DNA of 64,000 nt, taken from Alphaproteobacteria bacterium. GTDB lineage: Bacteria; Pseudomonadota; Alphaproteobacteria; RF32; CAG-239. Numbering within the stretch: position 1 is the first letter of the stretch; each line of letters starts with the position of its first letter. Below, in pieces: positions 1 to 64,000 of this stretch. The stretch is taken from the NCBI GenBank assembly GCA_017626035.1, contig JAGAJR010000010.1, positions 581 through 64,580 of the forward strand, written 5' to 3'. The position numbers and the translations under genes were made by a program. The notes below the pieces were generated by a model that searched no databases, was not told where the DNA came from, and worked only from the letters and a program-made list of their open reading frames with translations.

Positions 1-5
1 AAAAG

Positions 6-1595
6 TTGAAAAAACTTTTTCGGGATGCTCGTTCGTTGGTTGAGTATTCCAATGTTTCCGCTCCATATCCTCATAAGAGGGAGAGTGTTCTTTCCTTGCT
101 GGTGCAAGCCGGAAGTGCCGATTTTTTTGCTGAGGTGTGGAATCATTATTTTTGGCGGGAAAATGTTGAAACGGCGGAATTGCAAGAGGCGTTTTTAAAG
201 GGGACGACGGCTTCGGGGCAGAAACTCAATTATCACTATTTCAAAGAGGTGATGCCGCCGGATATTTTGTTGGAAGCCGAACTTTTTTGCGAGAGTAATC
301 CGCAAAAAATAAAGTTACTGAAACAACGTTTAAAATCAAAAGATTTTCCGCCGGATAATCGAACGGAAGAGGAATTGGCCCGTTGGGAAATTTATGAACA
401 GATTAAGTCTCACTCTCTGCGTATTTATAATGGTTTGGCTCCTACTTCCCGCAGGATTAAAACGGACGGAGAAAAGTTGATTGAGGAAGTTTCCGGTTCG
501 AATTTTGTTTGGAACAAGTGTCATTATCCTTTTTCGGAAATCTTGTTCAAAAAAGGAGAAGATAAGGAAGGGAATGTTTCCTGGGGCAAGGCGGACGGGT
601 TAAAAACAAACGGGGACGAACGTTTGCTGCCGCAGGTTTTTCGTAAGCTTGATTTTCCGGAACATTTTTTCTGGGCGAGAACATCTCTTTTGCGTTTGGA
701 AGAAATGTTGAAGGCTAACAGTGAAATTGAGTATGCGGATGAACTGCTTCGCTTTTTTGAGATCAAAAATGGCATTGTGCTGATTGAAAAAGGGTGTTCC
801 CATAAAGAAAGCAATTCCAAAGAAGGTGTTGTCTGTACGGCTTATTGCGGAAAAACTAATGACAATCGTCCGGTTTTGGGATTGGTCTCGGAAAGTATGA
901 AATATGAAGATGAAATCAGTTCCCGTAAGATTTTGCCGCATGAGTTGACGCATGCAGTGGAGCATGTTTCCGATGATTTGGTTTCAACGGACTTTTTTTC
1001 GAAGACGGATATTATGAAACTTTCTTTTATGGCATTATATCTGCGTGAAAGGGGAAAATCAGGCAAAGGAGACATCGGAAGGGTTATTGACGAGGCTACA
1101 AAAACTTATAAATCAGGCTATTATGTGTCTGAAACTCTGGCAAGAATTATGGAGCCGAGAGATTTTGGCAAAGATGTTCTGGTTAAAAATCTCAGAAAGC
1201 TTTTTATCCGTTATCAACGAGCCAGACTTAATCATAACCGGGGTACCGTAAAGTATATTGAAACCATGGCGGAAAGAAAGCTTCCCGATTATAAAGAAAT
1301 GATGAAACTTTATAAACAATTTGAGCGTTTTTTGGCCGTTGATTTAAAATTCAACGAACAGGAATTTAATCGATTTTTCCGCAAAACCAAGATTGAAGTG
1401 CCTGAAAAAGAGTATCACAAGGAATTTGATTCATTCTATCGTTCGTATTTGTCTGTTTTGGGGCGGAGAAAAGACGTCAAATTGTTGGAAAAAGTTACCT
1501 CAAAAGCTTTAAAAGATTTGGATGCTTTGGAAGGAACGACGCAAAAGTCCAAGTATTCGGTATTTTGGCGTAATTTGTTTTGCCGTTCCAAATAA
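6..1595 (+). CDS. Hypothetical protein with HExxH zinc-metallopeptidase-like motif (possibly 5'-truncated by the window edge)
   Basis: 529-aa ORF whose frame is open to the window start; ILPHELTHAVEH motif and a downstream SETLAR (possible third Zn ligand). Confidence 0.55.
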   Translation: MKKLFRDARSLVEYSNVSAPYPHKRESVLSLLVQAGSADFFAEVWNHYFWRENVETAELQEAFLKGTTASGQKLNYHYFKEVMPPDILLEAELFCESNPQKIKLLKQRLKSKDFPPDNRTEEELARWEIYEQIKSHSLRIYNGLAPTSRRIKTDGEKLIEEVSGSNFVWNKCHYPFSEILFKKGEDKEGNVSWGKADGLKTNGDERLLPQVFRKLDFPEHFFWARTSLLRLEEMLKANSEIEYADELLRFFEIKNGIVLIEKGCSHKESNSKEGVVCTAYCGKTNDNRPVLGLVSESMKYEDEISSRKILPHELTHAVEHVSDDLVSTDFFSKTDIMKLSFMALYLRERGKSGKGDIGRVIDEATKTYKSGYYVSETLARIMEPRDFGKDVLVKNLRKLFIRYQRARLNHNRGTVKYIETMAERKLPDYKEMMKLYKQFERFLAVDLKFNEQEFNRFFRKTKIEVPEKEYHKEFDSFYRSYLSVLGRRKDVKLLEKVTSKALKDLDALEGTTQKSKYSVFWRNLFCRSK

Positions 1596-1660
1596 TCCTG
1601 TTGTGTCGTGGCTTTTTCTATTGTATAAATTTTCCAAATTAACTTTTTTAGGATAAGAAA

Positions 1661-2623
1661 ATGCTTTCATCTTCTTTATTGGTTCTTTTGGGTTTTGTTT
1701 TGTTGATGACCGGTGCCGAGTATGCGGTCAGGGGGGCAGTGGCTATCGCCAATAAGCTGAAAATTCCGGCGTTGATTGTCGGATTGACGATTGTGGCTTT
1801 CGGGACTTCCGCTCCGGAGTTTGTTGTCAGTATGCGGGCGGCTTTGAAAGATGCGGAAGGAATTACTGTCGGTAATATTGTCGGTTCTAATATTGCCAAT
1901 ATTTTGCTTATTTTAGGAGCTGCGGCGGTGATTTATCCGGTTTCGTGCGTCAGGCATGTCTTTTTGAGGGATTATGCTTTTTTGTTTCTGGTTACGGCGA
2001 TTTTTACGCTTTTTGCTATGGAAGGAACGTTGGTGCGGTGGCAGGGAATTTTAATGTTGTCACTGCTTTTGCTGTTTGTTGTCTATAATTATTTTACATC
2101 AAAAGCCAATGCCGGAAGTGAGGATGAAAATGTCAGCCCGTTAGCTGAAAGAAGCTGGGTATTGGTTATTTTTGTTTCGATATCCGGATTGGCAGCAATT
2201 GTCTGGGGCGCGGATTTATTGGTGGACGGTGCGGTTTCTTTAGCCCGTTTGCTCGGTGTTTCCGAAGAGGTTATCGGGTTGACGATTATCGCCTTCGGAA
2301 CGTCTCTGCCGGAATTGGCAACTTCCTGTATGGCGGCGTTTCGGCATCAGACGGATGTTGCTTTGGGAAATGTTATCGGTTCCAATATTTGGAATATCGT
2401 GTTTATTATGGGGGCAGTGTGCACGGTTACGGATGTTGAAGTTCCGGCACAGTTTTTGTTCTATGATATTTGGATTATGGTTTTTGCAACCGTTCTTTTG
2501 CTGCCGTTTATGTATAGCGATAACAAATTAAGCCGGATTGAGGGGTTTGTTTTTGTGCTTTTATACCTATGTTATATAGTCTCATTGGGATTGTTTTCTA
2601 AAGGAATGATTTCTCTTGGTTAA
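1661..2623 (+). CDS. yrbG: Calcium/sodium antiporter (YrbG/CaCA family)
   Basis: Two alpha repeats GTSAPE / GTSLPE with GNIVGSNIAN / GNVIGSNIWN; about 10 TM helices. Confidence 0.93.
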   Translation: MLSSSLLVLLGFVLLMTGAEYAVRGAVAIANKLKIPALIVGLTIVAFGTSAPEFVVSMRAALKDAEGITVGNIVGSNIANILLILGAAAVIYPVSCVRHVFLRDYAFLFLVTAIFTLFAMEGTLVRWQGILMLSLLLLFVVYNYFTSKANAGSEDENVSPLAERSWVLVIFVSISGLAAIVWGADLLVDGAVSLARLLGVSEEVIGLTIIAFGTSLPELATSCMAAFRHQTDVALGNVIGSNIWNIVFIMGAVCTVTDVEVPAQFLFYDIWIMVFATVLLLPFMYSDNKLSRIEGFVFVLLYLCYIVSLGLFSKGMISLG

Positions 2624-4421
2624 TATCAGGCAAGGTTTGGACATCTTATTGATGAACATAAAAATTGCTCCGGAAAAACCCGGGGTATATCGGATGTTGG
2701 GCGAAGACGACAAAGTTTTGTATGTGGGAAAAGCCAAAAACATCAAAAAACGGATTGTTGCTTATTCACACCTGAATAAACTTCCGCTGCGGCTGCAAAG
2801 AATGGTTTCTGAAATCCGCAGAATGGAGTTTATTATCGTTGAAAACGAAGCCAAAGCCCTGTTGCTTGAAAATGAACTGATTAAAGAACTTGAGCCGAAA
2901 TACAATATTCTTTTGAAAGACGATAAAACTTTTCCTCATCTGGTTATTGATACGGAGGCGGAATATCCGTCTTTGCGAAAATATCGGGGAAAAAGGAATG
3001 ACAAAAGCAAATATTTTGGTCCGTTTGCAAGTGTAAGTGCCGTTAATAATGTGTTGGACGTGGTGCAGAAAGCTTTTTTGCTGCGGTCATGCCGGGACGG
3101 CGTTTTCAACAATCGGCAGCGTCCGTGTCTGATGTATCAGATTAAACGTTGTTCGGCTCCCTGTGTCGGAAAAATTTCTCAGGAAGATTATCGGCGGTTG
3201 GTGCGGGAGGCAATAGAATTTCTGGAAGGGAAAAACACCAGTATTCAGGAAGAATTATCCCGCCGGATGTATGAAGCCAGTGAAAATACCGACTATGAGC
3301 AAGCAATGGTTTATCGGGACAGAATCCGGGCGTTGACCAGTGTGCAAAACAGCAACTCCGTGGAATATGCCGACATTAAATCCTGTGATATTGTCGCATT
3401 GGCCCGAAAAAAAGATTTGGTTTGTATTCAGGTGTTTTTTATCCGTTCCGGGCAAAACTGCGGCAATGTTCCTTATTTTCCGAAACAAACGGCGGATGCC
3501 GAAGATAAAGAAATTCTCGAAGCGTTTCTGAGCAGTTTTTATACTTCAAACGTACCGCCGAAGGAAATCGTCATTTCCGAACCGGTCGACAATAAAGAAT
3601 TTTTGGAAGAGGCGTTAAAAACCCGTATCAATACTTATCAAAAGGGCAACAAAGCCAAACTGGTGCAGAATGTGTTGGAAAACGCCAAAGCGTCAATTGA
3701 CCGGAAAATCGCCCAAGAGGCTTCCGTTAAAAGCAATTTGGAGGATTTTGCCCGAATCTTTAATCTGCCGAAACTGCCGGAGAGAATCGAAATTTATGAT
3801 AACTCCCATATTCAGGGAAGTTATGCCGTGGGAGCCATGGTGGTGGCAACGCCGGATGGGTTTGACAAGAAATCATATCGGAAATTTGATATTAAAAATC
3901 CTGATATTACCAATGATGACTTTGCGATGATGAAAGAAGTTCTGACCCGGCGATTTAACCGTATGAGCGAGGAAAACCGTCCTGATGTCATTTTGCTTGA
4001 CGGCGGTCTCGGGCAGCTGCACTCCGTTCATGAGGCTTTGAAAGATTTCGACTTGTCGGGGATTGCCATTATCGCGATTTCCAAAGGTCCGGACAGAAAT
4101 GCGGGCAAGGAGTTTTATCATATGTCAGGCAGGGAAAGTTTCGCTCTTGAATTTCAATCTCCGATAGCTTTTTATTTGCAGAATCTGCGGGATGAGGCAC
4201 ACCGTTTTGCTATCGGCACCCATCGGCAGAAACGGGCGAAATCCGTTTATAAATCCCGCTTGGATGACATTGACGGAATCGGGGCAAAAAGAAAACGTGA
4301 TTTGCTTAATTATTTCGGTTCCGTGGAGGAAATTTCGCAGGCATCTCTCAAAGATATTGAAAAAGTCAGCGGAATTAATAAAAAAACGGCGGAAAAGATA
4401 TATAACTACTTCCACAAATAA
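2616..4421 (+). CDS. uvrC: Excinuclease ABC subunit C
   Basis: GIY-YIG N-terminus (PGVYRM...LYVGKAKN), Cys cluster, RIEIYDNSH, DGGLGQL, RDEAHRFA, C-terminal HhH. Confidence 0.98.
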   Translation: MVNIRQGLDILLMNIKIAPEKPGVYRMLGEDDKVLYVGKAKNIKKRIVAYSHLNKLPLRLQRMVSEIRRMEFIIVENEAKALLLENELIKELEPKYNILLKDDKTFPHLVIDTEAEYPSLRKYRGKRNDKSKYFGPFASVSAVNNVLDVVQKAFLLRSCRDGVFNNRQRPCLMYQIKRCSAPCVGKISQEDYRRLVREAIEFLEGKNTSIQEELSRRMYEASENTDYEQAMVYRDRIRALTSVQNSNSVEYADIKSCDIVALARKKDLVCIQVFFIRSGQNCGNVPYFPKQTADAEDKEILEAFLSSFYTSNVPPKEIVISEPVDNKEFLEEALKTRINTYQKGNKAKLVQNVLENAKASIDRKIAQEASVKSNLEDFARIFNLPKLPERIEIYDNSHIQGSYAVGAMVVATPDGFDKKSYRKFDIKNPDITNDDFAMMKEVLTRRFNRMSEENRPDVILLDGGLGQLHSVHEALKDFDLSGIAIIAISKGPDRNAGKEFYHMSGRESFALEFQSPIAFYLQNLRDEAHRFAIGTHRQKRAKSVYKSRLDDIDGIGAKRKRDLLNYFGSVEEISQASLKDIEKVSGINKKTAEKIYNYFHK

Positions 4422-4479
4422 AAAAACTATCTTAAGATGTGGACAATTAATATTAATTAATGCGTAAAGGAATTATACC

Positions 4480-5184
4480 GTGTATAGCTTACCTAACCTT
4501 TTAACAATCTCAAGAATTGTTGTTATTCCCGTCATTTTCCTCTCAATGTATATTCATTCCGCCTTTTGGGCTATGCTGGCGGCGGTTTTGTTTATCGTGG
4601 CGGCCATTACGGATTACTTTGACGGATATTTTGCCAGAGCCAGAAACGAAACATCCGCTTTCGGGCGTCTGTTGGATCCGATTGCCGACAAGCTGTTGGT
4701 GTCTTCGGCTTTGGTAGTCATTTTGGTAAACAATATGGTTTCTCCAATCAGCTATATTCCGGTTGTGGTTATTTTGTGCCGTGAAATTTTGGTTTCCGGT
4801 TTGAGAGAGTTTTTGGCTGAGGTTCGTGTCGGTATGCCTGTTACCCGTTTGGCTAAATGGAAGACCGCTTTTCAGATGACGGCTTTGTCCATGATTTTGG
4901 TCGGATATTGTTTCCATACTTTAGGCGTTATTCTGCTTTGGGTTGCCGGTGTGTTGACCTTTATTACCGGATATCAGTATTTTCAGAAAAGCCTTGACTA
5001 TATCAGGGGCACCGAAAAATCTGCAAAGAAAGCCGTGTCCGCACAGAAAAAGGCCGAGACAAAAGTTTCGGAGAAGAAAACAGTAGAGAAAAAAGCTTCT
5101 GCCCAAAAAGTTGCTGTCCGGAAAAAAACTGCGGCAAAAACTAAAAAAGCAGCTAAAAAGACTGTTAAAAATCTGGCTAAATAA
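4480..5184 (+). CDS. pgsA: CDP-diacylglycerol--glycerol-3-phosphate 3-phosphatidyltransferase with Lys/Ala-rich C-terminal tail
   Basis: PNLLTISR, TDYFDGYFAR, GRLLDPIADK motifs; conserved uvrC-pgsA order. Confidence 0.95.
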   Translation: MYSLPNLLTISRIVVIPVIFLSMYIHSAFWAMLAAVLFIVAAITDYFDGYFARARNETSAFGRLLDPIADKLLVSSALVVILVNNMVSPISYIPVVVILCREILVSGLREFLAEVRVGMPVTRLAKWKTAFQMTALSMILVGYCFHTLGVILLWVAGVLTFITGYQYFQKSLDYIRGTEKSAKKAVSAQKKAETKVSEKKTVEKKASAQKVAVRKKTAAKTKKAAKKTVKNLAK

Positions 5185-5201
5185 ATTAAGGCCTGTTTGG
5201 T

Positions 5202-5900
5202 ATGAACAGCGATAAGTTTCATATTCTGGTTGTGGATGATGATACCCGTCTGCGTTCTTTGTTGCAAAGATTTTTGAGAGAAAGCGGCTTTTATGTTTCT
5301 TCGGCTAAAAATGCCGCCGATGCCAGAATGATGTTGGGAAATTATCGTTTCGACTTGTTGATTTTAGATATTATGATGCCGGAAGAGAGCGGTTTGGAAT
5401 TTTTGCAAAAGTTTCGGGCTGAAAGCAATCTTCCGGTTATTCTTTTGACGGCGATGGGCGAAACGGCAGACCGTATTGCCGGGTTGGAAATCGGGGCGGA
5501 TGATTATCTGCCGAAGCCGTTTGAGCCAAAAGAACTGGTTCTTCGCATTAAGAATATTTTTAAACGGACGCCGGTTGATAAAAACGGTGAGCCGGAGCAG
5601 TTCGATTTGGGGTTGTGCTTGTATGATGTTGTTAAAAAGGAACTGACAACCAAACAAGGCGGAATCATTCACATTACCCCGGTGGAACAGTCGTTGCTAG
5701 GGGTGTTGTGCCAAAAGGCCGGACAGGTGTTTTCCCGCGAGAAACTGGCGGAGATTCTCGGAGCGGGACAGAGTCCCCGTTCAATAGACGTGCAAATTAC
5801 CAGACTGCGTAAAAAAATTGAGAAAGATTCAAAAAATCCGCGTTATCTGCAAACAATACGCGGTAAAGGGTATATGCTGCTTCCGGAAAACCGGCTGTAG
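5202..5900 (+). CDS. ompR: OmpR-family response regulator
   Basis: REC domain (ILVVDDD, DIMMP, GADDYLPKPF) plus winged helix (RSIDVQITRLRKKIE...TIRGKGY). Confidence 0.88.
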   Translation: MNSDKFHILVVDDDTRLRSLLQRFLRESGFYVSSAKNAADARMMLGNYRFDLLILDIMMPEESGLEFLQKFRAESNLPVILLTAMGETADRIAGLEIGADDYLPKPFEPKELVLRIKNIFKRTPVDKNGEPEQFDLGLCLYDVVKKELTTKQGGIIHITPVEQSLLGVLCQKAGQVFSREKLAEILGAGQSPRSIDVQITRLRKKIEKDSKNPRYLQTIRGKGYMLLPENRL

Positions 5901-5926
5901 TGAAAATAACTAGTAAGGAGAAAGCC

Positions 5927-7285
5927 ATGCGTTTAAAGTTTCCCGAAAAAATAGATAATACGTTGAGGTATTTAAAGCTTAAGCTGTTGCCGAAAACATT
6001 GTTTTTCAGAACAATGCTTTTGATTTTTATTCCTCTGATTGTGGTTCAGGTTGTTTCGATTGTTGCTTTTTTTGACGGAAGCTGGGGGCGTGTCGGACGC
6101 AGATTGTCAACGAATTTGACCTCCGAAATGGCTTTTGTTATGCAGTTGGCCGAGAAAAATCCGGCAGATATTGAATATGTCAAATCATTGGCATCTAAGA
6201 TTTTTGATTTGGATGTGGATTATTACGGCAATGATGAAAAACATACGGTTATGAACAAAGTTAACCGCACCAATAAAATGGTTACCGGTTTTTTGGAAGA
6301 CTCTTTGCGTCGTGAATTTCCGAATGCCGTCAGCAGTATTTATCTTGGCAAAGGCGAGAAAAATATGATGGTGTTTGTTGATACTCAGGATGGTTTGTTT
6401 AAGTTTACGACAACATCCAAGAATATTTTCAGCACTTCTATTTTCGGATTTGTAGCTTGGATGATTGGAACTTCTCTGCTGTTGTTTGTGGTGGCGGCAT
6501 TGTTCTTGAGAATTCAGGTTCGTTCCATTGCCGAATTGGCCAAAGTTGCCGAGGATTTTGGTAAAGGTATTGATAATAAGGATTTCAAACCGTATGGTTC
6601 TGTCGAAGTTCGCCGGGCCGGTATCGCTTTTACCAAGATGAAGGAGAGAATCCAACGCCAGATTACGGAACGTACCCAGATGTTGGCCGGGGTCTCTCAT
6701 GATTTGCGGACACCTTTGACGAGAATGAAACTGCAAACGGCTATGCTTCCGGACAGTCAGGATAAAGAAGACTTTTTGCAGGATATTTCCGAAATGGAAA
6801 AGATGCTTGACGGTTATTTGTCTTTTGTCAGCGGCGAGGGCGGTGAGAAGTCCAGCTTTGTTGATATGAACGAAATGATTTTGAGCATTATTAATAAGTT
6901 CAGAAACAAAAAAGCTCTTATTCGTTATACCACCAATGATCAGGTCAGTGCCATTCAGGGCAGGGAACAGGCCTTGAAGCGTGCGGTTACCAATGTTATT
7001 TCCAATGCTTTTCGTTACGGTAAGACAATAGCCGTGGATTTGGAAAGCAATAATAATAAGCTGGAGATTACCATTGACGATGACGGTCCGGGTATTCCTG
7101 AAGATAAAAGGGAAGATGTGTTTAAGGCATTTTACCGCATTGAGGGTTCTCGCAATAAAGAGACCGGCGGTGTCGGTTTGGGATTGTCTATCGCTAAAGA
7201 TGTGATTACATCGCATGGCGGTAAGATTGAGTTAACAGATAGTCCGTTGGGAGGCTTGAGGGTACTCATTTCTATTCCCTTATAG
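5927..7285 (+). CDS. envZ: EnvZ-like sensor histidine kinase
   Basis: Two TM helices, HAMP, H-box VSHDLRTPLTR, N/G boxes (DDGPGI, GGVGLGL); start placed at the ATG after AAGGAG. Confidence 0.85.
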   Translation: MRLKFPEKIDNTLRYLKLKLLPKTLFFRTMLLIFIPLIVVQVVSIVAFFDGSWGRVGRRLSTNLTSEMAFVMQLAEKNPADIEYVKSLASKIFDLDVDYYGNDEKHTVMNKVNRTNKMVTGFLEDSLRREFPNAVSSIYLGKGEKNMMVFVDTQDGLFKFTTTSKNIFSTSIFGFVAWMIGTSLLLFVVAALFLRIQVRSIAELAKVAEDFGKGIDNKDFKPYGSVEVRRAGIAFTKMKERIQRQITERTQMLAGVSHDLRTPLTRMKLQTAMLPDSQDKEDFLQDISEMEKMLDGYLSFVSGEGGEKSSFVDMNEMILSIINKFRNKKALIRYTTNDQVSAIQGREQALKRAVTNVISNAFRYGKTIAVDLESNNNKLEITIDDDGPGIPEDKREDVFKAFYRIEGSRNKETGGVGLGLSIAKDVITSHGGKIELTDSPLGGLRVLISIPL

Positions 7286-7333
7286 TACTGTTATAAGAAA
7301 ATATTTGTTTAATATGCTATACAAATAGTTTTC

Positions 7334-7364
7334 AGGCCTGCTTGTAAAAAAAGCAGGCCTTTTT
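7334..7364 (+). terminator. Rho-independent terminator
   Basis: AGGCCTGCTT-N7-AAGCAGGCCT followed by TTTT. Confidence 0.75.
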
Positions 7365-7388
7365 GTATAATGTTTTTTGTCTAAATGA

Positions 7389-7417
7389 TTGACAGGGGCG
7401 GGGAAGTGTAATACTTT
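7389..7417 (+). promoter_or_regulatory. Putative sigma70 promoter for 7495 gene
   Basis: TTGACA-17 bp-TACTTT. Confidence 0.4.
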
Positions 7418-7494
7418 AAGGAATGTTTTGAGATTATTGTAGGGATGTATTTTTAGTTACCATATTTATTTATCTTAATCCAAACTTTGAAATT

Positions 7495-8073
7495 ATGAGA
7501 AAAAGTGAAAATCTTGAACAGGTTCTTCCTGGAATGTATGTTTATGCGGACGGGCTGGTTTCTTCCGAAATTATTCCTAATCGCCAGATTAAAGCTGTTG
7601 TCGGATATGTTGCTGAAGGAAAGGTTTATGCCGTTTGTTTGAAAGAGACTGAACTTCCATGGTCAAGTGATCGTTTGTTGGTTCCGGAAACAAAAACAAT
7701 GATAAGCGGCAAGGAAGCAACAAAAAAAATATTGGAAACGGCTTGGGCTCAAGGAAAAAAAGCAGAAGCGGCTCAATGGTGTCATGATTACGCACAAGAC
7801 GGTGTTAAATCAGGGGAAGCCTTTTTAGCATCTTTGTATGAGTGGGAAATTTTATTAGCCAATAAAGATGCGATTAATGCCTCATTGAAACGTTTGGGGG
7901 GGGCGACTTTATTTCAATCATATTGGTTGTCTAACGAGTACAATAGTCATAATTCTCGGAGGTTGACCTTGATTCATGATTGTTACTATATCTACGGTAA
8001 GAGTTCTTGTTACTACATCTATGGTAAGAGTTATGATAACTATGTCCGTCCGGTTATTTCTTTTGAGCTTTGA
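7495..8073 (+). CDS. DUF1566/C-type-lectin-fold-like protein without signal peptide
   Basis: AAQWC...FLASLYEW...IN.SL...YWLSNEY...YVRPVISF pattern resembles CLec-fold (Lcl C-terminal/DUF1566) domains; aligns with the ORF at 63378. Confidence 0.6.
   Translation: MRKSENLEQVLPGMYVYADGLVSSEIIPNRQIKAVVGYVAEGKVYAVCLKETELPWSSDRLLVPETKTMISGKEATKKILETAWAQGKKAEAAQWCHDYAQDGVKSGEAFLASLYEWEILLANKDAINASLKRLGGATLFQSYWLSNEYNSHNSRRLTLIHDCYYIYGKSSCYYIYGKSYDNYVRPVISFEL
7981..8034 (+). repeat. 27-bp in-frame tandem duplication (CYYIYGKSS / CYYIYGKSY)
   Basis: TGTTACTATATCTACGGTAAGAGTTCT followed by TGTTACTACATCTATGGTAAGAGTTAT (3 mismatches). Confidence 0.9.
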
Positions 8074-8083
8074 AATTGGTATT

Positions 8084-8119
8084 AAGCCTTCGTGATGTTT
8101 AATCACGGAGGCTTTTTTT
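8084..8119 (+). terminator. Rho-independent terminator
   Basis: AAGCCTTCGTGAT-loop-ATCACGGAGGCTT followed by a T-run. Confidence 0.75.
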
Positions 8120-8187
8120 GTTAAAAACATTTTAAGATATATATATTAGAATCATAATAATTATTAAAATTTTAGGCAGGTGCAAAA

Positions 8188-10647
8188 ATGGTTGATGAAA
8201 CAGTAAACACCCAATCTTCCGATGAAGAATATGAGTATGAATATATTGAGTTGGCCGAAGGCGAAGAGCTCCCGGCTGATGCGGAATATGAGTATGAATA
8301 TATTGAAGTTCCGGCGGAAAGCGTCCCTCATGAAGAGATAACAGATGTTTCTCAGCCAGCGGCAGAGGATGCTGCTTCCGTTGAAATGACAATGGTTGCG
8401 GAACCTGCGGTTAATCCTGTTTCCGAGATTGTTCCGGAGGTACCGGCAGATCCGGTATTCGTTTCTCAGGAAGATACTTCCGGACAAGTTTCCTCCGTGG
8501 TTGAAGAAACGGTGGTTTTGCCTGAAGAAAATATAGCTGTCGCGGCAGTTGAAGAAACCGTTGCAACAGAAGTCTCCGTGCCGCAAGGAGAGGAAATTTC
8601 ATCTGTCGGTTCTGATGTTCCTTTTGTTCCTGAACCGATTGTAACGGAGGAGAAAGCTCAATTAGCCGAAACATTGCCGGAAGATGATAATTCTATGCTG
8701 GAATTATCTCAAAATGAGGAAAGCTTGAGTGAAATGCTGGTGGATGTTTCGGAAAGCGGAAATGTTGTTCAGCCAACTGTGGAAACAGATGTGGATCTTG
8801 AAAGTGAGTTGTTTGGAGCTTCTGCACCGGTTAATATTGATGAAATTCCATTTAATGAGGTTAAGGCACCGGTTTTGGAAGCACAAACATTTTCTGAACC
8901 GGTAACGTCTGTTGAACCGGAGGCAGAAGTTGTTCCCGAGCCGGTTGCCGTTGCCGTACCGGAACCAACACCGGTAGAACCGGCACCGACTGTTGAATCG
9001 GAGGTGGAAGTTGTTCCCGAGCCGGTTGTCGCTGCTGCACCGGAACCAGCAGCGGTAGAACCGGCACCGATTGTTGAATCGGAGGCAGAAGTTGTCCCTG
9101 AACCGGTTGCCGTTGCCGCACTGGAACCAACACCGGTAGAACCGGCACCGACTGTTGAGCCGGGGGCAGAAGTTGTCCCTGAACCGGTTGCCGTTGCCGT
9201 ACCGGAACCAACACCGGTAGAACCGGCACCGGCTGTTGAGCCGGGGGCAGAAGTTGTCCCTGAACTGGTTGTCGTTGCCGTACCGGAACCAACACCGGTA
9301 GAACCGGCACCGGCTGTTGAACCGGAGGCAGAAGTTGTCCCTGAACCGGTTGCCGTTGCCGCACCGGAACCAACACCGGTAGAACCGGCACCGACTGTTG
9401 AACTGGAGGCGGAAGTTGCTCCAGAACCGGTCGATTTGCAGATCGATGAAACGGAAGTTGATGTTATTCAAAATATTTTATCGGGAGAAAATGCGGAGCC
9501 TGTGGAAGTTGAAACGGATATTTCTGCCGTTGAAAATTCAGTTTCCTCACCGATAACAGATTCTGTTCAGGAAACGGCTGTTATTGAAACGATTAATCCG
9601 GAGGAAAATAAAAGTGAAATCTCAGAAGATAAGCAGGAAGCTTTGATTTTAGAGACTATTTCCACGCCGATTGTTCCGCTTGAGGAAATTTCTTCCGAGG
9701 AAGAAATCGTTCGGTTGTCGGAGCCGGAAATTGTCAGTGATGAGGTTTCTTTTCAGGTTTTACCGATAAATGAAGAAAATTATATTTCATATCGGGATGT
9801 TTCTAAAAGTTTCGGCAGGATGTCCGGTGTTCAAACTTTCCAAGGAGATGAAACTCGCAATGTTATTCTTTTGAATGAAATTGATTATAAAGAGAAAGAA
9901 CTGGAATCGTGGAGTATTATTGTTTTCAAAAGTTCTTTGATTTCTCTTCCGGAAGGAAACAGTTCCGTCCGACTTGAAAAGAATACCGAAACAGTAAGGT
10001 ATGCTCGTGTTGTGAAAAACGGTACTCCGGAATTGTCCGTATTTAATGAAGAAGAATTTCATTTGGAACGGAATAACGATGAATTTGTGCAGGGAAAAAA
10101 TCATTTTATTTATGCAAAACCGGGATTCAATACCGGGATTATTGTTAATGATTTTGAGAATATTTCTTTGGCGGACAAGGAAGGGAAGGCGGTTGTCTTC
10201 AATGTTCCGGTTTCAGGAATATTAGCCGGTCCGGGCAATGCAAAGTTGTATTTTGCAAATATTCGGGAAGTTGTTGTGGCAACAGCGGCTTTGGTGCGAG
10301 TGGATGAAGATAAGTTACAGGCTAAAAACGCTAAATGGTACAGCGGTTCCTTAAGCGATAAATATTTTGAATTATCGGCGGGAAGTTCTTCTTGTGAGTT
10401 TATCGGCAATGAAGAGGTACGGAGTATTCATGTTAATGTCGGAACATCTACATACGGTTGGAATGTTACGTTTGACAACGGTATTGTTATGAGTTTTCGC
10501 GATTTACAGGAATTTCAGAATAAACACGGTGCGTTGCCGTCGGCAAACGGGACGATTTCTCACGGTCAGCTGAATTGTAAGTTTAGCAATATTGAGCGGA
10601 TTGTTGTTTATGAGATTCCGCAATATTTTGCTTACGGAAGAATGTAG
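8188..10647 (+). CDS. Large acidic Glu/Pro/Val-rich hypothetical protein with tandem repeats and a globular C-terminal region
   Basis: 819-aa ORF; two EYEYEYIE motifs; 27-aa repeats; no signal peptide or TM helix. Confidence 0.8.
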   Translation: MVDETVNTQSSDEEYEYEYIELAEGEELPADAEYEYEYIEVPAESVPHEEITDVSQPAAEDAASVEMTMVAEPAVNPVSEIVPEVPADPVFVSQEDTSGQVSSVVEETVVLPEENIAVAAVEETVATEVSVPQGEEISSVGSDVPFVPEPIVTEEKAQLAETLPEDDNSMLELSQNEESLSEMLVDVSESGNVVQPTVETDVDLESELFGASAPVNIDEIPFNEVKAPVLEAQTFSEPVTSVEPEAEVVPEPVAVAVPEPTPVEPAPTVESEVEVVPEPVVAAAPEPAAVEPAPIVESEAEVVPEPVAVAALEPTPVEPAPTVEPGAEVVPEPVAVAVPEPTPVEPAPAVEPGAEVVPELVVVAVPEPTPVEPAPAVEPEAEVVPEPVAVAAPEPTPVEPAPTVELEAEVAPEPVDLQIDETEVDVIQNILSGENAEPVEVETDISAVENSVSSPITDSVQETAVIETINPEENKSEISEDKQEALILETISTPIVPLEEISSEEEIVRLSEPEIVSDEVSFQVLPINEENYISYRDVSKSFGRMSGVQTFQGDETRNVILLNEIDYKEKELESWSIIVFKSSLISLPEGNSSVRLEKNTETVRYARVVKNGTPELSVFNEEEFHLERNNDEFVQGKNHFIYAKPGFNTGIIVNDFENISLADKEGKAVVFNVPVSGILAGPGNAKLYFANIREVVVATAALVRVDEDKLQAKNAKWYSGSLSDKYFELSAGSSSCEFIGNEEVRSIHVNVGTSTYGWNVTFDNGIVMSFRDLQEFQNKHGALPSANGTISHGQLNCKFSNIERIVVYEIPQYFAYGRM
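8911..9432 (+). repeat. 81-bp (27-aa) coding tandem repeat, 6 full copies plus a partial copy
   Basis: Unit VEPEAEVVPEPVAVAVPEPTPVEPAPT starting at 8911, 8992, 9073, 9154, 9235, 9316 and 9397 (partial). Confidence 0.92.
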
Positions 10648-10664
10648 GGCTAATCATAAAATGC

Positions 10665-10706
10665 AACAAAGCGTTTTCCCCATCAGAGGAAAACGCTTTG
10701 TTTTTT
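10665..10706. terminator. Bidirectional terminator between convergent genes
   Basis: AACAAAGCGTTTTCC ... GGAAAACGCTTTGTT inverted repeat. Confidence 0.8.
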
Positions 10707-10718
10707 GTGCGATAGCAA

Positions 10719-11792
10719 TTAAGCTCTGAAACGCCAGAGGATTTCCACCAGTTTAGGATTTCCGGAAATCAGGCAGTCGATGTTATCGTTTGCCGCTCCG
10801 TTTTCCACAATCTCGTAGCGGATAACCTTTTCTGCCGTGCTCAGTTCCCCTTGGGAGAGAAAGTGAATGATTGCCGATGTGCAGAGTTTTTTCCCTACTC
10901 GATGATACTCTTCATATTGAGGAAGAGACATCAAGATTTGATTTTCCGGGAAAATCTCTTCGTCCTTCAGCGTGTTGCAGAACTTTCTCCAGGTGTTTGT
11001 ATCCTTCTGTCCCAGGAGGATAGCTTGTTTCTGACCGTAGGAGCTTAGTGCTGTTTTGACCTTGCTTTGCATATCTTCAACAAATTCTTTGTCTTTGAAA
11101 AGTTTGTTGATGATGTTTGCAGGCAGGCTTCTCTGCTGTGCAATGTTACACAGCAAGTTGAGAGCAGGATTGTTTTTCAGCTCTTTTTTCTCAACAGCAT
11201 GTTTTACAATTCTTTCCAGCATTTTTTCCGAAGGAGTGTATGTGTTCAGGTATTTTACAACACTACTCCATTCTTCATTATATACCAGAATGGAAAATTG
11301 CTCGAGACTCAACGAACCCATGTGCGGCAGAAGCAGTGCTCGAATACCGTTTCCGTAGCATAACCAAACTTGGTCTTTTGCTTTTTTACTGAGCCAGTTT
11401 TTATCAATAATATCGGCTTGATCCGATGTCCTGAAAAATTTGAGCTCTTGTTCAAAAGTTGCCTCATCCAGTTGAGAGGCGGCCAAGAATTCTTTTTTGC
11501 ATCGCCAGGGGAGCAGAAAGCGGAAAATCCGGTTTAAGTCCCAGAAGAATTCTCTGGTGAGTTCTACCGGATCCGGTTTTTCGCCGCGTTTTCCTCTCAG
11601 GCTTTTGGCGGCAGATGCCGGTGCGATGAGAGCCCATACCCAGAAGGTGATGGGGTTGTAGATAACCAGGAAAATCGCGAATACGAATACCATAACGATG
11701 ATGAAGAGAAGACCCAGACCACAGTTAGCCATGAAGTTCAGAGTGCTTTTTGCGATTGCGATCGCTTTTGAAGAAAATGTTTTTTTGTCCAT
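10719..11792 (-). CDS. Hypothetical membrane-anchored protein
   Basis: 357-aa ORF; N-terminal hydrophobic segment(s) followed by a helical soluble region. Confidence 0.7.
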   Translation of the reverse strand: MDKKTFSSKAIAIAKSTLNFMANCGLGLLFIIVMVFVFAIFLVIYNPITFWVWALIAPASAAKSLRGKRGEKPDPVELTREFFWDLNRIFRFLLPWRCKKEFLAASQLDEATFEQELKFFRTSDQADIIDKNWLSKKAKDQVWLCYGNGIRALLLPHMGSLSLEQFSILVYNEEWSSVVKYLNTYTPSEKMLERIVKHAVEKKELKNNPALNLLCNIAQQRSLPANIINKLFKDKEFVEDMQSKVKTALSSYGQKQAILLGQKDTNTWRKFCNTLKDEEIFPENQILMSLPQYEEYHRVGKKLCTSAIIHFLSQGELSTAEKVIRYEIVENGAANDNIDCLISGNPKLVEILWRFRA

Positions 11793-12002
11793 CTTATTAT
11801 ATGTTTAGATGGTTGCTTCAATGTTCCGATTGAAGTGAATGAGTTATTTGCCCTGAGAACATCCTTGAAAAATTCAAGCAAGACAAAAGCCATGTCAGGA
11901 TTTCTACGTTCAGCTTCGTTTCATCGAAATTTTGAGGCGAACCCAAAAAAACAACGACTCTTCGACCAAAATAGTAGACATATCCTTAAATAACTGGATA
12001 CT

Positions 12003-12031
12003 ATCATACTTTATTTCGTCTTTTTTGTCAA
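12003..12031 (-). promoter_or_regulatory. Near-consensus sigma70 promoter about 210 bp upstream of the 11792 start
   Basis: Minus strand TTGACA-17 bp-TATGAT. Confidence 0.65.
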
Positions 12032-12053
12032 TAAATATTGGGCCGCGATTTTA

Positions 12054-12923
12054 TTATTTTTTTATCGGGAATATTTGGACATCGGTATTTATGGTTTCCG
12101 TAATTTCTTCGACTTTTTGCGGAAGAGCTTCGTCAAGGTATTGTTGGGCATTGTTTAATGCTTTCGGCATTGATTTAGCTTTTAATACCGGGCTGAGCGG
12201 ATATGCATCTTTAGGAAAACGCAGCATCATATATCCGGAACCGCCGCCGAATGCCGGTCCGGAGAGGCCGATAGAATAATAACCGCCGATGTAGCCGTAG
12301 TCTAAATCAATATAGTCAATGGCAAACAGAGTTTTGACGCTGGTTTGTCCGATTGTGGTCATTTTGCAGGTATAACCGCCGTCTTCCATGATGATGTTGT
12401 TAACGTCCTTAACGTATACCAATGCGTTGGAAGGGAAACATTCCGGAGATTGTCCGTTATAAGTCAGGTTATAGTTTAAAATAACGTTCAACGTATTGTT
12501 TCTTTTAACGTTGACATCGGTTATTTTGGCCGAATCAATGTAAGCGTATGCCGGTGTAATGCCGACTTTAACCGGTATGGTAATAAAGTTTTCCAGGCAG
12601 GCGTGCGTATAAGCATCCGCTTCGCAAACGAGGAGTTTCTGATGGTTGTTGTTGTTAAGCAGTTGGAGCAGGCTGTTATAAATGTATTCCTTGCTCATGG
12701 AAAGTTTGGCGGGAGCACATTGTTTGGAGCGGCAGACAACAACGGAGCCGGGATTTTGGATTTTAGCCTGAACGTAAGTTTTGTCAGAAGCGAAAGGATG
12801 ACGGATAATGTCTCCAAAGCTGCGGTTCTGCCAGTTGCAGCCGGCTACGGCCAAACACAGAAGCCCGTAAATCAAAGATTTATTGGTTTTATCAGACACG
12901 GTATTTAAAACCTCTATTTGCAA
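12054..12923 (-). CDS. Hypothetical Cys-containing lipoprotein
   Basis: Lipobox LAVAG-C after a hydrophobic stretch; 289-aa ORF. Confidence 0.65.
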   Translation of the reverse strand: MQIEVLNTVSDKTNKSLIYGLLCLAVAGCNWQNRSFGDIIRHPFASDKTYVQAKIQNPGSVVVCRSKQCAPAKLSMSKEYIYNSLLQLLNNNNHQKLLVCEADAYTHACLENFITIPVKVGITPAYAYIDSAKITDVNVKRNNTLNVILNYNLTYNGQSPECFPSNALVYVKDVNNIIMEDGGYTCKMTTIGQTSVKTLFAIDYIDLDYGYIGGYYSIGLSGPAFGGGSGYMMLRFPKDAYPLSPVLKAKSMPKALNNAQQYLDEALPQKVEEITETINTDVQIFPIKK

Positions 12924-13043
12924 ATAAATTTAAACTGTCCTTATCATAAGCTAAACTTTATCAAACAACAAAGTTTTTTTTCAGGTTATTCAGCGTATTT
13001 TTAGTGAAAAGAAACGTTTTTTTACCATATCTTCAAACTCCCG

Positions 13044-13547
13044 ATGTTTAATGAATGCAATTTAGAGATATGCGAATGGAGTAAACGTTTGAAAAAAAGA
13101 TTTTGTTTGGTATTGGCGGCGGTTCTTTTTCCGATGTCTGTTTCCGCCGGCGTCTATGTTAAAGACGGGGACAGTTTGTCGTTAAACGGTAGGGAGATTC
13201 GCCTGTTGGGAATTGATGCCCCGGAATATCGGCAGGTTTGTGATGATGCTTCCGGCCGGAAATATGATTGCGGAGAAAAAGCCAAAGACTATTTGAAGTC
13301 GCTGGTTAAGGGGAAAAAAGTCAGCTGTCGGAAAATTGCCGTTGATATTTATAAAAGAGAATTGAGCAAATGTTATGCCGGGAAGATTTATCTTAACAGA
13401 AAAATGCTTGAGGCGGGCTGGGCCGTTGTTTATAGGAGCAAAAACAAGAGGTATAAAGAATGGGAGAATGAGGCCAGAGAAAACAAAAGGGGAATGTGGC
13501 AGGGGAAGTTTATGCGTCCGGAGCTGCACAGAATCTTAAATAAATGA
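13044..13547 (+). CDS. Thermonuclease (SNase-like) family protein, exported
   Basis: DGDSL, IRLLGIDAPE, D.YKRELS, N..ML..GWA, AR..KRGMW motifs; signal-like N-terminus. Confidence 0.9.
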   Translation: MFNECNLEICEWSKRLKKRFCLVLAAVLFPMSVSAGVYVKDGDSLSLNGREIRLLGIDAPEYRQVCDDASGRKYDCGEKAKDYLKSLVKGKKVSCRKIAVDIYKRELSKCYAGKIYLNRKMLEAGWAVVYRSKNKRYKEWENEARENKRGMWQGKFMRPELHRILNK

Positions 13548-13654
13548 AGAAAAGATTAAATTTTGGCTAAATTATAGTTGACAGCTTAAAAATCTTATGT
13601 ATATTGCAAAGCAACGTTTTATGTTTAAAATAATCTAAAATTAGGTGAATGAAA

Positions 13655-13957
13655 ATGTACGCAGTAATTAAAACAGGCGGAAAACAATACAAAGTGGCAT
13701 CTGGTGATGTTGTAAAAATTGAAAAAATCGCCGGTGAAGAAGGTAAAGAAGTTGTCTTCAACGAAGTTTTGGCAATGGGTGATACCGTTGGCACTCCTTT
13801 GGTTGCAGGTGCTTCCGTTAAAGCTCTTGTATTGAAGCAAGCTAAAGACGCTAAAGTTATTGTTTTCAAAAAGAAAAGAAGACAAAACTATCGTCGTAAA
13901 AACGGCCACAGACAAAACATCACATTAGTTAAAATCACTGATGTTTGCGGCAAATAA
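13655..13957 (+). CDS. rplU: 50S ribosomal protein L21
   Basis: MYAVIKTGGKQYKV...KKKRRQNYRRKNGHRQ. Confidence 0.98.
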   Translation: MYAVIKTGGKQYKVASGDVVKIEKIAGEEGKEVVFNEVLAMGDTVGTPLVAGASVKALVLKQAKDAKVIVFKKKRRQNYRRKNGHRQNITLVKITDVCGK

Positions 13958-13978
13958 TTGAGTTTAGGAGAATAAGTT

Positions 13979-15432
<1,454 letters not shown>

Positions 15433-15450
15433 TGTTAAGGAGTTGGAAGA

Positions 15451-15822
15451 TTGGTTAAAACAGCTGCGAAAAAAATTGAAACAAGTGCAGAAGACAGAAT
15501 TTTAGAAATTATTACTTCGACTTTGGATGACGGAAAAGCGGAAGATGTAACGGTTATTGATTTGAAGGGAAAGACTTCCATTGCCAATCAGATGGTGGTT
15601 GCCAGCGGGACTTCGCAGCGTCATGTTGCTTCTTTGGCTGAGAAAATTAAGGAAAATCTGAAAGCGGAAGGCTTTAAGTCCGTGAGTGAAGGCGAGGAAA
15701 GAGCCGATTGGGTTTTGATAGACGCTTTTGATGTGATTGTGCATATTTTCAAGCCGGAAGTTCGCGAGTTTTATAATCTTGAAAAAATGTGGAATGCAAT
15801 TGCCAATATTCGTGATGAATAA
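15451..15822 (+). CDS. rsfS: Ribosome silencing factor RsfS
   Basis: LDDGKAEDV..IDL, SGTSQRHV, WVLIDAFDVIVHIF..E.REFYNLEKMW. Confidence 0.95.
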   Translation: MVKTAAKKIETSAEDRILEIITSTLDDGKAEDVTVIDLKGKTSIANQMVVASGTSQRHVASLAEKIKENLKAEGFKSVSEGEERADWVLIDAFDVIVHIFKPEVREFYNLEKMWNAIANIRDE

Positions 15823-15824
15823 AT

Positions 15825-15857
15825 AAAAAAGCGGTTCTGTTGAGAGCCGCTTTTTTT
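15825..15857. terminator. Bidirectional terminator
   Basis: AAAAAAGCGGTTCT-GTTG-AGAGCCGCTTTTTTT. Confidence 0.75.
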
Positions 15858-15903
15858 GTAAATCGTTAATGTTAATTCTCTGATTTTTTAGATGTTCATG
15901 ATT

Positions 15904-16383
15904 TTAGGGGATGTTTGCAATAGTTTCGGCGAAGTCCCATAATTGGCAGAATACCTGGTGAGTTATGCCATTGTATGTATCTGTTTGGAAGTAATTCAGG
16001 TTTTGGTTTTTATACCAAAAATCCTCGTCATCTAAGACAATATGGTATTTGACCTGATATTTTTCCAGTATTTGATTGATGTAACAATGGCGGTTTGTGC
16101 GAACAGGAATGATTTCTTCCTCGGGATGCAAATCCAAGTTGTCAATTCCGTAAACATTTACAAACATTTTTTTGAGTCCTTCTTTGCTATAGTTTCCGGG
16201 CGTGGAAGATATCGGGATAAAATAAGCCGGTATCTTTGCTTTCCAGGCAATGCAGGAGAGAACTCTCATCATGGAGTGGCTGAAAGGAGCTTTTTTTCGG
16301 TTATGATAAAAAGGGAAGTTTTCGGCGAAAGTCTTTACGACACCGTCGTAGTCGACAAACATATATAAATGTGAAGCATCCAT
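15904..16383 (-). CDS. HAD-superfamily protein (HAD_SAK_2-like)
   Basis: FVDYDGV motif I, ISST motif II, IVLDDED motif IV, terminal T...GIT. Confidence 0.65.
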   Translation of the reverse strand: MDASHLYMFVDYDGVVKTFAENFPFYHNRKKAPFSHSMMRVLSCIAWKAKIPAYFIPISSTPGNYSKEGLKKMFVNVYGIDNLDLHPEEEIIPVRTNRHCYINQILEKYQVKYHIVLDDEDFWYKNQNLNYFQTDTYNGITHQVFCQLWDFAETIANIP

Positions 16384-16442
16384 ATTTTTGCAGTTTTATA
16401 ATAAGTTTGTTACTTGTTTTTTTTATACCGCTATAAACATTG

Positions 16443-16898
16443 TCATAGACCTCGTGATACAATCCAAACCAAAAATCCGATGAGAACGGTATAGTATAAT
16501 ACGGTCCAAAGCCAATGTTCATTTTTCAGGATAATGATGTTTTTGGTGTTGCACCAAATACGTTTGTCCATAAACAGGATTTCTTGTTCGTCTTTTTTCA
16601 CAAAGAAAACACCTTCCGTATCATCATACATCCAAGCGTTGAAAGGAGCCCACATAATATTGGGGTCGTCTTCTTCCACATAATTCAGATGTTGAGCCGA
16701 AATTTTCTTGTTCAGAATATCAGAAAGCATTTGGGCTGCCTGTTCGGCATTACTGAACTTTTCCTTTGCATTGCAGATGTGTAACGGATAAACCGGGCGT
16801 TGGCTGTTATCCCCTTCGTAAAAAGCTTTATCGTTTTGTTTTAAGTACAAGACAATACGAGCCGCAATCAGATTTCTTTTAATAATATTCATACGCAT
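16443..16898 (-). CDS. Hypothetical protein with C-terminal TM helix
   Basis: 151-aa ORF with a hydrophobic C-terminus. Confidence 0.55.
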   Translation of the reverse strand: MRMNIIKRNLIAARIVLYLKQNDKAFYEGDNSQRPVYPLHICNAKEKFSNAEQAAQMLSDILNKKISAQHLNYVEEDDPNIMWAPFNAWMYDDTEGVFFVKKDEQEILFMDKRIWCNTKNIIILKNEHWLWTVLYYTVLIGFLVWIVSRGL

Positions 16899-17017
16899 TA
16901 TTTTTAGTTGTTATAATAATCAATTCAATCGGTTTAAAATCTATTCTTTTTTGTCTAATTGTCAAGAGGTATTGACGTTGTTGTCCTTTAAGTATAAAAG
17001 AAAAACAGAGGTGAATA

Positions 17018-17458
17018 ATGAAAGTAACGATTACCGCCATTGGCAAATGCAAAAAAAATTCTCCGGAAGCAATGATTATTGAGGAATATGTTAAGCGTTC
17101 CGGTTGGGATATTGTCATCAAAGAAAAAGATAATTCTACACAAGAAGATGAGGCTCGTTTTCTGCAATCTTCCATTCCTCACAGAGCCAAAGTAATCGTT
17201 TTGGATGAACGCGGCGAAAATATGAAAAGCATTGACTTGGCTAAAAAAGTTGAAAATTGGCAAATTAACGGCTGTTCGGAGCTTTGTTTTTTAATCGGTG
17301 GTGCGGACGGGCATCTTCAATCAACCCGGGATAAAGCAGATTTACTTCTCTCCTTTGGCAAGCTGACACTTCCGCATATGTTAATGCGAGCCGTTCTCTC
17401 GGAACAAATTTACCGTATTCAGACGATTATACAGCATCATCCTTATCACAGAGAGTAA
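17018..17458 (+). CDS. rlmH: 23S rRNA pseudouridine-1915 N3-methyltransferase
   Basis: LDERG, FLIGGADG, LSFGKLTLPH.L.R..L.EQIYR...HPYHRE. Confidence 0.96.
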   Translation: MKVTITAIGKCKKNSPEAMIIEEYVKRSGWDIVIKEKDNSTQEDEARFLQSSIPHRAKVIVLDERGENMKSIDLAKKVENWQINGCSELCFLIGGADGHLQSTRDKADLLLSFGKLTLPHMLMRAVLSEQIYRIQTIIQHHPYHRE

Positions 17459-17583
17459 AAAATCCGTATAACGGGGAACTAATACAGAAATAGCAGATAA
17501 AATGCTCGGTCATGTACTATTGGGTACACTCCCTCACATTTTTCTTTATTTCTTATTATTTCCCTCGTTCTCCGGATTTTTTA
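17456..17583. repeat. 128-bp palindromic (MITE/ERIC/RPE-like) element
   Basis: Perfect 11-bp terminal inverted repeats TAAAAAATCCG / CGGATTTTTTA, a long imperfect stem and a central GTCATGTAC-TATTGG-GTACACTCC core. Confidence 0.7.
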
Positions 17584-17590
17584 TGTTGTC

Positions 17591-17775
17591 TAATACAGAT
17601 TGGTCGAGTTGAAAGTTTCCTCACGTACTTCTCAGGCATCTAAGTTTGTTATCGCTGTTATTTTACAGCTCAACTCACTAAGATTTTCTGAGATGTTACA
17701 GATAAAACAGTAACGTTGGTTACAGTTTTACTTAGCCATTGTACGCTGCGGTACTTTCACTCTTCAATCTTATTA
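17591..17775. repeat. About 185-bp palindromic element with an enlarged internal loop
   Basis: TAATACAGATTG..GAGTTGAAAGT pairs with ACTTTCACTC..CAATCTTATTA; core TCCTCACGTAC ... TGTACGCTGCGG encloses about 110 bp that itself pairs imperfectly. Confidence 0.6.
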
Positions 17776-17831
17776 TATGACTCATTCTCCGAGTTTTTGT
17801 AAAAACTTGTTTTAAAAGAGGATAATCGTTC

Positions 17832-19817
17832 TTAAGAGAATTTCATTGCCAATTGCTCAAGTTCTTTGATTTTATCGCGGTAGATGACGGCCTCTTCAAA
17901 TTCAAGGTTTTGGGCAGCTTCTCTCATCTTTTTATTATATTCCCTCAATTTTTTATCAATGTTTTTGATTTCTTCCGGATTTGGAGTGTCGTCTTTGTTA
18001 AAATCGGTTTCGGTCATTTCTTTTAAGGTGGAAGAAATGCTTTTCTTAATGGTTTTAGGAATGATACCGTGTTCGGCATTAAATTTGAGTTGTTTTTCAC
18101 GGCGGCGGTTGGTTTCATCTAGAGCTTGTTTTATGGAGCCGGTAATTTTATCGGCGTAAAGAATGACTTTACCTTCCGCATTGCGGGCAGCCCTTCCGAT
18201 AGTTTGAATAAGTGAGCGGTTGGAACGCAAAAATCCTTCTTTGTCGGCGTCCAGAATTGCCACTAAGGAACATTCCGGAATGTCTAAGCCTTCTCGCAGC
18301 AGGTTGATGCCGACAAGGACATCAAAAACGCCCAGACGCAAATCTCGGATAATTTCTATTCTTTCCAGAGTGTCAATGTCAGAATGCAGATAACGGACTT
18401 TAATCCCGTTGTCATTCAAATATTCTGTCAGGTCTTCGGCCATTTTTTTTGTGAGGGTTGTTACCAAGACCCTTTCGCCTTTGGCAATGACTTTGCGACA
18501 CTCTTCCATTAGGTCGTCAATTTGGTTTTCTACCGGGCGAACCAAGCATATCGGGTCAGCCAATCCGGTCGGACGAATAATTTGTTCGGTAAAGACGCCC
18601 CGGCTTTGTTCCAGTTCCCAATCTCCGGGGGTGGCTGAAACAAAAATCGTCTGTCCCCGCATTTGATTCCATTCATCGAATTTGAGCGGTCGGTTGTCAA
18701 CACAAGACGGCAGGCGGAAACCGTATTCGGAAAGGGTATGTTTGCGATTATAGTCGCCGCGATACATTCCGCCTATCTGAGGAACGGAAATATGGCTTTC
18801 ATCGATAAAAATCAGAGCATTAGGCGGAAGATATTCAAACAATGTCGGCGGAGGAGCTCCGGCAGGGCGTCCGGTCAGGTATCTTGAGTAGTTCTCAATT
18901 CCTTTGCAGTGTCCGGTTGTGTCAAGCATTTCCAAATCGAATCTGGTTCTTTGTTCTATTCTTTGGGCTTCAAGGAATTTGTTTTGGCTTTTGAATTCTT
19001 CCAGGCGTTCGTTCAATTCTTCCTTGATATGAACCATGGCTTGCGATAAAGCCGGACGCGGGGTTACATAATGGTTGGCCGGATAAACGACGATTTCTTT
19101 TAAATCAGCCGTCTTTTTTCCAGTTAGAGAATCGAATTCATGGATACTTTCAATTTCGTCTCCGAAAAAAGATATTCTCCATGCCCGGTCTTCATAGTGG
19201 GCTGGGAATATGTCCAGGGTGTCTCCCTGTACCCTGAAGGTGCTGCGGACGAAGTTTTGCTGGTTTCGTTCATATTGGAGTTCCGTCAGTTTCCGGTAAA
19301 TTTCTTTGGGTTCGATTTCATCTCCGACTTGTAAAGGGATGGTCATGCTGGAATAAGATTCCACATCGCCCAAACCGTAAATGCAGGAAACCGATGCAAT
19401 AATGATAACGTCGTTGCTTTCCAAAATGCTGCGAGTGGCCGAGTTTCTCATCCGGTCAATTTGTTCATTGATGGCAGAATCTTTCTCAATATAAGTGTCG
19501 GTTTTGGGAACGTAAGCTTCCGGTTGATAATAGTCATAATAGGAGACGAAATATTCCACTTTATTGTTGGGAAAAAACTCTTTCATTTCCGAGTATAGCT
19601 GGGCAGCCAGAATCTTATTCGGAGCCATAATCAATGCCGGTCGCTGGCACTGCTCAATGACTTTTGCCATAGTAAAAGTTTTACCGCTTCCGGTTACGCC
19701 GAGCAAGACCTGGTTTTTGTCGCCTCGTTCTATTCCTTCGCAAAGTTCCTTAATCGCCTGAGGCTGGTCTCCGGCGGGGGAATACGGGCTTTCTATCTTA
19801 AAGCGGTTTTGTATCAT
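17832..19817 (-). CDS. uvrB: Excinuclease ABC subunit B
   Basis: [40 protein letters not shown]-terminal UVR domain. Confidence 0.98.
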
Positions 19818-19826
19818 TTTGGTTCT

Positions 19827-22800
19827 TTAATTGTCTTCTTCTTTGGTATTTCGCAAAGAATCGTTATATATTTTGGCAAAATTGCTGTAAGCCGCAACAT
19901 CGTTAATAACGTTGTCTATTTGTTTGATGTCGATTTTATCATCTTCCAGACGGTTCGTTAATATGTTAAATACGCTATGATATTTAGTATTTTTGAAATA
20001 AGGCATAAATTTATTGCGTAATCTGACGATAACCGTTTCTTTGCCGGATTTTTTCAATGCGGTAGCCCAATCCAGAATTAAATTAATTTGTTCTTCGCTC
20101 AATGGTTTGCCTTCAACCGGTTTTTCAATAAGATATTTCAGATTATCCGCTGCGTGTCCCCAAATACCTCCGTTCCAATAAATTTCGCTTTTGAGGAGCA
20201 GGGCGTTGCGGCTGTAATCGTCTTTTATCAGTTCAAGGGCTTCTTCTTGTTTTCCTAAGGCTGCCAAGGCTTTTGCCCGAATGATTTTGCGATGCAGGTA
20301 TAGTGTTTGCGGCAAATCGTCATTCTCTGTTTGGTCCAGAATTTGCAGAGCATTGCTGTTTAAGTCTTTGAACAGGTAAATCAAAGCCAAACGAGCTCCG
20401 ACAGAGGCTTTTTCTTCCGAAGACAATATATTGTTTTTCAATTCATCGGTTAAAAGCTGTTCAGCCCTGTCCAACAAATCAACAGCCACTAAACGGTCGC
20501 TGAGTTTTTGGATTATCATGTTATAATGTTTGCTCTTTGGAGCCAGCCACTCAAAATCCTGATATAGTGCCAAGGATTTTAATGCCGGAAGATTGTCGGC
20601 TCGGTTGTTTATGTAAATATCTTCAAACAAAGAAACCATTTTTCCCGTGATGATTTCCTGTTCTTCGGGAGTACTTAATTTGTGAAGTTTTTGCAAAGAC
20701 CGCAGAGCATTATAATAGTCATTGTTACGGACATATAATCCGGCTAAATCATTCAACAGTCCTTTGCGGAATTCTTTTTCACTCCAGACAAAACGCAATC
20801 TTTCTAATTCGTTGATGGCTTTTTCCGGTTTGACGGCATTCAGCTCTATTTCAAGGTTGGCGATTTGTTTGCGGGAAAGGGCAGCGTATTTTAACGATTT
20901 TCCTGCTGCAACCCGGCGGAATTCCCGAATGGCATTACGCGGATACCCCTGAATCAGGAATTTTCGTGCCGTTAAATAATTGATTTCATCCTGATAATTC
21001 TTTTTGCTGTCGGTTGTTTTGAGCACATCAATAAAATTTTGAGTGGTCATGTCATCGCCGGCGGCAAGGGCTATTTCTGCTCCGGCCAGAGCTATTTTAT
21101 TTTTGAGTTCGTTCGGATAATCTTTAATCAGCGAAATGTATGAGAGCAGAACGACATTGTCTTCCGGCTGCGGTTGTTTGGCCGCGGATGCCAATGTTCT
21201 CCAGAAAATCGCTTCGTTTAATTCAGGCAAACGGCCGAATGAAAAGTTTTCTATGGCTTGTTCATATCTTCCGGATAAGAAGTTAGCAATACCCAAAAGA
21301 CCTTGGTAGTATTCTGTATTCACTTCTTGGGATTTGTTTTCCGCCATTTTGTTTAGGACGCTGAGGGCGTTGGTTCCCAAACCTTTGGCCAGATAATATT
21401 TAACCAGAAGCAAGCGGGCTTTGTCTTTTTCATCTTCTGCGGCGGAGGAAATATCTTGTTTAAGCAATTCTTCCGCTTTTATGAATTTTTCTTTTAATAT
21501 TTGCTGTGGAATATCCGCTATTAAGGACGGAAGATTTTCTTTGGTGCGGGCTATAAATTCATGCCGCTTCAAATTTTCTAAATCGGCGGAGATGTTCAGG
21601 CCTCTGTTCAGGGCTTTGATTGTCAGACCGATATTGGAACGGTCCATGGTAACATCATGAGCTTTGAAAACCATAGCTACGCCTTGAGTAGAATCCAGCA
21701 GTTCAAAATCAGGATAGCTGTAAGCCGTTTTTAATCCGCTTTTCAGTTCGGAACTTGGAGAAACGGAAATAATATCACCGATTGCCGGGTCAATAATCGT
21801 TACGGTATTGCCTGCGGCTGTTGTCGGGATGAACAGATAAGGCCTTTTGGAACTGTCATATTGCGTATATAAAGGCATATCTTTGATGCTGTCGGAGGTG
21901 TCTTGTTTAAGCAAGTCGATAATCCATAACAAACCTTCTTTACGAATTGACGGAAAAACGTCTTGTTTAAGTTTTAATCTTAAAACCGTTGCACTCGGAT
22001 GAGGCATTTGGATTAATTCGTCGACCATTTTTGAAGTTAAGGATGTCAGTTCTTCAACGTCAACGTTTTGGCGGTGGTCGAAAATAATCCATAAATAGCC
22101 GTTTCTTTGGAAGACGGCAAGGTTGACCGGTATATTCCACGGGAAACCCAAACTGGCAACGGAATGGTCGTTGGTTTGCGGAATAAGCTGGGTGAGAGCC
22201 ATTTGCTGGTTTTTGGCAACTGTTTTTTCGGAAGAGACAATCATCGGAATTGTTTTTTGGGCGTGATCTTCTTCCAGATCATCGTTAACGGTTTTTTCGA
22301 TGTCAATTACGATTTTACGATTAACTTCAAAGCTACGGACGAGTTTTTCGGGAAAGATGATATCCAGTCCTCCGTTTTCGTTTCTGGCCTGCATAATTAA
22401 TTTTGCCTGCGGATAATTTTTCAGGTTATCTGCGAGCAGACGGATGTCTTTTCCCAGACTGACAACGGTTTTTTGAGCTTCCCGGCTAATTTTTAAATCC
22501 GGTTTTTTGCTGCCGGAATATTTAAACGCAAAACGGGCAAATTGAGGATGATTGCCGTATTCAATTTCAATGGTTTTATTTTTTGCATCTATGCCGTTTG
22601 CCGTCAAAAGGGTGTTTTGCGGTGAAATATCTATTATTAATTTGTTTTTTCGGCGGAAGTTCTTAGTACTGACCGGAAATTTTGTTGTTAAGGTAATTTG
22701 TTTTTTGTCATCGGATATTTTCGTATTCTCAATCACGTGAGAATATTTCTTTTCTATGTCGGCAGCCTGAAACGACGTAGGTTTGCTGAATGAAAGCAAT

Positions 22801-22991
22801 ACGTTATTGTCTTTTGTTTCGATTTCGTAATCAGTTTTCTCATCCATCGGCAGTTCAATGGATATGGTTTGTCCGATGATGTCATAACTGACGGGACCGG
22901 CTTTTGCAATTGGAGCAGACAGGCAAAAGGCAATCAGAAACGAAGCTGAATGTCGTAAAATTTGCTTATATATGTTTTTTGCCTGTATCAA
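19827..22991 (-). CDS. Large exported TPR-containing protein in the flagellar motor cluster
   Basis: Signal peptide, N-terminal beta-rich modules, C-terminal helical repeats; directly downstream of the motE-like gene. Confidence 0.65.
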   Translation of the reverse strand: MIQAKNIYKQILRHSASFLIAFCLSAPIAKAGPVSYDIIGQTISIELPMDEKTDYEIETKDNNVLLSFSKPTSFQAADIEKKYSHVIENTKISDDKKQITLTTKFPVSTKNFRRKNKLIIDISPQNTLLTANGIDAKNKTIEIEYGNHPQFARFAFKYSGSKKPDLKISREAQKTVVSLGKDIRLLADNLKNYPQAKLIMQARNENGGLDIIFPEKLVRSFEVNRKIVIDIEKTVNDDLEEDHAQKTIPMIVSSEKTVAKNQQMALTQLIPQTNDHSVASLGFPWNIPVNLAVFQRNGYLWIIFDHRQNVDVEELTSLTSKMVDELIQMPHPSATVLRLKLKQDVFPSIRKEGLLWIIDLLKQDTSDSIKDMPLYTQYDSSKRPYLFIPTTAAGNTVTIIDPAIGDIISVSPSSELKSGLKTAYSYPDFELLDSTQGVAMVFKAHDVTMDRSNIGLTIKALNRGLNISADLENLKRHEFIARTKENLPSLIADIPQQILKEKFIKAEELLKQDISSAAEDEKDKARLLLVKYYLAKGLGTNALSVLNKMAENKSQEVNTEYYQGLLGIANFLSGRYEQAIENFSFGRLPELNEAIFWRTLASAAKQPQPEDNVVLLSYISLIKDYPNELKNKIALAGAEIALAAGDDMTTQNFIDVLKTTDSKKNYQDEINYLTARKFLIQGYPRNAIREFRRVAAGKSLKYAALSRKQIANLEIELNAVKPEKAINELERLRFVWSEKEFRKGLLNDLAGLYVRNNDYYNALRSLQKLHKLSTPEEQEIITGKMVSLFEDIYINNRADNLPALKSLALYQDFEWLAPKSKHYNMIIQKLSDRLVAVDLLDRAEQLLTDELKNNILSSEEKASVGARLALIYLFKDLNSNALQILDQTENDDLPQTLYLHRKIIRAKALAALGKQEEALELIKDDYSRNALLLKSEIYWNGGIWGHAADNLKYLIEKPVEGKPLSEEQINLILDWATALKKSGKETVIVRLRNKFMPYFKNTKYHSVFNILTNRLEDDKIDIKQIDNVINDVAAYSNFAKIYNDSLRNTKEEDN

Positions 22992-23000
22992 GGTGTGTCC

Positions 23001-23663
23001 TTAATTAATATTATAACCAATCAGTTCATCAGTTACGGCTTTGGCTTTTTCTGACTGCATCTGCGATAAAATTGCCGATGAAACAGACGGTTTCATTTCT
23101 CCGAGCAGAGAAACGGCCACTTCCAAATCCAGTGTGTTGAAAATACGGGCAGCGTCTTTCGGTTTCATTGTCGAATACATTTTTACTAAAGAATTGAGTT
23201 TTTCTTTTTCTTTGGTGTTGTATTCTTTAATCAGCTTTCTTAATTTGTTTTCGTATTCCCGGAGTTGCTTTAATTTCTTATCAATTTCGTTTTCGGCAAC
23301 TTTCAGCTGAACGGCCTTTTTATCAATTTCACGGCTGCGTAAATCCAAAGCTTCTCTTCTTTCGGCAAGTTCCTGCAGAATCATTATTTCCGACTGAGTG
23401 AAATTCGGTTTGTTAATTCCTCTTATGTCGGCTCTGGTGTTTCCGGTGCTGTCGGTGTTATTAAGGACTTTGTCCAACTCTGCGGTTTCTTTTGTATCCC
23501 GGTCGTCGGCAAAGGCCTCTGACTGGGAAATGCTTATGGTTTGTGTTTCCTGTTTTTTGATTTCGTCAAAAACATTGTTAATGCGAACAGACAAAGTCAG
23601 TGCAGCCATAAAGATAAAAACCGGGAGAATGCGAAAGTTTTGTTTTAATTTTTTTAGTAACAT
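23001..23663 (-). CDS. motE: MotE-family flagellar protein (MgtE N-terminal-like domain)
   Basis: N-terminal TM helix, coiled coil, LVKMYSTMKPKDAARIFNTLD motif. Confidence 0.8.
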   Translation of the reverse strand: MLLKKLKQNFRILPVFIFMAALTLSVRINNVFDEIKKQETQTISISQSEAFADDRDTKETAELDKVLNNTDSTGNTRADIRGINKPNFTQSEIMILQELAERREALDLRSREIDKKAVQLKVAENEIDKKLKQLREYENKLRKLIKEYNTKEKEKLNSLVKMYSTMKPKDAARIFNTLDLEVAVSLLGEMKPSVSSAILSQMQSEKAKAVTDELIGYNIN

Positions 23664-23673
23664 TTATACACCC

Positions 23674-24159
23674 TTATTTTATAGATCTGAGAGCTTTGAG
23701 CAGTTCCATTTCTGCTTCGGAACGAGAATCCTCAATCGGGAAGACATTATCTTCTACCTTTTTTGCCCCGGTTTGAAAAGTATTTTTTTTGCCGCCGAAT
23801 AAAGATGCGTTTTTCGGAGTTTCTTCTTTAATGGTTCTGCCGTCGCGAATAACGTTTTCGAGCCGGTCGGCAAGATTATCCGCCCGTTCGTTAATGAACA
23901 TCAGGTCATCTTTGAGGGTTTTGGCATTATCGACAACTTCTTTTAACCCTTCGGAAGAATGTTCCGTTACCGATTTTAGTTTCGGAATGGAATTTTCGGC
24001 CTTAAAGGTGGCGTCGTTTAATGCTTCCACCAGTTTGGCAAGGCTGTTTTGATTTTGCCGCAAAAGATTCAGGTTCTTGTTTAGCTTGTAAGCATAAATC
24101 AAGGTCGGAATCAATAAAACGATAATGCTTATGTTGATGATAAATTCAAAATTATCCAT
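23674..24159 (-). CDS. DUF6468-like protein (TM plus coiled coil) adjacent to fliM
   Basis: TL.YAY.LN..L..LR N-terminus and SEAEMELLKAL C-terminus; position between fliM and motE. Confidence 0.65.
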   Translation of the reverse strand: MDNFEFIINISIIVLLIPTLIYAYKLNKNLNLLRQNQNSLAKLVEALNDATFKAENSIPKLKSVTEHSSEGLKEVVDNAKTLKDDLMFINERADNLADRLENVIRDGRTIKEETPKNASLFGGKKNTFQTGAKKVEDNVFPIEDSRSEAEMELLKALRSIK

Positions 24160-25234
24160 TTTTTTCAGCCTTGTCTTTTACTTTAATGACAATATGTTCG
24201 GATTTGCGGCCCATGGTGCCTTTTATTAACGGAACGTCTCCGCAAATCAAGGTAATGTCTTCATTGCTGTTCATTTCCAGCGGGAGAAAAGATCCTTTAT
24301 CCCATTTGGCGATTTCTCCCAAGCTGATTTCTTTTTCTTTCAGAATGGCTTTGATTTCGACATCCGTTTCCCAAAGTTCTTCCATGAGGTGGTTTTCCCA
24401 GATGGTATCGCGGCCGTAGCGTTCGCCCATAAACATTTGTAACAGCAGGTCTCTGACCGGTTCCAGTGTGGCGTAAGGAATCATTAAGTCGATTTTTCCG
24501 CCGCGGTCTTCCATGTCTATTCTCAACCGGGCAACGATTACCGCGTTGGAAAGGCGGGAAATGGTTGCAAAACGAGGGTTGGTTTCAAGGCGGTCATAGG
24601 AAAAGTTTACGGAGGTAACCGGGTCAAATGCCGTTGATAAATCGGAGAGTATCAATTCAATCATATCTTTGACGAGGTTTAACTCGATGGTTGTATACGG
24701 GCGTCCTTCAATTCTCATGGCAGCTGTTCCGCGTCTTCCGCCGAGCAAAACATCCACGATAGAGTACACGAGAGACGAATCAACGGACATTAAGCCGTAG
24801 TTGTCCCATTCTTCAGCTTTGAAAACAGCGAGCAGGGTCGGGAAGGTTAACGAATCGATATATTCGCCGAAACGCATTGATTCAATGCTGTCCAGAGAGA
24901 CTTCCACGTTGTCCTGCGTGAAGTTACGCAAAGATGTGGCCATCATGCGGATAAGGCGGTCAAAAACGATATCCAGCATCGGCAGACGTTCGTAAGAAAC
25001 CATTGATGAGTTCAAAATGGCTCTGACCCCTGTTTTCATGGAGTAAGAATCGTCTTCGTCATCATCGCCGGAGTAACCAAACAGGCTGTCGATTTCTTCC
25101 TGATTGAGAATTTTGCTGTCTGCGGCATCGGCTGATGGCATGGCGGCTTGCGGATTTTCGCCGCGAACCTGAATCATGTCAGCCCAGTCTTTATCCGGAG
25201 TTTCGTTTTTTTGTTCTTTATTTTCCTCAGCCAC
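24152..25234 (-). CDS. fliM: Flagellar motor switch protein FliM
   Basis: LNQEEIDSL CheY-binding motif, YERLPMLDIVFDRL, EGRPYTTIE, ETNPRFA, C-terminal SpoA domain. Confidence 0.95.
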   Translation of the reverse strand: MAEENKEQKNETPDKDWADMIQVRGENPQAAMPSADAADSKILNQEEIDSLFGYSGDDDEDDSYSMKTGVRAILNSSMVSYERLPMLDIVFDRLIRMMATSLRNFTQDNVEVSLDSIESMRFGEYIDSLTFPTLLAVFKAEEWDNYGLMSVDSSLVYSIVDVLLGGRRGTAAMRIEGRPYTTIELNLVKDMIELILSDLSTAFDPVTSVNFSYDRLETNPRFATISRLSNAVIVARLRIDMEDRGGKIDLMIPYATLEPVRDLLLQMFMGERYGRDTIWENHLMEELWETDVEIKAILKEKEISLGEIAKWDKGSFLPLEMNSNEDITLICGDVPLIKGTMGRKSEHIVIKVKDKAEKNG

Positions 25235-25246
25235 GTCAGTTTTTCC

Positions 25247-25777
25247 TTATTTCTTCAGAATTTCAAAATTTTTAATGTTTAAGTTGGTTACTTTTATCGG
25301 GTCGGTTATCAGGTTAATGCGGTATTGCAGTTCTTCCTTCAGGTAGTAAAGGCTGTCGGAACCTTGCAATTCATCTTCGGTCAGTTCCAGAGTGTGGGCA
25401 ATGACGGCATCGGCAATCTGAGGCATGAGACCTTCAATGATTTTTATGTCGTCAACGGTCGGAATTTCAATGCTCAAGCGGATTTGAGCAAGTTCCCTTT
25501 TTCCGTCCGCATTTTTAATCTGCACGTTTATTTCCGGAAGATCATAAAAAATAAGCAGATTTTTCTTATTGCCGTCCTCTGCGGCGGATTTATCGACCAC
25601 GGTATAAGGGAGCTCTTCTTCGGAGTTGATTTTTTTGCCGGAGATGGAATAAAAGCTGACAATCAGCCCGATAACAATCAGTATCGGCAACAAAAACAAC
25701 AGAAATTTTTTCTTGTCGATGATTTTTAAATTTTCGTCGGGAATATTGTCTTCCGTATCGTTTTCAATATTAACCAT
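25247..25777 (-). CDS. fliL: Flagellar basal body protein FliL
   Basis: KKK followed by a TM helix, FYDLPEI.V, P.I.D, L.G...LY.LKEEL..RIN; upstream of fliM. Confidence 0.85.
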   Translation of the reverse strand: MVNIENDTEDNIPDENLKIIDKKKFLLFLLPILIVIGLIVSFYSISGKKINSEEELPYTVVDKSAAEDGNKKNLLIFYDLPEINVQIKNADGKRELAQIRLSIEIPTVDDIKIIEGLMPQIADAVIAHTLELTEDELQGSDSLYYLKEELQYRINLITDPIKVTNLNIKNFEILKK

Positions 25778-26086
25778 TTTATACTCCGGTACTTAAACAT
25801 ATATTCCGCATTTTATAATATTTTTTTTATAATTAAACACTAAAAAGCGACTTATTATACGGAATTCGTATAAAAAAAACGCTTTAAGCGGCGGAATGGT
25901 GATTCGGAATGCCGATTTTAACCAATAATTATGATTTTTGATGTATTATTTCACACTGCGAAGAAGTGTTGATTTTATATGTTACAGATATATGAAATCT
26001 TTGCAAAAAACAAGGCTGTTACTGGTAAAATGCCAGAAAATGTGATAGGCTGAATATAGTGTTATAAGGGGTGAAGGCTGAAATAA

Positions 26087-26881
26087 ATGTATATATGGGT
26101 CATATTGGCAACATTTATTACGATTTTGTATTCGTTTAACCTTTCGATAAGGGCGGATATGAGAAAGCTTTATGTCGAACCGCAGGCCGAGGCCGTGGTT
26201 GCCAGATTGGTGGAACAGCATCGTGCCGCCCAGAAATATGTCAGGGATCATATGCCTCCGGATAATGGTTCTTCAACGGTTTCGTATCATCCGGGGGAAG
26301 TCAGCTTTGCCAATTTGAAACCATATTTGCCGTATGGCTTTAACGGCTCTCAGACGACCAGCGAATATACAACGCTGTTGTATTGTTTGGATAGAACCAG
26401 CGACAAATTCAGCCAAGCGATGACGGGATGTACGGGGAGCGGTCCGAGCTGCTGCGGGGATGCAAAGTCGATTACTTATCTGGCGACATTCGGATGTGTG
26501 CCGCAGAAATGGAGAAATATTCGTACCGGCCGCCCGAATAACGATATGTTGAATGCCATTCAGAATCTGGTTGGCATGGGAACCGATATGGGATATGCCG
26601 ATTTTGTTTCTCCGGATGATCCGGAAAACGGTTTAAAAACAACAATGATGATCAGAGCCCGAGAAGTTACGTTTGTTTCCATTCCTCAATACATTATTTC
26701 CAACAGGTTAAACGGGGTGGAAGAAGGGCGTTCATTCAGCGAGATGTGCGGCGACGGAGTAAAAGGCAATGATGTTTCTTCCGAAGCCGGAAGTGAAGAT
26801 ACGGAGGAAGAAACTCCGGATGATGTTACGGTGGACAGTGCGTGTAATTTTTGTTTGATTTATTTGACTCCGTTTGATTAA
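26087..26881 (+). CDS. Pilin-like/PilM-like N-terminally anchored protein
   Basis: Hydrophobic N-terminus followed by an amphipathic helix (QAEAVVARLVEQHRAAQKYV), Cys-rich body; directly upstream of a PilV-like gene. Confidence 0.45.
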   Translation: MYIWVILATFITILYSFNLSIRADMRKLYVEPQAEAVVARLVEQHRAAQKYVRDHMPPDNGSSTVSYHPGEVSFANLKPYLPYGFNGSQTTSEYTTLLYCLDRTSDKFSQAMTGCTGSGPSCCGDAKSITYLATFGCVPQKWRNIRTGRPNNDMLNAIQNLVGMGTDMGYADFVSPDDPENGLKTTMMIRAREVTFVSIPQYIISNRLNGVEEGRSFSEMCGDGVKGNDVSSEAGSEDTEEETPDDVTVDSACNFCLIYLTPFD

Positions 26882-26907
26882 CGGCGGAAAAGGGCAGGAG
26901 AAAGCAG

Positions 26908-29814
26908 ATGGTAAAACGTAAATTTTCGAGATTAAACGAACTCGGCAGTTTGATGGTCGAAGCAATGGCGATGTTAGCGTTGATTTCGATGGTAACTCCT
27001 ATTCTCTATAAAAAAGCGGCAGAGCGGACAACCGAACTGCAAGACATTAACGCAGCCAGCCAGATGCGAAGTTTGATAAAGTCTATTGACGATTATGTCA
27101 AAGACAACTATGACGATTTGGTTGCCGGAAAAACAATTACGCAATCTGAGTGTAATACGGCAAGTGTAAACTATTCGGCATTTACCAATTCTTCTGCAAA
27201 TATCACGGTTCCGATTAATCACTTTTGTTATTATCTTCCTTACGGTTTTTTAGGAAATGACAAAGAAGCCCAAGACAGCAAAACTTTCTCCAGCAATTAT
27301 AAAGTCGTATTGAAAAAAGTGGACGGAGACAGCGGCAGAAAGAAAACAATTACGGCTTTCCTGGTTGCTAATCCGAGTGCAGGGACATTGCCTATGATCA
27401 GAGCATCGAGAATTGCTTCCATGGTTGGCAGCAACGGCGGCTATGTGGACGGCAACAGAGGTAACGGTGTGCAAGGTATTTGGACATTGGATAACCTGCA
27501 GACAGATTTGGGATTAAATGCCGCCGATTATACCAACGGGGCAATTATGGCATCGTCCATGCAGTCTATCAGTGCTTCCGGCGGTGGTGACAGCAGTGAA
27601 AACGTTTTGTATCGAAACAAACGGGCCGGAAAAGAATATTTGAATACGATGGAAACCGACCTTTCCATGGGAGAAGCCGCAGGCAAGCAATATAACATTA
27701 AGAACATTAATCAGTTGATTGTCGGGGCAAATTCGGCGGATACGATGGACGGAGGAATTGAAAATGCCCTGTATTTGAAAAAAGGCGGTATTAACGTGGG
27801 GGACAAAGCTAAAATTTCCAGTAACGGTGCTATCAGCGGTACGTCTTTGGGCATTACCGGAGGAGCCACCATCGGCGGAGCTCTCAGTGCCGCTTCGGCA
27901 ACGATTTCAGGAGCTTTGCAGGCGGCAACGGCCAATATTACCGGAAATCTGACTGTCGGCGGCAGCGGTACGTTTGGCGGAGCAATTACCGGTGCAAGTC
28001 TGGATGTGGGCAGCGGTGCCATTAAAGGCGGTCCGATTACCGGTACGAGTCTGAATGTGGGAACGGGAAGCATTACGGCCGGAAACGGTAATTTCAGCGG
28101 TGATATTACGGCGGTAAACGGTAATTTCAGCGGAACCGTCAATGCCAATTTGTTTGAAGCTCCGGTGATTACGGCAACGCAGACATTGAATGCCGGTGCC
28201 GGCGGGGCTTTTGCCCAGTTTGATGCGACAAGTGCCGATATTAATGTTGATACGTTTAAGGTAGGAAAAACTTCCGGTTCAAAAATAAGTGTTACAGACA
28301 AGGATACCAAGCTGCGGAATACAACGACTATGGATGTCGGGCTTTCAGACAGCAAACGCGTTATTATGAATAGCAGCGGCGTAGGAATAACTTCGGATGC
28401 ATTGGCAACGATGTATGGTAATACCGGGGTGAATATAGGAACTTCTGCCGGAAAGGTTGTTAATATTCAAACTGATTTGTTAACGGCTCAGAGCCCGTCT
28501 GGAGTTGCCGGAGCCAAAGGCTTGGTTAAAGTACGGGATGATTTCTATGCTATTGGCGAAAAATTTAAATTGACAAGAACTTCGGGTAATGTGAATACGT
28601 TGGTATTTTCCCCTTATACGACAGCTGCCGGAGATGCGGTTATTTATGCCAGCCATACGGATGCCAATGCAGCTCCGCGTTTAGATATTAAATCCAGTGT
28701 TTTGCAAGTAGACAGCGGACCAAGCAGCAGTTATACCGGTATTGCTCCGGGGGCGGCTGTTGCAGGAAATGCCAGCAAGGGCAGCGTTTATATCCGAAAC
28801 GGCGTGATTGAATTGAGATCTCAATATGATGCAATTAACCAAACGACTTCGGGTACAAACAGTAAAACCTCTTCTATCCACTCCGGTTATATTAAAGCTG
28901 ACCGTTTCGTGGATAATGCTGTTCTTGCTCAAGATACTGCTCTGCCTCTTGTAGACAGCGGCGGTTATACGGGATCTCCTGTCAGATATGACGCTTATCA
29001 GGTTAATCCGGCATATACGTCCGTGATGCACGATATTAAGCTGACAACCAGAGGCGGAGCCCGTCTGAGCGATATTTTACCGGATTTCATTAACAAAGGT
29101 ATTTATGTGGTTGATAATACTTATAAAGAAGCAGTCGGAGACTGGTCCGGGAAAACAACGGTATCACAATTGGATACAATGGGTGCCTCCAGTAATGAAT
29201 GTGGGGCACATACCTGCCGTACTTCTCCGTGGCTGGGATGGATTCCGACCCCGCAATGTCCGCCGGGATATGGTAAGGTTATTACCATTACGCCGGCCGG
29301 TTGGGCAATGGCTCAGGCCGGCACGCCGGGTAAATCAACCGCAAATTCCAAGAAGAGTCCGGATCTCGCAATAAATTATGATCCGCGAACCATTACCACG
29401 GCTTTGGAAAGCGGAACAACGGATCCTACTCCGCTGTATTTCCAGAAAAGCACTTGGTTGAGAGCCAATGTTTTCCCTCACGGAGACGGAGCAAGTTTTG
29501 TCGGTTGGAGTGCCATTATGGGCTTTATGTATCCATTCTCTTATTATAAGGATTATGCCACCCATTTAGGGTTCTCTCACGGTAGTGTTGCGGAGGATCG
29601 GGCGATTATCTGGAATCTGTTTCCGGTTTTCAAACAGCAGTTGGAAGCTTATGCCACCGTCTATTGCTATTTTGACAGGGATTCTTTTAATGATGCGTAT
29701 GTCAGCGATTATGATCAATTGGTGAATAAGCGTACCCCTTATAATAAGGCAGATACGGGTGGTTATGTCGGCAGATTGAATGATCCTAAGCTGCCTTATA
29801 CCGATCCGTGGTAA
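26908..29814 (+). CDS. Large type IV prepilin-like adhesin (PilV/shufflon-N-like)
   Basis: Class III signal ELG|SLMVE followed by a hydrophobic helix; AASQMR...DYVKDNY and YLPYGF resemble the PilV N-domain; Gly-rich beta repeats; C-terminal P.CPPGY module. Confidence 0.65.
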   Translation: MVKRKFSRLNELGSLMVEAMAMLALISMVTPILYKKAAERTTELQDINAASQMRSLIKSIDDYVKDNYDDLVAGKTITQSECNTASVNYSAFTNSSANITVPINHFCYYLPYGFLGNDKEAQDSKTFSSNYKVVLKKVDGDSGRKKTITAFLVANPSAGTLPMIRASRIASMVGSNGGYVDGNRGNGVQGIWTLDNLQTDLGLNAADYTNGAIMASSMQSISASGGGDSSENVLYRNKRAGKEYLNTMETDLSMGEAAGKQYNIKNINQLIVGANSADTMDGGIENALYLKKGGINVGDKAKISSNGAISGTSLGITGGATIGGALSAASATISGALQAATANITGNLTVGGSGTFGGAITGASLDVGSGAIKGGPITGTSLNVGTGSITAGNGNFSGDITAVNGNFSGTVNANLFEAPVITATQTLNAGAGGAFAQFDATSADINVDTFKVGKTSGSKISVTDKDTKLRNTTTMDVGLSDSKRVIMNSSGVGITSDALATMYGNTGVNIGTSAGKVVNIQTDLLTAQSPSGVAGAKGLVKVRDDFYAIGEKFKLTRTSGNVNTLVFSPYTTAAGDAVIYASHTDANAAPRLDIKSSVLQVDSGPSSSYTGIAPGAAVAGNASKGSVYIRNGVIELRSQYDAINQTTSGTNSKTSSIHSGYIKADRFVDNAVLAQDTALPLVDSGGYTGSPVRYDAYQVNPAYTSVMHDIKLTTRGGARLSDILPDFINKGIYVVDNTYKEAVGDWSGKTTVSQLDTMGASSNECGAHTCRTSPWLGWIPTPQCPPGYGKVITITPAGWAMAQAGTPGKSTANSKKSPDLAINYDPRTITTALESGTTDPTPLYFQKSTWLRANVFPHGDGASFVGWSAIMGFMYPFSYYKDYATHLGFSHGSVAEDRAIIWNLFPVFKQQLEAYATVYCYFDRDSFNDAYVSDYDQLVNKRTPYNKADTGGYVGRLNDPKLPYTDPW

Positions 29815-29828
29815 TCGGCGGAGATTTG

Positions 29829-29857
29829 AAAAAGCACCGGGCTTCGGTGCTTTTTTT
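29829..29857 (+). terminator. Rho-independent terminator
   Basis: AAAAGCACCGG-GCT-TCGGTGCTTTTTTT. Confidence 0.8.
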
Positions 29858-29953
29858 GTGCTTGTGGTCAAAAAATTTTTTATATGGCAATTTCGTTAAA
29901 ATGAACTAATATATTCTTTAGTGAATGTCAGTTTTAGGATAGGAGTATAGGGG

Positions 29954-30688
29954 ATGAAATTGCTTGCTTTGCTGATGACGGGAGTTTCAATTATGTTTTC
30001 GGTCGCTGCGTCAGCCCAGGAAACGTCCGGCGTGCAGTCGTTTATGCAGGAGGCGGATGCCTGGCGTCGTCAGAAAGGAGAGAGACTTGTTATTTTGCAA
30101 AATATTACCGACTCTGTCGGACAAGCCGGGATGGAAAATATTACCAAGGCGGAGCAAGTCTTTTGTTATCAGGTGGAAAACCGTCCGGCCGGGTATAGCG
30201 GTTATACGATTGACGGAATGGCCGTTACGGGTTTTTGCGGCGTTGTTAATGCTGATTTGCGGGATATGATTGTTAAGCAGTTTTTTGCCACGGAGGAAAA
30301 TATCAGTACTGTTCCCGACAAATGTCTCATTCGTCCGAAACTGATGCTTCGTTTTGTTCGCGGAATTGATGCCACGGATGTTTTGTTGTCGTCTCCGTGC
30401 CATTCTTTTTCAGTCTTTTATGGCGGAAAAGTCAGAACGTTTAACTTCAAACCGGGGGCGGAAATTATTGATGTTATGGTTAATTCTTTCAAAACCAGCA
30501 CTATTCCGTTTGTTTCTCCTGCGTTGCTCAACCAGCTTTTGCCGGTGGGTGTTGCTCAAAATACGGAGCAGAAAGCCATTGTTAAGGAACGGAAAACAAC
30601 GGCTCCTATTCGTCAATGGGAAGGAAGCGGCAATGAACCGATTAAAAAAGCTCCGGTTAAAAAGGGCTGGAATAATCTGAAAATGTAA
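29954..30688 (+). CDS. Hypothetical exported protein
   Basis: Sec signal (…AASA|QE), RBS AGGAG, four Cys. Confidence 0.7.
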   Translation: MKLLALLMTGVSIMFSVAASAQETSGVQSFMQEADAWRRQKGERLVILQNITDSVGQAGMENITKAEQVFCYQVENRPAGYSGYTIDGMAVTGFCGVVNADLRDMIVKQFFATEENISTVPDKCLIRPKLMLRFVRGIDATDVLLSSPCHSFSVFYGGKVRTFNFKPGAEIIDVMVNSFKTSTIPFVSPALLNQLLPVGVAQNTEQKAIVKERKTTAPIRQWEGSGNEPIKKAPVKKGWNNLKM

Positions 30689-30730
30689 TTACATATTTTC
30701 AGGACAGCTAATACGAACGGACTATTTATG

Positions 30731-30760
30731 AGAAAACCTGGCAATGTTGCCAGGTTTTCT
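30731..30760. terminator. Bidirectional terminator
   Basis: AGAAAACCTGGCAA-TG-TTGCCAGGTTTTCT perfect inverted repeat between convergent genes. Confidence 0.8.
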
Positions 30761-30764
30761 GTTT

Positions 30765-31817
30765 TTAAGGCAGGAAGACCGTTTGGTTAAACACGTTTTC
30801 CAAAAAGAAAAGAGAGATAAAACATATAACGGAGGCGATAACCGGTGTGGTTATCCAGCCTAAAGCAATGCGTCCCAAGGTTGACCAGCGGACACAAGTG
30901 CCTCCTTTCATAATTCCTATGCCGATGACTGCTCCGATAACTGCCTGTGAGCTGGAAACAGGAACCAGAGGCAAAGACGGCAGACCGTTACTTGTCAAAA
31001 AGTGTTGCAATCCCTGCGAGGCGAATAAGAACAAAACCAAAGACTGGGAAACGACAACTATCCAAGCCACCAGAGGAGACATGGACATCAGGTTGTTTCC
31101 GACCGTATTGATGACTTTTTGAGAATAAGTAAAAACACCGACACTAATGGAAATTCCCCCGATTAAAAAGAGAATCTGCGTGCCGTTGAGTTTGAACAAG
31201 CCCATGTCAACAGGGCGAAAAGGGCTGGAATCGACGAATACGCCCATGACATTGGCGATGTTGTTTGCTCCGAGGGCGTATGCACCGAAAGCTCCTGCCA
31301 ATATCAACCCGATACGGGTATAGCAGTCTTGCCGGACAAGGTGGATTTTGGAGTGCTTGAGCACAATTTTTATGATGTAATAAAGAAAAATGGCAATAAC
31401 GCCGGAAAGAGCCGGGCAAATGGCCCAGGTACTGACAATTTTGCTTAAGACTCCGATGTCGGTTGTTTTTCCGCTGTAAAGGTTCCAGCCGACAATGGCT
31501 CCGACAATGGCCTGAGAGGTGGAAACGGGAATTCCGCTGCCGACCATCCAATAAACGGTAAGAGCTGCGGAAAAAGCAACCATGAATGCTCCGGCAATGG
31601 CATTGACGTTACCCAAATCGCCTAAAGTTTTACTGGCACCGGCTCCGGCATAGACGGCTCCGAGGATGATGAAAAAGGAAGCGATAACGGCCGCCGTGCG
31701 GAATTTTACCATACGGGTTCCGACGGCAGTACCGAAAATATTGGCGGCGTCATTGGCTCCGAGGGACCATCCCAGAAACAAGCCGCTGCTCAAAAAGATG
31801 AAAAAAGCAATATCCAT
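30765..31817 (-). CDS. Inorganic phosphate transporter (PiT family)
   Basis: GANDAAN and GANNIAN signatures, PVSTSQAIVG / PVSSSQAVIG. Confidence 0.92.
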   Translation of the reverse strand: MDIAFFIFLSSGLFLGWSLGANDAANIFGTAVGTRMVKFRTAAVIASFFIILGAVYAGAGASKTLGDLGNVNAIAGAFMVAFSAALTVYWMVGSGIPVSTSQAIVGAIVGWNLYSGKTTDIGVLSKIVSTWAICPALSGVIAIFLYYIIKIVLKHSKIHLVRQDCYTRIGLILAGAFGAYALGANNIANVMGVFVDSSPFRPVDMGLFKLNGTQILFLIGGISISVGVFTYSQKVINTVGNNLMSMSPLVAWIVVVSQSLVLFLFASQGLQHFLTSNGLPSLPLVPVSSSQAVIGAVIGIGIMKGGTCVRWSTLGRIALGWITTPVIASVICFISLFFLENVFNQTVFLP

Positions 31818-32477
31818 TTAAATATCCCGTTTGATGGTGAAAATGAGGAGTTCGTCAATGCAGTCTTCGGCAATGTCGGCGACATCGGCCACTTTGCAAA
31901 TAAGCGAGCTAAGCTGGATTTTGTTGGCCAGAGGCAGTTCCGAATCAAAAATCGCTTCTCTTAAATGGGCGGAGGTTATATCGCTTTCGTGTTCCATAAA
32001 GTAAACTTTTTGAGAGTAGTCTCTGACCGTGCTGATGTCTCTGAAAAATGCCCGGGAGGCAATGGCCATATTCTCGGTGCAATCGGTTACCTGTTCGCAA
32101 AGTTCAAGCAGTCGCATGTGGTATTCCGAAGGGATTTCCGGGCGTTCAATGTAAAAAGTGTGGGCAACTTCATCATATTTGTTGATGATTTTATCCAGTT
32201 TTTCAACCAGGTGCAAAACATCTCCCCGCAGGTCGGGAAGCAGGTTTTCCACATAAAGTTTGTTTTCAATATCGCGGCGGATGGCGTCGGCGTCGTGTTC
32301 TATCTGTTTGATTTGTTTGCTCAGTTTTTTATATTCGGCACTGCGTTGTTCTTCCAAAAATACTCTGATGGCTTTTTTAAAAGTCATTGCAACGTCAATG
32401 ATTTTATCGTGAAACAAATCTATTTTGTTTTCCAGAGCTTTGGTTTGGGAAAACAGCGAAATGCGAACATGAAACAT
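31818..32477 (-). CDS. DUF47 (PhoU-like) phosphate transport regulator
   Basis: EHDADAIRR and EHESD motifs; immediately upstream of PiT. Confidence 0.9.
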   Translation of the reverse strand: MFHVRISLFSQTKALENKIDLFHDKIIDVAMTFKKAIRVFLEEQRSAEYKKLSKQIKQIEHDADAIRRDIENKLYVENLLPDLRGDVLHLVEKLDKIINKYDEVAHTFYIERPEIPSEYHMRLLELCEQVTDCTENMAIASRAFFRDISTVRDYSQKVYFMEHESDITSAHLREAIFDSELPLANKIQLSSLICKVADVADIAEDCIDELLIFTIKRDI

Positions 32478-32656
32478 CTGATACCTGCCTTAAATTGTTA
32501 ATTGTCAGCTTTTACTTTACCATAAATGGTTAAAGAAAGCTTTATTTTTTCAAAAATAATTAAAAAATAAAATTTAATTTCCTCTTGTAAATGTGAGATA
32601 TATTAGTTAAATTAAGTATGTTTTTGATTATAATTTAAAACTTAAGGATACTGATA

Positions 32657-33388
32657 ATGAATAAATTAAATTCACTTTATGTTTCTTTAGTGGCATTGGT
32701 TGTTGCCATCGCAGCTTTGGTTATGTGCGTTCTTTGCTGCTGCGGCAATAAAGGTGCCATGGTTGAAGAAGCTCTGAATAATAATCCTGAAATGATTATT
32801 AATGCTATGCAGAAATATGAACAGAAAATGAGAGACGAAGCTCAGGCTCAGGCTCAAAAACTGATTATGGACAGCATTGAAGAAGTTAACAATGATGCAG
32901 ACACTCCGTTTGTAGGCAACAAAGATGCCAAAGTCGTTTTGGTTGAATTCTTTGATTATTCCTGCGGATACTGCCACAGATTGTTCCCTGGCTTGAAAGC
33001 TGTTATTGAAAATAATCCGGATGTTAAAGTTGCATTCAAAGCTTTGACTTTTGTTTCTCCGGTTTCCGACTATGCCGCAAGAGCCGCTTTGGCAGCCAAT
33101 ATGCAGGGCAAATATATTGAAATGCATAACGGTTTGTTCCAAGTTAACGGCAGACTGACAGAAGCTAAAGTTGACGAAGTTGCTGCTCAGATCGGTTTGG
33201 ATATGGATCAATACAGAGCTGATTTGGGTTCTGACAAAGTCAGATCCGTTTTGGCTAAAAATGCCGAATTGGCTAACAGAATTCAGGTTAACGGCGTTCC
33301 TGCCCTTATCTTGAACGGTAAAATGCTGCAGACAATTGACGGCAATGTTGTTCAAGATGCTTTGAATGAGGCAAAAGCCGCTCAGTAA
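32657..33388 (+). CDS. DsbA family protein (Com1/ScsC-like)
   Basis: NPEMII, VEFFDYSCGYC, cis-Pro loop GVPA. Confidence 0.9.
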   Translation: MNKLNSLYVSLVALVVAIAALVMCVLCCCGNKGAMVEEALNNNPEMIINAMQKYEQKMRDEAQAQAQKLIMDSIEEVNNDADTPFVGNKDAKVVLVEFFDYSCGYCHRLFPGLKAVIENNPDVKVAFKALTFVSPVSDYAARAALAANMQGKYIEMHNGLFQVNGRLTEAKVDEVAAQIGLDMDQYRADLGSDKVRSVLAKNAELANRIQVNGVPALILNGKMLQTIDGNVVQDALNEAKAAQ

Positions 33389-33410
33389 TTTTCTTAGTCT
33401 GAGAAATAAT

Positions 33411-33446
33411 AAAAAAAACAGCTCTCGAATGAGAGCTGTTTTTTTT
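33411..33446. terminator. Bidirectional terminator
   Basis: A-run-CAGCTCTC-GAAT-GAGAGCTG-T-run. Confidence 0.8.
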
Positions 33447-33459
33447 GTGGGCGGAAAGT

Positions 33460-34356
33460 TTAATATTTTCGGTCAATGATATATTGAGCCAGAAGTTTGA
33501 GGTTCTCGGCTTTGCTTCCGAAAATATCCAAAGCTTTCTGGGCTTGATCAATTAAATCTTTGGCAATTTTGCGGGCGTTTGACAATCCGTATAAAGAAAC
33601 GAAAGTTATTTTTCCTTGTTTTTCGTCTTTTTGGAGTGTTTTTCCGACCAAGTCCGCATTTCCTTCAACGTCAAGAATGTCATCGGCAATTTGAAAAGCA
33701 ATGCCGATTTTGCGGGAGTAATCTATTAGTGCCTGTCTTTGTTTTTTGGTAGCTTTTCCCAAAATGGCTCCGGCTTCGCAGGCATAGCGAATCAATCGTC
33801 CGGTTTTCATTTCCTCAATGTGTTTGATGAGTGTTTCGTTTTGATGTTTTGGGGAAATTTTTTCGGCGTAAAGGTCGACCATTTGTCCGGCAATCATACC
33901 CGTAAAAGCTCCGGCGGCGTTTGCCAGATATCGGATTAATTCGCATCTGGTTTCGGTATCCGCGGTCTTTTTGTCGCTCAGAATTTCAAAGGCGTAAGTC
34001 AACAGTCCGTCGCCGGCCAAGATTGCCGTTGCCTCGTCAAATTGTTTGTGGCAGGTTGGTTTGCCGCGGCGAAGGTCGTCGTTGTCCATTGCCGGCAAGT
34101 CATCATGAATTAAGGAGTAGGAATGGAACATTTCCAGAGCGGCGGCGGTTCGGAGCGATTTTGTCTCGGAGACGCCGAATAATTTTGCGGTTTCGGAAAC
34201 AAGATACGGACGAAGCCGTTTGCCTCCGTTCATCACCGAATATTTCATTGCCTCGACGACTCTTTTTTCTTCTCCGTCAGGCAGAGGGAAAAAAGCGGCA
34301 AGTTTAAGATTGAATTTTTGAGAATAAGAATTAAGAATTTTTTTGATATTTTTCAT
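33460..34356 (-). CDS. ispA: Farnesyl diphosphate synthase / polyprenyl synthetase
   Basis: GGKRLRP, HDDLPAMDNDDLRRGKPT, FQIADDILD. Confidence 0.95.
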   Translation of the reverse strand: MKNIKKILNSYSQKFNLKLAAFFPLPDGEEKRVVEAMKYSVMNGGKRLRPYLVSETAKLFGVSETKSLRTAAALEMFHSYSLIHDDLPAMDNDDLRRGKPTCHKQFDEATAILAGDGLLTYAFEILSDKKTADTETRCELIRYLANAAGAFTGMIAGQMVDLYAEKISPKHQNETLIKHIEEMKTGRLIRYACEAGAILGKATKKQRQALIDYSRKIGIAFQIADDILDVEGNADLVGKTLQKDEKQGKITFVSLYGLSNARKIAKDLIDQAQKALDIFGSKAENLKLLAQYIIDRKY

Positions 34357-34358
34357 AA

Positions 34359-34601
34359 TCAGTCTATCTTTTCTAGTTCGGAAGTGCTCATTTCCCCGTT
34401 GGGAGTGATTTCAATTTTTTCGATTTTCAATTGGGCATCTTTCAGTCTTTTTTCGCAGAATTGTTTCAGGCTGACGGCTTTTTCATAGGCTGTAACCGCG
34501 TCGTCAAGTTTGATGCGTCCGCTTTCGAGTTCTCTGACGATATTTTCCAGCTGCAGGAGGGCTTCTTCAAAGCTTAAGTCCTTGTTTCCATTATCTTCCA
34601 T
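34359..34601 (-). CDS. xseB: Exodeoxyribonuclease VII small subunit
   Basis: SFEEALLQLENIVRELESG..LDDA...YE; xseB-ispA order. Confidence 0.93.
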   Translation of the reverse strand: MEDNGNKDLSFEEALLQLENIVRELESGRIKLDDAVTAYEKAVSLKQFCEKRLKDAQLKIEKIEITPNGEMSTSELEKID

Positions 34602-34770
34602 TAATTTTCTCCTTATTAATTTAGGCAATATTATTATATTATATTTCTAATATCAACTTTAATGTAGCCGTTGTGATAAACAGCTAAAGTATATATAACA
34701 ATTAGCTTTATTAGAACTGTTTGAAACTCTCCTCTTATGGTATTCTTAAGTAAAAATCAGGGAGGAAAAA

Positions 34771-35061
34771 ATGAAGAATTCGGTAGTGAAATTAGGGGCA
34801 AAGCTGTTTAAAGCCTTGGGAAACGAAAAACGGCTGGAGATATTGTTTAATTTGCTGAATAAAGAATTAAATGTCGGAGAACTGGAAAAACTGGTTGATT
34901 TGAGCCAGTCGGCATTGTCTCAGCATTTGGCTGTTTTAAGAGGCGGGGATATCGTGAAAACCCGCCGGGTTGCTCAGACGATTTTTTATTCCATTAAAAG
35001 CGAAAAAGTTATTAAGGTTTTGAATTTCATCAAGAAACTTTACAACACGCCTTGCTATTAA
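34771..35061 (+). CDS. ArsR/SmtB (BigR/NolR-like) transcriptional regulator
   Basis: FKALGNEKRL, LSQSALSQHLAVLR, VKTRR..QTIFY. Confidence 0.9.
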   Translation: MKNSVVKLGAKLFKALGNEKRLEILFNLLNKELNVGELEKLVDLSQSALSQHLAVLRGGDIVKTRRVAQTIFYSIKSEKVIKVLNFIKKLYNTPCY

Positions 35062-35094
35062 AAATAAGGCAGGGTTTTCCAAAGGGCGGCGGTC

Positions 35095-36258
35095 TTAGTC
35101 AGAGACTGCCGTTTTTATATCAATTTCCTTTTTGTCGGGATTATAGCTGATTGTCAATTTGCCTTCCCGAAGAGCACAGGCTTCTTTTCCGAAAAGTTCC
35201 AGCCGCCATCCTTTTAAAACCGGGTTATTTTTATCGGCAAAAACGGAAAGTTTTCGCAAGTCTTCTTCCGAAGCAATGAGTTTGGCGACCACGCCGCTTT
35301 CCTGACTTCTGATTTTGAGCAGAAGTTTTAATAATTCATATAAAGACAGAGACGCTCCCGAAATGTTTTTTTCTTTTTCCGGGCGGACATATTGAGATGA
35401 AGGAATTTCTTTGGCATGGCTGATGACTTCAAGGATTTCCGTCGCCAGTTTTCCGGACAAAATGTCTTTGCGGATGTTGCGGATTTCTTCCATTTCTTCA
35501 AGTGTGCGAGGGCAGGCAGCCGCAATATTGAGCAGACATTCGTCTTTGATGATGGTTTGTCTCGGCGTGTCTTTTCTTTGTGCCCGTTCTTCCCGCCAAG
35601 CGGCCAGTTCTCTTAAAATAGTCAGAAAACGGGCGTTGTGGGAGCGGTGTTTGATTTTCTGCCAAGCGTCCATGGGGTGGACAATGTAAGTTTCCGGATT
35701 GGCCAGAATTTCCGTTTCTTCATCCAGCCAGTGCAATCTTCCCGTGTTTTCCAATTCTTTTTTGAGATGTTTATAGATAGGAACCAGGTGAGTTACGTCG
35801 GAAAGGGCGTATTGAAGCTGTTTTTTATCCAGAGGGCGTTTGCTCCAGTTGGACAAGCGGCAGGTTTTATCCAGAGAAATGTTGACGATTTTATTAACCA
35901 ACGTTTCATAACTGACGGACTCTCCGAAACCGCAAACCATAGCGGCTATCTGGGTGTCAAACACCGGATTGGGGATGTTTCCCGAAAGTTTGTAGAGAAT
36001 CTCGATATCTTGCCGTCCGGAGTGAAATACTTTGACAATGTTCGGATTTTGAAGAATGGCAAAAAACGGAGACAAATCCATCTCAGGAGCCAGAGGGTCG
36101 ATAATCGCACAGTCTTCCATGCTTCCGACCTGTATCAGGCAGAGTTTGGCATAATAGGTCTTTTCTCGCAGAAACTCCAGGTCTACGGTGATAAATTCCT
36201 GCCGACCGAGCATTTCGCAAAAGTTTTTTAAGTCCTGAGTATTTTCGATTATGTTCAT
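35095..36258 (-). CDS. rnd: Ribonuclease D
   Basis: [34 protein letters not shown] domain, L.GWR. Confidence 0.95.
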
Positions 36259-36444
36259 CTTTATTTTCCTGCCTGTTTACAGCCTGTTTATTTAATATTT
36301 TTTTCCGTTCAAGGCAAGAAAAATCTCAATTGCGGGAAAAGAGGTCTTTTTTGTGTTCATCTCTTTAAGTTTGGCTTGCTTTTCATTGTAATTAGTTTTA
36401 AAACTATAACGCTTAATCAAATAAATGATAACAAGAGGTTTTTT

Positions 36445-38217
36445 ATGCAAAAATATCGCACACATACTTGCGGAGAGCTTCGTGCCTCCGATATCGGCAA
36501 AGAAGTCAAGCTTGCCGGTTGGATTCATCGTAAACGTAATTTGGGAAATCTTTGCTTTGTGGATTTGCGAGATCATTACGGTATTACACAATGTGTTGTC
36601 GATAGCAGTTCAGATTTGTTTGAAAAAATTGAAGCTTTGCGTCCGGAATCCGTTGTCGGTTTTACCGGAAGCGTTATCGCTCGCGAGAGTGTCAATAAAA
36701 ATATGCCGACCGGCGATATTGAAATTAAGGTTTCGGCGATAAAGGTTCATTCTGAAGCCGATATTCTGCCGTTTCAGGTTGCGGTCGAAGATGACGCTCC
36801 GGAAGAAATGCGTCTGAAATACCGTTTCTTGGATTTGAGAAAAGACCGTATTCATAAGAATATTCTGCTTCGTTCCAAAGTTATTCAACGTTCCCGCGAG
36901 TTAATGAGAGAGCAGGGCTTTACCGAATATCAGACACCGATTTTGACGGCATCTTCTCCGGAAGGGGCTCGCGACTTTTTGGTGCCTTCCCGTATCAATC
37001 CGGGTAAATTTTATGCTTTGCCGCAGGCTCCGCAACAGTTTAAACAATTGCTGATGGTTTCAGGTTTTGACCGTTATTTCCAAATTGCTCCGTGTTTCAG
37101 AGATGAAGACCCTCGTGCCGATCGCAGTCCGGGTGAGTTTTACCAGATGGATATGGAAATGAGCTTTGCGACGCAGGAAGATGTCTTTGCGGTTATTGAA
37201 CATACTTTGGGCGGTATTTTTAACGAATTTGCCAATGGTAAGACCGTTGATCAGGCTCCTTATCTTCATATTCCGTTCAGAGAAGCCATGCTTAAGTATG
37301 GTTCGGATAAACCGGATTTGAGAAATCCGCTGGTTATGCAGGATGTTACGAAATTCTTCGGAGAGTCCGGTTTTGGCGTTTATGACACCATGGCTAAAGA
37401 AGGCAAGATGATTAAAGGCATGGTGGTTGAGGGTATTGCCGACAAACCGCGTTCTTTCTTTGACAAGCTGGATGCTTATGCAAAAGAAGAAGGAATGGGC
37501 GGCATTGCTTATGTTGCTTTTGCTTCTGCCGGGGCCAAAGGTATTGCAAAGTTACTGAGTGAAGCTAAATTGGCCGAATTGAAATCCGAATACGGTGTGA
37601 AAGACGGCGACGCTATCTTGTTTATGGTTGGTAAAGGTGTTAAGTTTGACAAGTTTACCGGCCGCCTACGGAATAAAGTGGGTGAAGAACTCGGGCTGTT
37701 CGATGAAAATTCGTTCAGAATGTGCTGGGTTGTCGATTTTCCGTTCTATGAGGAAAATGAGGAAACCGGTGCCGTAGAATTTTCTCATAATCCGTTCTCT
37801 ATGCCGCAAGGCGGAATGGATGCGTTGATGAATAAAAATCCGTTGGATATTCTGGCTTATCAATATGACTTTGTCTGCAACGGCGTTGAATTGCTTTCCG
37901 GTGCCGTGCGCAACCATAAGCCGGAAATTATGTATAAGGCTTTTGAAATTGCCGGTTATGACCATAGTGTTGTTGATAACAAGTTCGGCGGAATGATTAG
38001 TGCTTTCAAATTCGGGGCCCCTCCGCACGCGGGTTCGGCTTACGGTGTTGACCGCTTGGTTATGCTTTTGCTGGACGAACCGATTATCCGCGACGTTATT
38101 TTGTTCCCGCTGAACGGCAAGGCTCAGGACTTGATGATGCAGGCTCCGAACTTTGTTACCCAACAGCAGTTGGATGAATTGCATATTCGGCCTGTTCCGG
38201 TTGACGATAAGAAATAA
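36445..38217 (+). CDS. aspS: Aspartate--tRNA ligase
   Basis: [45 protein letters not shown]...G.DRL. Confidence 0.98.
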
Positions 38218-38323
38218 CTGAAAAAACGCCTTTGAGATATTCAAGGGTGTTTTTTTGTGATTAATGAAAAAAACAGTTGATTTTTTATTTAAATCGTCCT
38301 ACATAGATAACGAAGTTCATCAT

Positions 38324-38397
38324 TGCTTCATCGTCTAATGGTAGGACAGCGGACTCTGACTCCGTTAATCTTGGTTCGAATCCAGGTGAAGCAGCCA
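38324..38397 (+). tRNA. tRNA-Gln (CTG)
   Basis: Acceptor stem TGCTTCA/TGAAGCA, anticodon loop CT-CTG-AC, GGTTCGAATCC T-arm, encoded CCA. Confidence 0.95.
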
Positions 38398-38550
38398 TAA
38401 AAAACACCACCCTTTACGGGTGGTTTTTTTTGTTTGATTATTCTCTTGAAGAGTTTCTTTTTGTTTTATATTTAAAGTTAATATTAATAATTTGATTTTA
38501 TGATTAAACTGTTGATTTATGTTAACTAAGCAAAGGTTTTATTTTAAGCG

Positions 38551-39876
38551 ATGATGTATGCGGTTTATTTGGGATTGGTTTTGTTGTTAGTTTTTGCCAA
38601 TGCCTTTTTTGTGGTTTCGGAATTTGCAATTGTTAAAATCAGGCGGACAAAGTTGGAGGAATTAGCTCATTCCGGGAAAAAACAGGCTAAAATCGCTCTG
38701 AAAATTACGGACAGGCTGAATACGTATCTGAGTGCCATTCAATTGGGAATTACTTTGGCATCTTTGGGACTGGGCTGGATTGGCGAACCGGCAGTGTCTC
38801 GTCTTTTGGAGTTGTGGTTCGGCGGTTTCTTTAACGGAAATACCATTTTGCTGCATACGGTAAGTTTTGGTGCGGCTTTTGCTTTTATTACTTTGCTGCA
38901 CGTTGTTTTAGGAGAATTGGTACCAAAATCTTTGGCTATTCAGCACACGGAGAAATATGTTTTGAGTGTGGCTCGTCCGCTGTATTTGTTTAATAAGATT
39001 TTTGCTCCGTTTATTTGGGTGTTTGATCATGTAACCAATGCTGTTTTGCATGTTATGGGAACACGAATGACGAATGAAAATGAGGATGTCCATTCGGAAG
39101 AGGAAATTAAACTGATTATCAATGCTTCTCAAAAAGACGGTGTTATTGATGATACCGAAGGGGAAATCATTCAAAACGCGATGGAATTTTCGGAAATTTA
39201 TGCCCATGAAATTATGATACCGCGGCAGGATATTAAGTGTATTTATTTGGGAGACGGTTTTGAAAGGGTTATGGAAACCGTCAAAAACAATAATCATACG
39301 CGTTTTCCTTTATGCAAAAAAGACAAAGATAATATTGTCGGAATGATACATATTCGAGATTTGTTGGAACATCAGGAACATCTTCATGACAAAGATATTT
39401 TAAGCAAAATTTCGAGGAAAATTCTCTTTGTGCCTGAAAATAAGTCCATTTCTGATATTTTGCATGAAATGATGGCCAAACGAATTCATTTGGCGATTGT
39501 TGTTGATGAATATGGCGGAACAGCGGGAATGTTATCTATGGAAGATATTCTGGAGGAACTTGTCGGAGATATTATGGACGAACATGATGACGATGAGGAA
39601 GAACCTTTGGAAGTTATCAGTGAAGATACGTGCATTTTTGACGGAACATATTTGGTGGAAGATGCTTATGATTGCTTGGGGCTTCCGGAAATTGAGTGCG
39701 AGGAAAGCACTATCGGCGGATATGTTTTCGGTTTGTTGGGAAGAGAACCTTTGGTCGGTGATAAAGTTAATGACGAATATTGCGATTTTGAAGTCGTGGA
39801 TGTTGATAATATGCGAATTACCAAAGTTAAGGTTAAAGCCAAAAAGTTTGAAACCGATGAAGAAGACGAGGAATAA
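38551..39876 (+). CDS. Hemolysin-family CNNM/CBS/CorC-HlyC protein
   Basis: NAFFVVSEFA, QLGIT, GELVPK, CBS pair, VVDEYGGTAG, CorC C-terminal domain. Confidence 0.93.
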   Translation: MMYAVYLGLVLLLVFANAFFVVSEFAIVKIRRTKLEELAHSGKKQAKIALKITDRLNTYLSAIQLGITLASLGLGWIGEPAVSRLLELWFGGFFNGNTILLHTVSFGAAFAFITLLHVVLGELVPKSLAIQHTEKYVLSVARPLYLFNKIFAPFIWVFDHVTNAVLHVMGTRMTNENEDVHSEEEIKLIINASQKDGVIDDTEGEIIQNAMEFSEIYAHEIMIPRQDIKCIYLGDGFERVMETVKNNNHTRFPLCKKDKDNIVGMIHIRDLLEHQEHLHDKDILSKISRKILFVPENKSISDILHEMMAKRIHLAIVVDEYGGTAGMLSMEDILEELVGDIMDEHDDDEEEPLEVISEDTCIFDGTYLVEDAYDCLGLPEIECEESTIGGYVFGLLGREPLVGDKVNDEYCDFEVVDVDNMRITKVKVKAKKFETDEEDEE

Positions 39877-39909
39877 TAAAAAAAGCTTCCGTTATGGAGG
39901 CTTTTTTAA

Positions 39910-39985
39910 TGGTGCCGACAGAGAGACTCGAACTCCCGACCCACTGATTACAAATCAGTAGCTCTACCAACTGAGCTATGTCGGC
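39910..39985 (-). tRNA. tRNA-Thr (TGT)
   Basis: GCCGACATAGCTCAGTTGGTAGAGC...TT-TGT-AA...GTTCGAGTC...GTCGGCACCA on the minus strand. Confidence 0.95.
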
Positions 39986-40131
39986 CTTGACATGAGAGTT
40001 CTTATAAACGAGCATCTTTTTATTGTCAATAAGTTTTTATGATTTTTTATTCTGATAAATACGAATGATTTTTTGACAAAGATTTTATTTCTTTTTATTT
40101 TATGGGCGATGTGTCAAATTGTCAGGTAATT

Positions 40132-41130
40132 ATGTTTATGAAAAAATGTAAAATACTATTTGTTACCGGGTGTGGTTTTATTTTCCTTGCGTTGCTTATA
40201 GCTGCAATCCGAAGCCATCTTATAGATTTTTTTGATAATTCGGTTGAACATACCTATATTGTTCCGGCAGGAAAAATGTTCGTGTCCGAAGAGGATAATT
40301 TTACTTTTGCGGCAATCAGCGATACCGGAGGCGAAAATGCCCCGCTTGAAAAAATTATTAATCAGGCGAGAGGCCTCGGAGCTAAATTTATTTTGCATTT
40401 GGGCGATTTGGTTCGTTATAAGACCCCCAGCCATTTTGATTGGATTGTTTCGGAATTGGAAGGCAAGCTTAAAGGGGTTCCTTTTTATATGATTCCCGGA
40501 AATCATGAAATTGAAACGGAAGAGGGCGTGGTTGACAAAACGGCGTATATGGAGATTTTTGGGCAAACATACTATTGGTTTGGCTATGGCAATACCTTGT
40601 TTATCGGTTTGGACAGTTCAGAGGGAATGATTGACAAAGAACAATTTCATTGGCTGAAACTTACTTTAGAGAAAATTCGTCCTCATTTTAAATATTGTAT
40701 TATTTATTCTCATGTGCCGCCGACCAGTGGAATGAAAATTATTGACAAGCATTTACTGCCGGAAGATTCCCGGAAATTTGCTTCCTTGGTGTCCGAGCAC
40801 AATGTGACACTGCTGTTGTTTGGGCATGTTCATTATTTCTCCCGTGAAATGTTTGCCGGAGTGCCGATGTATACTTTGCCGGCTTCAGGGCAGGAATCAC
40901 GAGATATGGCGAGAATCAAGCCGGGGTATTTGATGATTTCCGTAACTCCGGAGGGGGTGGCCGAAGTTAAGACGAAGTATCTGCACAAAATTGGCAGTAC
41001 GGAACGTTTTGAATCTTTCTTAAGCCATGCTTTGGTTAAAAAGGAAATCCGATATATTTCTCTTTGGCTGTTGGCTGTCGGAACCGGTTTGGTGTTGATA
41101 GCTTGGTTTATGAAAAAATATCGTTCTTAA
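40132..41130 (+). CDS. Calcineurin-like metallophosphoesterase, membrane-anchored at both ends
   Basis: SDTG, HLGDL, PGNHE and GHVH motifs; N- and C-terminal hydrophobic segments. Confidence 0.88.
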   Translation: MFMKKCKILFVTGCGFIFLALLIAAIRSHLIDFFDNSVEHTYIVPAGKMFVSEEDNFTFAAISDTGGENAPLEKIINQARGLGAKFILHLGDLVRYKTPSHFDWIVSELEGKLKGVPFYMIPGNHEIETEEGVVDKTAYMEIFGQTYYWFGYGNTLFIGLDSSEGMIDKEQFHWLKLTLEKIRPHFKYCIIYSHVPPTSGMKIIDKHLLPEDSRKFASLVSEHNVTLLLFGHVHYFSREMFAGVPMYTLPASGQESRDMARIKPGYLMISVTPEGVAEVKTKYLHKIGSTERFESFLSHALVKKEIRYISLWLLAVGTGLVLIAWFMKKYRS

Positions 41131-41136
41131 AAGCCT

Positions 41137-42066
41137 TTATAATGATTTTATTTCTTTGATTATCTGATTTTTAATATTTTCTACGGAATCCGTATTTGTG
41201 TTATATTCAATGACGTCTTTTGTGCAAAACGGGAATTTTGTTAAGTCATACATCGGTTGAATGTCTGTAATGGCGGGGTTGGTTGTATAAATGATTCGCA
41301 ATGGTTTGTTTATCATGCATAACAAATCAATCAGCCCGGAACGCAATGCAATAATCATTTTGCACTGTGTGGCCACAAAATATGTTTCCTCAATTGTGAG
41401 GGTATTGTCTCCTTTAGATTTATTTATAAATATTTGATATTTTTTATCTTTAATTGCGTTTGTTACAGATGTCCAAAACTCTTCAGGCAAGGGAGACAGG
41501 GATAAAGCTTCATCTGAAACGAAAATTAAATTATCAAGGGACAGCCCCATTTTATTTAGTTTTTGAAGGGCAGATTTTCGGGCTTCTTCGGAAACAACAG
41601 GGGCAGAGTATTTTTGCGTTTGCAGGTTTTTGCCCAAATAGTTTTGCCAGTTCTCAAAAAGATGTTTTTGGGTTAAGTTCATTTGTCCCAAATCATGATT
41701 GCTGAGGACAAATGAAAATATGTGTTTTTTATATTCTGAGGTTTCCCAGAAAGAACTTTTTTCTTTGCAAAAAATCACAGGGACTTCAGGAGCCAGCATT
41801 TTAAAAACGTCGAGATGGTATTTTTTAGTCAAAACGACCATTTCGCCGTTCCACCAGTTTTTATAAGTCAGGGCAAAGATAACGGCTTCGCCCAGATTGG
41901 ATTCAATGATTTTGAATTCTTTCCATTTATTGGTGTCAACGCTTGCCAGAACAGCTTCAAAAAAAGGTTTGCTGTTGCATATATTTTTAAATTTTCTTTT
42001 GAATTTTTTTCTGTATTTTTTTACGGGAATGAATTGACACAAAAAACGGAGAAGAAAATATTTCAT
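41137..42066 (-). CDS. Hypothetical glycosyltransferase-like protein
   Basis: LGEA...; IALRSGLIDL resembles the GT9-like C-domain; lies in the glycan cluster. Confidence 0.45.
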   Translation of the reverse strand: MKYFLLRFLCQFIPVKKYRKKFKRKFKNICNSKPFFEAVLASVDTNKWKEFKIIESNLGEAVIFALTYKNWWNGEMVVLTKKYHLDVFKMLAPEVPVIFCKEKSSFWETSEYKKHIFSFVLSNHDLGQMNLTQKHLFENWQNYLGKNLQTQKYSAPVVSEEARKSALQKLNKMGLSLDNLIFVSDEALSLSPLPEEFWTSVTNAIKDKKYQIFINKSKGDNTLTIEETYFVATQCKMIIALRSGLIDLLCMINKPLRIIYTTNPAITDIQPMYDLTKFPFCTKDVIEYNTNTDSVENIKNQIIKEIKSL

Positions 42067-42443
42067 TATAAATCCTCGCTGATTTCAAAAGAGATGTTTA
42101 AACGATCGTCTCTTGTTTTGTTGACGGCATAAGCACAGACTAAGCCGGACGGTTTGTTGTCGTTTACCAATAAGCGTTCGCCCATAGGAGCGTCAAAGAT
42201 GATATGGTTATACCGAAGTTGGTGTTTGTTCATAAATTTTTCGAGGTTTTCTCTTTCTTCGGATTTTCGGCTGGTTAAAAGGATAATCATATCATCGGAA
42301 GGAATGGCGGCAAAGAGTTCTTTAACGCCGTCCAAAAGTGTGTCATAACCGTCGATTTTATATCCGTTATGTTTTACCAATGTTCCGTCCACGTCAAAAA
42401 TCCAAGTGTGGGGAAGAGGAGACAGCAATAGGTTAGTCGGCAT
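42066..42443 (-). CDS. Small HAD-like phosphatase
   Basis: WIFDVDGTL, LLTSR, VND.KP motifs. Confidence 0.75.
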   Translation of the reverse strand: MPTNLLLSPLPHTWIFDVDGTLVKHNGYKIDGYDTLLDGVKELFAAIPSDDMIILLTSRKSEERENLEKFMNKHQLRYNHIIFDAPMGERLLVNDNKPSGLVCAYAVNKTRDDRLNISFEISEDL

Positions 42444-43947
42444 ATTGTAAATACTCTTCTAATTCCAGCAGGCCTTTGTAGAAAGCTCCGCAAATCGCGT
42501 CATAATCTTCCCAGGCGTAAGTCGTCAGACTTAACCAGATAATTGCATGTAGCAGTTTTATTTTCTTTTTATCGGCTCCTGTTAATGTAAAGAAGTCATT
42601 TTCCAACTCTTTCCAATTGTTGGAGACAATCATCAAATCAACACAATCATCCATAATTTCCAAGGAGAAATTTTTACGGTTAAATTGGTCATAATCTCCG
42701 ACAACGGAATAATATAGTTTTGCCCAATCGTAATCAATATCTCCGTAAAGCTTGGTTTTTCCGAAATATCCGCGAGGGTCCAATAAAATAGGGCGGACGC
42801 CGTCAGTTTCAATCATCATATTATGAAAAGTGCAGTCTCCGTGAGTCAGGTAAAACTGTTTCGGGTACATTTGGCGGATTTCGTTGATTATTTTATCTTT
42901 TATCGCAAAGATATTGTGGCATTTTTTGCCGTTCACGGTTATGAATTCGTCTTTTGCAAAAGGAACCAATTCCCGTACTTTGGCTAAGCGTTCAAAAGTC
43001 TTGGTAACGTAATTGTTTTCGCAGTCTTCTTTGTTTGCTTCCATTGGCGGTGTCAATCGGTGCAAATCTTTTAGGGCCGTTATGATTTTATCCAGTAAGG
43101 CACGTTTGAAGCCTTTTGTTAAAAAGGCATATTCAAAGATGTTTCCGCCTTTTATTTTTTCCATAACTAACGGGTCGTATCCGTAAATTTTAGGAATGTT
43201 GGTATAGCCGAGTTCTGTTACTTTTTTATACCAAGCGATTTCATCAACGGCTAATTTACGTCCTTGTTCGTCGAGCGGATATTTTAAGACGATATCCCCT
43301 TTAAATTCCATTTTATTGAAAGGGCGGCATTTCGGCTTGTTCAGTTCGTTTTGAAAATATGATAACATTGTACCTATTTCCAATCCCCCGTACATGTCCA
43401 ATCGTTCAAAAGGGAGTTTTTTGTGGGAAAGGTAACGGACAAATTCTCCTTCGTCCGGAACATCGCTGATTTGTTCTTTGTCTTTGAACAGAAATAGTCC
43501 CGCAACGCCGTTTTCTTTAGATGGTTCTTCTGCAAACATATTGTTGGCGTAAGACCAGCGGCAAGGAAAGTCTTTTGATATGCCGAGGTAGTTTTGGGAC
43601 AAATCATGAGGAAGTCCTACGGCAGATAAAACTAAATCGCACCAAATCAACATAAACGGTGTTTTATCCGGGATTGTTTTTAACGCATCGGAAATTCCTG
43701 AACAAGTTCCTTTTTTATTGGCGTCGATAACTTCAAAGTCGATCTTGGCAAAGGTGTTCAGGTATCTTTTCAGCACATCTTTTTTATAATCGGCAATGAT
43801 TGTGAATTTGGCCTGCGGATATTTTTTGAAAAGGTGAAAAATCATTGGAAGATTGTCAACCGGAACTAAGGCTTTAGGCTTGTTGGTGGTTAGTGTTTCC
43901 AATCTGCTGCCCTTACCGCCGGCTTGGATAATAATGTGATTCAGCAT
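42433..43947 (-). CDS. Nucleotidyltransferase-phosphotransferase (APH/choline-kinase-like) fusion
   Basis: N-terminal IIIQAGGKGSRL...KPKAL; C-terminal HGDCTFHN and LDPRG kinase motifs. Confidence 0.85.
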   Translation of the reverse strand: MLNHIIIQAGGKGSRLETLTTNKPKALVPVDNLPMIFHLFKKYPQAKFTIIADYKKDVLKRYLNTFAKIDFEVIDANKKGTCSGISDALKTIPDKTPFMLIWCDLVLSAVGLPHDLSQNYLGISKDFPCRWSYANNMFAEEPSKENGVAGLFLFKDKEQISDVPDEGEFVRYLSHKKLPFERLDMYGGLEIGTMLSYFQNELNKPKCRPFNKMEFKGDIVLKYPLDEQGRKLAVDEIAWYKKVTELGYTNIPKIYGYDPLVMEKIKGGNIFEYAFLTKGFKRALLDKIITALKDLHRLTPPMEANKEDCENNYVTKTFERLAKVRELVPFAKDEFITVNGKKCHNIFAIKDKIINEIRQMYPKQFYLTHGDCTFHNMMIETDGVRPILLDPRGYFGKTKLYGDIDYDWAKLYYSVVGDYDQFNRKNFSLEIMDDCVDLMIVSNNWKELENDFFTLTGADKKKIKLLHAIIWLSLTTYAWEDYDAICGAFYKGLLELEEYLQYAD

Positions 43948-44065
43948 ATAAAGTCCCCTTTTGGCATCCGAAACGGAATTATTGCTATAGATTGCAATTT
44001 GAAATTGCCCTATTTTTGTATACTTTGGATAGGGAGTCAATGCTTATTTTGTCTATGTGAGCAGA

Positions 44066-44833
44066 TTATACGTTAAAACGTTTTTTTATTTTTTTCCGCC
44101 ACGGACGGTAAGGAACAAAGAGGCAGATTGCTTTAACAAAAGCCTTTTTGACGGTTGACTGAAATTTCCTTTTGAATTGTCCTTTACATTTCAGTTTTCG
44201 GAAAACAGGCATACAATTTTTAATGTCGCCCATGGTCAATTCGTTTCCGTTTTTATCAAAACCCTGCGTTTTAAGGCGAATTTTGGTAATGAACGGCTGA
44301 GGATGAGAAATTTCTTTTTCTCCGTTAGTTTTGGCGGCATCGTGTTCAATTAACAAAAAGTCGGGGTGAGAATTAAACTCCCGATGTATTTGAGAGCATA
44401 GTTCAATATCCGTGTCTGTAATGTCTATGCCGTTTCTGGAAAACCACAACAACAAAATTTTCTGTTCGGAATCCAAGTTATTCAGAAAGCGGTTACAACG
44501 GCGGGCGTATTTTTCTTTTACTTCGGGAAAACTTTCGTCAAGCGGGATGTCTTTGGGAAAATCGTGGAAGTAATAAAAACCGTTGGCGGTGTTTTCGTAG
44601 TAGTCGCAAAATTCGTCATTAAACATTTTCGGATCTTTGGGCAGGAATTTTAAGTCTTCAATTTCCAGAAAATGTTCAAAGCGGCGGAGAATCAGTTTCA
44701 TTCTTGTTTCAAAATTTGCATGTGTCAGCCAGTCAAAAGGGCCGGAAGTGCTTCTGAGTTTGTTTCTCAGCATATACATGGAACAGCCGCAATCGGCTCC
44801 GACGGAATAAATCAGGTCGTATTTATCTGACAT
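44066..44833 (-). CDS. DUF1796 family (putative papain-like) protein
   Basis: SVGADC..S..L....LR..SGPFDW and F.HDF...EKY.RR..RF. Confidence 0.75.
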   Translation of the reverse strand: MSDKYDLIYSVGADCGCSMYMLRNKLRSTSGPFDWLTHANFETRMKLILRRFEHFLEIEDLKFLPKDPKMFNDEFCDYYENTANGFYYFHDFPKDIPLDESFPEVKEKYARRCNRFLNNLDSEQKILLLWFSRNGIDITDTDIELCSQIHREFNSHPDFLLIEHDAAKTNGEKEISHPQPFITKIRLKTQGFDKNGNELTMGDIKNCMPVFRKLKCKGQFKRKFQSTVKKAFVKAICLFVPYRPWRKKIKKRFNV

Positions 44834-44834
44834 T

Positions 44835-46073
44835 TTACACCTTTTGATTTTTAGGAAAAACTTTGTTAATGACATTTATGAAGTTTTGTTCGTAAACATC
44901 GTTGGTTGACGTTTGCAGGAATAATTTTCGGGAAAGGGCTCCCATTTGGTCAAGCTTGTCGGCGTGTTTTGTCATCCAGAGCATTTTTTCAGACAAGGCA
45001 TCAATGTTGCCGGTGCTTGTAATAAAGCCGTTTTTTCCCTCTTCTATCAGGTAAGCGGTGCCGACGTTTGAACTGATAATCAGCGGTTTGCCGAGCATGG
45101 CAGCTTCTATGGCAACCAGCGGATTGCAATCATCTCGGGACGGAACCAGAAAAACATCCATTTCGCGGAAAGTTTCAAATTTTTGTATTTGATCGGAAAT
45201 GGCCGAATGCCAGAAAATATTCGGATATTTTTTGTATTGTTCATAAGTCGGGGCGGCACTGTCGGTAATGTTGCCGATAACGTGCAGTTCGGCGGAGCCT
45301 TCCGGAAGCTTGGCAAAAGCGGTACAGCAGACGTCGATGCCTTTGCGGAGCGACATCGCTCCGATAATGGTAAATTTGACGGCGGTATTTTCTTTCCGGC
45401 TTGTTTCTTTATAAGAATCGTCTGCGGAGTTGTGGCAGATGTTGATTTCCGATTTGGTAAATTCATTAATGAACCGGGCGGAATATTCGCTCGGCGTTAA
45501 AATATTTTTGACTGCGGCGAGAGAGTTTTTTATTTCCGGGTCCATTTGGATATGGTCGTAAAGATTTTTTGCCTCATGGATGTAGAGTAAGGTTGGCAGG
45601 ATATTTTGCAGACGGCGGGCAGCAGCGTGGGTCAAAACGGTGTTGCAGATGCAGGCGTCAAACGGTTTGCATAAAGAAGTCAGAAGAGTTTCGGGAAGAA
45701 CATTTATGTTTTTGAGCAGGGAAAACGGAAAGCCTTCTTTAACGAAAGTTTCTTTAAGCGGGCCGTCAGTCATGCTGATGACGGAGGGAGCATATCCGTG
45801 CTTTTTTAAAATGCGGGCAACCTTGAGCAAAACCAACGGGGCTCCGGTAAAAGAACAGTCCGGCGTAATCAAAAGGATACGGGGAGCCCGGGTGTTTCCC
45901 GTTACGTTTTGGGTAAAAGTTTCAATTAAGTGGGAAGCTTCGGGAATGTTAAGGCTTAAAAGACTGCGATACCGGTTGCGACGGGTGCGGAAATTCTCTT
46001 TTGAAATAAGGTGCAGGGTTCTGAGCAGTTTGTTTGTCGTAAGCAAGCCTTTATAGTATATTTTTTGCAGCAT
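44835..46073 (-). CDS. Glycosyltransferase family 4
   Basis: TGAPLVL, RKG, PSRDDCNPLVAIEAAMLGKP.I.S. Confidence 0.9.
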   Translation of the reverse strand: MLQKIYYKGLLTTNKLLRTLHLISKENFRTRRNRYRSLLSLNIPEASHLIETFTQNVTGNTRAPRILLITPDCSFTGAPLVLLKVARILKKHGYAPSVISMTDGPLKETFVKEGFPFSLLKNINVLPETLLTSLCKPFDACICNTVLTHAAARRLQNILPTLLYIHEAKNLYDHIQMDPEIKNSLAAVKNILTPSEYSARFINEFTKSEINICHNSADDSYKETSRKENTAVKFTIIGAMSLRKGIDVCCTAFAKLPEGSAELHVIGNITDSAAPTYEQYKKYPNIFWHSAISDQIQKFETFREMDVFLVPSRDDCNPLVAIEAAMLGKPLIISSNVGTAYLIEEGKNGFITSTGNIDALSEKMLWMTKHADKLDQMGALSRKLFLQTSTNDVYEQNFINVINKVFPKNQKV

Positions 46074-46214
46074 TTTATTTCTCCCGATTTTTTTTCATCA
46101 TATAAGACGGGAATGAAATGTAAATCTCTTTGACGAAAATATCCCATAAAGAGGGTTGATATTTTGGGGTTTATTCTTTAAGGTATTTTTATCTTTGATT
46201 TTTATGGAGTGAAA

Positions 46215-47195
46215 ATGCCTAAAGTTACGGTGCTGATGCCGGTTTACAATACCAAGGAGGAATACCTCAGGGAAACAATCGACAGCGTTTTAACGCAAAC
46301 ATTTACCGATTTTGAGTTTTTGATTATCAATGACGCTTCGACGGATAAACGGGTGAGGGAAGTTGTTCTTTCCTATGCCGATGACAGAATAGTATATGTT
46401 GAAAATGAAAAGAATCTGGGTATTTCCGAAAGCTCCAACAAAGGGATTTCCCTGGCAAAAGGTGAATATATCGCCCGACAGGATCATGATGATATTTCTT
46501 TGCCGACAAGGCTGGAAAAGGAAGTCCGATATTTGGACGGACATCCGAATGTCGGGGTTTGTTCCTGTTGGTTTGAAATGTTTCCCAAAAAGCAATTTAC
46601 AAAGTATCCGTTCAAAAATGAAGATATTAAGAAAATGTTGTTTTTGAACGGAGACCCGATTTGCCATCCGGCATCCATGATACGCAAAAGCGTTTTGACC
46701 GGAAACGGCATATGGTATAAAGATGAATACCGTTATGCCGAAGATTACGCTCTTTGGGTTGATTTGGCAGAGAAAACCGATTTTTATAATCTTCCGGAAA
46801 TTTTGTTTAAATATCGGTGGTCGGGGGAGAATGCTTCGGTTACCTCCGGAGACGTGCAGCGACGGAACGCTTTTAACATCCGCTTAAACGGTTTGAAATC
46901 GCTGTTGGGTGAAATGTCGGAAGATGAGGAAAAGGTTTGTGTCAAAGTATACGGAAAAGAAAAAATCTCTTCGGAAGAGCTTTTGATTGTCGGAAAACTG
47001 TTGAAACGAACGGAAAACCGGTCGGATAAGCCGTGGAAAAAGGATGTTTGGCAGGCTTTTTATAAAAAAGCTTTACGCTTGACTATTTATGACGGCAATT
47101 TATTATCGGTTATGGGGGACGGAGAGAGTTTGTCTTTGCCGTATTGTCAAAAAGCCTTTTATTTTGTTAAGGTTTGGCTTAAATCTGTTTTGTGA
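46215..47195 (+). CDS. Glycosyltransferase family 2
   Basis: VTVLMPVYN, INDASTD, ARQDHDD, AEDY. Confidence 0.93.
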   Translation: MPKVTVLMPVYNTKEEYLRETIDSVLTQTFTDFEFLIINDASTDKRVREVVLSYADDRIVYVENEKNLGISESSNKGISLAKGEYIARQDHDDISLPTRLEKEVRYLDGHPNVGVCSCWFEMFPKKQFTKYPFKNEDIKKMLFLNGDPICHPASMIRKSVLTGNGIWYKDEYRYAEDYALWVDLAEKTDFYNLPEILFKYRWSGENASVTSGDVQRRNAFNIRLNGLKSLLGEMSEDEEKVCVKVYGKEKISSEELLIVGKLLKRTENRSDKPWKKDVWQAFYKKALRLTIYDGNLLSVMGDGESLSLPYCQKAFYFVKVWLKSVL

Positions 47196-47206
47196 AGGAT
47201 ATCTTT

Positions 47207-48373
47207 ATGTTTGAAAAAATATTCAGATTGTTTTTGAAGCTTGTAACGCCGTTGTTTATCTGGGATAAGGAAAAGAGAAAGGAATTTGTGCGTCATGTTT
47301 CTCGCTTTAAGTTCTCTTTTTGCTCTATTCCCCAATATAAGGCTTTGATGTCCAAGCCCCTGAAAAATAAGAGTGTGCTGATTATTGAGCCGAATGATTT
47401 TCACGGAGAGGTTATTCTCGGATATGCCGAATATTTTACCATGCTCGGGTATGATGTCGATATTATCGTTACGCCGAATCAGATGAAGACTAATCCGTTT
47501 AATTTGTGTCAGCTTGAAAATGTCCGCTGGTTTGCCATTAATGAAGTTTTTTTCAAAAAAATCCTTTCTTCTCCCAAAGCTCAGGAATATTCTTGCGTTC
47601 TGTTTTCTTCCATTGACGGAATGCACGGTTCCGTTGTGCGTTATGTTGACAACAAGATGTATCATAAGACTTTGGCTGTGCTGCACAATAAAGTTCATTT
47701 GGAAAAAGAAGACAACAAGATGTTGTATGATGACAGCAAGCTTTTGGTATTGCGAAATTTTTCCAATGATAAAAAACTGTTTGAAGTTAATCCGCATTAT
47801 TTCGGTACGGTTTCTCCGCAGCCACGCAATAAAACCGTTAATTTTGTAACGGTAGGGCTTTTGGATCCGAAAAGAAGAAACGGTTCGTTGATTGCCGATG
47901 CCATCCGTTATTTGACGGACAACGGTTTCAAAGATTTTAAAATAACGGTTATCTGCCGTCGGAAAACGGGAAAATTCCCTAAAGAAGCCGCTCCGTATCT
48001 GGATGTTAAGGTCGGACTGAAATATGATGCGATGTATAAGGAATTGGAAAAAGTGGATTATTTTCTGCCGCTTTTGGATCCGACCAATGAAGGGCAGCGA
48101 GAGTATTTGTCTTTGTTGTCTACCGGTTCAATCCAGCTGATTTTAGGTTTTCTGTGTCCGGCAGTTATTAATGAAGAGTTTGCCGCCGCATATGGCTTTA
48201 ATGAAGAAAATGCCATTTTGTATCAGGATAACGATTTGGCGGAAGCTATGCTTAGAGCTCTGCGGCAAAGCAATGACGATTATAAACAAATGAAAGCGAA
48301 TTTGTTGGAATTGTCAGATGCCAAAAAAGAAAGTTCTTTAAATAATCTCAAAAAAGTCATGGTCGGAGAATAA
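47207..48373 (+). CDS. Putative glycosyltransferase (GT-B-like)
   Basis: FHGEV, VTVG....RRN, STGSIQL..GF..P pattern; lies between GT2 and GT8 genes. Confidence 0.55.
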   Translation: MFEKIFRLFLKLVTPLFIWDKEKRKEFVRHVSRFKFSFCSIPQYKALMSKPLKNKSVLIIEPNDFHGEVILGYAEYFTMLGYDVDIIVTPNQMKTNPFNLCQLENVRWFAINEVFFKKILSSPKAQEYSCVLFSSIDGMHGSVVRYVDNKMYHKTLAVLHNKVHLEKEDNKMLYDDSKLLVLRNFSNDKKLFEVNPHYFGTVSPQPRNKTVNFVTVGLLDPKRRNGSLIADAIRYLTDNGFKDFKITVICRRKTGKFPKEAAPYLDVKVGLKYDAMYKELEKVDYFLPLLDPTNEGQREYLSLLSTGSIQLILGFLCPAVINEEFAAAYGFNEENAILYQDNDLAEAMLRALRQSNDDYKQMKANLLELSDAKKESSLNNLKKVMVGE

Positions 48374-48376
48374 GTT

Positions 48377-49342
48377 TTGGTTAATGTCGTTCCGGTTGTT
48401 TTTGCTTTTGACGATAATTTCAAAGTACCGTCCTGGGTGGCGGTAAAGTCGTTGATTGACAATGCGTTTAATGAAACGTTTTATGATATTTACATTGTGT
48501 ATTCGCGGTTGAATGATGAAAATATAAAGGCGTTTTCTTCCCTGAAGAACAATCATTGCAATATCAGTTTTATAAAAATAGACAATTCCCGTTTTGACAA
48601 TATGCCAAAATCGGAGGCTTGGCCGTATGAGGTTTATTATCGTTTGATTATTCCGGAACTTTTGCCGCAATATGACAAGGTTATTTATTCCGATGTGGAT
48701 GTGATGTTTAAAGGCGATATGTCCGGTTTGTATAATGAAGACATTTCTGAATATCAGTGTGCGGCCGTTCCGGCGGAGAGAAAAGACGAATCTGACGGTA
48801 TTCATCAGCATTTTGCCGAATATGAAAACGATTATGTTTATCTGTCGGGCTTTATGTTTCTGAATACAAAGCGGATGAGGGAAGAAAATATCGTTGCAAA
48901 GTTTTTTGAAAATATGAAAAAGTATGAAAAAAGACTGAAGATGTTTGATTTGGAAGTCTTTAATTTGTCTTGCAACAAAATTAAGCCGATAGGATATGAA
49001 TACTGCGTATTGGAAAACACATATTACGGAGATTATGAAAAGGCTCCGGAATATCGTTTTCTTAAAAATGTTTTCAGCGGTGAGGAGTTAGCAAAAGCGA
49101 AGGCGTTTCCCAAAATCGTGCATTATGCCGGCGGAAAAGTAAAAATGTGGAAGAAAACTTCTCCCGATCCGGAATATAAAGCTTATATTCTGTCTGCTCC
49201 GTTTGCCGAAGAGTATTTGAAACGAATCAGAATGAAAAAGGCGATGAAACTTTTAAATCCGCTGTGGTGGTTTTTGAGCAAAGCTGCTCCGGTCAAAAAA
49301 CAGCGAAAGAAGTTCAAAAATATTCTGAGAGGAAATTACTAA
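48377..49342 (+). CDS. Glycosyltransferase family 8
   Basis: VFAFDDNF, YYRL.IP..LP.YDKVIYSDVD, SGFM..N, IVHYAG. Confidence 0.92.
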   Translation: MVNVVPVVFAFDDNFKVPSWVAVKSLIDNAFNETFYDIYIVYSRLNDENIKAFSSLKNNHCNISFIKIDNSRFDNMPKSEAWPYEVYYRLIIPELLPQYDKVIYSDVDVMFKGDMSGLYNEDISEYQCAAVPAERKDESDGIHQHFAEYENDYVYLSGFMFLNTKRMREENIVAKFFENMKKYEKRLKMFDLEVFNLSCNKIKPIGYEYCVLENTYYGDYEKAPEYRFLKNVFSGEELAKAKAFPKIVHYAGGKVKMWKKTSPDPEYKAYILSAPFAEEYLKRIRMKKAMKLLNPLWWFLSKAAPVKKQRKKFKNILRGNY

Positions 49343-49372
49343 AAAGAAAGCCGGATTATTCCGGCTTTTTGA

Positions 49373-49993
49373 CTATTTGAGATAATCTTTATATCCTTCT
49401 TTATGAATGAGTTTCCAGTCCATGGTCTCTTTATAAGGGTTATTTTTGATAATTTCCTTATATTTTTCTTTGTCTCTCCAACCGATGATTTTGGCCGGGT
49501 TTCCGCCGACAATGGCACAAGAAGGAACGCTTTTGCAGACCACGCTTCCGGCAGCGACAATCGCTCCTTCTTCAATGCGGCAGCCGGCAAGAATAATAGA
49601 TTTCATGCCAATCCAGACATTGTCTCCGATAAAAACATCCTGTGCGATGGAATAATTGTCAAAAGGAACCATGGTATCGCTCTGGTAATTGTGATTTAAG
49701 GTAATAATGGTTACGTGTTCCGCCAAAGCACAATTGTTGCCGATGTCAACGTTGCCGGTGGCGTAAATGGTGTTGTAACTGCCGATGTAGCAGTTGTCGC
49801 CGACGGAGATGTTCTGAGGTTCGTAGAGTTTGGCGTCTTTGCGGATAACGCTGCCGGTGCCACAATGTTTGAGTTTGTGAAAGTTCGGATTTTTATCCAA
49901 TTCGCCGAGCTGACGCATTTTGCGGCGGAGTTTTTTGGATGGGAGAATGACGGAGAGAATTTTGTACGTTAATTTTGACGCTTTATTAGGCAT
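49373..49993 (-). CDS. Hexapeptide-repeat O-acyltransferase
   Basis: LbH repeats, IGDNVWIG, GAIVAAGSVV, VGGNPAK. Confidence 0.9.
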   Translation of the reverse strand: MPNKASKLTYKILSVILPSKKLRRKMRQLGELDKNPNFHKLKHCGTGSVIRKDAKLYEPQNISVGDNCYIGSYNTIYATGNVDIGNNCALAEHVTIITLNHNYQSDTMVPFDNYSIAQDVFIGDNVWIGMKSIILAGCRIEEGAIVAAGSVVCKSVPSCAIVGGNPAKIIGWRDKEKYKEIIKNNPYKETMDWKLIHKEGYKDYLK

Positions 49994-50176
49994 TGTTTTT
50001 TCTCAATAGTTAAGGTTATTTATTTATAACTATTGATGTTTGGGAACTTTGTCAATATTTCATAAGGGGTGTTTTGAATTTGTTAATGTATTTATGTTAA
50101 TATTCGGCATAATAGAATCGGAATTTTATAATGAAATTTGCATATTGCCGTGAATTTTGTGAAGGAAAAGAGTGTT

Positions 50177-51136
50177 ATGGCATTTAAAACAAAAAGATTT
50201 TTGAAAAAGATGGTGTCTTGGGCAGGATTGTTTTTCTTTGCTTTGGCTGCGTATATGATATATTCCCAGCTTTCAAAATATAATGCGGAAGATATTAAAC
50301 AGGCGTTGTTCAGCATTCCGCGTCAAAATTTGATTTTAGCCTGTTTAGCTTCATTTTTCGGTTATATTGCATTGTCTTCTTATGATTATCTGGCTTTGCG
50401 TTATATCGGCCGCCGGTTGTCGCCGCTTAAATGGATTTTTGCGGGATTTATCGGTTTTTCGGTCAGCAATAATGCCGGACATGCTATCGTATCCGGCGGA
50501 GCTATTCGCTACCGTTTATACACAAGATGGAGATTCCACGGTTCCGATATTGTGAAAATGGTTACTTTTTCAGGGTTTACTTATTTAGTCGCCTGTTTCT
50601 TTTTAATTATCGTGGGATATTTTCTGACGCCGGATCATGCTTTTGGCGAAGGTTCCGTTTCCAAGTTTACGACAACGCTGACAACGATTATTTCGGCAGT
50701 TGGTTTGTTAATTTATTTCGGAGCCAGTTTATTTTATAAAAAACCGATTATCATTAAAGATATGGAGTTTGACATTCCAACCTTCAAAATGGCATTGGCT
50801 CAGGTTTTTATCGGCGGTGCGGATATTTTGCTGGCGTCTTTGGTGTTGTATTTCTCACTGATTCCGTTTATGGACATTCCTTTTGACGTCTTTATCGGGG
50901 TGTTTATCATTGCTCAGGTTTTGGGCGTGTTCAGCCAGGTTCCGGGTGGTTTGGGTGTGTTTGAAGGATTGTTCCTCTACATTATTCCGGGAGATAAAGA
51001 TCCGGTAACATTATTCGGAGCTTTAATCGCCTATCGGGTTATTTATTATCTTTTGCCGCTGGTGATTTCGGCAGTGGTTTTGTTCTCTTATGAATGGTAT
51101 CATTCATATTCCAGAAGGAAACGTTTGGAGAAATAA
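50177..51136 (+). CDS. Lysylphosphatidylglycerol synthase TM-region (MprF flippase-like/YbhN) protein
   Basis: SYDYLAL, SGGAIRYRLY, SQVPGGLGVFE, YR.IYYLLP; no synthase domain. Confidence 0.88.
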   Translation: MAFKTKRFLKKMVSWAGLFFFALAAYMIYSQLSKYNAEDIKQALFSIPRQNLILACLASFFGYIALSSYDYLALRYIGRRLSPLKWIFAGFIGFSVSNNAGHAIVSGGAIRYRLYTRWRFHGSDIVKMVTFSGFTYLVACFFLIIVGYFLTPDHAFGEGSVSKFTTTLTTIISAVGLLIYFGASLFYKKPIIIKDMEFDIPTFKMALAQVFIGGADILLASLVLYFSLIPFMDIPFDVFIGVFIIAQVLGVFSQVPGGLGVFEGLFLYIIPGDKDPVTLFGALIAYRVIYYLLPLVISAVVLFSYEWYHSYSRRKRLEK

Positions 51137-51165
51137 AAAAATGCGGCTAAACACCGCATTTTTTT

Positions 51166-51633
51166 TTAATTGTTTTGCAGAAATCCGTCAATTTGATAAC
51201 GCAAATCCCGGCTGAAACTGTTCGGATCGGAAACCTCTGAGGCCAGAGCCGGGATGTCTTGGAGTTTTTTATAGCCGAAAGTTTGCCCGTCATCGACGCG
51301 AACCAGAACAACTTCCAACGGCTGGCTTAAGTTATAGGTCTCAATAAAGTTGTATTCCTGATCGTTCTGATAATTAATGATAAACAGGCTGTATTGGTCG
51401 GAATAATATTGATTGTAGACGTCTTCTATCATGGCGATGGTTTGTGGGCAGGCGTCACACGGTTCGTTATTATAGAAAATATAAATAATGGATTTGTTAT
51501 AATCAGGTTGAGATTCCTGAAAATACTCTTCCATATTTTGGTCAGGATTGTAACCGCCTTCGTAAGTTAATTCCGCATGCAGCGGCATAGCAATTGCCAA
51601 ACCGATTAAAAGTCCCCATAAAATCTTGTGCAT
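51166..51633 (-). CDS. Exported thioredoxin-fold-like protein
   Basis: Signal peptide, IYIFY...CDAC (CxxC), later QPLEVVLV. Confidence 0.55.
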   Translation of the reverse strand: MHKILWGLLIGLAIAMPLHAELTYEGGYNPDQNMEEYFQESQPDYNKSIIYIFYNNEPCDACPQTIAMIEDVYNQYYSDQYSLFIINYQNDQEYNFIETYNLSQPLEVVLVRVDDGQTFGYKKLQDIPALASEVSDPNSFSRDLRYQIDGFLQNN

Positions 51634-51650
51634 TTCTTCTCTCCTTTGGG

Positions 51651-53369
51651 TTAGAGAGGAGAGCAAACATCCTTCAGCCAGTTTCTTTCTTCCGTATTCA
51701 GATATTTCTGTATCTTTTTGAAGACATTTTGATGATAGTTGTTTATCCAGTTTATCTCCTCTGTGCTCAAGAGATATTTATTGATAAGGCGTTTATCAAT
51801 AGGGGCGAGTGTTAAATATGCAAATTTTAACATTCCCGGGTATGCGGCAGGAACAACCTCAACCAGATTTTCAATACGGATGCCGTAATGATCTTCTTTA
51901 TAATATCCGGGTTCGATGGAGGTTATCATTCCGGCTTCAAGCGGATAACGGCTGCCGGCGGAAGAAATGCTTAACGGTCCTTCGTGAACATTAAGAAAAC
52001 ATCCGACACCATGTCCGGTTCCGTGCTGATAATCCAAACCTTGCCGCCACAGCGGGTTGCGAGCCAGCGTGTCCAGTTTCATTCCGCTTGTTCCCTGCGG
52101 AAAAACTGCCGAACTTAACGAGATGTGTCCTTTGAGAACATAAGTGAAATTGTCAATCATTTCCTTTTTAGGCTTGCCGACGGCAATGGTGCGGGTAATG
52201 TCGGTTGTTCCGTCAAAATATTGTGCTCCGCTGTCTAAAAGGAGGAGCGAACCTTTTTCCAATTTCAAGTTGGTCTTTTCCTGAGGACGGTAATGGACAA
52301 CGGCTCCGTTGGCAGCGAATCCGGCAATAGTGTCAAAACTGACGGAAAAGAAGTTGTTTCCTTGTTTGCGGAAGTCATAGAGCTTATCGACAATATCCAG
52401 TTCGGTTTTGCCAAGACCTTCTTTTTCAAGCCAATGCAGAAAACGGCAAACTGCAACACCGTCCCGGAGATGGGCTTGACGTATCCCTTCCAATTCTACC
52501 GGATTTTTAACGGCTTTCAACTTTTGGCACGGATCTTGGGCGGGAACAAAATCAATATGGTGTTTTTGGGCGAGAAGAAATGCTTTCTGAGAGGTGAAAT
52601 TGCCATCATAGCCGATTTTTTGCTTTTTGTAATTTTTGAGATATTTTTCCAGATCGGCAAACGGGGCAATCGTGAACTGCAAGTCAGCCTGCGGAAATTC
52701 GATATTATCGGCAAAGACGGTGATGTTGCCCAAAATATCCACCAAGGCGGCCGCCCTTAAAACGGGAGTATCCGGAAGACAGCGGGAACGCAGGTTTAAC
52801 AGCCACGATACGCTGTCTGCCGAGCCGATGAAAAAGCCGTGAAAAAAGTGTTTTTTCAACTCAACGATAACTTGTCCGAGTTTTTCTTCGGCAGAAACTC
52901 CCGAAAATTGCGGTTCGTGTTCAAAGGCGGAAAATTTTTCAAGGCTGATTTTTTCTCCTTCCAGATGATATTGGTCGGCAACAAAGTCAAACTTAGGCAG
53001 TTCTCTTTGCAATTGTTCAAATTCTCTGACACTTAGACATTCCGGATTGTAGGCAATCGTCCATTTGTCCAAAGGCGTAGAGTTCTTTTTCAGCCAGGAA
53101 ACGAGCGTATCCTGTGTTTTGCAGACGACATGAACATCTTCGGGATTGACCTCGCGGGCGGCTTGTATTTCGTATCGGCCGTCAACAAAAAGATATGCGG
53201 AGACCGGCGTAACCAGAAGAGTGCCTGCTGAACCGCTGAATCCTGTCAGTTCCATGATTTTGTTTTCTTCGGGAAGGATGTCCTGTCTGAGAAAGCGGTT
53301 GTTGCGGGTAATCAGCAAAGCATTGAATTTGTGTTTGGAAAGTTGTGTTTGCAAATCTTGAAGTGTCAT
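51651..53369 (-). CDS. Aminopeptidase P (M24B) family protein
   Basis: TGFSGSAG, DSGAQYFDGTTDITRT, HGTGHGVG..LNVHEGP, EPGYY...GIRIEN. Confidence 0.95.
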   Translation of the reverse strand: MTLQDLQTQLSKHKFNALLITRNNRFLRQDILPEENKIMELTGFSGSAGTLLVTPVSAYLFVDGRYEIQAAREVNPEDVHVVCKTQDTLVSWLKKNSTPLDKWTIAYNPECLSVREFEQLQRELPKFDFVADQYHLEGEKISLEKFSAFEHEPQFSGVSAEEKLGQVIVELKKHFFHGFFIGSADSVSWLLNLRSRCLPDTPVLRAAALVDILGNITVFADNIEFPQADLQFTIAPFADLEKYLKNYKKQKIGYDGNFTSQKAFLLAQKHHIDFVPAQDPCQKLKAVKNPVELEGIRQAHLRDGVAVCRFLHWLEKEGLGKTELDIVDKLYDFRKQGNNFFSVSFDTIAGFAANGAVVHYRPQEKTNLKLEKGSLLLLDSGAQYFDGTTDITRTIAVGKPKKEMIDNFTYVLKGHISLSSAVFPQGTSGMKLDTLARNPLWRQGLDYQHGTGHGVGCFLNVHEGPLSISSAGSRYPLEAGMITSIEPGYYKEDHYGIRIENLVEVVPAAYPGMLKFAYLTLAPIDKRLINKYLLSTEEINWINNYHQNVFKKIQKYLNTEERNWLKDVCSPL

Positions 53370-54254
53370 TTATATTTTCTCCATTAAAGCGGCTCTCCAA
53401 TTGTCAATTTCATAGATTTTGACAAGTTTTAATCCCAATTCCAAGTGAGCATTGATGACCCAGTCTTCCTGATCGCCGACAAATCCGGACAGGACGCAGT
53501 ATCCTCCTTTTTTCAGGTTTTTATATAAATCCGGAGCCATTTCGATTAAAGGGCGGGCCAGAATGTTTGAGAGGATAATGTCGTAAGGGGCATTATTTTT
53601 GACTAATGAAGAGTTGTATCCGTCGCTGACTTCTGCGGTAATAGATTTATCCAATTGATTGTCTTCAGCGTTTTGCCGTGTTACCCAAACGGCTTCTTCG
53701 TCAATATCCACGGCGGTGATTTTGCATTCGCTGTTCCAGAGTTTGGCACAAGCCAGAGATAAAATGCCGGAGCCTGTTCCCATATCAAGAATATTTTGGT
53801 GGGCGGCGTTGAGCTTATTAAGTTCGCTGACGGCTTTGAGGCAGGATTTTGTTGTTTGATGTTCGGAACCAAAAGCCGTGGCGGCATAAATGCGGATGGC
53901 CAGTTTGTCCGTTTTCGGCGTTTCTTTTTCGTGAATGCCGTAAATCAGAAACTCTTCGACTTCTACGGGAGCGAATTGAATGACATTGTCTTTCAGCCAG
54001 TTTTGGCTTTCAAGATATTCCAGCGTGTATGGAGGGAGGATGATGTTTTGTTTGACAGCTGCCGCCTTTAAGTCATTTTCGTTGAAACCGATATTTTTAT
54101 AACCGGTGTATTGTTCCATTCCGTCATCCGTGTAATTGCAGGCGACGACATCAAAATATTCTTCCAGAAAGTTTTCCAATTCTTCGCTGATGTTTTCCAA
54201 CGGTTGAAAGTTTACCAACCAGCAGCTTCCGCCTTTGTTTGCAGCCATAGTCAT
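53370..54254 (-). CDS. prmA: 50S ribosomal protein L11 methyltransferase
   Basis: AFGSEHQTT, LDMGTGSGILS, DID, NILARPL, LSG. Confidence 0.9.
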   Translation of the reverse strand: MTMAANKGGSCWLVNFQPLENISEELENFLEEYFDVVACNYTDDGMEQYTGYKNIGFNENDLKAAAVKQNIILPPYTLEYLESQNWLKDNVIQFAPVEVEEFLIYGIHEKETPKTDKLAIRIYAATAFGSEHQTTKSCLKAVSELNKLNAAHQNILDMGTGSGILSLACAKLWNSECKITAVDIDEEAVWVTRQNAEDNQLDKSITAEVSDGYNSSLVKNNAPYDIILSNILARPLIEMAPDLYKNLKKGGYCVLSGFVGDQEDWVINAHLELGLKLVKIYEIDNWRAALMEKI

Positions 54255-54346
54255 TATTCTTCCTATAAGTTATAATCAATTATTTACTATCCTCGGATTA
54301 TAGTATATTACTAAACATTATTAAAATACTAAAAAGAGAAGATAAG

Positions 54347-55123
54347 ATGAAAAAAATATCCGCTTTAATCGCTTTGTTTTCCTTGTCAGGCTGTCTCTAT
54401 GCCGGCGATATTTCGGTTTTGGAGAGCCGCAAAAGCTTTGTGGAACGTTGGAGTTCGTATCCTATTACTTATTTTGATCAGGGTTCCAAATTGGTTAAAA
54501 CGGAATATATCACGGACAAGGGAATGCCTGTTAACGAGGTTTTGACGGCGTATAAGGGATATACGGTTGTTGATGCCAAAACCTACCGCAAGGATTTTTA
54601 TGCCGCCGAATATTTGCGTCCGAATATGGACGGGGCTTTAAACGGGGCGTCTATTCCGGTTGTTTTCAAAAAGAATGACTTGAAACAGGTTGTCGGACAG
54701 GTTGTTATTGATGATGAAAGCTTCCTGCTGGTTCCGACTTATAAAGATAAAAGCGATTTTATGGTTTTGGTCAGGAGAGATGGGAGTTTGAGCCGGCATT
54801 TGGGACAAATCCGTTACAAACGTTTGGTGCTGCTGGATGCGGATTATGTTCCTTATCCGGCTGATTTGCGTTTGGAACCGGTTACGACTTCCCGGACGGA
54901 ACAAACGGAACCGGTCAAGGGATTTGACATTAAGTATGAAGGAATTAAGGCTGACAGAATGGCCTTTACGTATCTTGACTATGCCAATTCTCAGGGAGAC
55001 AGCGGCCGTTTTGAAAATCTGAGTTATCCGAACAAGCCGGGGATTATCAATATTCGCGGTGTGGGAATTAAGGTGTTGGATGCCGGAAAGCAGAAACTCG
55101 ATTACATCATTCTGAAAAAATAA
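54347..55123 (+). CDS. Hypothetical lipoprotein
   Basis: MKK-hydrophobic-LSG-C lipobox. Confidence 0.7.
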   Translation: MKKISALIALFSLSGCLYAGDISVLESRKSFVERWSSYPITYFDQGSKLVKTEYITDKGMPVNEVLTAYKGYTVVDAKTYRKDFYAAEYLRPNMDGALNGASIPVVFKKNDLKQVVGQVVIDDESFLLVPTYKDKSDFMVLVRRDGSLSRHLGQIRYKRLVLLDADYVPYPADLRLEPVTTSRTEQTEPVKGFDIKYEGIKADRMAFTYLDYANSQGDSGRFENLSYPNKPGIINIRGVGIKVLDAGKQKLDYIILKK

Positions 55124-55216
55124 ACAGTTTTTTGAAAAAAATCTTGCGGGAGTTGTTGATTTGACGTATAACTTCCGTCAGCAAAAGATATAATAAAAGT
55201 TTTAAGGAGATTAATA

Positions 55217-55975
55217 ATGTCTGGACACTCCCAGTTTAAAAACATCATGTACCGCAAAGGGGCTCAGGATGCCAAAAAGGCCAAGGTATTCGCCAAGCTG
55301 GCTCGCGATATTACCATTGCTGCCAAAAGCGGGTTGCCGGAACCTGATAAAAACCCTCGTCTGCGTTTGGCTATTCAAGCAGCTCGTGCAGAAAGCATGC
55401 CGAAGGACAATATTGAACGTGCGATTGCCAAAGCTTCCCAGACAGCCGGCGGAAATGATTATGTGAGTGCCCGTTATGAAGGTTTCGGACCGGGAAAAGT
55501 TGCCGTTATTGTTGAAGCTTTGACGGATAATAAAAACCGCACCGCCGGAAATGTCCGTACAATTTTCGGAAAAAGAGGCGGAGCTATGGGAGAAAGCGGT
55601 TCCGTTACTTTTAATTTTGAAAGAATTGGCTATATTGCTTATCCGCAGTCTGTGGCTGAGGCTGACAAAATGTTTGAAGCCGCTCTGGAAGCCGGAGCCA
55701 ATGATGTTGTCAGTGATGATGAAAATCATGAAATTGAAACTCTTCCGGATGATTTGAATGCCGTTACCGAAGTTTTGGAAAAACAGTTCGGCACTCCGTC
55801 CGCTTCCCGTCTGGATTGGAAACCGATGGTAAAAACAGACATTACCGATATGGAAACGGCTCAGAAGTTTTTGGACTTTATTGACGCTTTGGAAGATGAC
55901 GATGATGTTCAGAAAGTATATCATAATGCTGAATTTTCCGAAGATATTTTAGCGAAATTAAACGCTGAGGAATAA
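55217..55975 (+). CDS. yebC: YebC/PmpR family protein
   Basis: MSGHSQFKNI, NPRLRLA, YEGFGP, TDNKNRT, DDDDVQKVYHN. Confidence 0.96.
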   Translation: MSGHSQFKNIMYRKGAQDAKKAKVFAKLARDITIAAKSGLPEPDKNPRLRLAIQAARAESMPKDNIERAIAKASQTAGGNDYVSARYEGFGPGKVAVIVEALTDNKNRTAGNVRTIFGKRGGAMGESGSVTFNFERIGYIAYPQSVAEADKMFEAALEAGANDVVSDDENHEIETLPDDLNAVTEVLEKQFGTPSASRLDWKPMVKTDITDMETAQKFLDFIDALEDDDDVQKVYHNAEFSEDILAKLNAEE

Positions 55976-56461
55976 ATGAGGATATTAGGTCTTGACCCGA
56001 GCTTGTCGTCAACGGGCTGGGGGGTTATAGAAATTGAAAATAACCGTTTGAGGTATGTTGCCGACGGTTATATCAAGACCGATCCGAAAATGGAATTGCC
56101 TGCCCGATTGGCGGTTATTCACAAGACTTTAGCTGATGTTATTGATGCTTATAAGCCTGATGAAGCCGCCATTGAGCAGGTTTTTTTGAATGATAATCCG
56201 ATGTCGACAATCAAATTGGGAATGGCTCGCGGCGTAGTTATTCTGGCACCCGCGTTATATAATATTCCTGTTTGCGAATATGAGCCGACTAAAGTCAAAA
56301 AGGCTTTGGTCGGGGTCGGACGGGCGGAAAAAAGCCAGGTGGAAACCATGGTTAAGGTTTTGCTGCCGGGGTGCAAACCGAAAAACAATGACTCTTCCGA
56401 TGCTTTGGCAATAGCCATTACCCATTATAATTATCGGCAGTCCAGAGCCCTGGGGCGTTAG
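55976..56461 (+). CDS. ruvC: Crossover junction endodeoxyribonuclease RuvC
   Basis: ILGLDP....GWG, AIEQVF, LGMARG, DALAIA. Confidence 0.96.
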   Translation: MRILGLDPSLSSTGWGVIEIENNRLRYVADGYIKTDPKMELPARLAVIHKTLADVIDAYKPDEAAIEQVFLNDNPMSTIKLGMARGVVILAPALYNIPVCEYEPTKVKKALVGVGRAEKSQVETMVKVLLPGCKPKNNDSSDALAIAITHYNYRQSRALGR

Positions 56462-56466
56462 GAAGT

Positions 56467-57183
56467 ATGCGGATGAACGGCATTTTGAAAAAGGTAAAGA
56501 ACGATGTCCGCGTCTTGATGTCCGGAGATAACAGCGGGCACGGATTTGACCATGTGGAGCGGGTTTATCGGATTGCGGTTAAGATGGCTGAGGAAGAAAA
56601 TGCCGATATGGAAATTGTGGCTTTGGCCGCTTTGTTGCATGATGCAGACGATTATAAATTATTTGGCGAGGAATCGGCTCAAAATCTGACAAATGCCAAA
56701 AGGATTATGCGGCAGAATAACGTTGGCGAGGAAACGGCTTCCCGGGTTTGTGAGATTATCAGAACGATGGGATACAGCAAAGCATTAAAAGGTATTCGTC
56801 CGCAAACCCTTGAAGGGCAGATTGTGTCCGACGCGGATATGTTGGAAGCCATCGGAGCCATGGGATTGGTAAGATGTCTGGCTTATGCTTTGGATAAATG
56901 CCATTCGGGGACAAATCAGATTTTTGACGAGAAAATTTGGCCGGAAATTAATCTTTCCGCGGAAGAGTATAAAAAGCCCAACCGGGTATCGGATAATTTT
57001 GTTAATCACTTTTTTGAGAAAATGCTCAAACTTAAAACGATGATGTTTACAAAATCCGGACGAAAAGAAGCGGAAATCCGGCACCGGTTTATGGTGGATT
57101 TTCTTTATGAATTTTTCAGAGAAAACAATGCCGGAGAATGGATAGAGTATTTGAAGAATTTTGAAAACGAAAGAGCCGCCTGA
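56467..57183 (+). CDS. HD-domain phosphohydrolase (YedJ-like)
   Basis: GHGFDHVERV, ALLHDADD, VSDADMLEAIGA, HFFEKML. Confidence 0.88.
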   Translation: MRMNGILKKVKNDVRVLMSGDNSGHGFDHVERVYRIAVKMAEEENADMEIVALAALLHDADDYKLFGEESAQNLTNAKRIMRQNNVGEETASRVCEIIRTMGYSKALKGIRPQTLEGQIVSDADMLEAIGAMGLVRCLAYALDKCHSGTNQIFDEKIWPEINLSAEEYKKPNRVSDNFVNHFFEKMLKLKTMMFTKSGRKEAEIRHRFMVDFLYEFFRENNAGEWIEYLKNFENERAA

Positions 57184-57287
57184 AAGCGGCTTTGTTTTTA
57201 TTTTGTTCTTAAAGTTAAATAATGATTGCAGAGGATTATATATTTGTATAATCTCACAACAGAGGTTTATTGATTTAAGGTAATAAG

Positions 57288-57968
57288 ATGATTGCAAAAT
57301 TACGCGGTGTTATTGACACTATCGGAGAAGACTATTGTATTGTCGATGTAAACGGGGTCGGGTATCTGGTCTCTGCTTCGTCCCGCACTCTGGCGAAACT
57401 TGTCCGCGGAAAAGCTGCGGTTCTGCTGATTGAAACCGTCGTTCGGGAAGACAGCATTTCATTGTTCGGCTTTGCCGATGCCTGGGAAAAAGAGTGGTTT
57501 TTGACACTGACGAAAGTTCAGGGTGTGGGGGCAAAGGTCTGTTTGGCAATTTTGTCGGTGTTGACGCCGAATCAGTTGGCTCAGGCTGTTTCTGCCCAAG
57601 ACAAGGCTTCTTTCTCGCGGGCAAGCGGAGTTGGACCGAAACTGGCGGCAAGAATTGTTACCGAACTGAAGGATAAAATTGTTACCGTTCCGATAGAATC
57701 TGTTGTGAGAAGTGATTTAACAACAGAGGAGGAAGATATGGATAAGGAACAGGCTGAACAGGAAAATAATGCTTATGAAGATGTGATTTCCGCTCAGGAA
57801 GACAATCAAAATTCGGTTGAAGACGCTATTTCCGCGTTAGTTAATCTCGGGTATCAGCGTTTGGAAGCTTATAAGGCGGTTAACAAGGCGGCGATGAAAA
57901 CACAGAATGCGGATGTTTCGGAATTAATCAAACTGGCATTGAAAGAATTTGCAAATAAAGAAATTTAG
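57288..57968 (+). CDS. ruvA: Holliday junction branch migration protein RuvA
   Basis: MIAKLRG, VNGVGY, VRED, VQGVGAK, GVGPK.A.RI..ELKDK, SALVNLGY. Confidence 0.96.
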   Translation: MIAKLRGVIDTIGEDYCIVDVNGVGYLVSASSRTLAKLVRGKAAVLLIETVVREDSISLFGFADAWEKEWFLTLTKVQGVGAKVCLAILSVLTPNQLAQAVSAQDKASFSRASGVGPKLAARIVTELKDKIVTVPIESVVRSDLTTEEEDMDKEQAEQENNAYEDVISAQEDNQNSVEDAISALVNLGYQRLEAYKAVNKAAMKTQNADVSELIKLALKEFANKEI

Positions 57969-57980
57969 AGGACTTGACGA

Positions 57981-59057
57981 ATGATTGACGAGAGAATAGT
58001 TAGCCCGGAAAAACAAGAGGATGACGAACAAGGCGGCGGAATGCCGGTCAGTCTGCGTCCGAATTCGCTGGCGGATTTTGTCGGACAACGCCAAGTCTGC
58101 GAAAATCTGAAAGTGTTTATTGAGGCCGCGAAGAAGAGGGGCGAAGCTTTGGACCATGTGCTTTTGTTCGGCCCTCCGGGATTGGGAAAAACGACGCTGG
58201 CGTCCATTGTGGCCAAAGAATTGGGGGTCGGTTTTCGGGCAACTTCGGCTCCGATGATTACCAAGTCGGGAGATTTGGCTGCTATTCTGACTAATTTGGA
58301 AAAAAACGATGTTTTGTTTATTGATGAAATTCATCGTCTTAATCCGGCTATTGAAGAAGTTTTGTATTCGGCGATGGAAGATTTTCAGTTGGATTTGATT
58401 ATCGGGGAAGGTCCGTCTGCCCGTTCGGTGCGAATCGATTTGCAGCCGTTTACTCTGGTCGGGGCAACCACCCGTTCGGGATTGTTGTCCACGCCGTTGA
58501 GGGAGCGTTTCGGAATACCGTTGAGATTGGATTTTTATTCTCCGGAAGAGTTGGAAAAGATTGTCATTCGCGGGGCAAATTTGTTGGGAATGCCGATTTC
58601 GCAATCAGGAGCGGCGGAAATTGCCAAACGGTCGCGGGGAACTCCTCGCGTGGCGGGAAGACTGCTTCGTCGGGTGCGGGACTTTGGAGCCGTGAGCGAA
58701 GCAAGCGAAGTCGATACCAAAATCGCTGATACGGCATTGCGTCGTTTGGATGTTGACAATTACGGTTTGGATGCGTTTGACAGAAGATATTTGAACTGCA
58801 TTGCCAATAACTACGGCGGCGGTCCGGTCGGTGCGGATACTTTGGCGGCGGCGTTGTCAGAAGAGCGGGATACGATTGAAGAAGTTATTGAGCCGTTCTT
58901 GCTGAAACTGGGTTTTTTGCAGCGGACGCCCAGAGGACGCGTGATTTCGGATTTGGGGTGTGATTATATCGGAATCCCGAGGGTTAAAAAAGGCGGCGTG
59001 AAACCGGCCCCGATGCAGTTTGATTTGTTGAAGGTTATTGAAGAAGAGGAAGTCTGA
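57981..59057 (+). CDS. ruvB: Holliday junction DNA helicase RuvB
   Basis: [37 protein letters not shown]. Confidence 0.98.
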
Positions 59058-59504
59058 ATGTTTGAGGAAATTTTACCGCCGCAGGGCAAAAAGTTTGGCC
59101 GGGTATTTGCTTTTCCGGTCAGGGTGTATTATGAGGATACGGATGCCGGCGGGATTGTTTATTATGCAAATTATCTGAAGTTTGCCGAACGGGCAAGAAC
59201 GGAATATGTCCGCAGTTTGGGAGTTTGCCAGCAGGAAGGTTTGGAGAGTGAAGACAAATGCGGGTTTACGGTTCGCCATGTGGATATTGACTATAAACTT
59301 CCGGCAGTGCTTGACGATGCTTTGGTTGTAACCTGCGAAGTTGTCGAAGCCAAGGGAGCCGGTGCGGAAATGCATCAGGATATTTATCGCGGGGACAAGC
59401 TTTTGGCGAGTTTGAACGTGAAACTGGCATATTTGAGCCTGGCGAGAAAGCGTCCGGTGCGTATTCCCGAAGAGTTGTTGAACAAGATTAATTCTTGTGC
59501 TTAA
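59058..59504 (+). CDS. ybgC: YbgC-family acyl-CoA thioesterase
   Basis: RVYYEDTDAGGIVYYANYLKFAERARTE. Confidence 0.93.
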   Translation: MFEEILPPQGKKFGRVFAFPVRVYYEDTDAGGIVYYANYLKFAERARTEYVRSLGVCQQEGLESEDKCGFTVRHVDIDYKLPAVLDDALVVTCEVVEAKGAGAEMHQDIYRGDKLLASLNVKLAYLSLARKRPVRIPEELLNKINSCA

Positions 59505-59600
59505 TCGCCTAAAAATTAATTGAAAATTTAGTATTTTATGATAATTTTCGCTCAAAGATTTGAGAAACGTTTATTTATGCATAAAAAGTGAGTTGAAAAA

Positions 59601-60347
59601 ATGGATACACAATCATTAGCAGATGTAACAAATACCGCCGCCCAAATGTCCATGTGGGACTTGGTTTGGGCTTCCGATATGGTTACCAAAGTGGTGATGA
59701 TGGGGTTGATTGCCGCCTCGGTTTGGTCATGGGCGATTATTATCGAAAAATTCGGTACCCTGCGTCAGGTTAAACAGATGTCAAAGGGATTTGAGGAAAA
59801 ATTCTGGTCCGGCGGTTCTTTGGACAGATTATATGATTCTATCGGCAATCGTCCGAGAGATCCGATGTCGGCAATGTTTATCGCGGCGATGAAGGAATGG
59901 AAACGGACGAATATTCTCAAATCCAAGACTGATCGCGGTTTGAGAGGTGTTTCTTTGCAACAGCGTATTGAAAAAGCGATGATGGTTTCCATGGATAAGG
60001 AGTTGGATGAACTGGATACCCGCATGGGCTTTTTGGCTTCAACGGGTTCGGTGGCTCCGCTGGTGGGGTTGTTTGGTACCGTTTGGGGTATCATTAACAG
60101 CTTTAACGCTATTGCCACCACACAAAGCAATTCATTGTCGGCTATGGCTCCGGGTATTGCCGAAGCTTTGTTTACGACGGCTTTCGGGTTGATTGCCGCT
60201 ATTCCGGCAGTGGTCGCTTATAACAAAATTTCTTCGGATATTGACAGATATGCCAAGAGATTGGAAAACTTTATGGCCGAATTCTCAAGCATTTTGTCCC
60301 GTGAGATTGACGATACGGCAATTAAGGCCGATATGGCGGGAGAATAA
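59601..60347 (+). CDS. tolQ: TolQ
   Basis: SVWSWAIIIEK, FE..FWSG, PLVGLFGTVWGI, APGIAEAL. Confidence 0.95.
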   Translation: MDTQSLADVTNTAAQMSMWDLVWASDMVTKVVMMGLIAASVWSWAIIIEKFGTLRQVKQMSKGFEEKFWSGGSLDRLYDSIGNRPRDPMSAMFIAAMKEWKRTNILKSKTDRGLRGVSLQQRIEKAMMVSMDKELDELDTRMGFLASTGSVAPLVGLFGTVWGIINSFNAIATTQSNSLSAMAPGIAEALFTTAFGLIAAIPAVVAYNKISSDIDRYAKRLENFMAEFSSILSREIDDTAIKADMAGE

Positions 60348-60349
60348 AA

Positions 60350-60784
60350 ATGTATTTTCAGCAGACGCCGAGACGTTTCCAGAGAGTGTATAAACGCAAT
60401 TCCGACATCAATATTACCAACCTGATGGATGTGATGATGGTTTTGTTGGTGGTCTTTATGGTTGCCGCTCCGCTGATGACCTCGGGTATTGCCCTTGATT
60501 TGCCGAAAGTAGGCGGTAAAGCCCTGAACGAGGAAGTAACTTCCGTGAATATCAGCGTGGACAAGGAAGGGTATTACTATATCGGGGAGACGGAAATTCC
60601 GGCAAACGAGATTGTGGCAAAACTTCAGGCTATCCGCGATGCCAATACGGAATTGACGGTTACGATTTCCGGCGATACGGGAGCCGAATACGGCCGGGTT
60701 ATCGGGCTGATGGCTTTGTTGAAAGAAGCCGGTTTTGACAAGGTCGGGCTGAAAACGGAACCCCGCCCGCTGAAAAAGAAATAA
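60350..60784 (+). CDS. tolR: TolR
   Basis: INITNLMDVMMVLLVVFMVAAP; follows tolQ. Confidence 0.92.
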   Translation: MYFQQTPRRFQRVYKRNSDINITNLMDVMMVLLVVFMVAAPLMTSGIALDLPKVGGKALNEEVTSVNISVDKEGYYYIGETEIPANEIVAKLQAIRDANTELTVTISGDTGAEYGRVIGLMALLKEAGFDKVGLKTEPRPLKKK

Positions 60785-60838
60785 TCCGCAGCAATACGGT
60801 AAAAACGAAAGCAAACAACAAGAAGAACACAACATTTG

Positions 60839-61786
60839 ATGAAACAGTCGTTATATAAATCTTTGGCTTTGCATTTTACGGTCTTTCTATTGTTCATAAT
60901 AGACGTTCCGTTTTTTTGGCATAGAAATATGACAATCAGCCAGGTGCCGATTATTGTTGATTTGAATGACGTGAAAATTTCCGAGATGACGAATCTTCCG
61001 CCGAAGGCCAAATTCGGCGAAGAGGAAAAAAAGGCTTCGACCATCAAACGCAAGGTTGAAGAAAATTATACTCAGGAAGAAGTGAAAAAAGAAGATAAAC
61101 CGGTTAAGAAAGCGGAAGCCGAAGACACCAAACCGGCTCCGAAAGAAGAAACTCCGGAACCGCCGAAAAAAGATTTTTTGGTAGCTCCTCAGCCGAGAAA
61201 GCCTAAAGTTCCGGTCGAGAAAAAAGTGGAAAAGAAACCTGAAACCAAGCCGAAACCGGCTCCTAAAAAAGAAGCCAAAAAAACAGAAACCAAAGAGGAC
61301 AAGAGCAAGCCGAAACTGGCTAATCCGCTGAAGAGCCTGTTGGCTTCGGTTGACGCTCTGGAAAAAGAACAGGGCGAGAAAGACGCGACGGCGACAATCA
61401 AGGAAGGCACTAAAGTCAACAATATGGGGATTGAAGGCGGTGTCGGCGGATCTTATTTCAGCGAATTATCAATTTCGGAGACGGATGCGATAGCCGGACG
61501 TTTGCGGGCTTGTTGGAATTTGGATCCGGGAGCCATGGGCATTAAGGATATGATTATTGAAATCCGGGCCTTTTTGAACCGGGACGGAACGGTGCGGGAA
61601 GTTAAGATTTTGGATACCGCCCGTTATAACAGCGACACACATTTCCGTTCGGTTGCAGACAGTGCAAGGCGTGCGGTTTATATCTGCCAGCCATATTCTA
61701 TTTTTGCCGAAAAATATGCGGATAAATATGATATGTGGAATACGATGCTGCTGCGGTTTAATCCGCTGGACGGCCAAGTCAACTGA
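60839..61786 (+). CDS. tolA: TolA-like protein
   Basis: S..LH TM motif, Lys/Glu/Pro-rich linker, C-terminal CW...SARRAV..C.P domain; follows tolQR. Confidence 0.82.
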   Translation: MKQSLYKSLALHFTVFLLFIIDVPFFWHRNMTISQVPIIVDLNDVKISEMTNLPPKAKFGEEEKKASTIKRKVEENYTQEEVKKEDKPVKKAEAEDTKPAPKEETPEPPKKDFLVAPQPRKPKVPVEKKVEKKPETKPKPAPKKEAKKTETKEDKSKPKLANPLKSLLASVDALEKEQGEKDATATIKEGTKVNNMGIEGGVGGSYFSELSISETDAIAGRLRACWNLDPGAMGIKDMIIEIRAFLNRDGTVREVKILDTARYNSDTHFRSVADSARRAVYICQPYSIFAEKYADKYDMWNTMLLRFNPLDGQVN

Positions 61787-61836
61787 TACGGAAATTTGAA
61801 ATCAACGGAGATAAATGCTTGGAAATAAACCGGAGG

Positions 61837-62232
61837 TTATATCCGGTGATTGGAAAGGCGTTTGTTTTTGGCGTTATCTTTGCCGAGTTGGTAGACACTA
61901 ATCAGATTATCAATGGAATCTTCGACAACATCAATAAATTCTTTGTTATGAGTCATTAGTTTGCGGGAAATTTCTTCGACTTTTTTGCGAACAAGTTTGT
62001 CTTTGCTTGGTTGAACGGAAAAATCAAAAAGGTCGCCGATGTCAATTTCGAGTTTTGTTGCAATTTTATTAAGAGTTTCAATTTTCGGAGAAATTTTTCC
62101 CAATTCAATTCCGGAAATTGTGTTCATAGACATATCCATGTCATAAGCGAGTTCCAGCTGGCTAACGCCTTTAATTTTGCGAAGTTCGCGAATTCTGGCT
62201 CCCAGCTCTATTGCAAAAGTATCATCAGTCAT
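61837..62232 (-). CDS. XRE-family helix-turn-helix regulator
   Basis: LGARIRELRK..GVSQLELA......ISGIELG...P....L.KIA..L. Confidence 0.9.
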   Translation of the reverse strand: MTDDTFAIELGARIRELRKIKGVSQLELAYDMDMSMNTISGIELGKISPKIETLNKIATKLEIDIGDLFDFSVQPSKDKLVRKKVEEISRKLMTHNKEFIDVVEDSIDNLISVYQLGKDNAKNKRLSNHRI

Positions 62233-62292
62233 CCGCTTATATTCCTATTTTATTGTGAATCGATATATACTATAAACTTGTAATTTTTGTGG

Positions 62293-62321
62293 TTGACATT
62301 GATTAATTACTAATATATTAT
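62293..62321 (+). promoter_or_regulatory. Near-consensus sigma70 promoter for the Cys-rich locus
   Basis: TTGACA-17 bp-TATTAT. Confidence 0.65.
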
Positions 62322-62389
62322 GAATTTAACAGTAGAACTTAAAAAAATTAACATTTAATTGTGAATCTTGATTTTTTGAACACTGCTGG

Positions 62390-62456
62390 TGGAAAAGGGG
62401 AAAACCGAAGCCTATACACACATACACACACCTACATAGTATGTTCCCCTTTTCCA
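62390..62456 (+). promoter_or_regulatory. Leader stem-loop with CA-rich loop
   Basis: 13-bp perfect stem TGGAAAAGGGGAA / TTCCCCTTTTCCA enclosing ...TATACACACATACACACACCTACATAG... Confidence 0.55.
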
Positions 62457-62483
62457 GATTTTTATGTGAAAGGACGGTGTAAA

Positions 62484-63353
62484 ATGAAAAAACAAACTCT
62501 GATAACCTCATTGGCAACTGTTTTGTTCTTTGTTCCGGAGCTTTCACAAGCAGCTGTTTGTGCCTTGGGGGGCGACGGTTGTTCTACTCTATCATTTAAT
62601 CAATCAGATCACGATTTCAAGCTGGATGACGGCTGGGAGTGTATGGAAGATGGTTATACGGTAACCTCATGTCCGGCCGGAAAAAAAAGCAGCGGGAGTT
62701 GTCCGTATGCTTCCGGCTATTACAAAGAATGTGTGTGCGATACATCGGTTTATACGAGTTCAAGTTCCTCGCAATGCGGCAGTTTAGCGGATGTAGAAGG
62801 GTGCACGGATGATCACGGGAGTTATTACAAATGCACCTGCGATACAACGATTATGACAACTTGTTCGGGCGGCAGCCAATATGCCTCCGGGACACCTTCG
62901 TGTGTGATGAACGGCGTCTCATACTTTTTGAATGCGGAGTGTGTAACCTGTCAGTCTCCGACGATTTTAAACTCATCCAAAACAGCGTGCGAATGTCCGT
63001 CAAACTATAAGGAATGCAACAGTTCAAACAATGAAATCGGCAGCGGCGTAAGCTGCAGTGTCGGCGATGTTGTAAAGTATCTGACCTGTTCCTGTCCGAC
63101 AAGTTATAAACAGTGCGATTTGGGCGGAGAGGTCGGAGCCAAAAAATGTACGATGAATGGTGTGGATTATTGGTCGGCTTGTAAAACATGCCCTAATTTG
63201 GGAACTCATACCTCTTGTCCAGCAGGATATTTGTGTACGTATGAGGATTGTTCAAAGAAATATTACATTACCGGCTGTGCGACCGGCAATGTGGATGTGT
63301 CGCAATCGTCTTGCAGCTGGTACAGCTGTTGGGGCGTGGTTTGGAGCAAATAG
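62484..63353 (+). CDS. Secreted cysteine-rich repeat protein
   Basis: RBS AAGGA, signal peptide MKKQTLITSLATVLFFVPELSQA, repeated Y..C.C....Y..C modules; start reassigned from 62361. Confidence 0.8.
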   Translation: MKKQTLITSLATVLFFVPELSQAAVCALGGDGCSTLSFNQSDHDFKLDDGWECMEDGYTVTSCPAGKKSSGSCPYASGYYKECVCDTSVYTSSSSSQCGSLADVEGCTDDHGSYYKCTCDTTIMTTCSGGSQYASGTPSCVMNGVSYFLNAECVTCQSPTILNSSKTACECPSNYKECNSSNNEIGSGVSCSVGDVVKYLTCSCPTSYKQCDLGGEVGAKKCTMNGVDYWSACKTCPNLGTHTSCPAGYLCTYEDCSKKYYITGCATGNVDVSQSSCSWYSCWGVVWSK

Positions 63354-63377
63354 CCGAAAAAACTAAGGAGAAGGACT

Positions 63378-64000
63378 ATGACTGATATAATTAGAAAAAT
63401 TATGGGAGCAGGCTTGTTTTTACTCGCTTTCTCCTTGGTGTGCGGAAATGAAGCTCGGGCACAAAGCTGTCTGACTCCGCCAAGCTGCGATACGCTGGGG
63501 TATAAGCAGACTGCAGATGATTGTTCCGGTCAGGAACGGGTATTGAAATGTCCGTTTGACCAGACGAAAATGTTTTGTCTGGACACGATTACGCAAAATC
63601 TGGAAGTAGGGGCAATTTTGTATTCGGATATGACGGTTACGACCGGTATTGTTACCGGCAAAACGCCTATCGGTGTTGTTTTTGATACCAATAAGCGGCT
63701 GGCCGTAGCCATTGACCAATCGTCAAGTACTTTAACTTTCGGCGGATACGGAGCGGATATTCCAAGTCTGGTAAATTGTACCAGTGAACCGTTATCCTGT
63801 GGAACGGATGGTAAGGCGAATACGGCAGCAATCATTGCTTACGGCAAATCAAATGGTATTTCTTATCCGGCAGCCGAGTATTGCAATAAATATACAACAA
63901 CGGGAACAAAAGCCGGAGATTGGCATTTGCCAAGCTATGCCGAGCTGAAAAGCATTTACAATGCTAAAAGTATGATAAATGCAACTTTGAATCTGCTTGG
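63378..64000 (+). CDS. Secreted protein with Cys N-module and DUF1566/CLec-like domain (runs off the window; absent from the ORF track)
   Basis: RBS AAGGAG; MTDIIRKIMGAGLFLLAFSLVCGNEARA|QSCLTPPSCDTLGY...LKCPFD...FC, then VGAILYSD...PIGVVF...AAEYC...GDWHLPSYAEL; no stop before the window end. Confidence 0.8.
   Translation, partial: MTDIIRKIMGAGLFLLAFSLVCGNEARAQSCLTPPSCDTLGYKQTADDCSGQERVLKCPFDQTKMFCLDTITQNLEVGAILYSDMTVTTGIVTGKTPIGVVFDTNKRLAVAIDQSSSTLTFGGYGADIPSLVNCTSEPLSCGTDGKANTAAIIAYGKSNGISYPAAEYCNKYTTTGTKAGDWHLPSYAELKSIYNAKSMINATLNLL

Follow-up and report, generated by a model that had tools for sequence, protein, structure and literature searches.

The diversity-generating retroelement (DGR) of Bordetella phage BPP-1 (Mtd, Avd, TR, bRT) is the prototype of its class; its variable repeat (VR) has a GC-rich end with a hairpin behind it. 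In such retroelements, a GC-rich homing element together with a downstream hairpin or cruciform marks VR, and not the template repeat (TR), as the acceptor. The reverse transcriptase (RT) is recognized by a diagnostic motif, [ILV]GxxxSQ in place of the group II QGxxxSP, along with YxDD.

DUF1566-type VRs make up category 'd', 14% of DGRs, in the available sections of the survey by Wu et al. (2018, PMC5758913), which also assign to this category LdtA of Legionella pneumophila, a surface lipoprotein with a CLec2-type VR. Bacteroides DGRs, according to the accessible portion of a preprint (bioRxiv 10.1101/2024.11.15.621889), diversify Type V pilus tip adhesins.

The window analysed here is a 64,000-nt stretch of contig JAGAJR010000010.1 (C9, assembly GCA_017626035.1) from an Alphaproteobacteria bacterium of CAG-239; adding 580 to a window coordinate gives the C9 coordinate. 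The genes at its right end had been flagged in a preliminary description as the start of a modular surface-protein or adhesin cassette and as the best candidate for an undescribed system. We find that the flagged locus is, with high probability, the upstream half of a chromosomal DGR that diversifies the secreted lectin-like protein B, and B falls into the known DUF1566-type class of DGR targets. The flagged genes do begin a larger cassette; the outer-membrane beta-barrel or recombinase to be looked for downstream does not follow, and Avd, TR and RT are found there instead. Because the DGR is a described mechanism, the label of an undescribed system is not supported.

Read from left to right, the locus comprises a tolA-like gene, a divergent XRE gene, a promoter, genes A and B, two hairpins, avd, TR and RT (Table 1), with about 3.5 kb from promoter to RT. 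The XRE–A–B–Avd–TR–RT order is kept across three genera of Alphaproteobacteria, all uncultured and from the gut, the comparison genomes with the same locus being a sister genome, G001, and two others, G011 and G014. Since order and sequence are conserved in three genera and the A and B families are multi-copy in the genome, the flagged locus is more than a chance arrangement. The element is chromosomal, with the tolA-like gene on one side, ligA on the other and no phage genes in the vicinity. We also drew on gut metagenome runs, among them X2, X5, X9 and X12, in the form of assembled contigs, in which rare variants and transcription are not visible.

Table 1 Features of the locus, in window coordinates unless prefixed with a contig (C9 or C4)
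Feature	Position	Strand	Remarks
TolA-like gene, 316 aa	60836..61786	+	after tolQ/tolR-like ORFs
XRE-family HTH regulator, 131 aa	61837..62232	-	divergent from the A–B operon
First TTGTGAAT box	62253..62260	+	candidate XRE operator, inferred
Sigma-70-type promoter, TTGACA-17-TATTAT	62293..62321	+	A–B operon; 11/12 matches
Second TTGTGAAT box	62359..62366	+	5′ leader; candidate operator, inferred
Protein A, predicted secreted, 289 aa, 31 Cys	62484..63353	+	four CxC modules, Sec-like N-terminus
Protein B, DGR variable protein, 254 aa	63378..64000 in window (C9:63958-64722)	+	first 207/254 codons in window
Predicted Sec-type signal peptide of B	63378..63461	+	cleavage ARA|QS, by inspection and ortholog alignment
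6-Cys N-module of B, about 38 aa	63468..63578	+	C..P.C..LGY......C.....LKCPFD....FC
Lcl_C/DUF1566 C-type-lectin-like domain of B	63609..64000, runs past window	+	residues about 78-254
VR	C9:64608-64720		last 38 codons of B; stop codon 64720-64722
GC hairpin	C9:64749-64764		6-bp stem, 4-nt loop
Terminator-like hairpin	C9:64787-64812		
avd	C9:64956-65324		Pfam bAvd PF22296
TR, 5′ part	C9:65417-65478		at contig end
TR, 3′ part	C4:1-37		contig head
RT	C4:80-1417		starts 43 nt past TR

In the genome under study, TR is split over two contigs, and about 17 of its bases come from contigs of other samples only. C9 and C4 are adjacent, because two contigs, one of 12 kb (X12) and one of 6.5 kb (X2), extend from avd across TR to the first letters of C4, and because the entire locus lies on a single contig in G001. 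The 5′ and 3′ parts of TR match C9:64608-64669 and 64684-64720, respectively, at the 3′ end of B. In the ungapped comparison, changes affect 17 of 34 TR adenines but 1 of 65 bases of the other kinds (p = 6e-9, Fisher), and the lone non-adenine difference, at the second-last base of the contig, is gone if VR is taken to be one AAY codon short. The same bias is seen in G001 (16/44 adenines and 0/72 other bases changed), G014 (13/34 and 0/95) and G011 (18/40 and 0/80). Read in the frame of B, TR consists mostly of AAC and AAT codons. In sister genera, the template repeats form tandem arrays; at least two of the units there are each paired with an adenine-only VR of their own.

Beyond TR, the RT matches RVT_1 (PF00078) at 71.1 bits, the sole PF00078 match in the genome, and carries the motifs IGNLTSQ and YVDD. 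Its closest solved relative, 8ub7_A (E 1.4e-33), aligns as IGNLTSQIFAN with IGSLTSQLFAN and as RYVDDFVIV with RYMDDIVVL. We take 8ub7_A to be the RT of a Bordetella phage; the database record says "Reverse transcriptase" only, and a text search of the literature for the code 8UB7 found no paper. Membership of the DGR clade rests on motifs and context, the profile libraries used being without a DGR-specific RT model. The accessory protein matches Pfam bAvd (63.8 bits, cut-off 40) and, under the cut-off of 80, the NCBIfam DGR-Avd model NF033474 (59.8 bits, E 2.7e-16).

Could the RT belong to another system, such as a defence RT, a retron or a group II intron, with the repeat after avd being a fragment of a DUF1566 paralog? 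The best NCBIfam match of the RT is a group II intron RT/maturase, followed weakly by Drt3a and retron models, the PADLOC list holds many DRT models, and the genome holds many DUF1566 paralog fragments. However, each of these matches is far under its cut-off (97 against 300 bits for group II, 64 against 200 for Drt3a and 61.5 against 235 for the retron), and the top PADLOC match is a generic "RT" model. In a paralog fragment, differences would be spread over all four bases; here, 17 of 18 in the ungapped alignment hit adenines, in a non-coding repeat rich in AAY. The Avd gene between target and repeat, and the same layout and bias in G001, G011 and G014, further argue against such a system, which we regard as scarcely credible. 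The positions in which the partner genes of those systems would be expected are occupied by Avd and TR/VR. PADLOC places RT, Avd, XRE and A in no defence system, and Rfam, searched with the locus and with the RT contig, yielded nothing at E<=0.1. A 263-aa membrane ORF 3′ of RT was considered as a part of the DGR and is treated as a neighbour; it is without a Pfam match and is absent beside the DGR of another genome (G008).

The GC-rich stretch CGTCCGGCCGGTCC terminates both VR and TR, with the shared end being less GC-rich in G001. The GC hairpin is located 3′ of VR only and is invariant in G001. A literature search for HbP1 in a DGR context returned nothing relevant.

In the mechanism that we propose for this DGR, B would be exported through its Sec signal, and the RT, together with Avd, would copy TR RNA into cDNA while misreading adenines. 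The cDNA would then take the place of VR in B. Roughly 20 AAY-templated codons on what is presumed to be the binding face of the lectin would be rewritten, with the scaffold, including the last seven residues VRPVLAF, staying constant.

Comparison of strains bears on whether this process is still going on. Between B and its ortholog P0011, 2 of 213 residues ahead of the templated tract are different, along with 16 of 30 inside the tract and 0 of the 7 that follow. TR is near-identical between the species under study and that of G001, and their VRs differ at adenine sites only. An X9 contig holds a different version of VR, with 10 differences from TR over 32 letters, all at TR adenines. In X2 and X5, runs from two studies, contigs stop at the base immediately ahead of the first mutable adenine and restart within 7 nt of the last one, which suggests that VR may be heterogeneous inside a single sample.

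Four further VR-like sites in the genome were examined as targets of TR and rejected on their non-adenine changes: C11:1114-1175 + 1223-1259 (1/38 + 4/27, with a 33-nt insertion and no downstream hairpin), C13:816-877 (4/38), C9:8503-8564 (5/38) and C17:19914-19975 (9/38).

An element that has all its parts but has ceased to diversify B in this strain, with old VR differences left between strains, would account for several of these observations. The VR of the genome under study is one codon shorter than TR, so that it is no simple recent copy; the cause would be either slippage of the RT or a deletion after which VR was not rewritten. Residues 215-217, just 5′ of the TR-homologous tract, vary in close orthologs and are untemplated by the present TR, the VR-like ends at C11, C13 and C9:8503, with 1-5 changes among the 38 non-adenine positions of the 5′ part of TR, look like decayed targets, and the data are contigs only. 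Yet the RT and avd frames are intact, syntenic and 83-98% identical to those of G001, TR has stayed almost constant between two species whose VRs diverge at adenines, P0011 varies in the tract while being near-identical elsewhere, and, in runs from two studies, the breaks in the assembly graphs coincide exactly with the ends of the mutable tract. We consider such a fossil improbable, and these sequence patterns are best read as pointing to an element that is probably active at present.

Protein B, completed past the window end, matches Pfam Lcl_C (DUF1566) over residues 163-251 at 36.7 bits (cut-off 34.9); truncated at the window end, it scores 17.5 bits only. An AlphaFold2 model from a 100-row alignment reached a pLDDT of 86.2, as opposed to an unusable 41.2 from 9 orthologs only. 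The best Foldseek match of the model is 4eps, a Bacteroides ovatus fimbrial protein (E 1.6e-7), followed by 8q4e_A, the C-terminal domain of Legionella Lcl (E 4.6e-4, TMt 0.65), and, weakly, by many C-type lectin-like domains (E 0.3-3). A profile search of PDB sequences likewise gave 8q4e_A (E 2.5e-4) and a C-type lectin (2.4e-3). The CLec-like domain that had been noticed in the second secreted protein thus stands, in that Lcl_C is above cut-off and the model matches lectin-like domains; these predictions support B as a lectin-fold binding protein. B has no conserved lipobox, since residue 22, a Cys, is W in orthologs. We infer that B is presented on the outside of the cell, where it would bind a ligand that changes, which may be a host or microbial glycan or a phage.

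Between signal peptide and lectin-like domain, B carries the 6-Cys N-module, in its own form C..PSC..LGY....DC......LKCPFD....FC. No Pfam or NCBIfam model matches this module, and a literature search found nothing on a DUF1566-linked Cys-rich module in Alphaproteobacteria. The module is present in 28 of the 41 genomes of the family, at 1-64 copies per genome, and in 0 of 149 sampled genomes from other families of the class. Among metagenomic clusters, it has 1,334 representatives at E<=1e-3, and a single module-protein query found matches in Alphaproteobacteria MAGs. Seven ORFs of the genome under study contain it (5 full-length, 2 truncated at contig ends), with C-termini that are DUF1566-type in some and unrelated in others. 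Of the 147 top metagenomic module-bearing representatives, 15 have Lcl_C as C-terminal partner, 8 a phage tail-collar domain, and one each LRR_5, DUF285 and ADGRF3_N; the remainder are without a Pfam domain. The module is hence not unique in its genome, and its reuse with different C-terminal domains, as first suggested, is supported by these seven ORFs and by the varied partners in metagenomes.

Protein A probably starts at the ATG at 62484, the frame chosen in the preliminary description, and has, by eye, a Sec-like signal, MKKQTLITSLATVLFFVPELSQA, followed by AVC. Cysteines make up 10.7% of its residues (31/289), against a median of 1.3% among 1,592 six-frame ORFs of >=150 aa. It was rightly recognized as a Cys-rich secreted protein, with four CxC cores flanked by Y or K (YYKECVCDTSVY, YYKCTCDTTIM, TACECPSNYKEC and YLTCSCPTSYKQC); the strict Y..C.C...Y..C spacing proposed for its repeats fits only one of the four. 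A C-terminal block, CPNLGT..CP.GY.C.YEDCS.KYYITGC, is conserved. Protein A has no match in Pfam, NCBIfam or PADLOC, a search of 5.77 billion clusters gave only 10 homologs (E<=1e-3), the best score in an ESM Atlas search (0.75) is under the level of a usable lead, and 14 other ORFs of the genome match it with E up to 1.6e-4. A complex prediction for mature A and mature B, at 0.09 where 0.32 was the mark, speaks neither for nor against an interaction. The N-module, which may serve as an assembly or targeting unit as first proposed, and protein A may help to hold or present B.

These families bear on the adhesin cassette of the preliminary description taken on its own, which would be an undescribed system in which the N-module is combined with interchangeable C-terminal domains through exchange between paralogs, free of hypermutation. 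Module reuse, here and across the family (1-64 copies in 28/41 genomes, with varied partners), speaks for such a cassette; A+B pairs also occur at C8:46787-48378 and C18:2-1758 with no adjoining DGR, and many paralogs are found at contig ends, as expected of recombining repeats. But at this locus, which has Avd and RT, the variation follows the adenine-specific TR/VR pattern, that among orthologs is concentrated in the 30 templated residues rather than in domain swaps, and neither a recombinase nor a beta-barrel follows downstream. The source of variability here is thus the RT and TR just past the window end, not the swapping of C-terminal domains. The modularity is real but a background feature of the family rather than the mechanism of the cassette, and we judge the exchange model very unlikely. 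Within the DGR reading, a speculative extension, which we hold to be rather unlikely as a whole, is that the LGY-CPFD module is a lineage-specific docking or export handle that places heads on A-type partners at the surface, the heads being DGR-fed and XRE-switched and, in sister genera, supplied by an array of 6-7 TRs. If true, proteins with different heads would be displayed by the dozen (in a 1.5-Mb genome, as many as 64) in a manner peculiar to one gut family, and in the sister genera one RT would reprogram several heads independently.

On the left, the TolA-like gene is a conserved neighbour outside the cassette, found at the same place in G001, G011 and G014. The placement of the locus directly after tolA agrees with the position of this gene behind tolQ/tolR-like ORFs; its identification is weaker, with 23.9 bits for TIGR02794 against a cut-off of 59.45. 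The divergent XRE gene and near-consensus promoter described at the outset are both borne out. The regulator matches HTH_3 (Pfam) at 43.1 bits (cut-off 23) and is 70-94% identical, in the same position, in G001, G011 and G014. It has no close paralog in its genome, only two weak matches (E 3.6e-8 and 5.2e-5). Among 11 promoter-like sites in 61700-64000 (5.8 +/- 2.3 in shuffles), the promoter ranks first, with both the −35 and −10 hexamers kept in all four genomes. The TTGTGAAT box has four exact matches in the 64-kb window, two of them within the 250-bp spacer, and both spacer boxes are conserved in the four genomes. XRE may control the A–B promoter through these boxes. Two other ideas were set aside: that the XRE gene belongs to a repeated cassette (the gene and its 861-bp upstream region occur once in the genome) and that the promoter is invertible (the inverted repeats are weak and no recombinase gene is nearby).

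With these results, an orphan-looking locus gets a firm functional label, and a small-genome uncultured gut alphaproteobacterium is credited with targeted hypermutation of a secreted lectin, presumably tracking changing gut ligands. Its DGR, ordered target-avd-TR-RT, shares with that of BPP-1 the adenine-specific flow from TR to VR, a VR placed 3′-terminally in the gene for a receptor-binding protein with a C-type-lectin fold, an Avd gene, an RT with I/LGxxxSQ and YxDD and, as a possible counterpart, a GC-rich end of VR with a hairpin behind it. As opposed to the phage-borne BPP-1 element with its tail-fibre target, the element described here is chromosomal and its target is DUF1566-type. As far as the available sections describe it, the Legionella LdtA DGR is the nearer likeness, being chromosomal, with a C-terminal VR in a lectin-fold protein of DUF1566 type, an Avd-type accessory, TR and RT, and an exported target that is thought to expose its varied end. 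Unlike the lipoprotein LdtA of those sections, B has a predicted Sec/SPase I-type signal and no conserved lipobox, followed by the 6-Cys module; B is also predicted to be co-transcribed with a Cys-rich partner gene that faces a conserved XRE gene.

Bacteroides DGRs, in the accessible portion of their description, similarly diversify a lectin-like adhesive tip in gut bacteria, and 4eps, the best structural match of the B model, comes from that group. There, however, a pilin domain carries the lectin head, which is polymerized into Type V pili and is often ICE-borne, whereas B has no pilin domain or pilus genes, carries its head on a 38-aa Cys module and belongs to an alphaproteobacterial host. 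The Fib_succ_major/DUF1566 families of Fibrobacter, as outlined in the available sections of PMC5758913, resemble the present families as large lineage-specific expansions of exported DUF1566-like proteins with conserved cysteines; the NCBIfam model TIGR02145 has no match to B, and among sampled genomes LGY-CPFD occurs in one alphaproteobacterial family only. Beyond the DGR descriptions compared, this element adds an unnamed Cys-rich N-terminal module expanded in one family, a conserved XRE regulator and a Cys-rich partner gene that flank the target in three genera, and tandem TR arrays in sister genera. The XRE and partner genes and the TR arrays make DGR regulation and multi-template programming directly testable, and the compact cassette could be a natural scaffold for studies of lectin diversification.

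The locus that follows the tol genes is a diversity-generating retroelement (DGR) with a DUF1566-type target, a known kind of system. It begins at the end of the window, with a divergent XRE regulator gene, a gene for a Cys-rich secreted protein (A) and a gene for an adjoining secreted protein (B), and continues beyond it with an accessory gene (avd), a template repeat (TR) and a reverse transcriptase (RT) gene, the sole one of the 1.64-Mb, 27-contig genome. The last 38 codons of B form the variable repeat (VR). In an ungapped comparison of TR with VR, mismatches affect 17 of the 34 adenines in the TR and 1 of its 65 remaining bases (Fisher p = 6e-9). The TR, read in the frame of B, consists almost entirely of AAC and AAT codons; together, the adenine bias and this template composition are the signature of a DGR. 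The product of avd also matches the NCBIfam DGR-Avd model (E 2.7e-16, with a score under the model cut-off). Among solved structures the best relative of the RT is 8ub7_A (E 1.4e-33), in which IGSLTSQ and YMDD align with the RT motifs IGNLTSQ and YVDD.

Features of the DGR locus and of TR arrays in related genomes (plain numbers are window coordinates, to which 580 is added for contig C9; C4 is a second contig of the same genome; L023–L025 are loci of the relatives G011, G014 and G008)
Feature	Location	Strand	Description
XRE gene	61837-62232	(-)	131 aa, divergent; HTH_3 43.1 bits
Spacer between XRE gene and A			250 bp; contains best promoter-like site of region
Promoter-like site TTGACA-17-TATTAT	62293-62321		11/12 matches
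5′ leader of gene A	62400-62483		CA-rich run ACACACATACACACAC; block ATTTTTATGTGAAAGG immediately before start codon
Protein A	62484-63353		289 aa; Sec-like N-terminus, four CxC modules
Protein B	start 63378, running beyond window end		24 nt past A stop; 254 aa on contig
VR	C9:64608-64720		3′ end of B
GC hairpin	C9:64749-64764		29 nt past VR; absent after TR; invariant in G001
Terminator-like hairpin	C9:64787-64812		11 bp, after GC hairpin; one compensatory change in G001
avd	C9:64956-65324		122 aa, 233 nt past B stop; Pfam bAvd 63.8 bits, cut-off 40
TR 5′ part	C9:65417-65478		last 62 nt of contig; repeats stretch of B's 3′ end
TR 3′ part	C4:1-37		first 37 nt of contig; repeats next stretch of B's end
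RT gene	C4:80-1417		43 nt past TR; RVT_1 71.1 bits
Membrane ORF downstream of RT	C4:1851-2642		263 aa, multi-pass
TR array, G011	L023:5789-7354		between avd and RT; TRF period 264 x 6.0 copies
TR array, G014	L024:6597-8520		between avd and RT; TRF period 274 x 5.1 copies
TR array, G008	L025:6561-8460		between avd and RT

The two contigs are joined in other assemblies. The relative G001 carries the entire locus on a single 132-kb contig (tolQ-tolR-tolA, XRE, A, B, avd, TR, RT and the same membrane ORF), and contigs from two public gut-metagenome runs, X12 (12 kb) and X2 (6.5 kb), span avd, the end of C9 and the TR 3′ end and run into the first letters of C4. Between the C9 end and the TR 3′ end these contigs hold 31 or 25 further AAY-rich letters. 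They show the complete TR to exceed the VR of the studied genome by one codon; with this indel placed, the lone non-adenine mismatch is gone.

The same pattern recurs in the relatives, with 16 of 44 adenines and 0 of 72 other bases changed in G001 (over 116 nt), 13/34 and 0/95 in G014, and 18/40 and 0/80 in G011. The TRs of G001 and the studied genome are nearly identical; their VRs differ. In the closest ortholog of B within the protein collection, P0011, substitutions number 2 among the 213 residues preceding the mutable tract, 16 among the 30 of the tract itself and 0 among the last 7. A contig from run X9 carries another VR version, with 10 differences from the TR over 32 letters, all at TR adenines. 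Contigs of X2 and X5, from different studies, break off immediately before the first mutable adenine and restart at most 7 nt from the last one, the pattern that branching of the assembly graph at these points would give; compared as contigs, the runs suggest VR heterogeneity within a single sample. Among the matches listed, locus DNA occurs in 19 runs from 10 studies, all gut or animal-associated. The RT was found in 13 of 41 relatives searched, the studied genome included, and in 10 of 24 genomes within the family. Directly 5′ of the TR homology, residues 215–217 of B (C9:64600-64607, 20–27 nt beyond the window end) also vary among close orthologs (NWY, SYY, GVY, GWN), with changes that resemble adenine mutagenesis of AAY codons; the present TRs of the studied genome and G001 are unrelated in sequence to these codons, and the TR–VR match of G014 is 13 nt longer.

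A GC-rich stretch at the VR end is common to the TR, and two hairpins follow the VR. We infer that the GC hairpin would be the acceptor mark and the terminator-like hairpin the operon terminator. VR-like ends also occur elsewhere in the genome. Two small DUF1566-like ORFs that lack a signal peptide (window 7495-8073, C9:8075-8653; and C13:295-939) show 5/38 and 4/38 non-adenine changes relative to the TR, respectively, and could be DGR targets that have decayed or are no longer used. A similar, cytoplasmic-looking ORF of G014 (locus L031) is nearly free of non-adenine changes when compared with one TR unit (2/68). The closest paralog of the 3′ half of B (C11:1114-1259, locus L002; 82% DNA identity) terminates in VR-like sequence that shows non-adenine changes at 1/38 positions in its first part and 4/27 in its last part; it has a 33-nt insertion and no GC hairpin downstream.

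In three sister genera, represented by G008, G011 and G014, a tandem array of about 6–7 units of roughly 264–274 bp takes the place of the single TR, and each unit includes an AAY-rich TR-like stretch. For two different TR units, G014 holds a separate cognate VR at another place in its genome (adenines changed 10/40 and 13/34), and the same applies to two units in G008 (18/41 and 18/39), with no non-adenine change in any pair; the remaining array units have imperfect partners only. PMC6642488 mentions DGRs that have two or six TRs, and our literature search found no description of tandem TR arrays like these.

Upstream of the XRE gene the order is ruvB, ybgC-like, tolQ, tolR and a TolA-like ORF, the last with a weak TIGR02794 match (23.9 bits). 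The synteny XRE-A-B-avd-TR-RT after tolA recurs in G001, G011 and G014, where identity to the studied genome is 70–94% for XRE and falls to 25–32% for A and B in G011 and G014. Conserved in the spacer between XRE and A of all four genomes are both promoter hexamers (−35 and −10), a CA-rich leader and two TTGTGAAT boxes, out of four that the window contains. The ACACACATACACACAC run and the ATTTTTATGTGAAAGG block of the 5′ leader of A are kept in these four genomes of three genera, and Rfam gave no match. We infer that the XRE regulator controls the target operon. Such control goes unmentioned in the DGR literature examined, and 'HTH' does not occur in PMC5758913. The membrane ORF after the RT, which has no match in a Pfam search, is kept in G001 (89%), G011 (44%) and G014 (35%) and does not adjoin the DGR of G008.

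The divergent XRE gene, promoter, Cys-rich A and B with its Cys module and lectin-like domain are all present as the preliminary description had them. A contains 31 Cys (10.7%; median among ORFs of at least 150 aa, 1.3%), has no match in Pfam, NCBIfam or PADLOC, and finds 10 homologs at E<=1e-3 among 5.77 billion clusters. Its family in the studied genome comprises 15 ORFs including A, many at contig ends and most with a leader of type ...KLAAVC..GGGC, and further A+B pairs lie at C8:46787-48378 and C18:2-1758. Exported Cys-rich proteins, the longest 948 aa, also form a large family in the genome (contigs C1, C3, C7, C8, C11, C13-C18, C20, C23, C25-C27). Its members share a leader (signal peptide, ..ELKPIS..NAVKLAAVC..GGGC..), carry repeated C..GGY...P.N..C..V.Y.G..CY..C modules and differ in their C-termini, which hold one or two DUF1566 domains or beta-helix-like repeats; many copies run to the end of a contig, so that the assembly breaks within them.

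B consists of a signal peptide, a 6-Cys N-module (C..PSC..LGY....DC......LKCPFD....FC) and an Lcl_C/DUF1566 domain (36.7 bits, cut-off 34.9). No Pfam or NCBIfam model matches the module. Its uniqueness in the genome had been named as grounds for dropping the modular reading; it is carried by seven ORFs, five of them complete and two truncated at contig ends. Of the complete ORFs, three (C9, C5, C10) have DUF1566-type C-termini and two (C8, C18) a common unrelated domain with no Pfam match. A profile of nine modules, with a threshold of E<=1e-3, retrieved 1,334 of 1.84 billion cluster representatives, with the module mostly at residues ~25–65; among the best 147, Pfam domains were Lcl_C (15), phage tail-collar (8), LRR_5 (1), DUF285 (1) and ADGRF3_N (1), and the remainder had none. 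Among sampled genomes, the module occurs in 28 of 41 from the family (17/23 genera), in 1 to 64 copies, and a search of 149 from other families of this class did not find it. In G014 a second DGR target is likewise built of a signal peptide, the module and DUF1566, in that order. In G011 (L023:9468-9572, minus strand) and G014 (L024:2847-2954, plus strand), the A-like protein ends in the LGY..CPFD..FC module that starts the downstream B-like protein; A of the studied genome and of G001 lacks it. The proposal of a module with interchangeable C-terminal domains holds in part for the protein family; as the source of variability it is wrong.

A confident structure model of B, built on a 100-row alignment, has pLDDT 86.2 and pTM 0.71, with the lectin domain above 90 and the module at ~80–85. 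Its top Foldseek match is a Bacteroides ovatus fimbrial protein (4eps, E 1.6e-7); the C-terminal domain of Legionella Lcl (8q4e_A, E 4.6e-4, TMt 0.65) is among the best, and many C-type lectin-like domains follow with weak E-values. In Wu et al. 2018 (PMC5758913), DUF1566-type VRs form category 'd', with Legionella LdtA as example and accounting for 14% of DGRs; given this category and the structural matches, B belongs to a known class of DGR targets, and the suggestion of an undescribed system does not hold. The literature found makes no mention of a DGR in this lineage; supplementary tables of DGR surveys (PMC5758913, PMC6642488 and others) may list such elements or multi-TR arrays.
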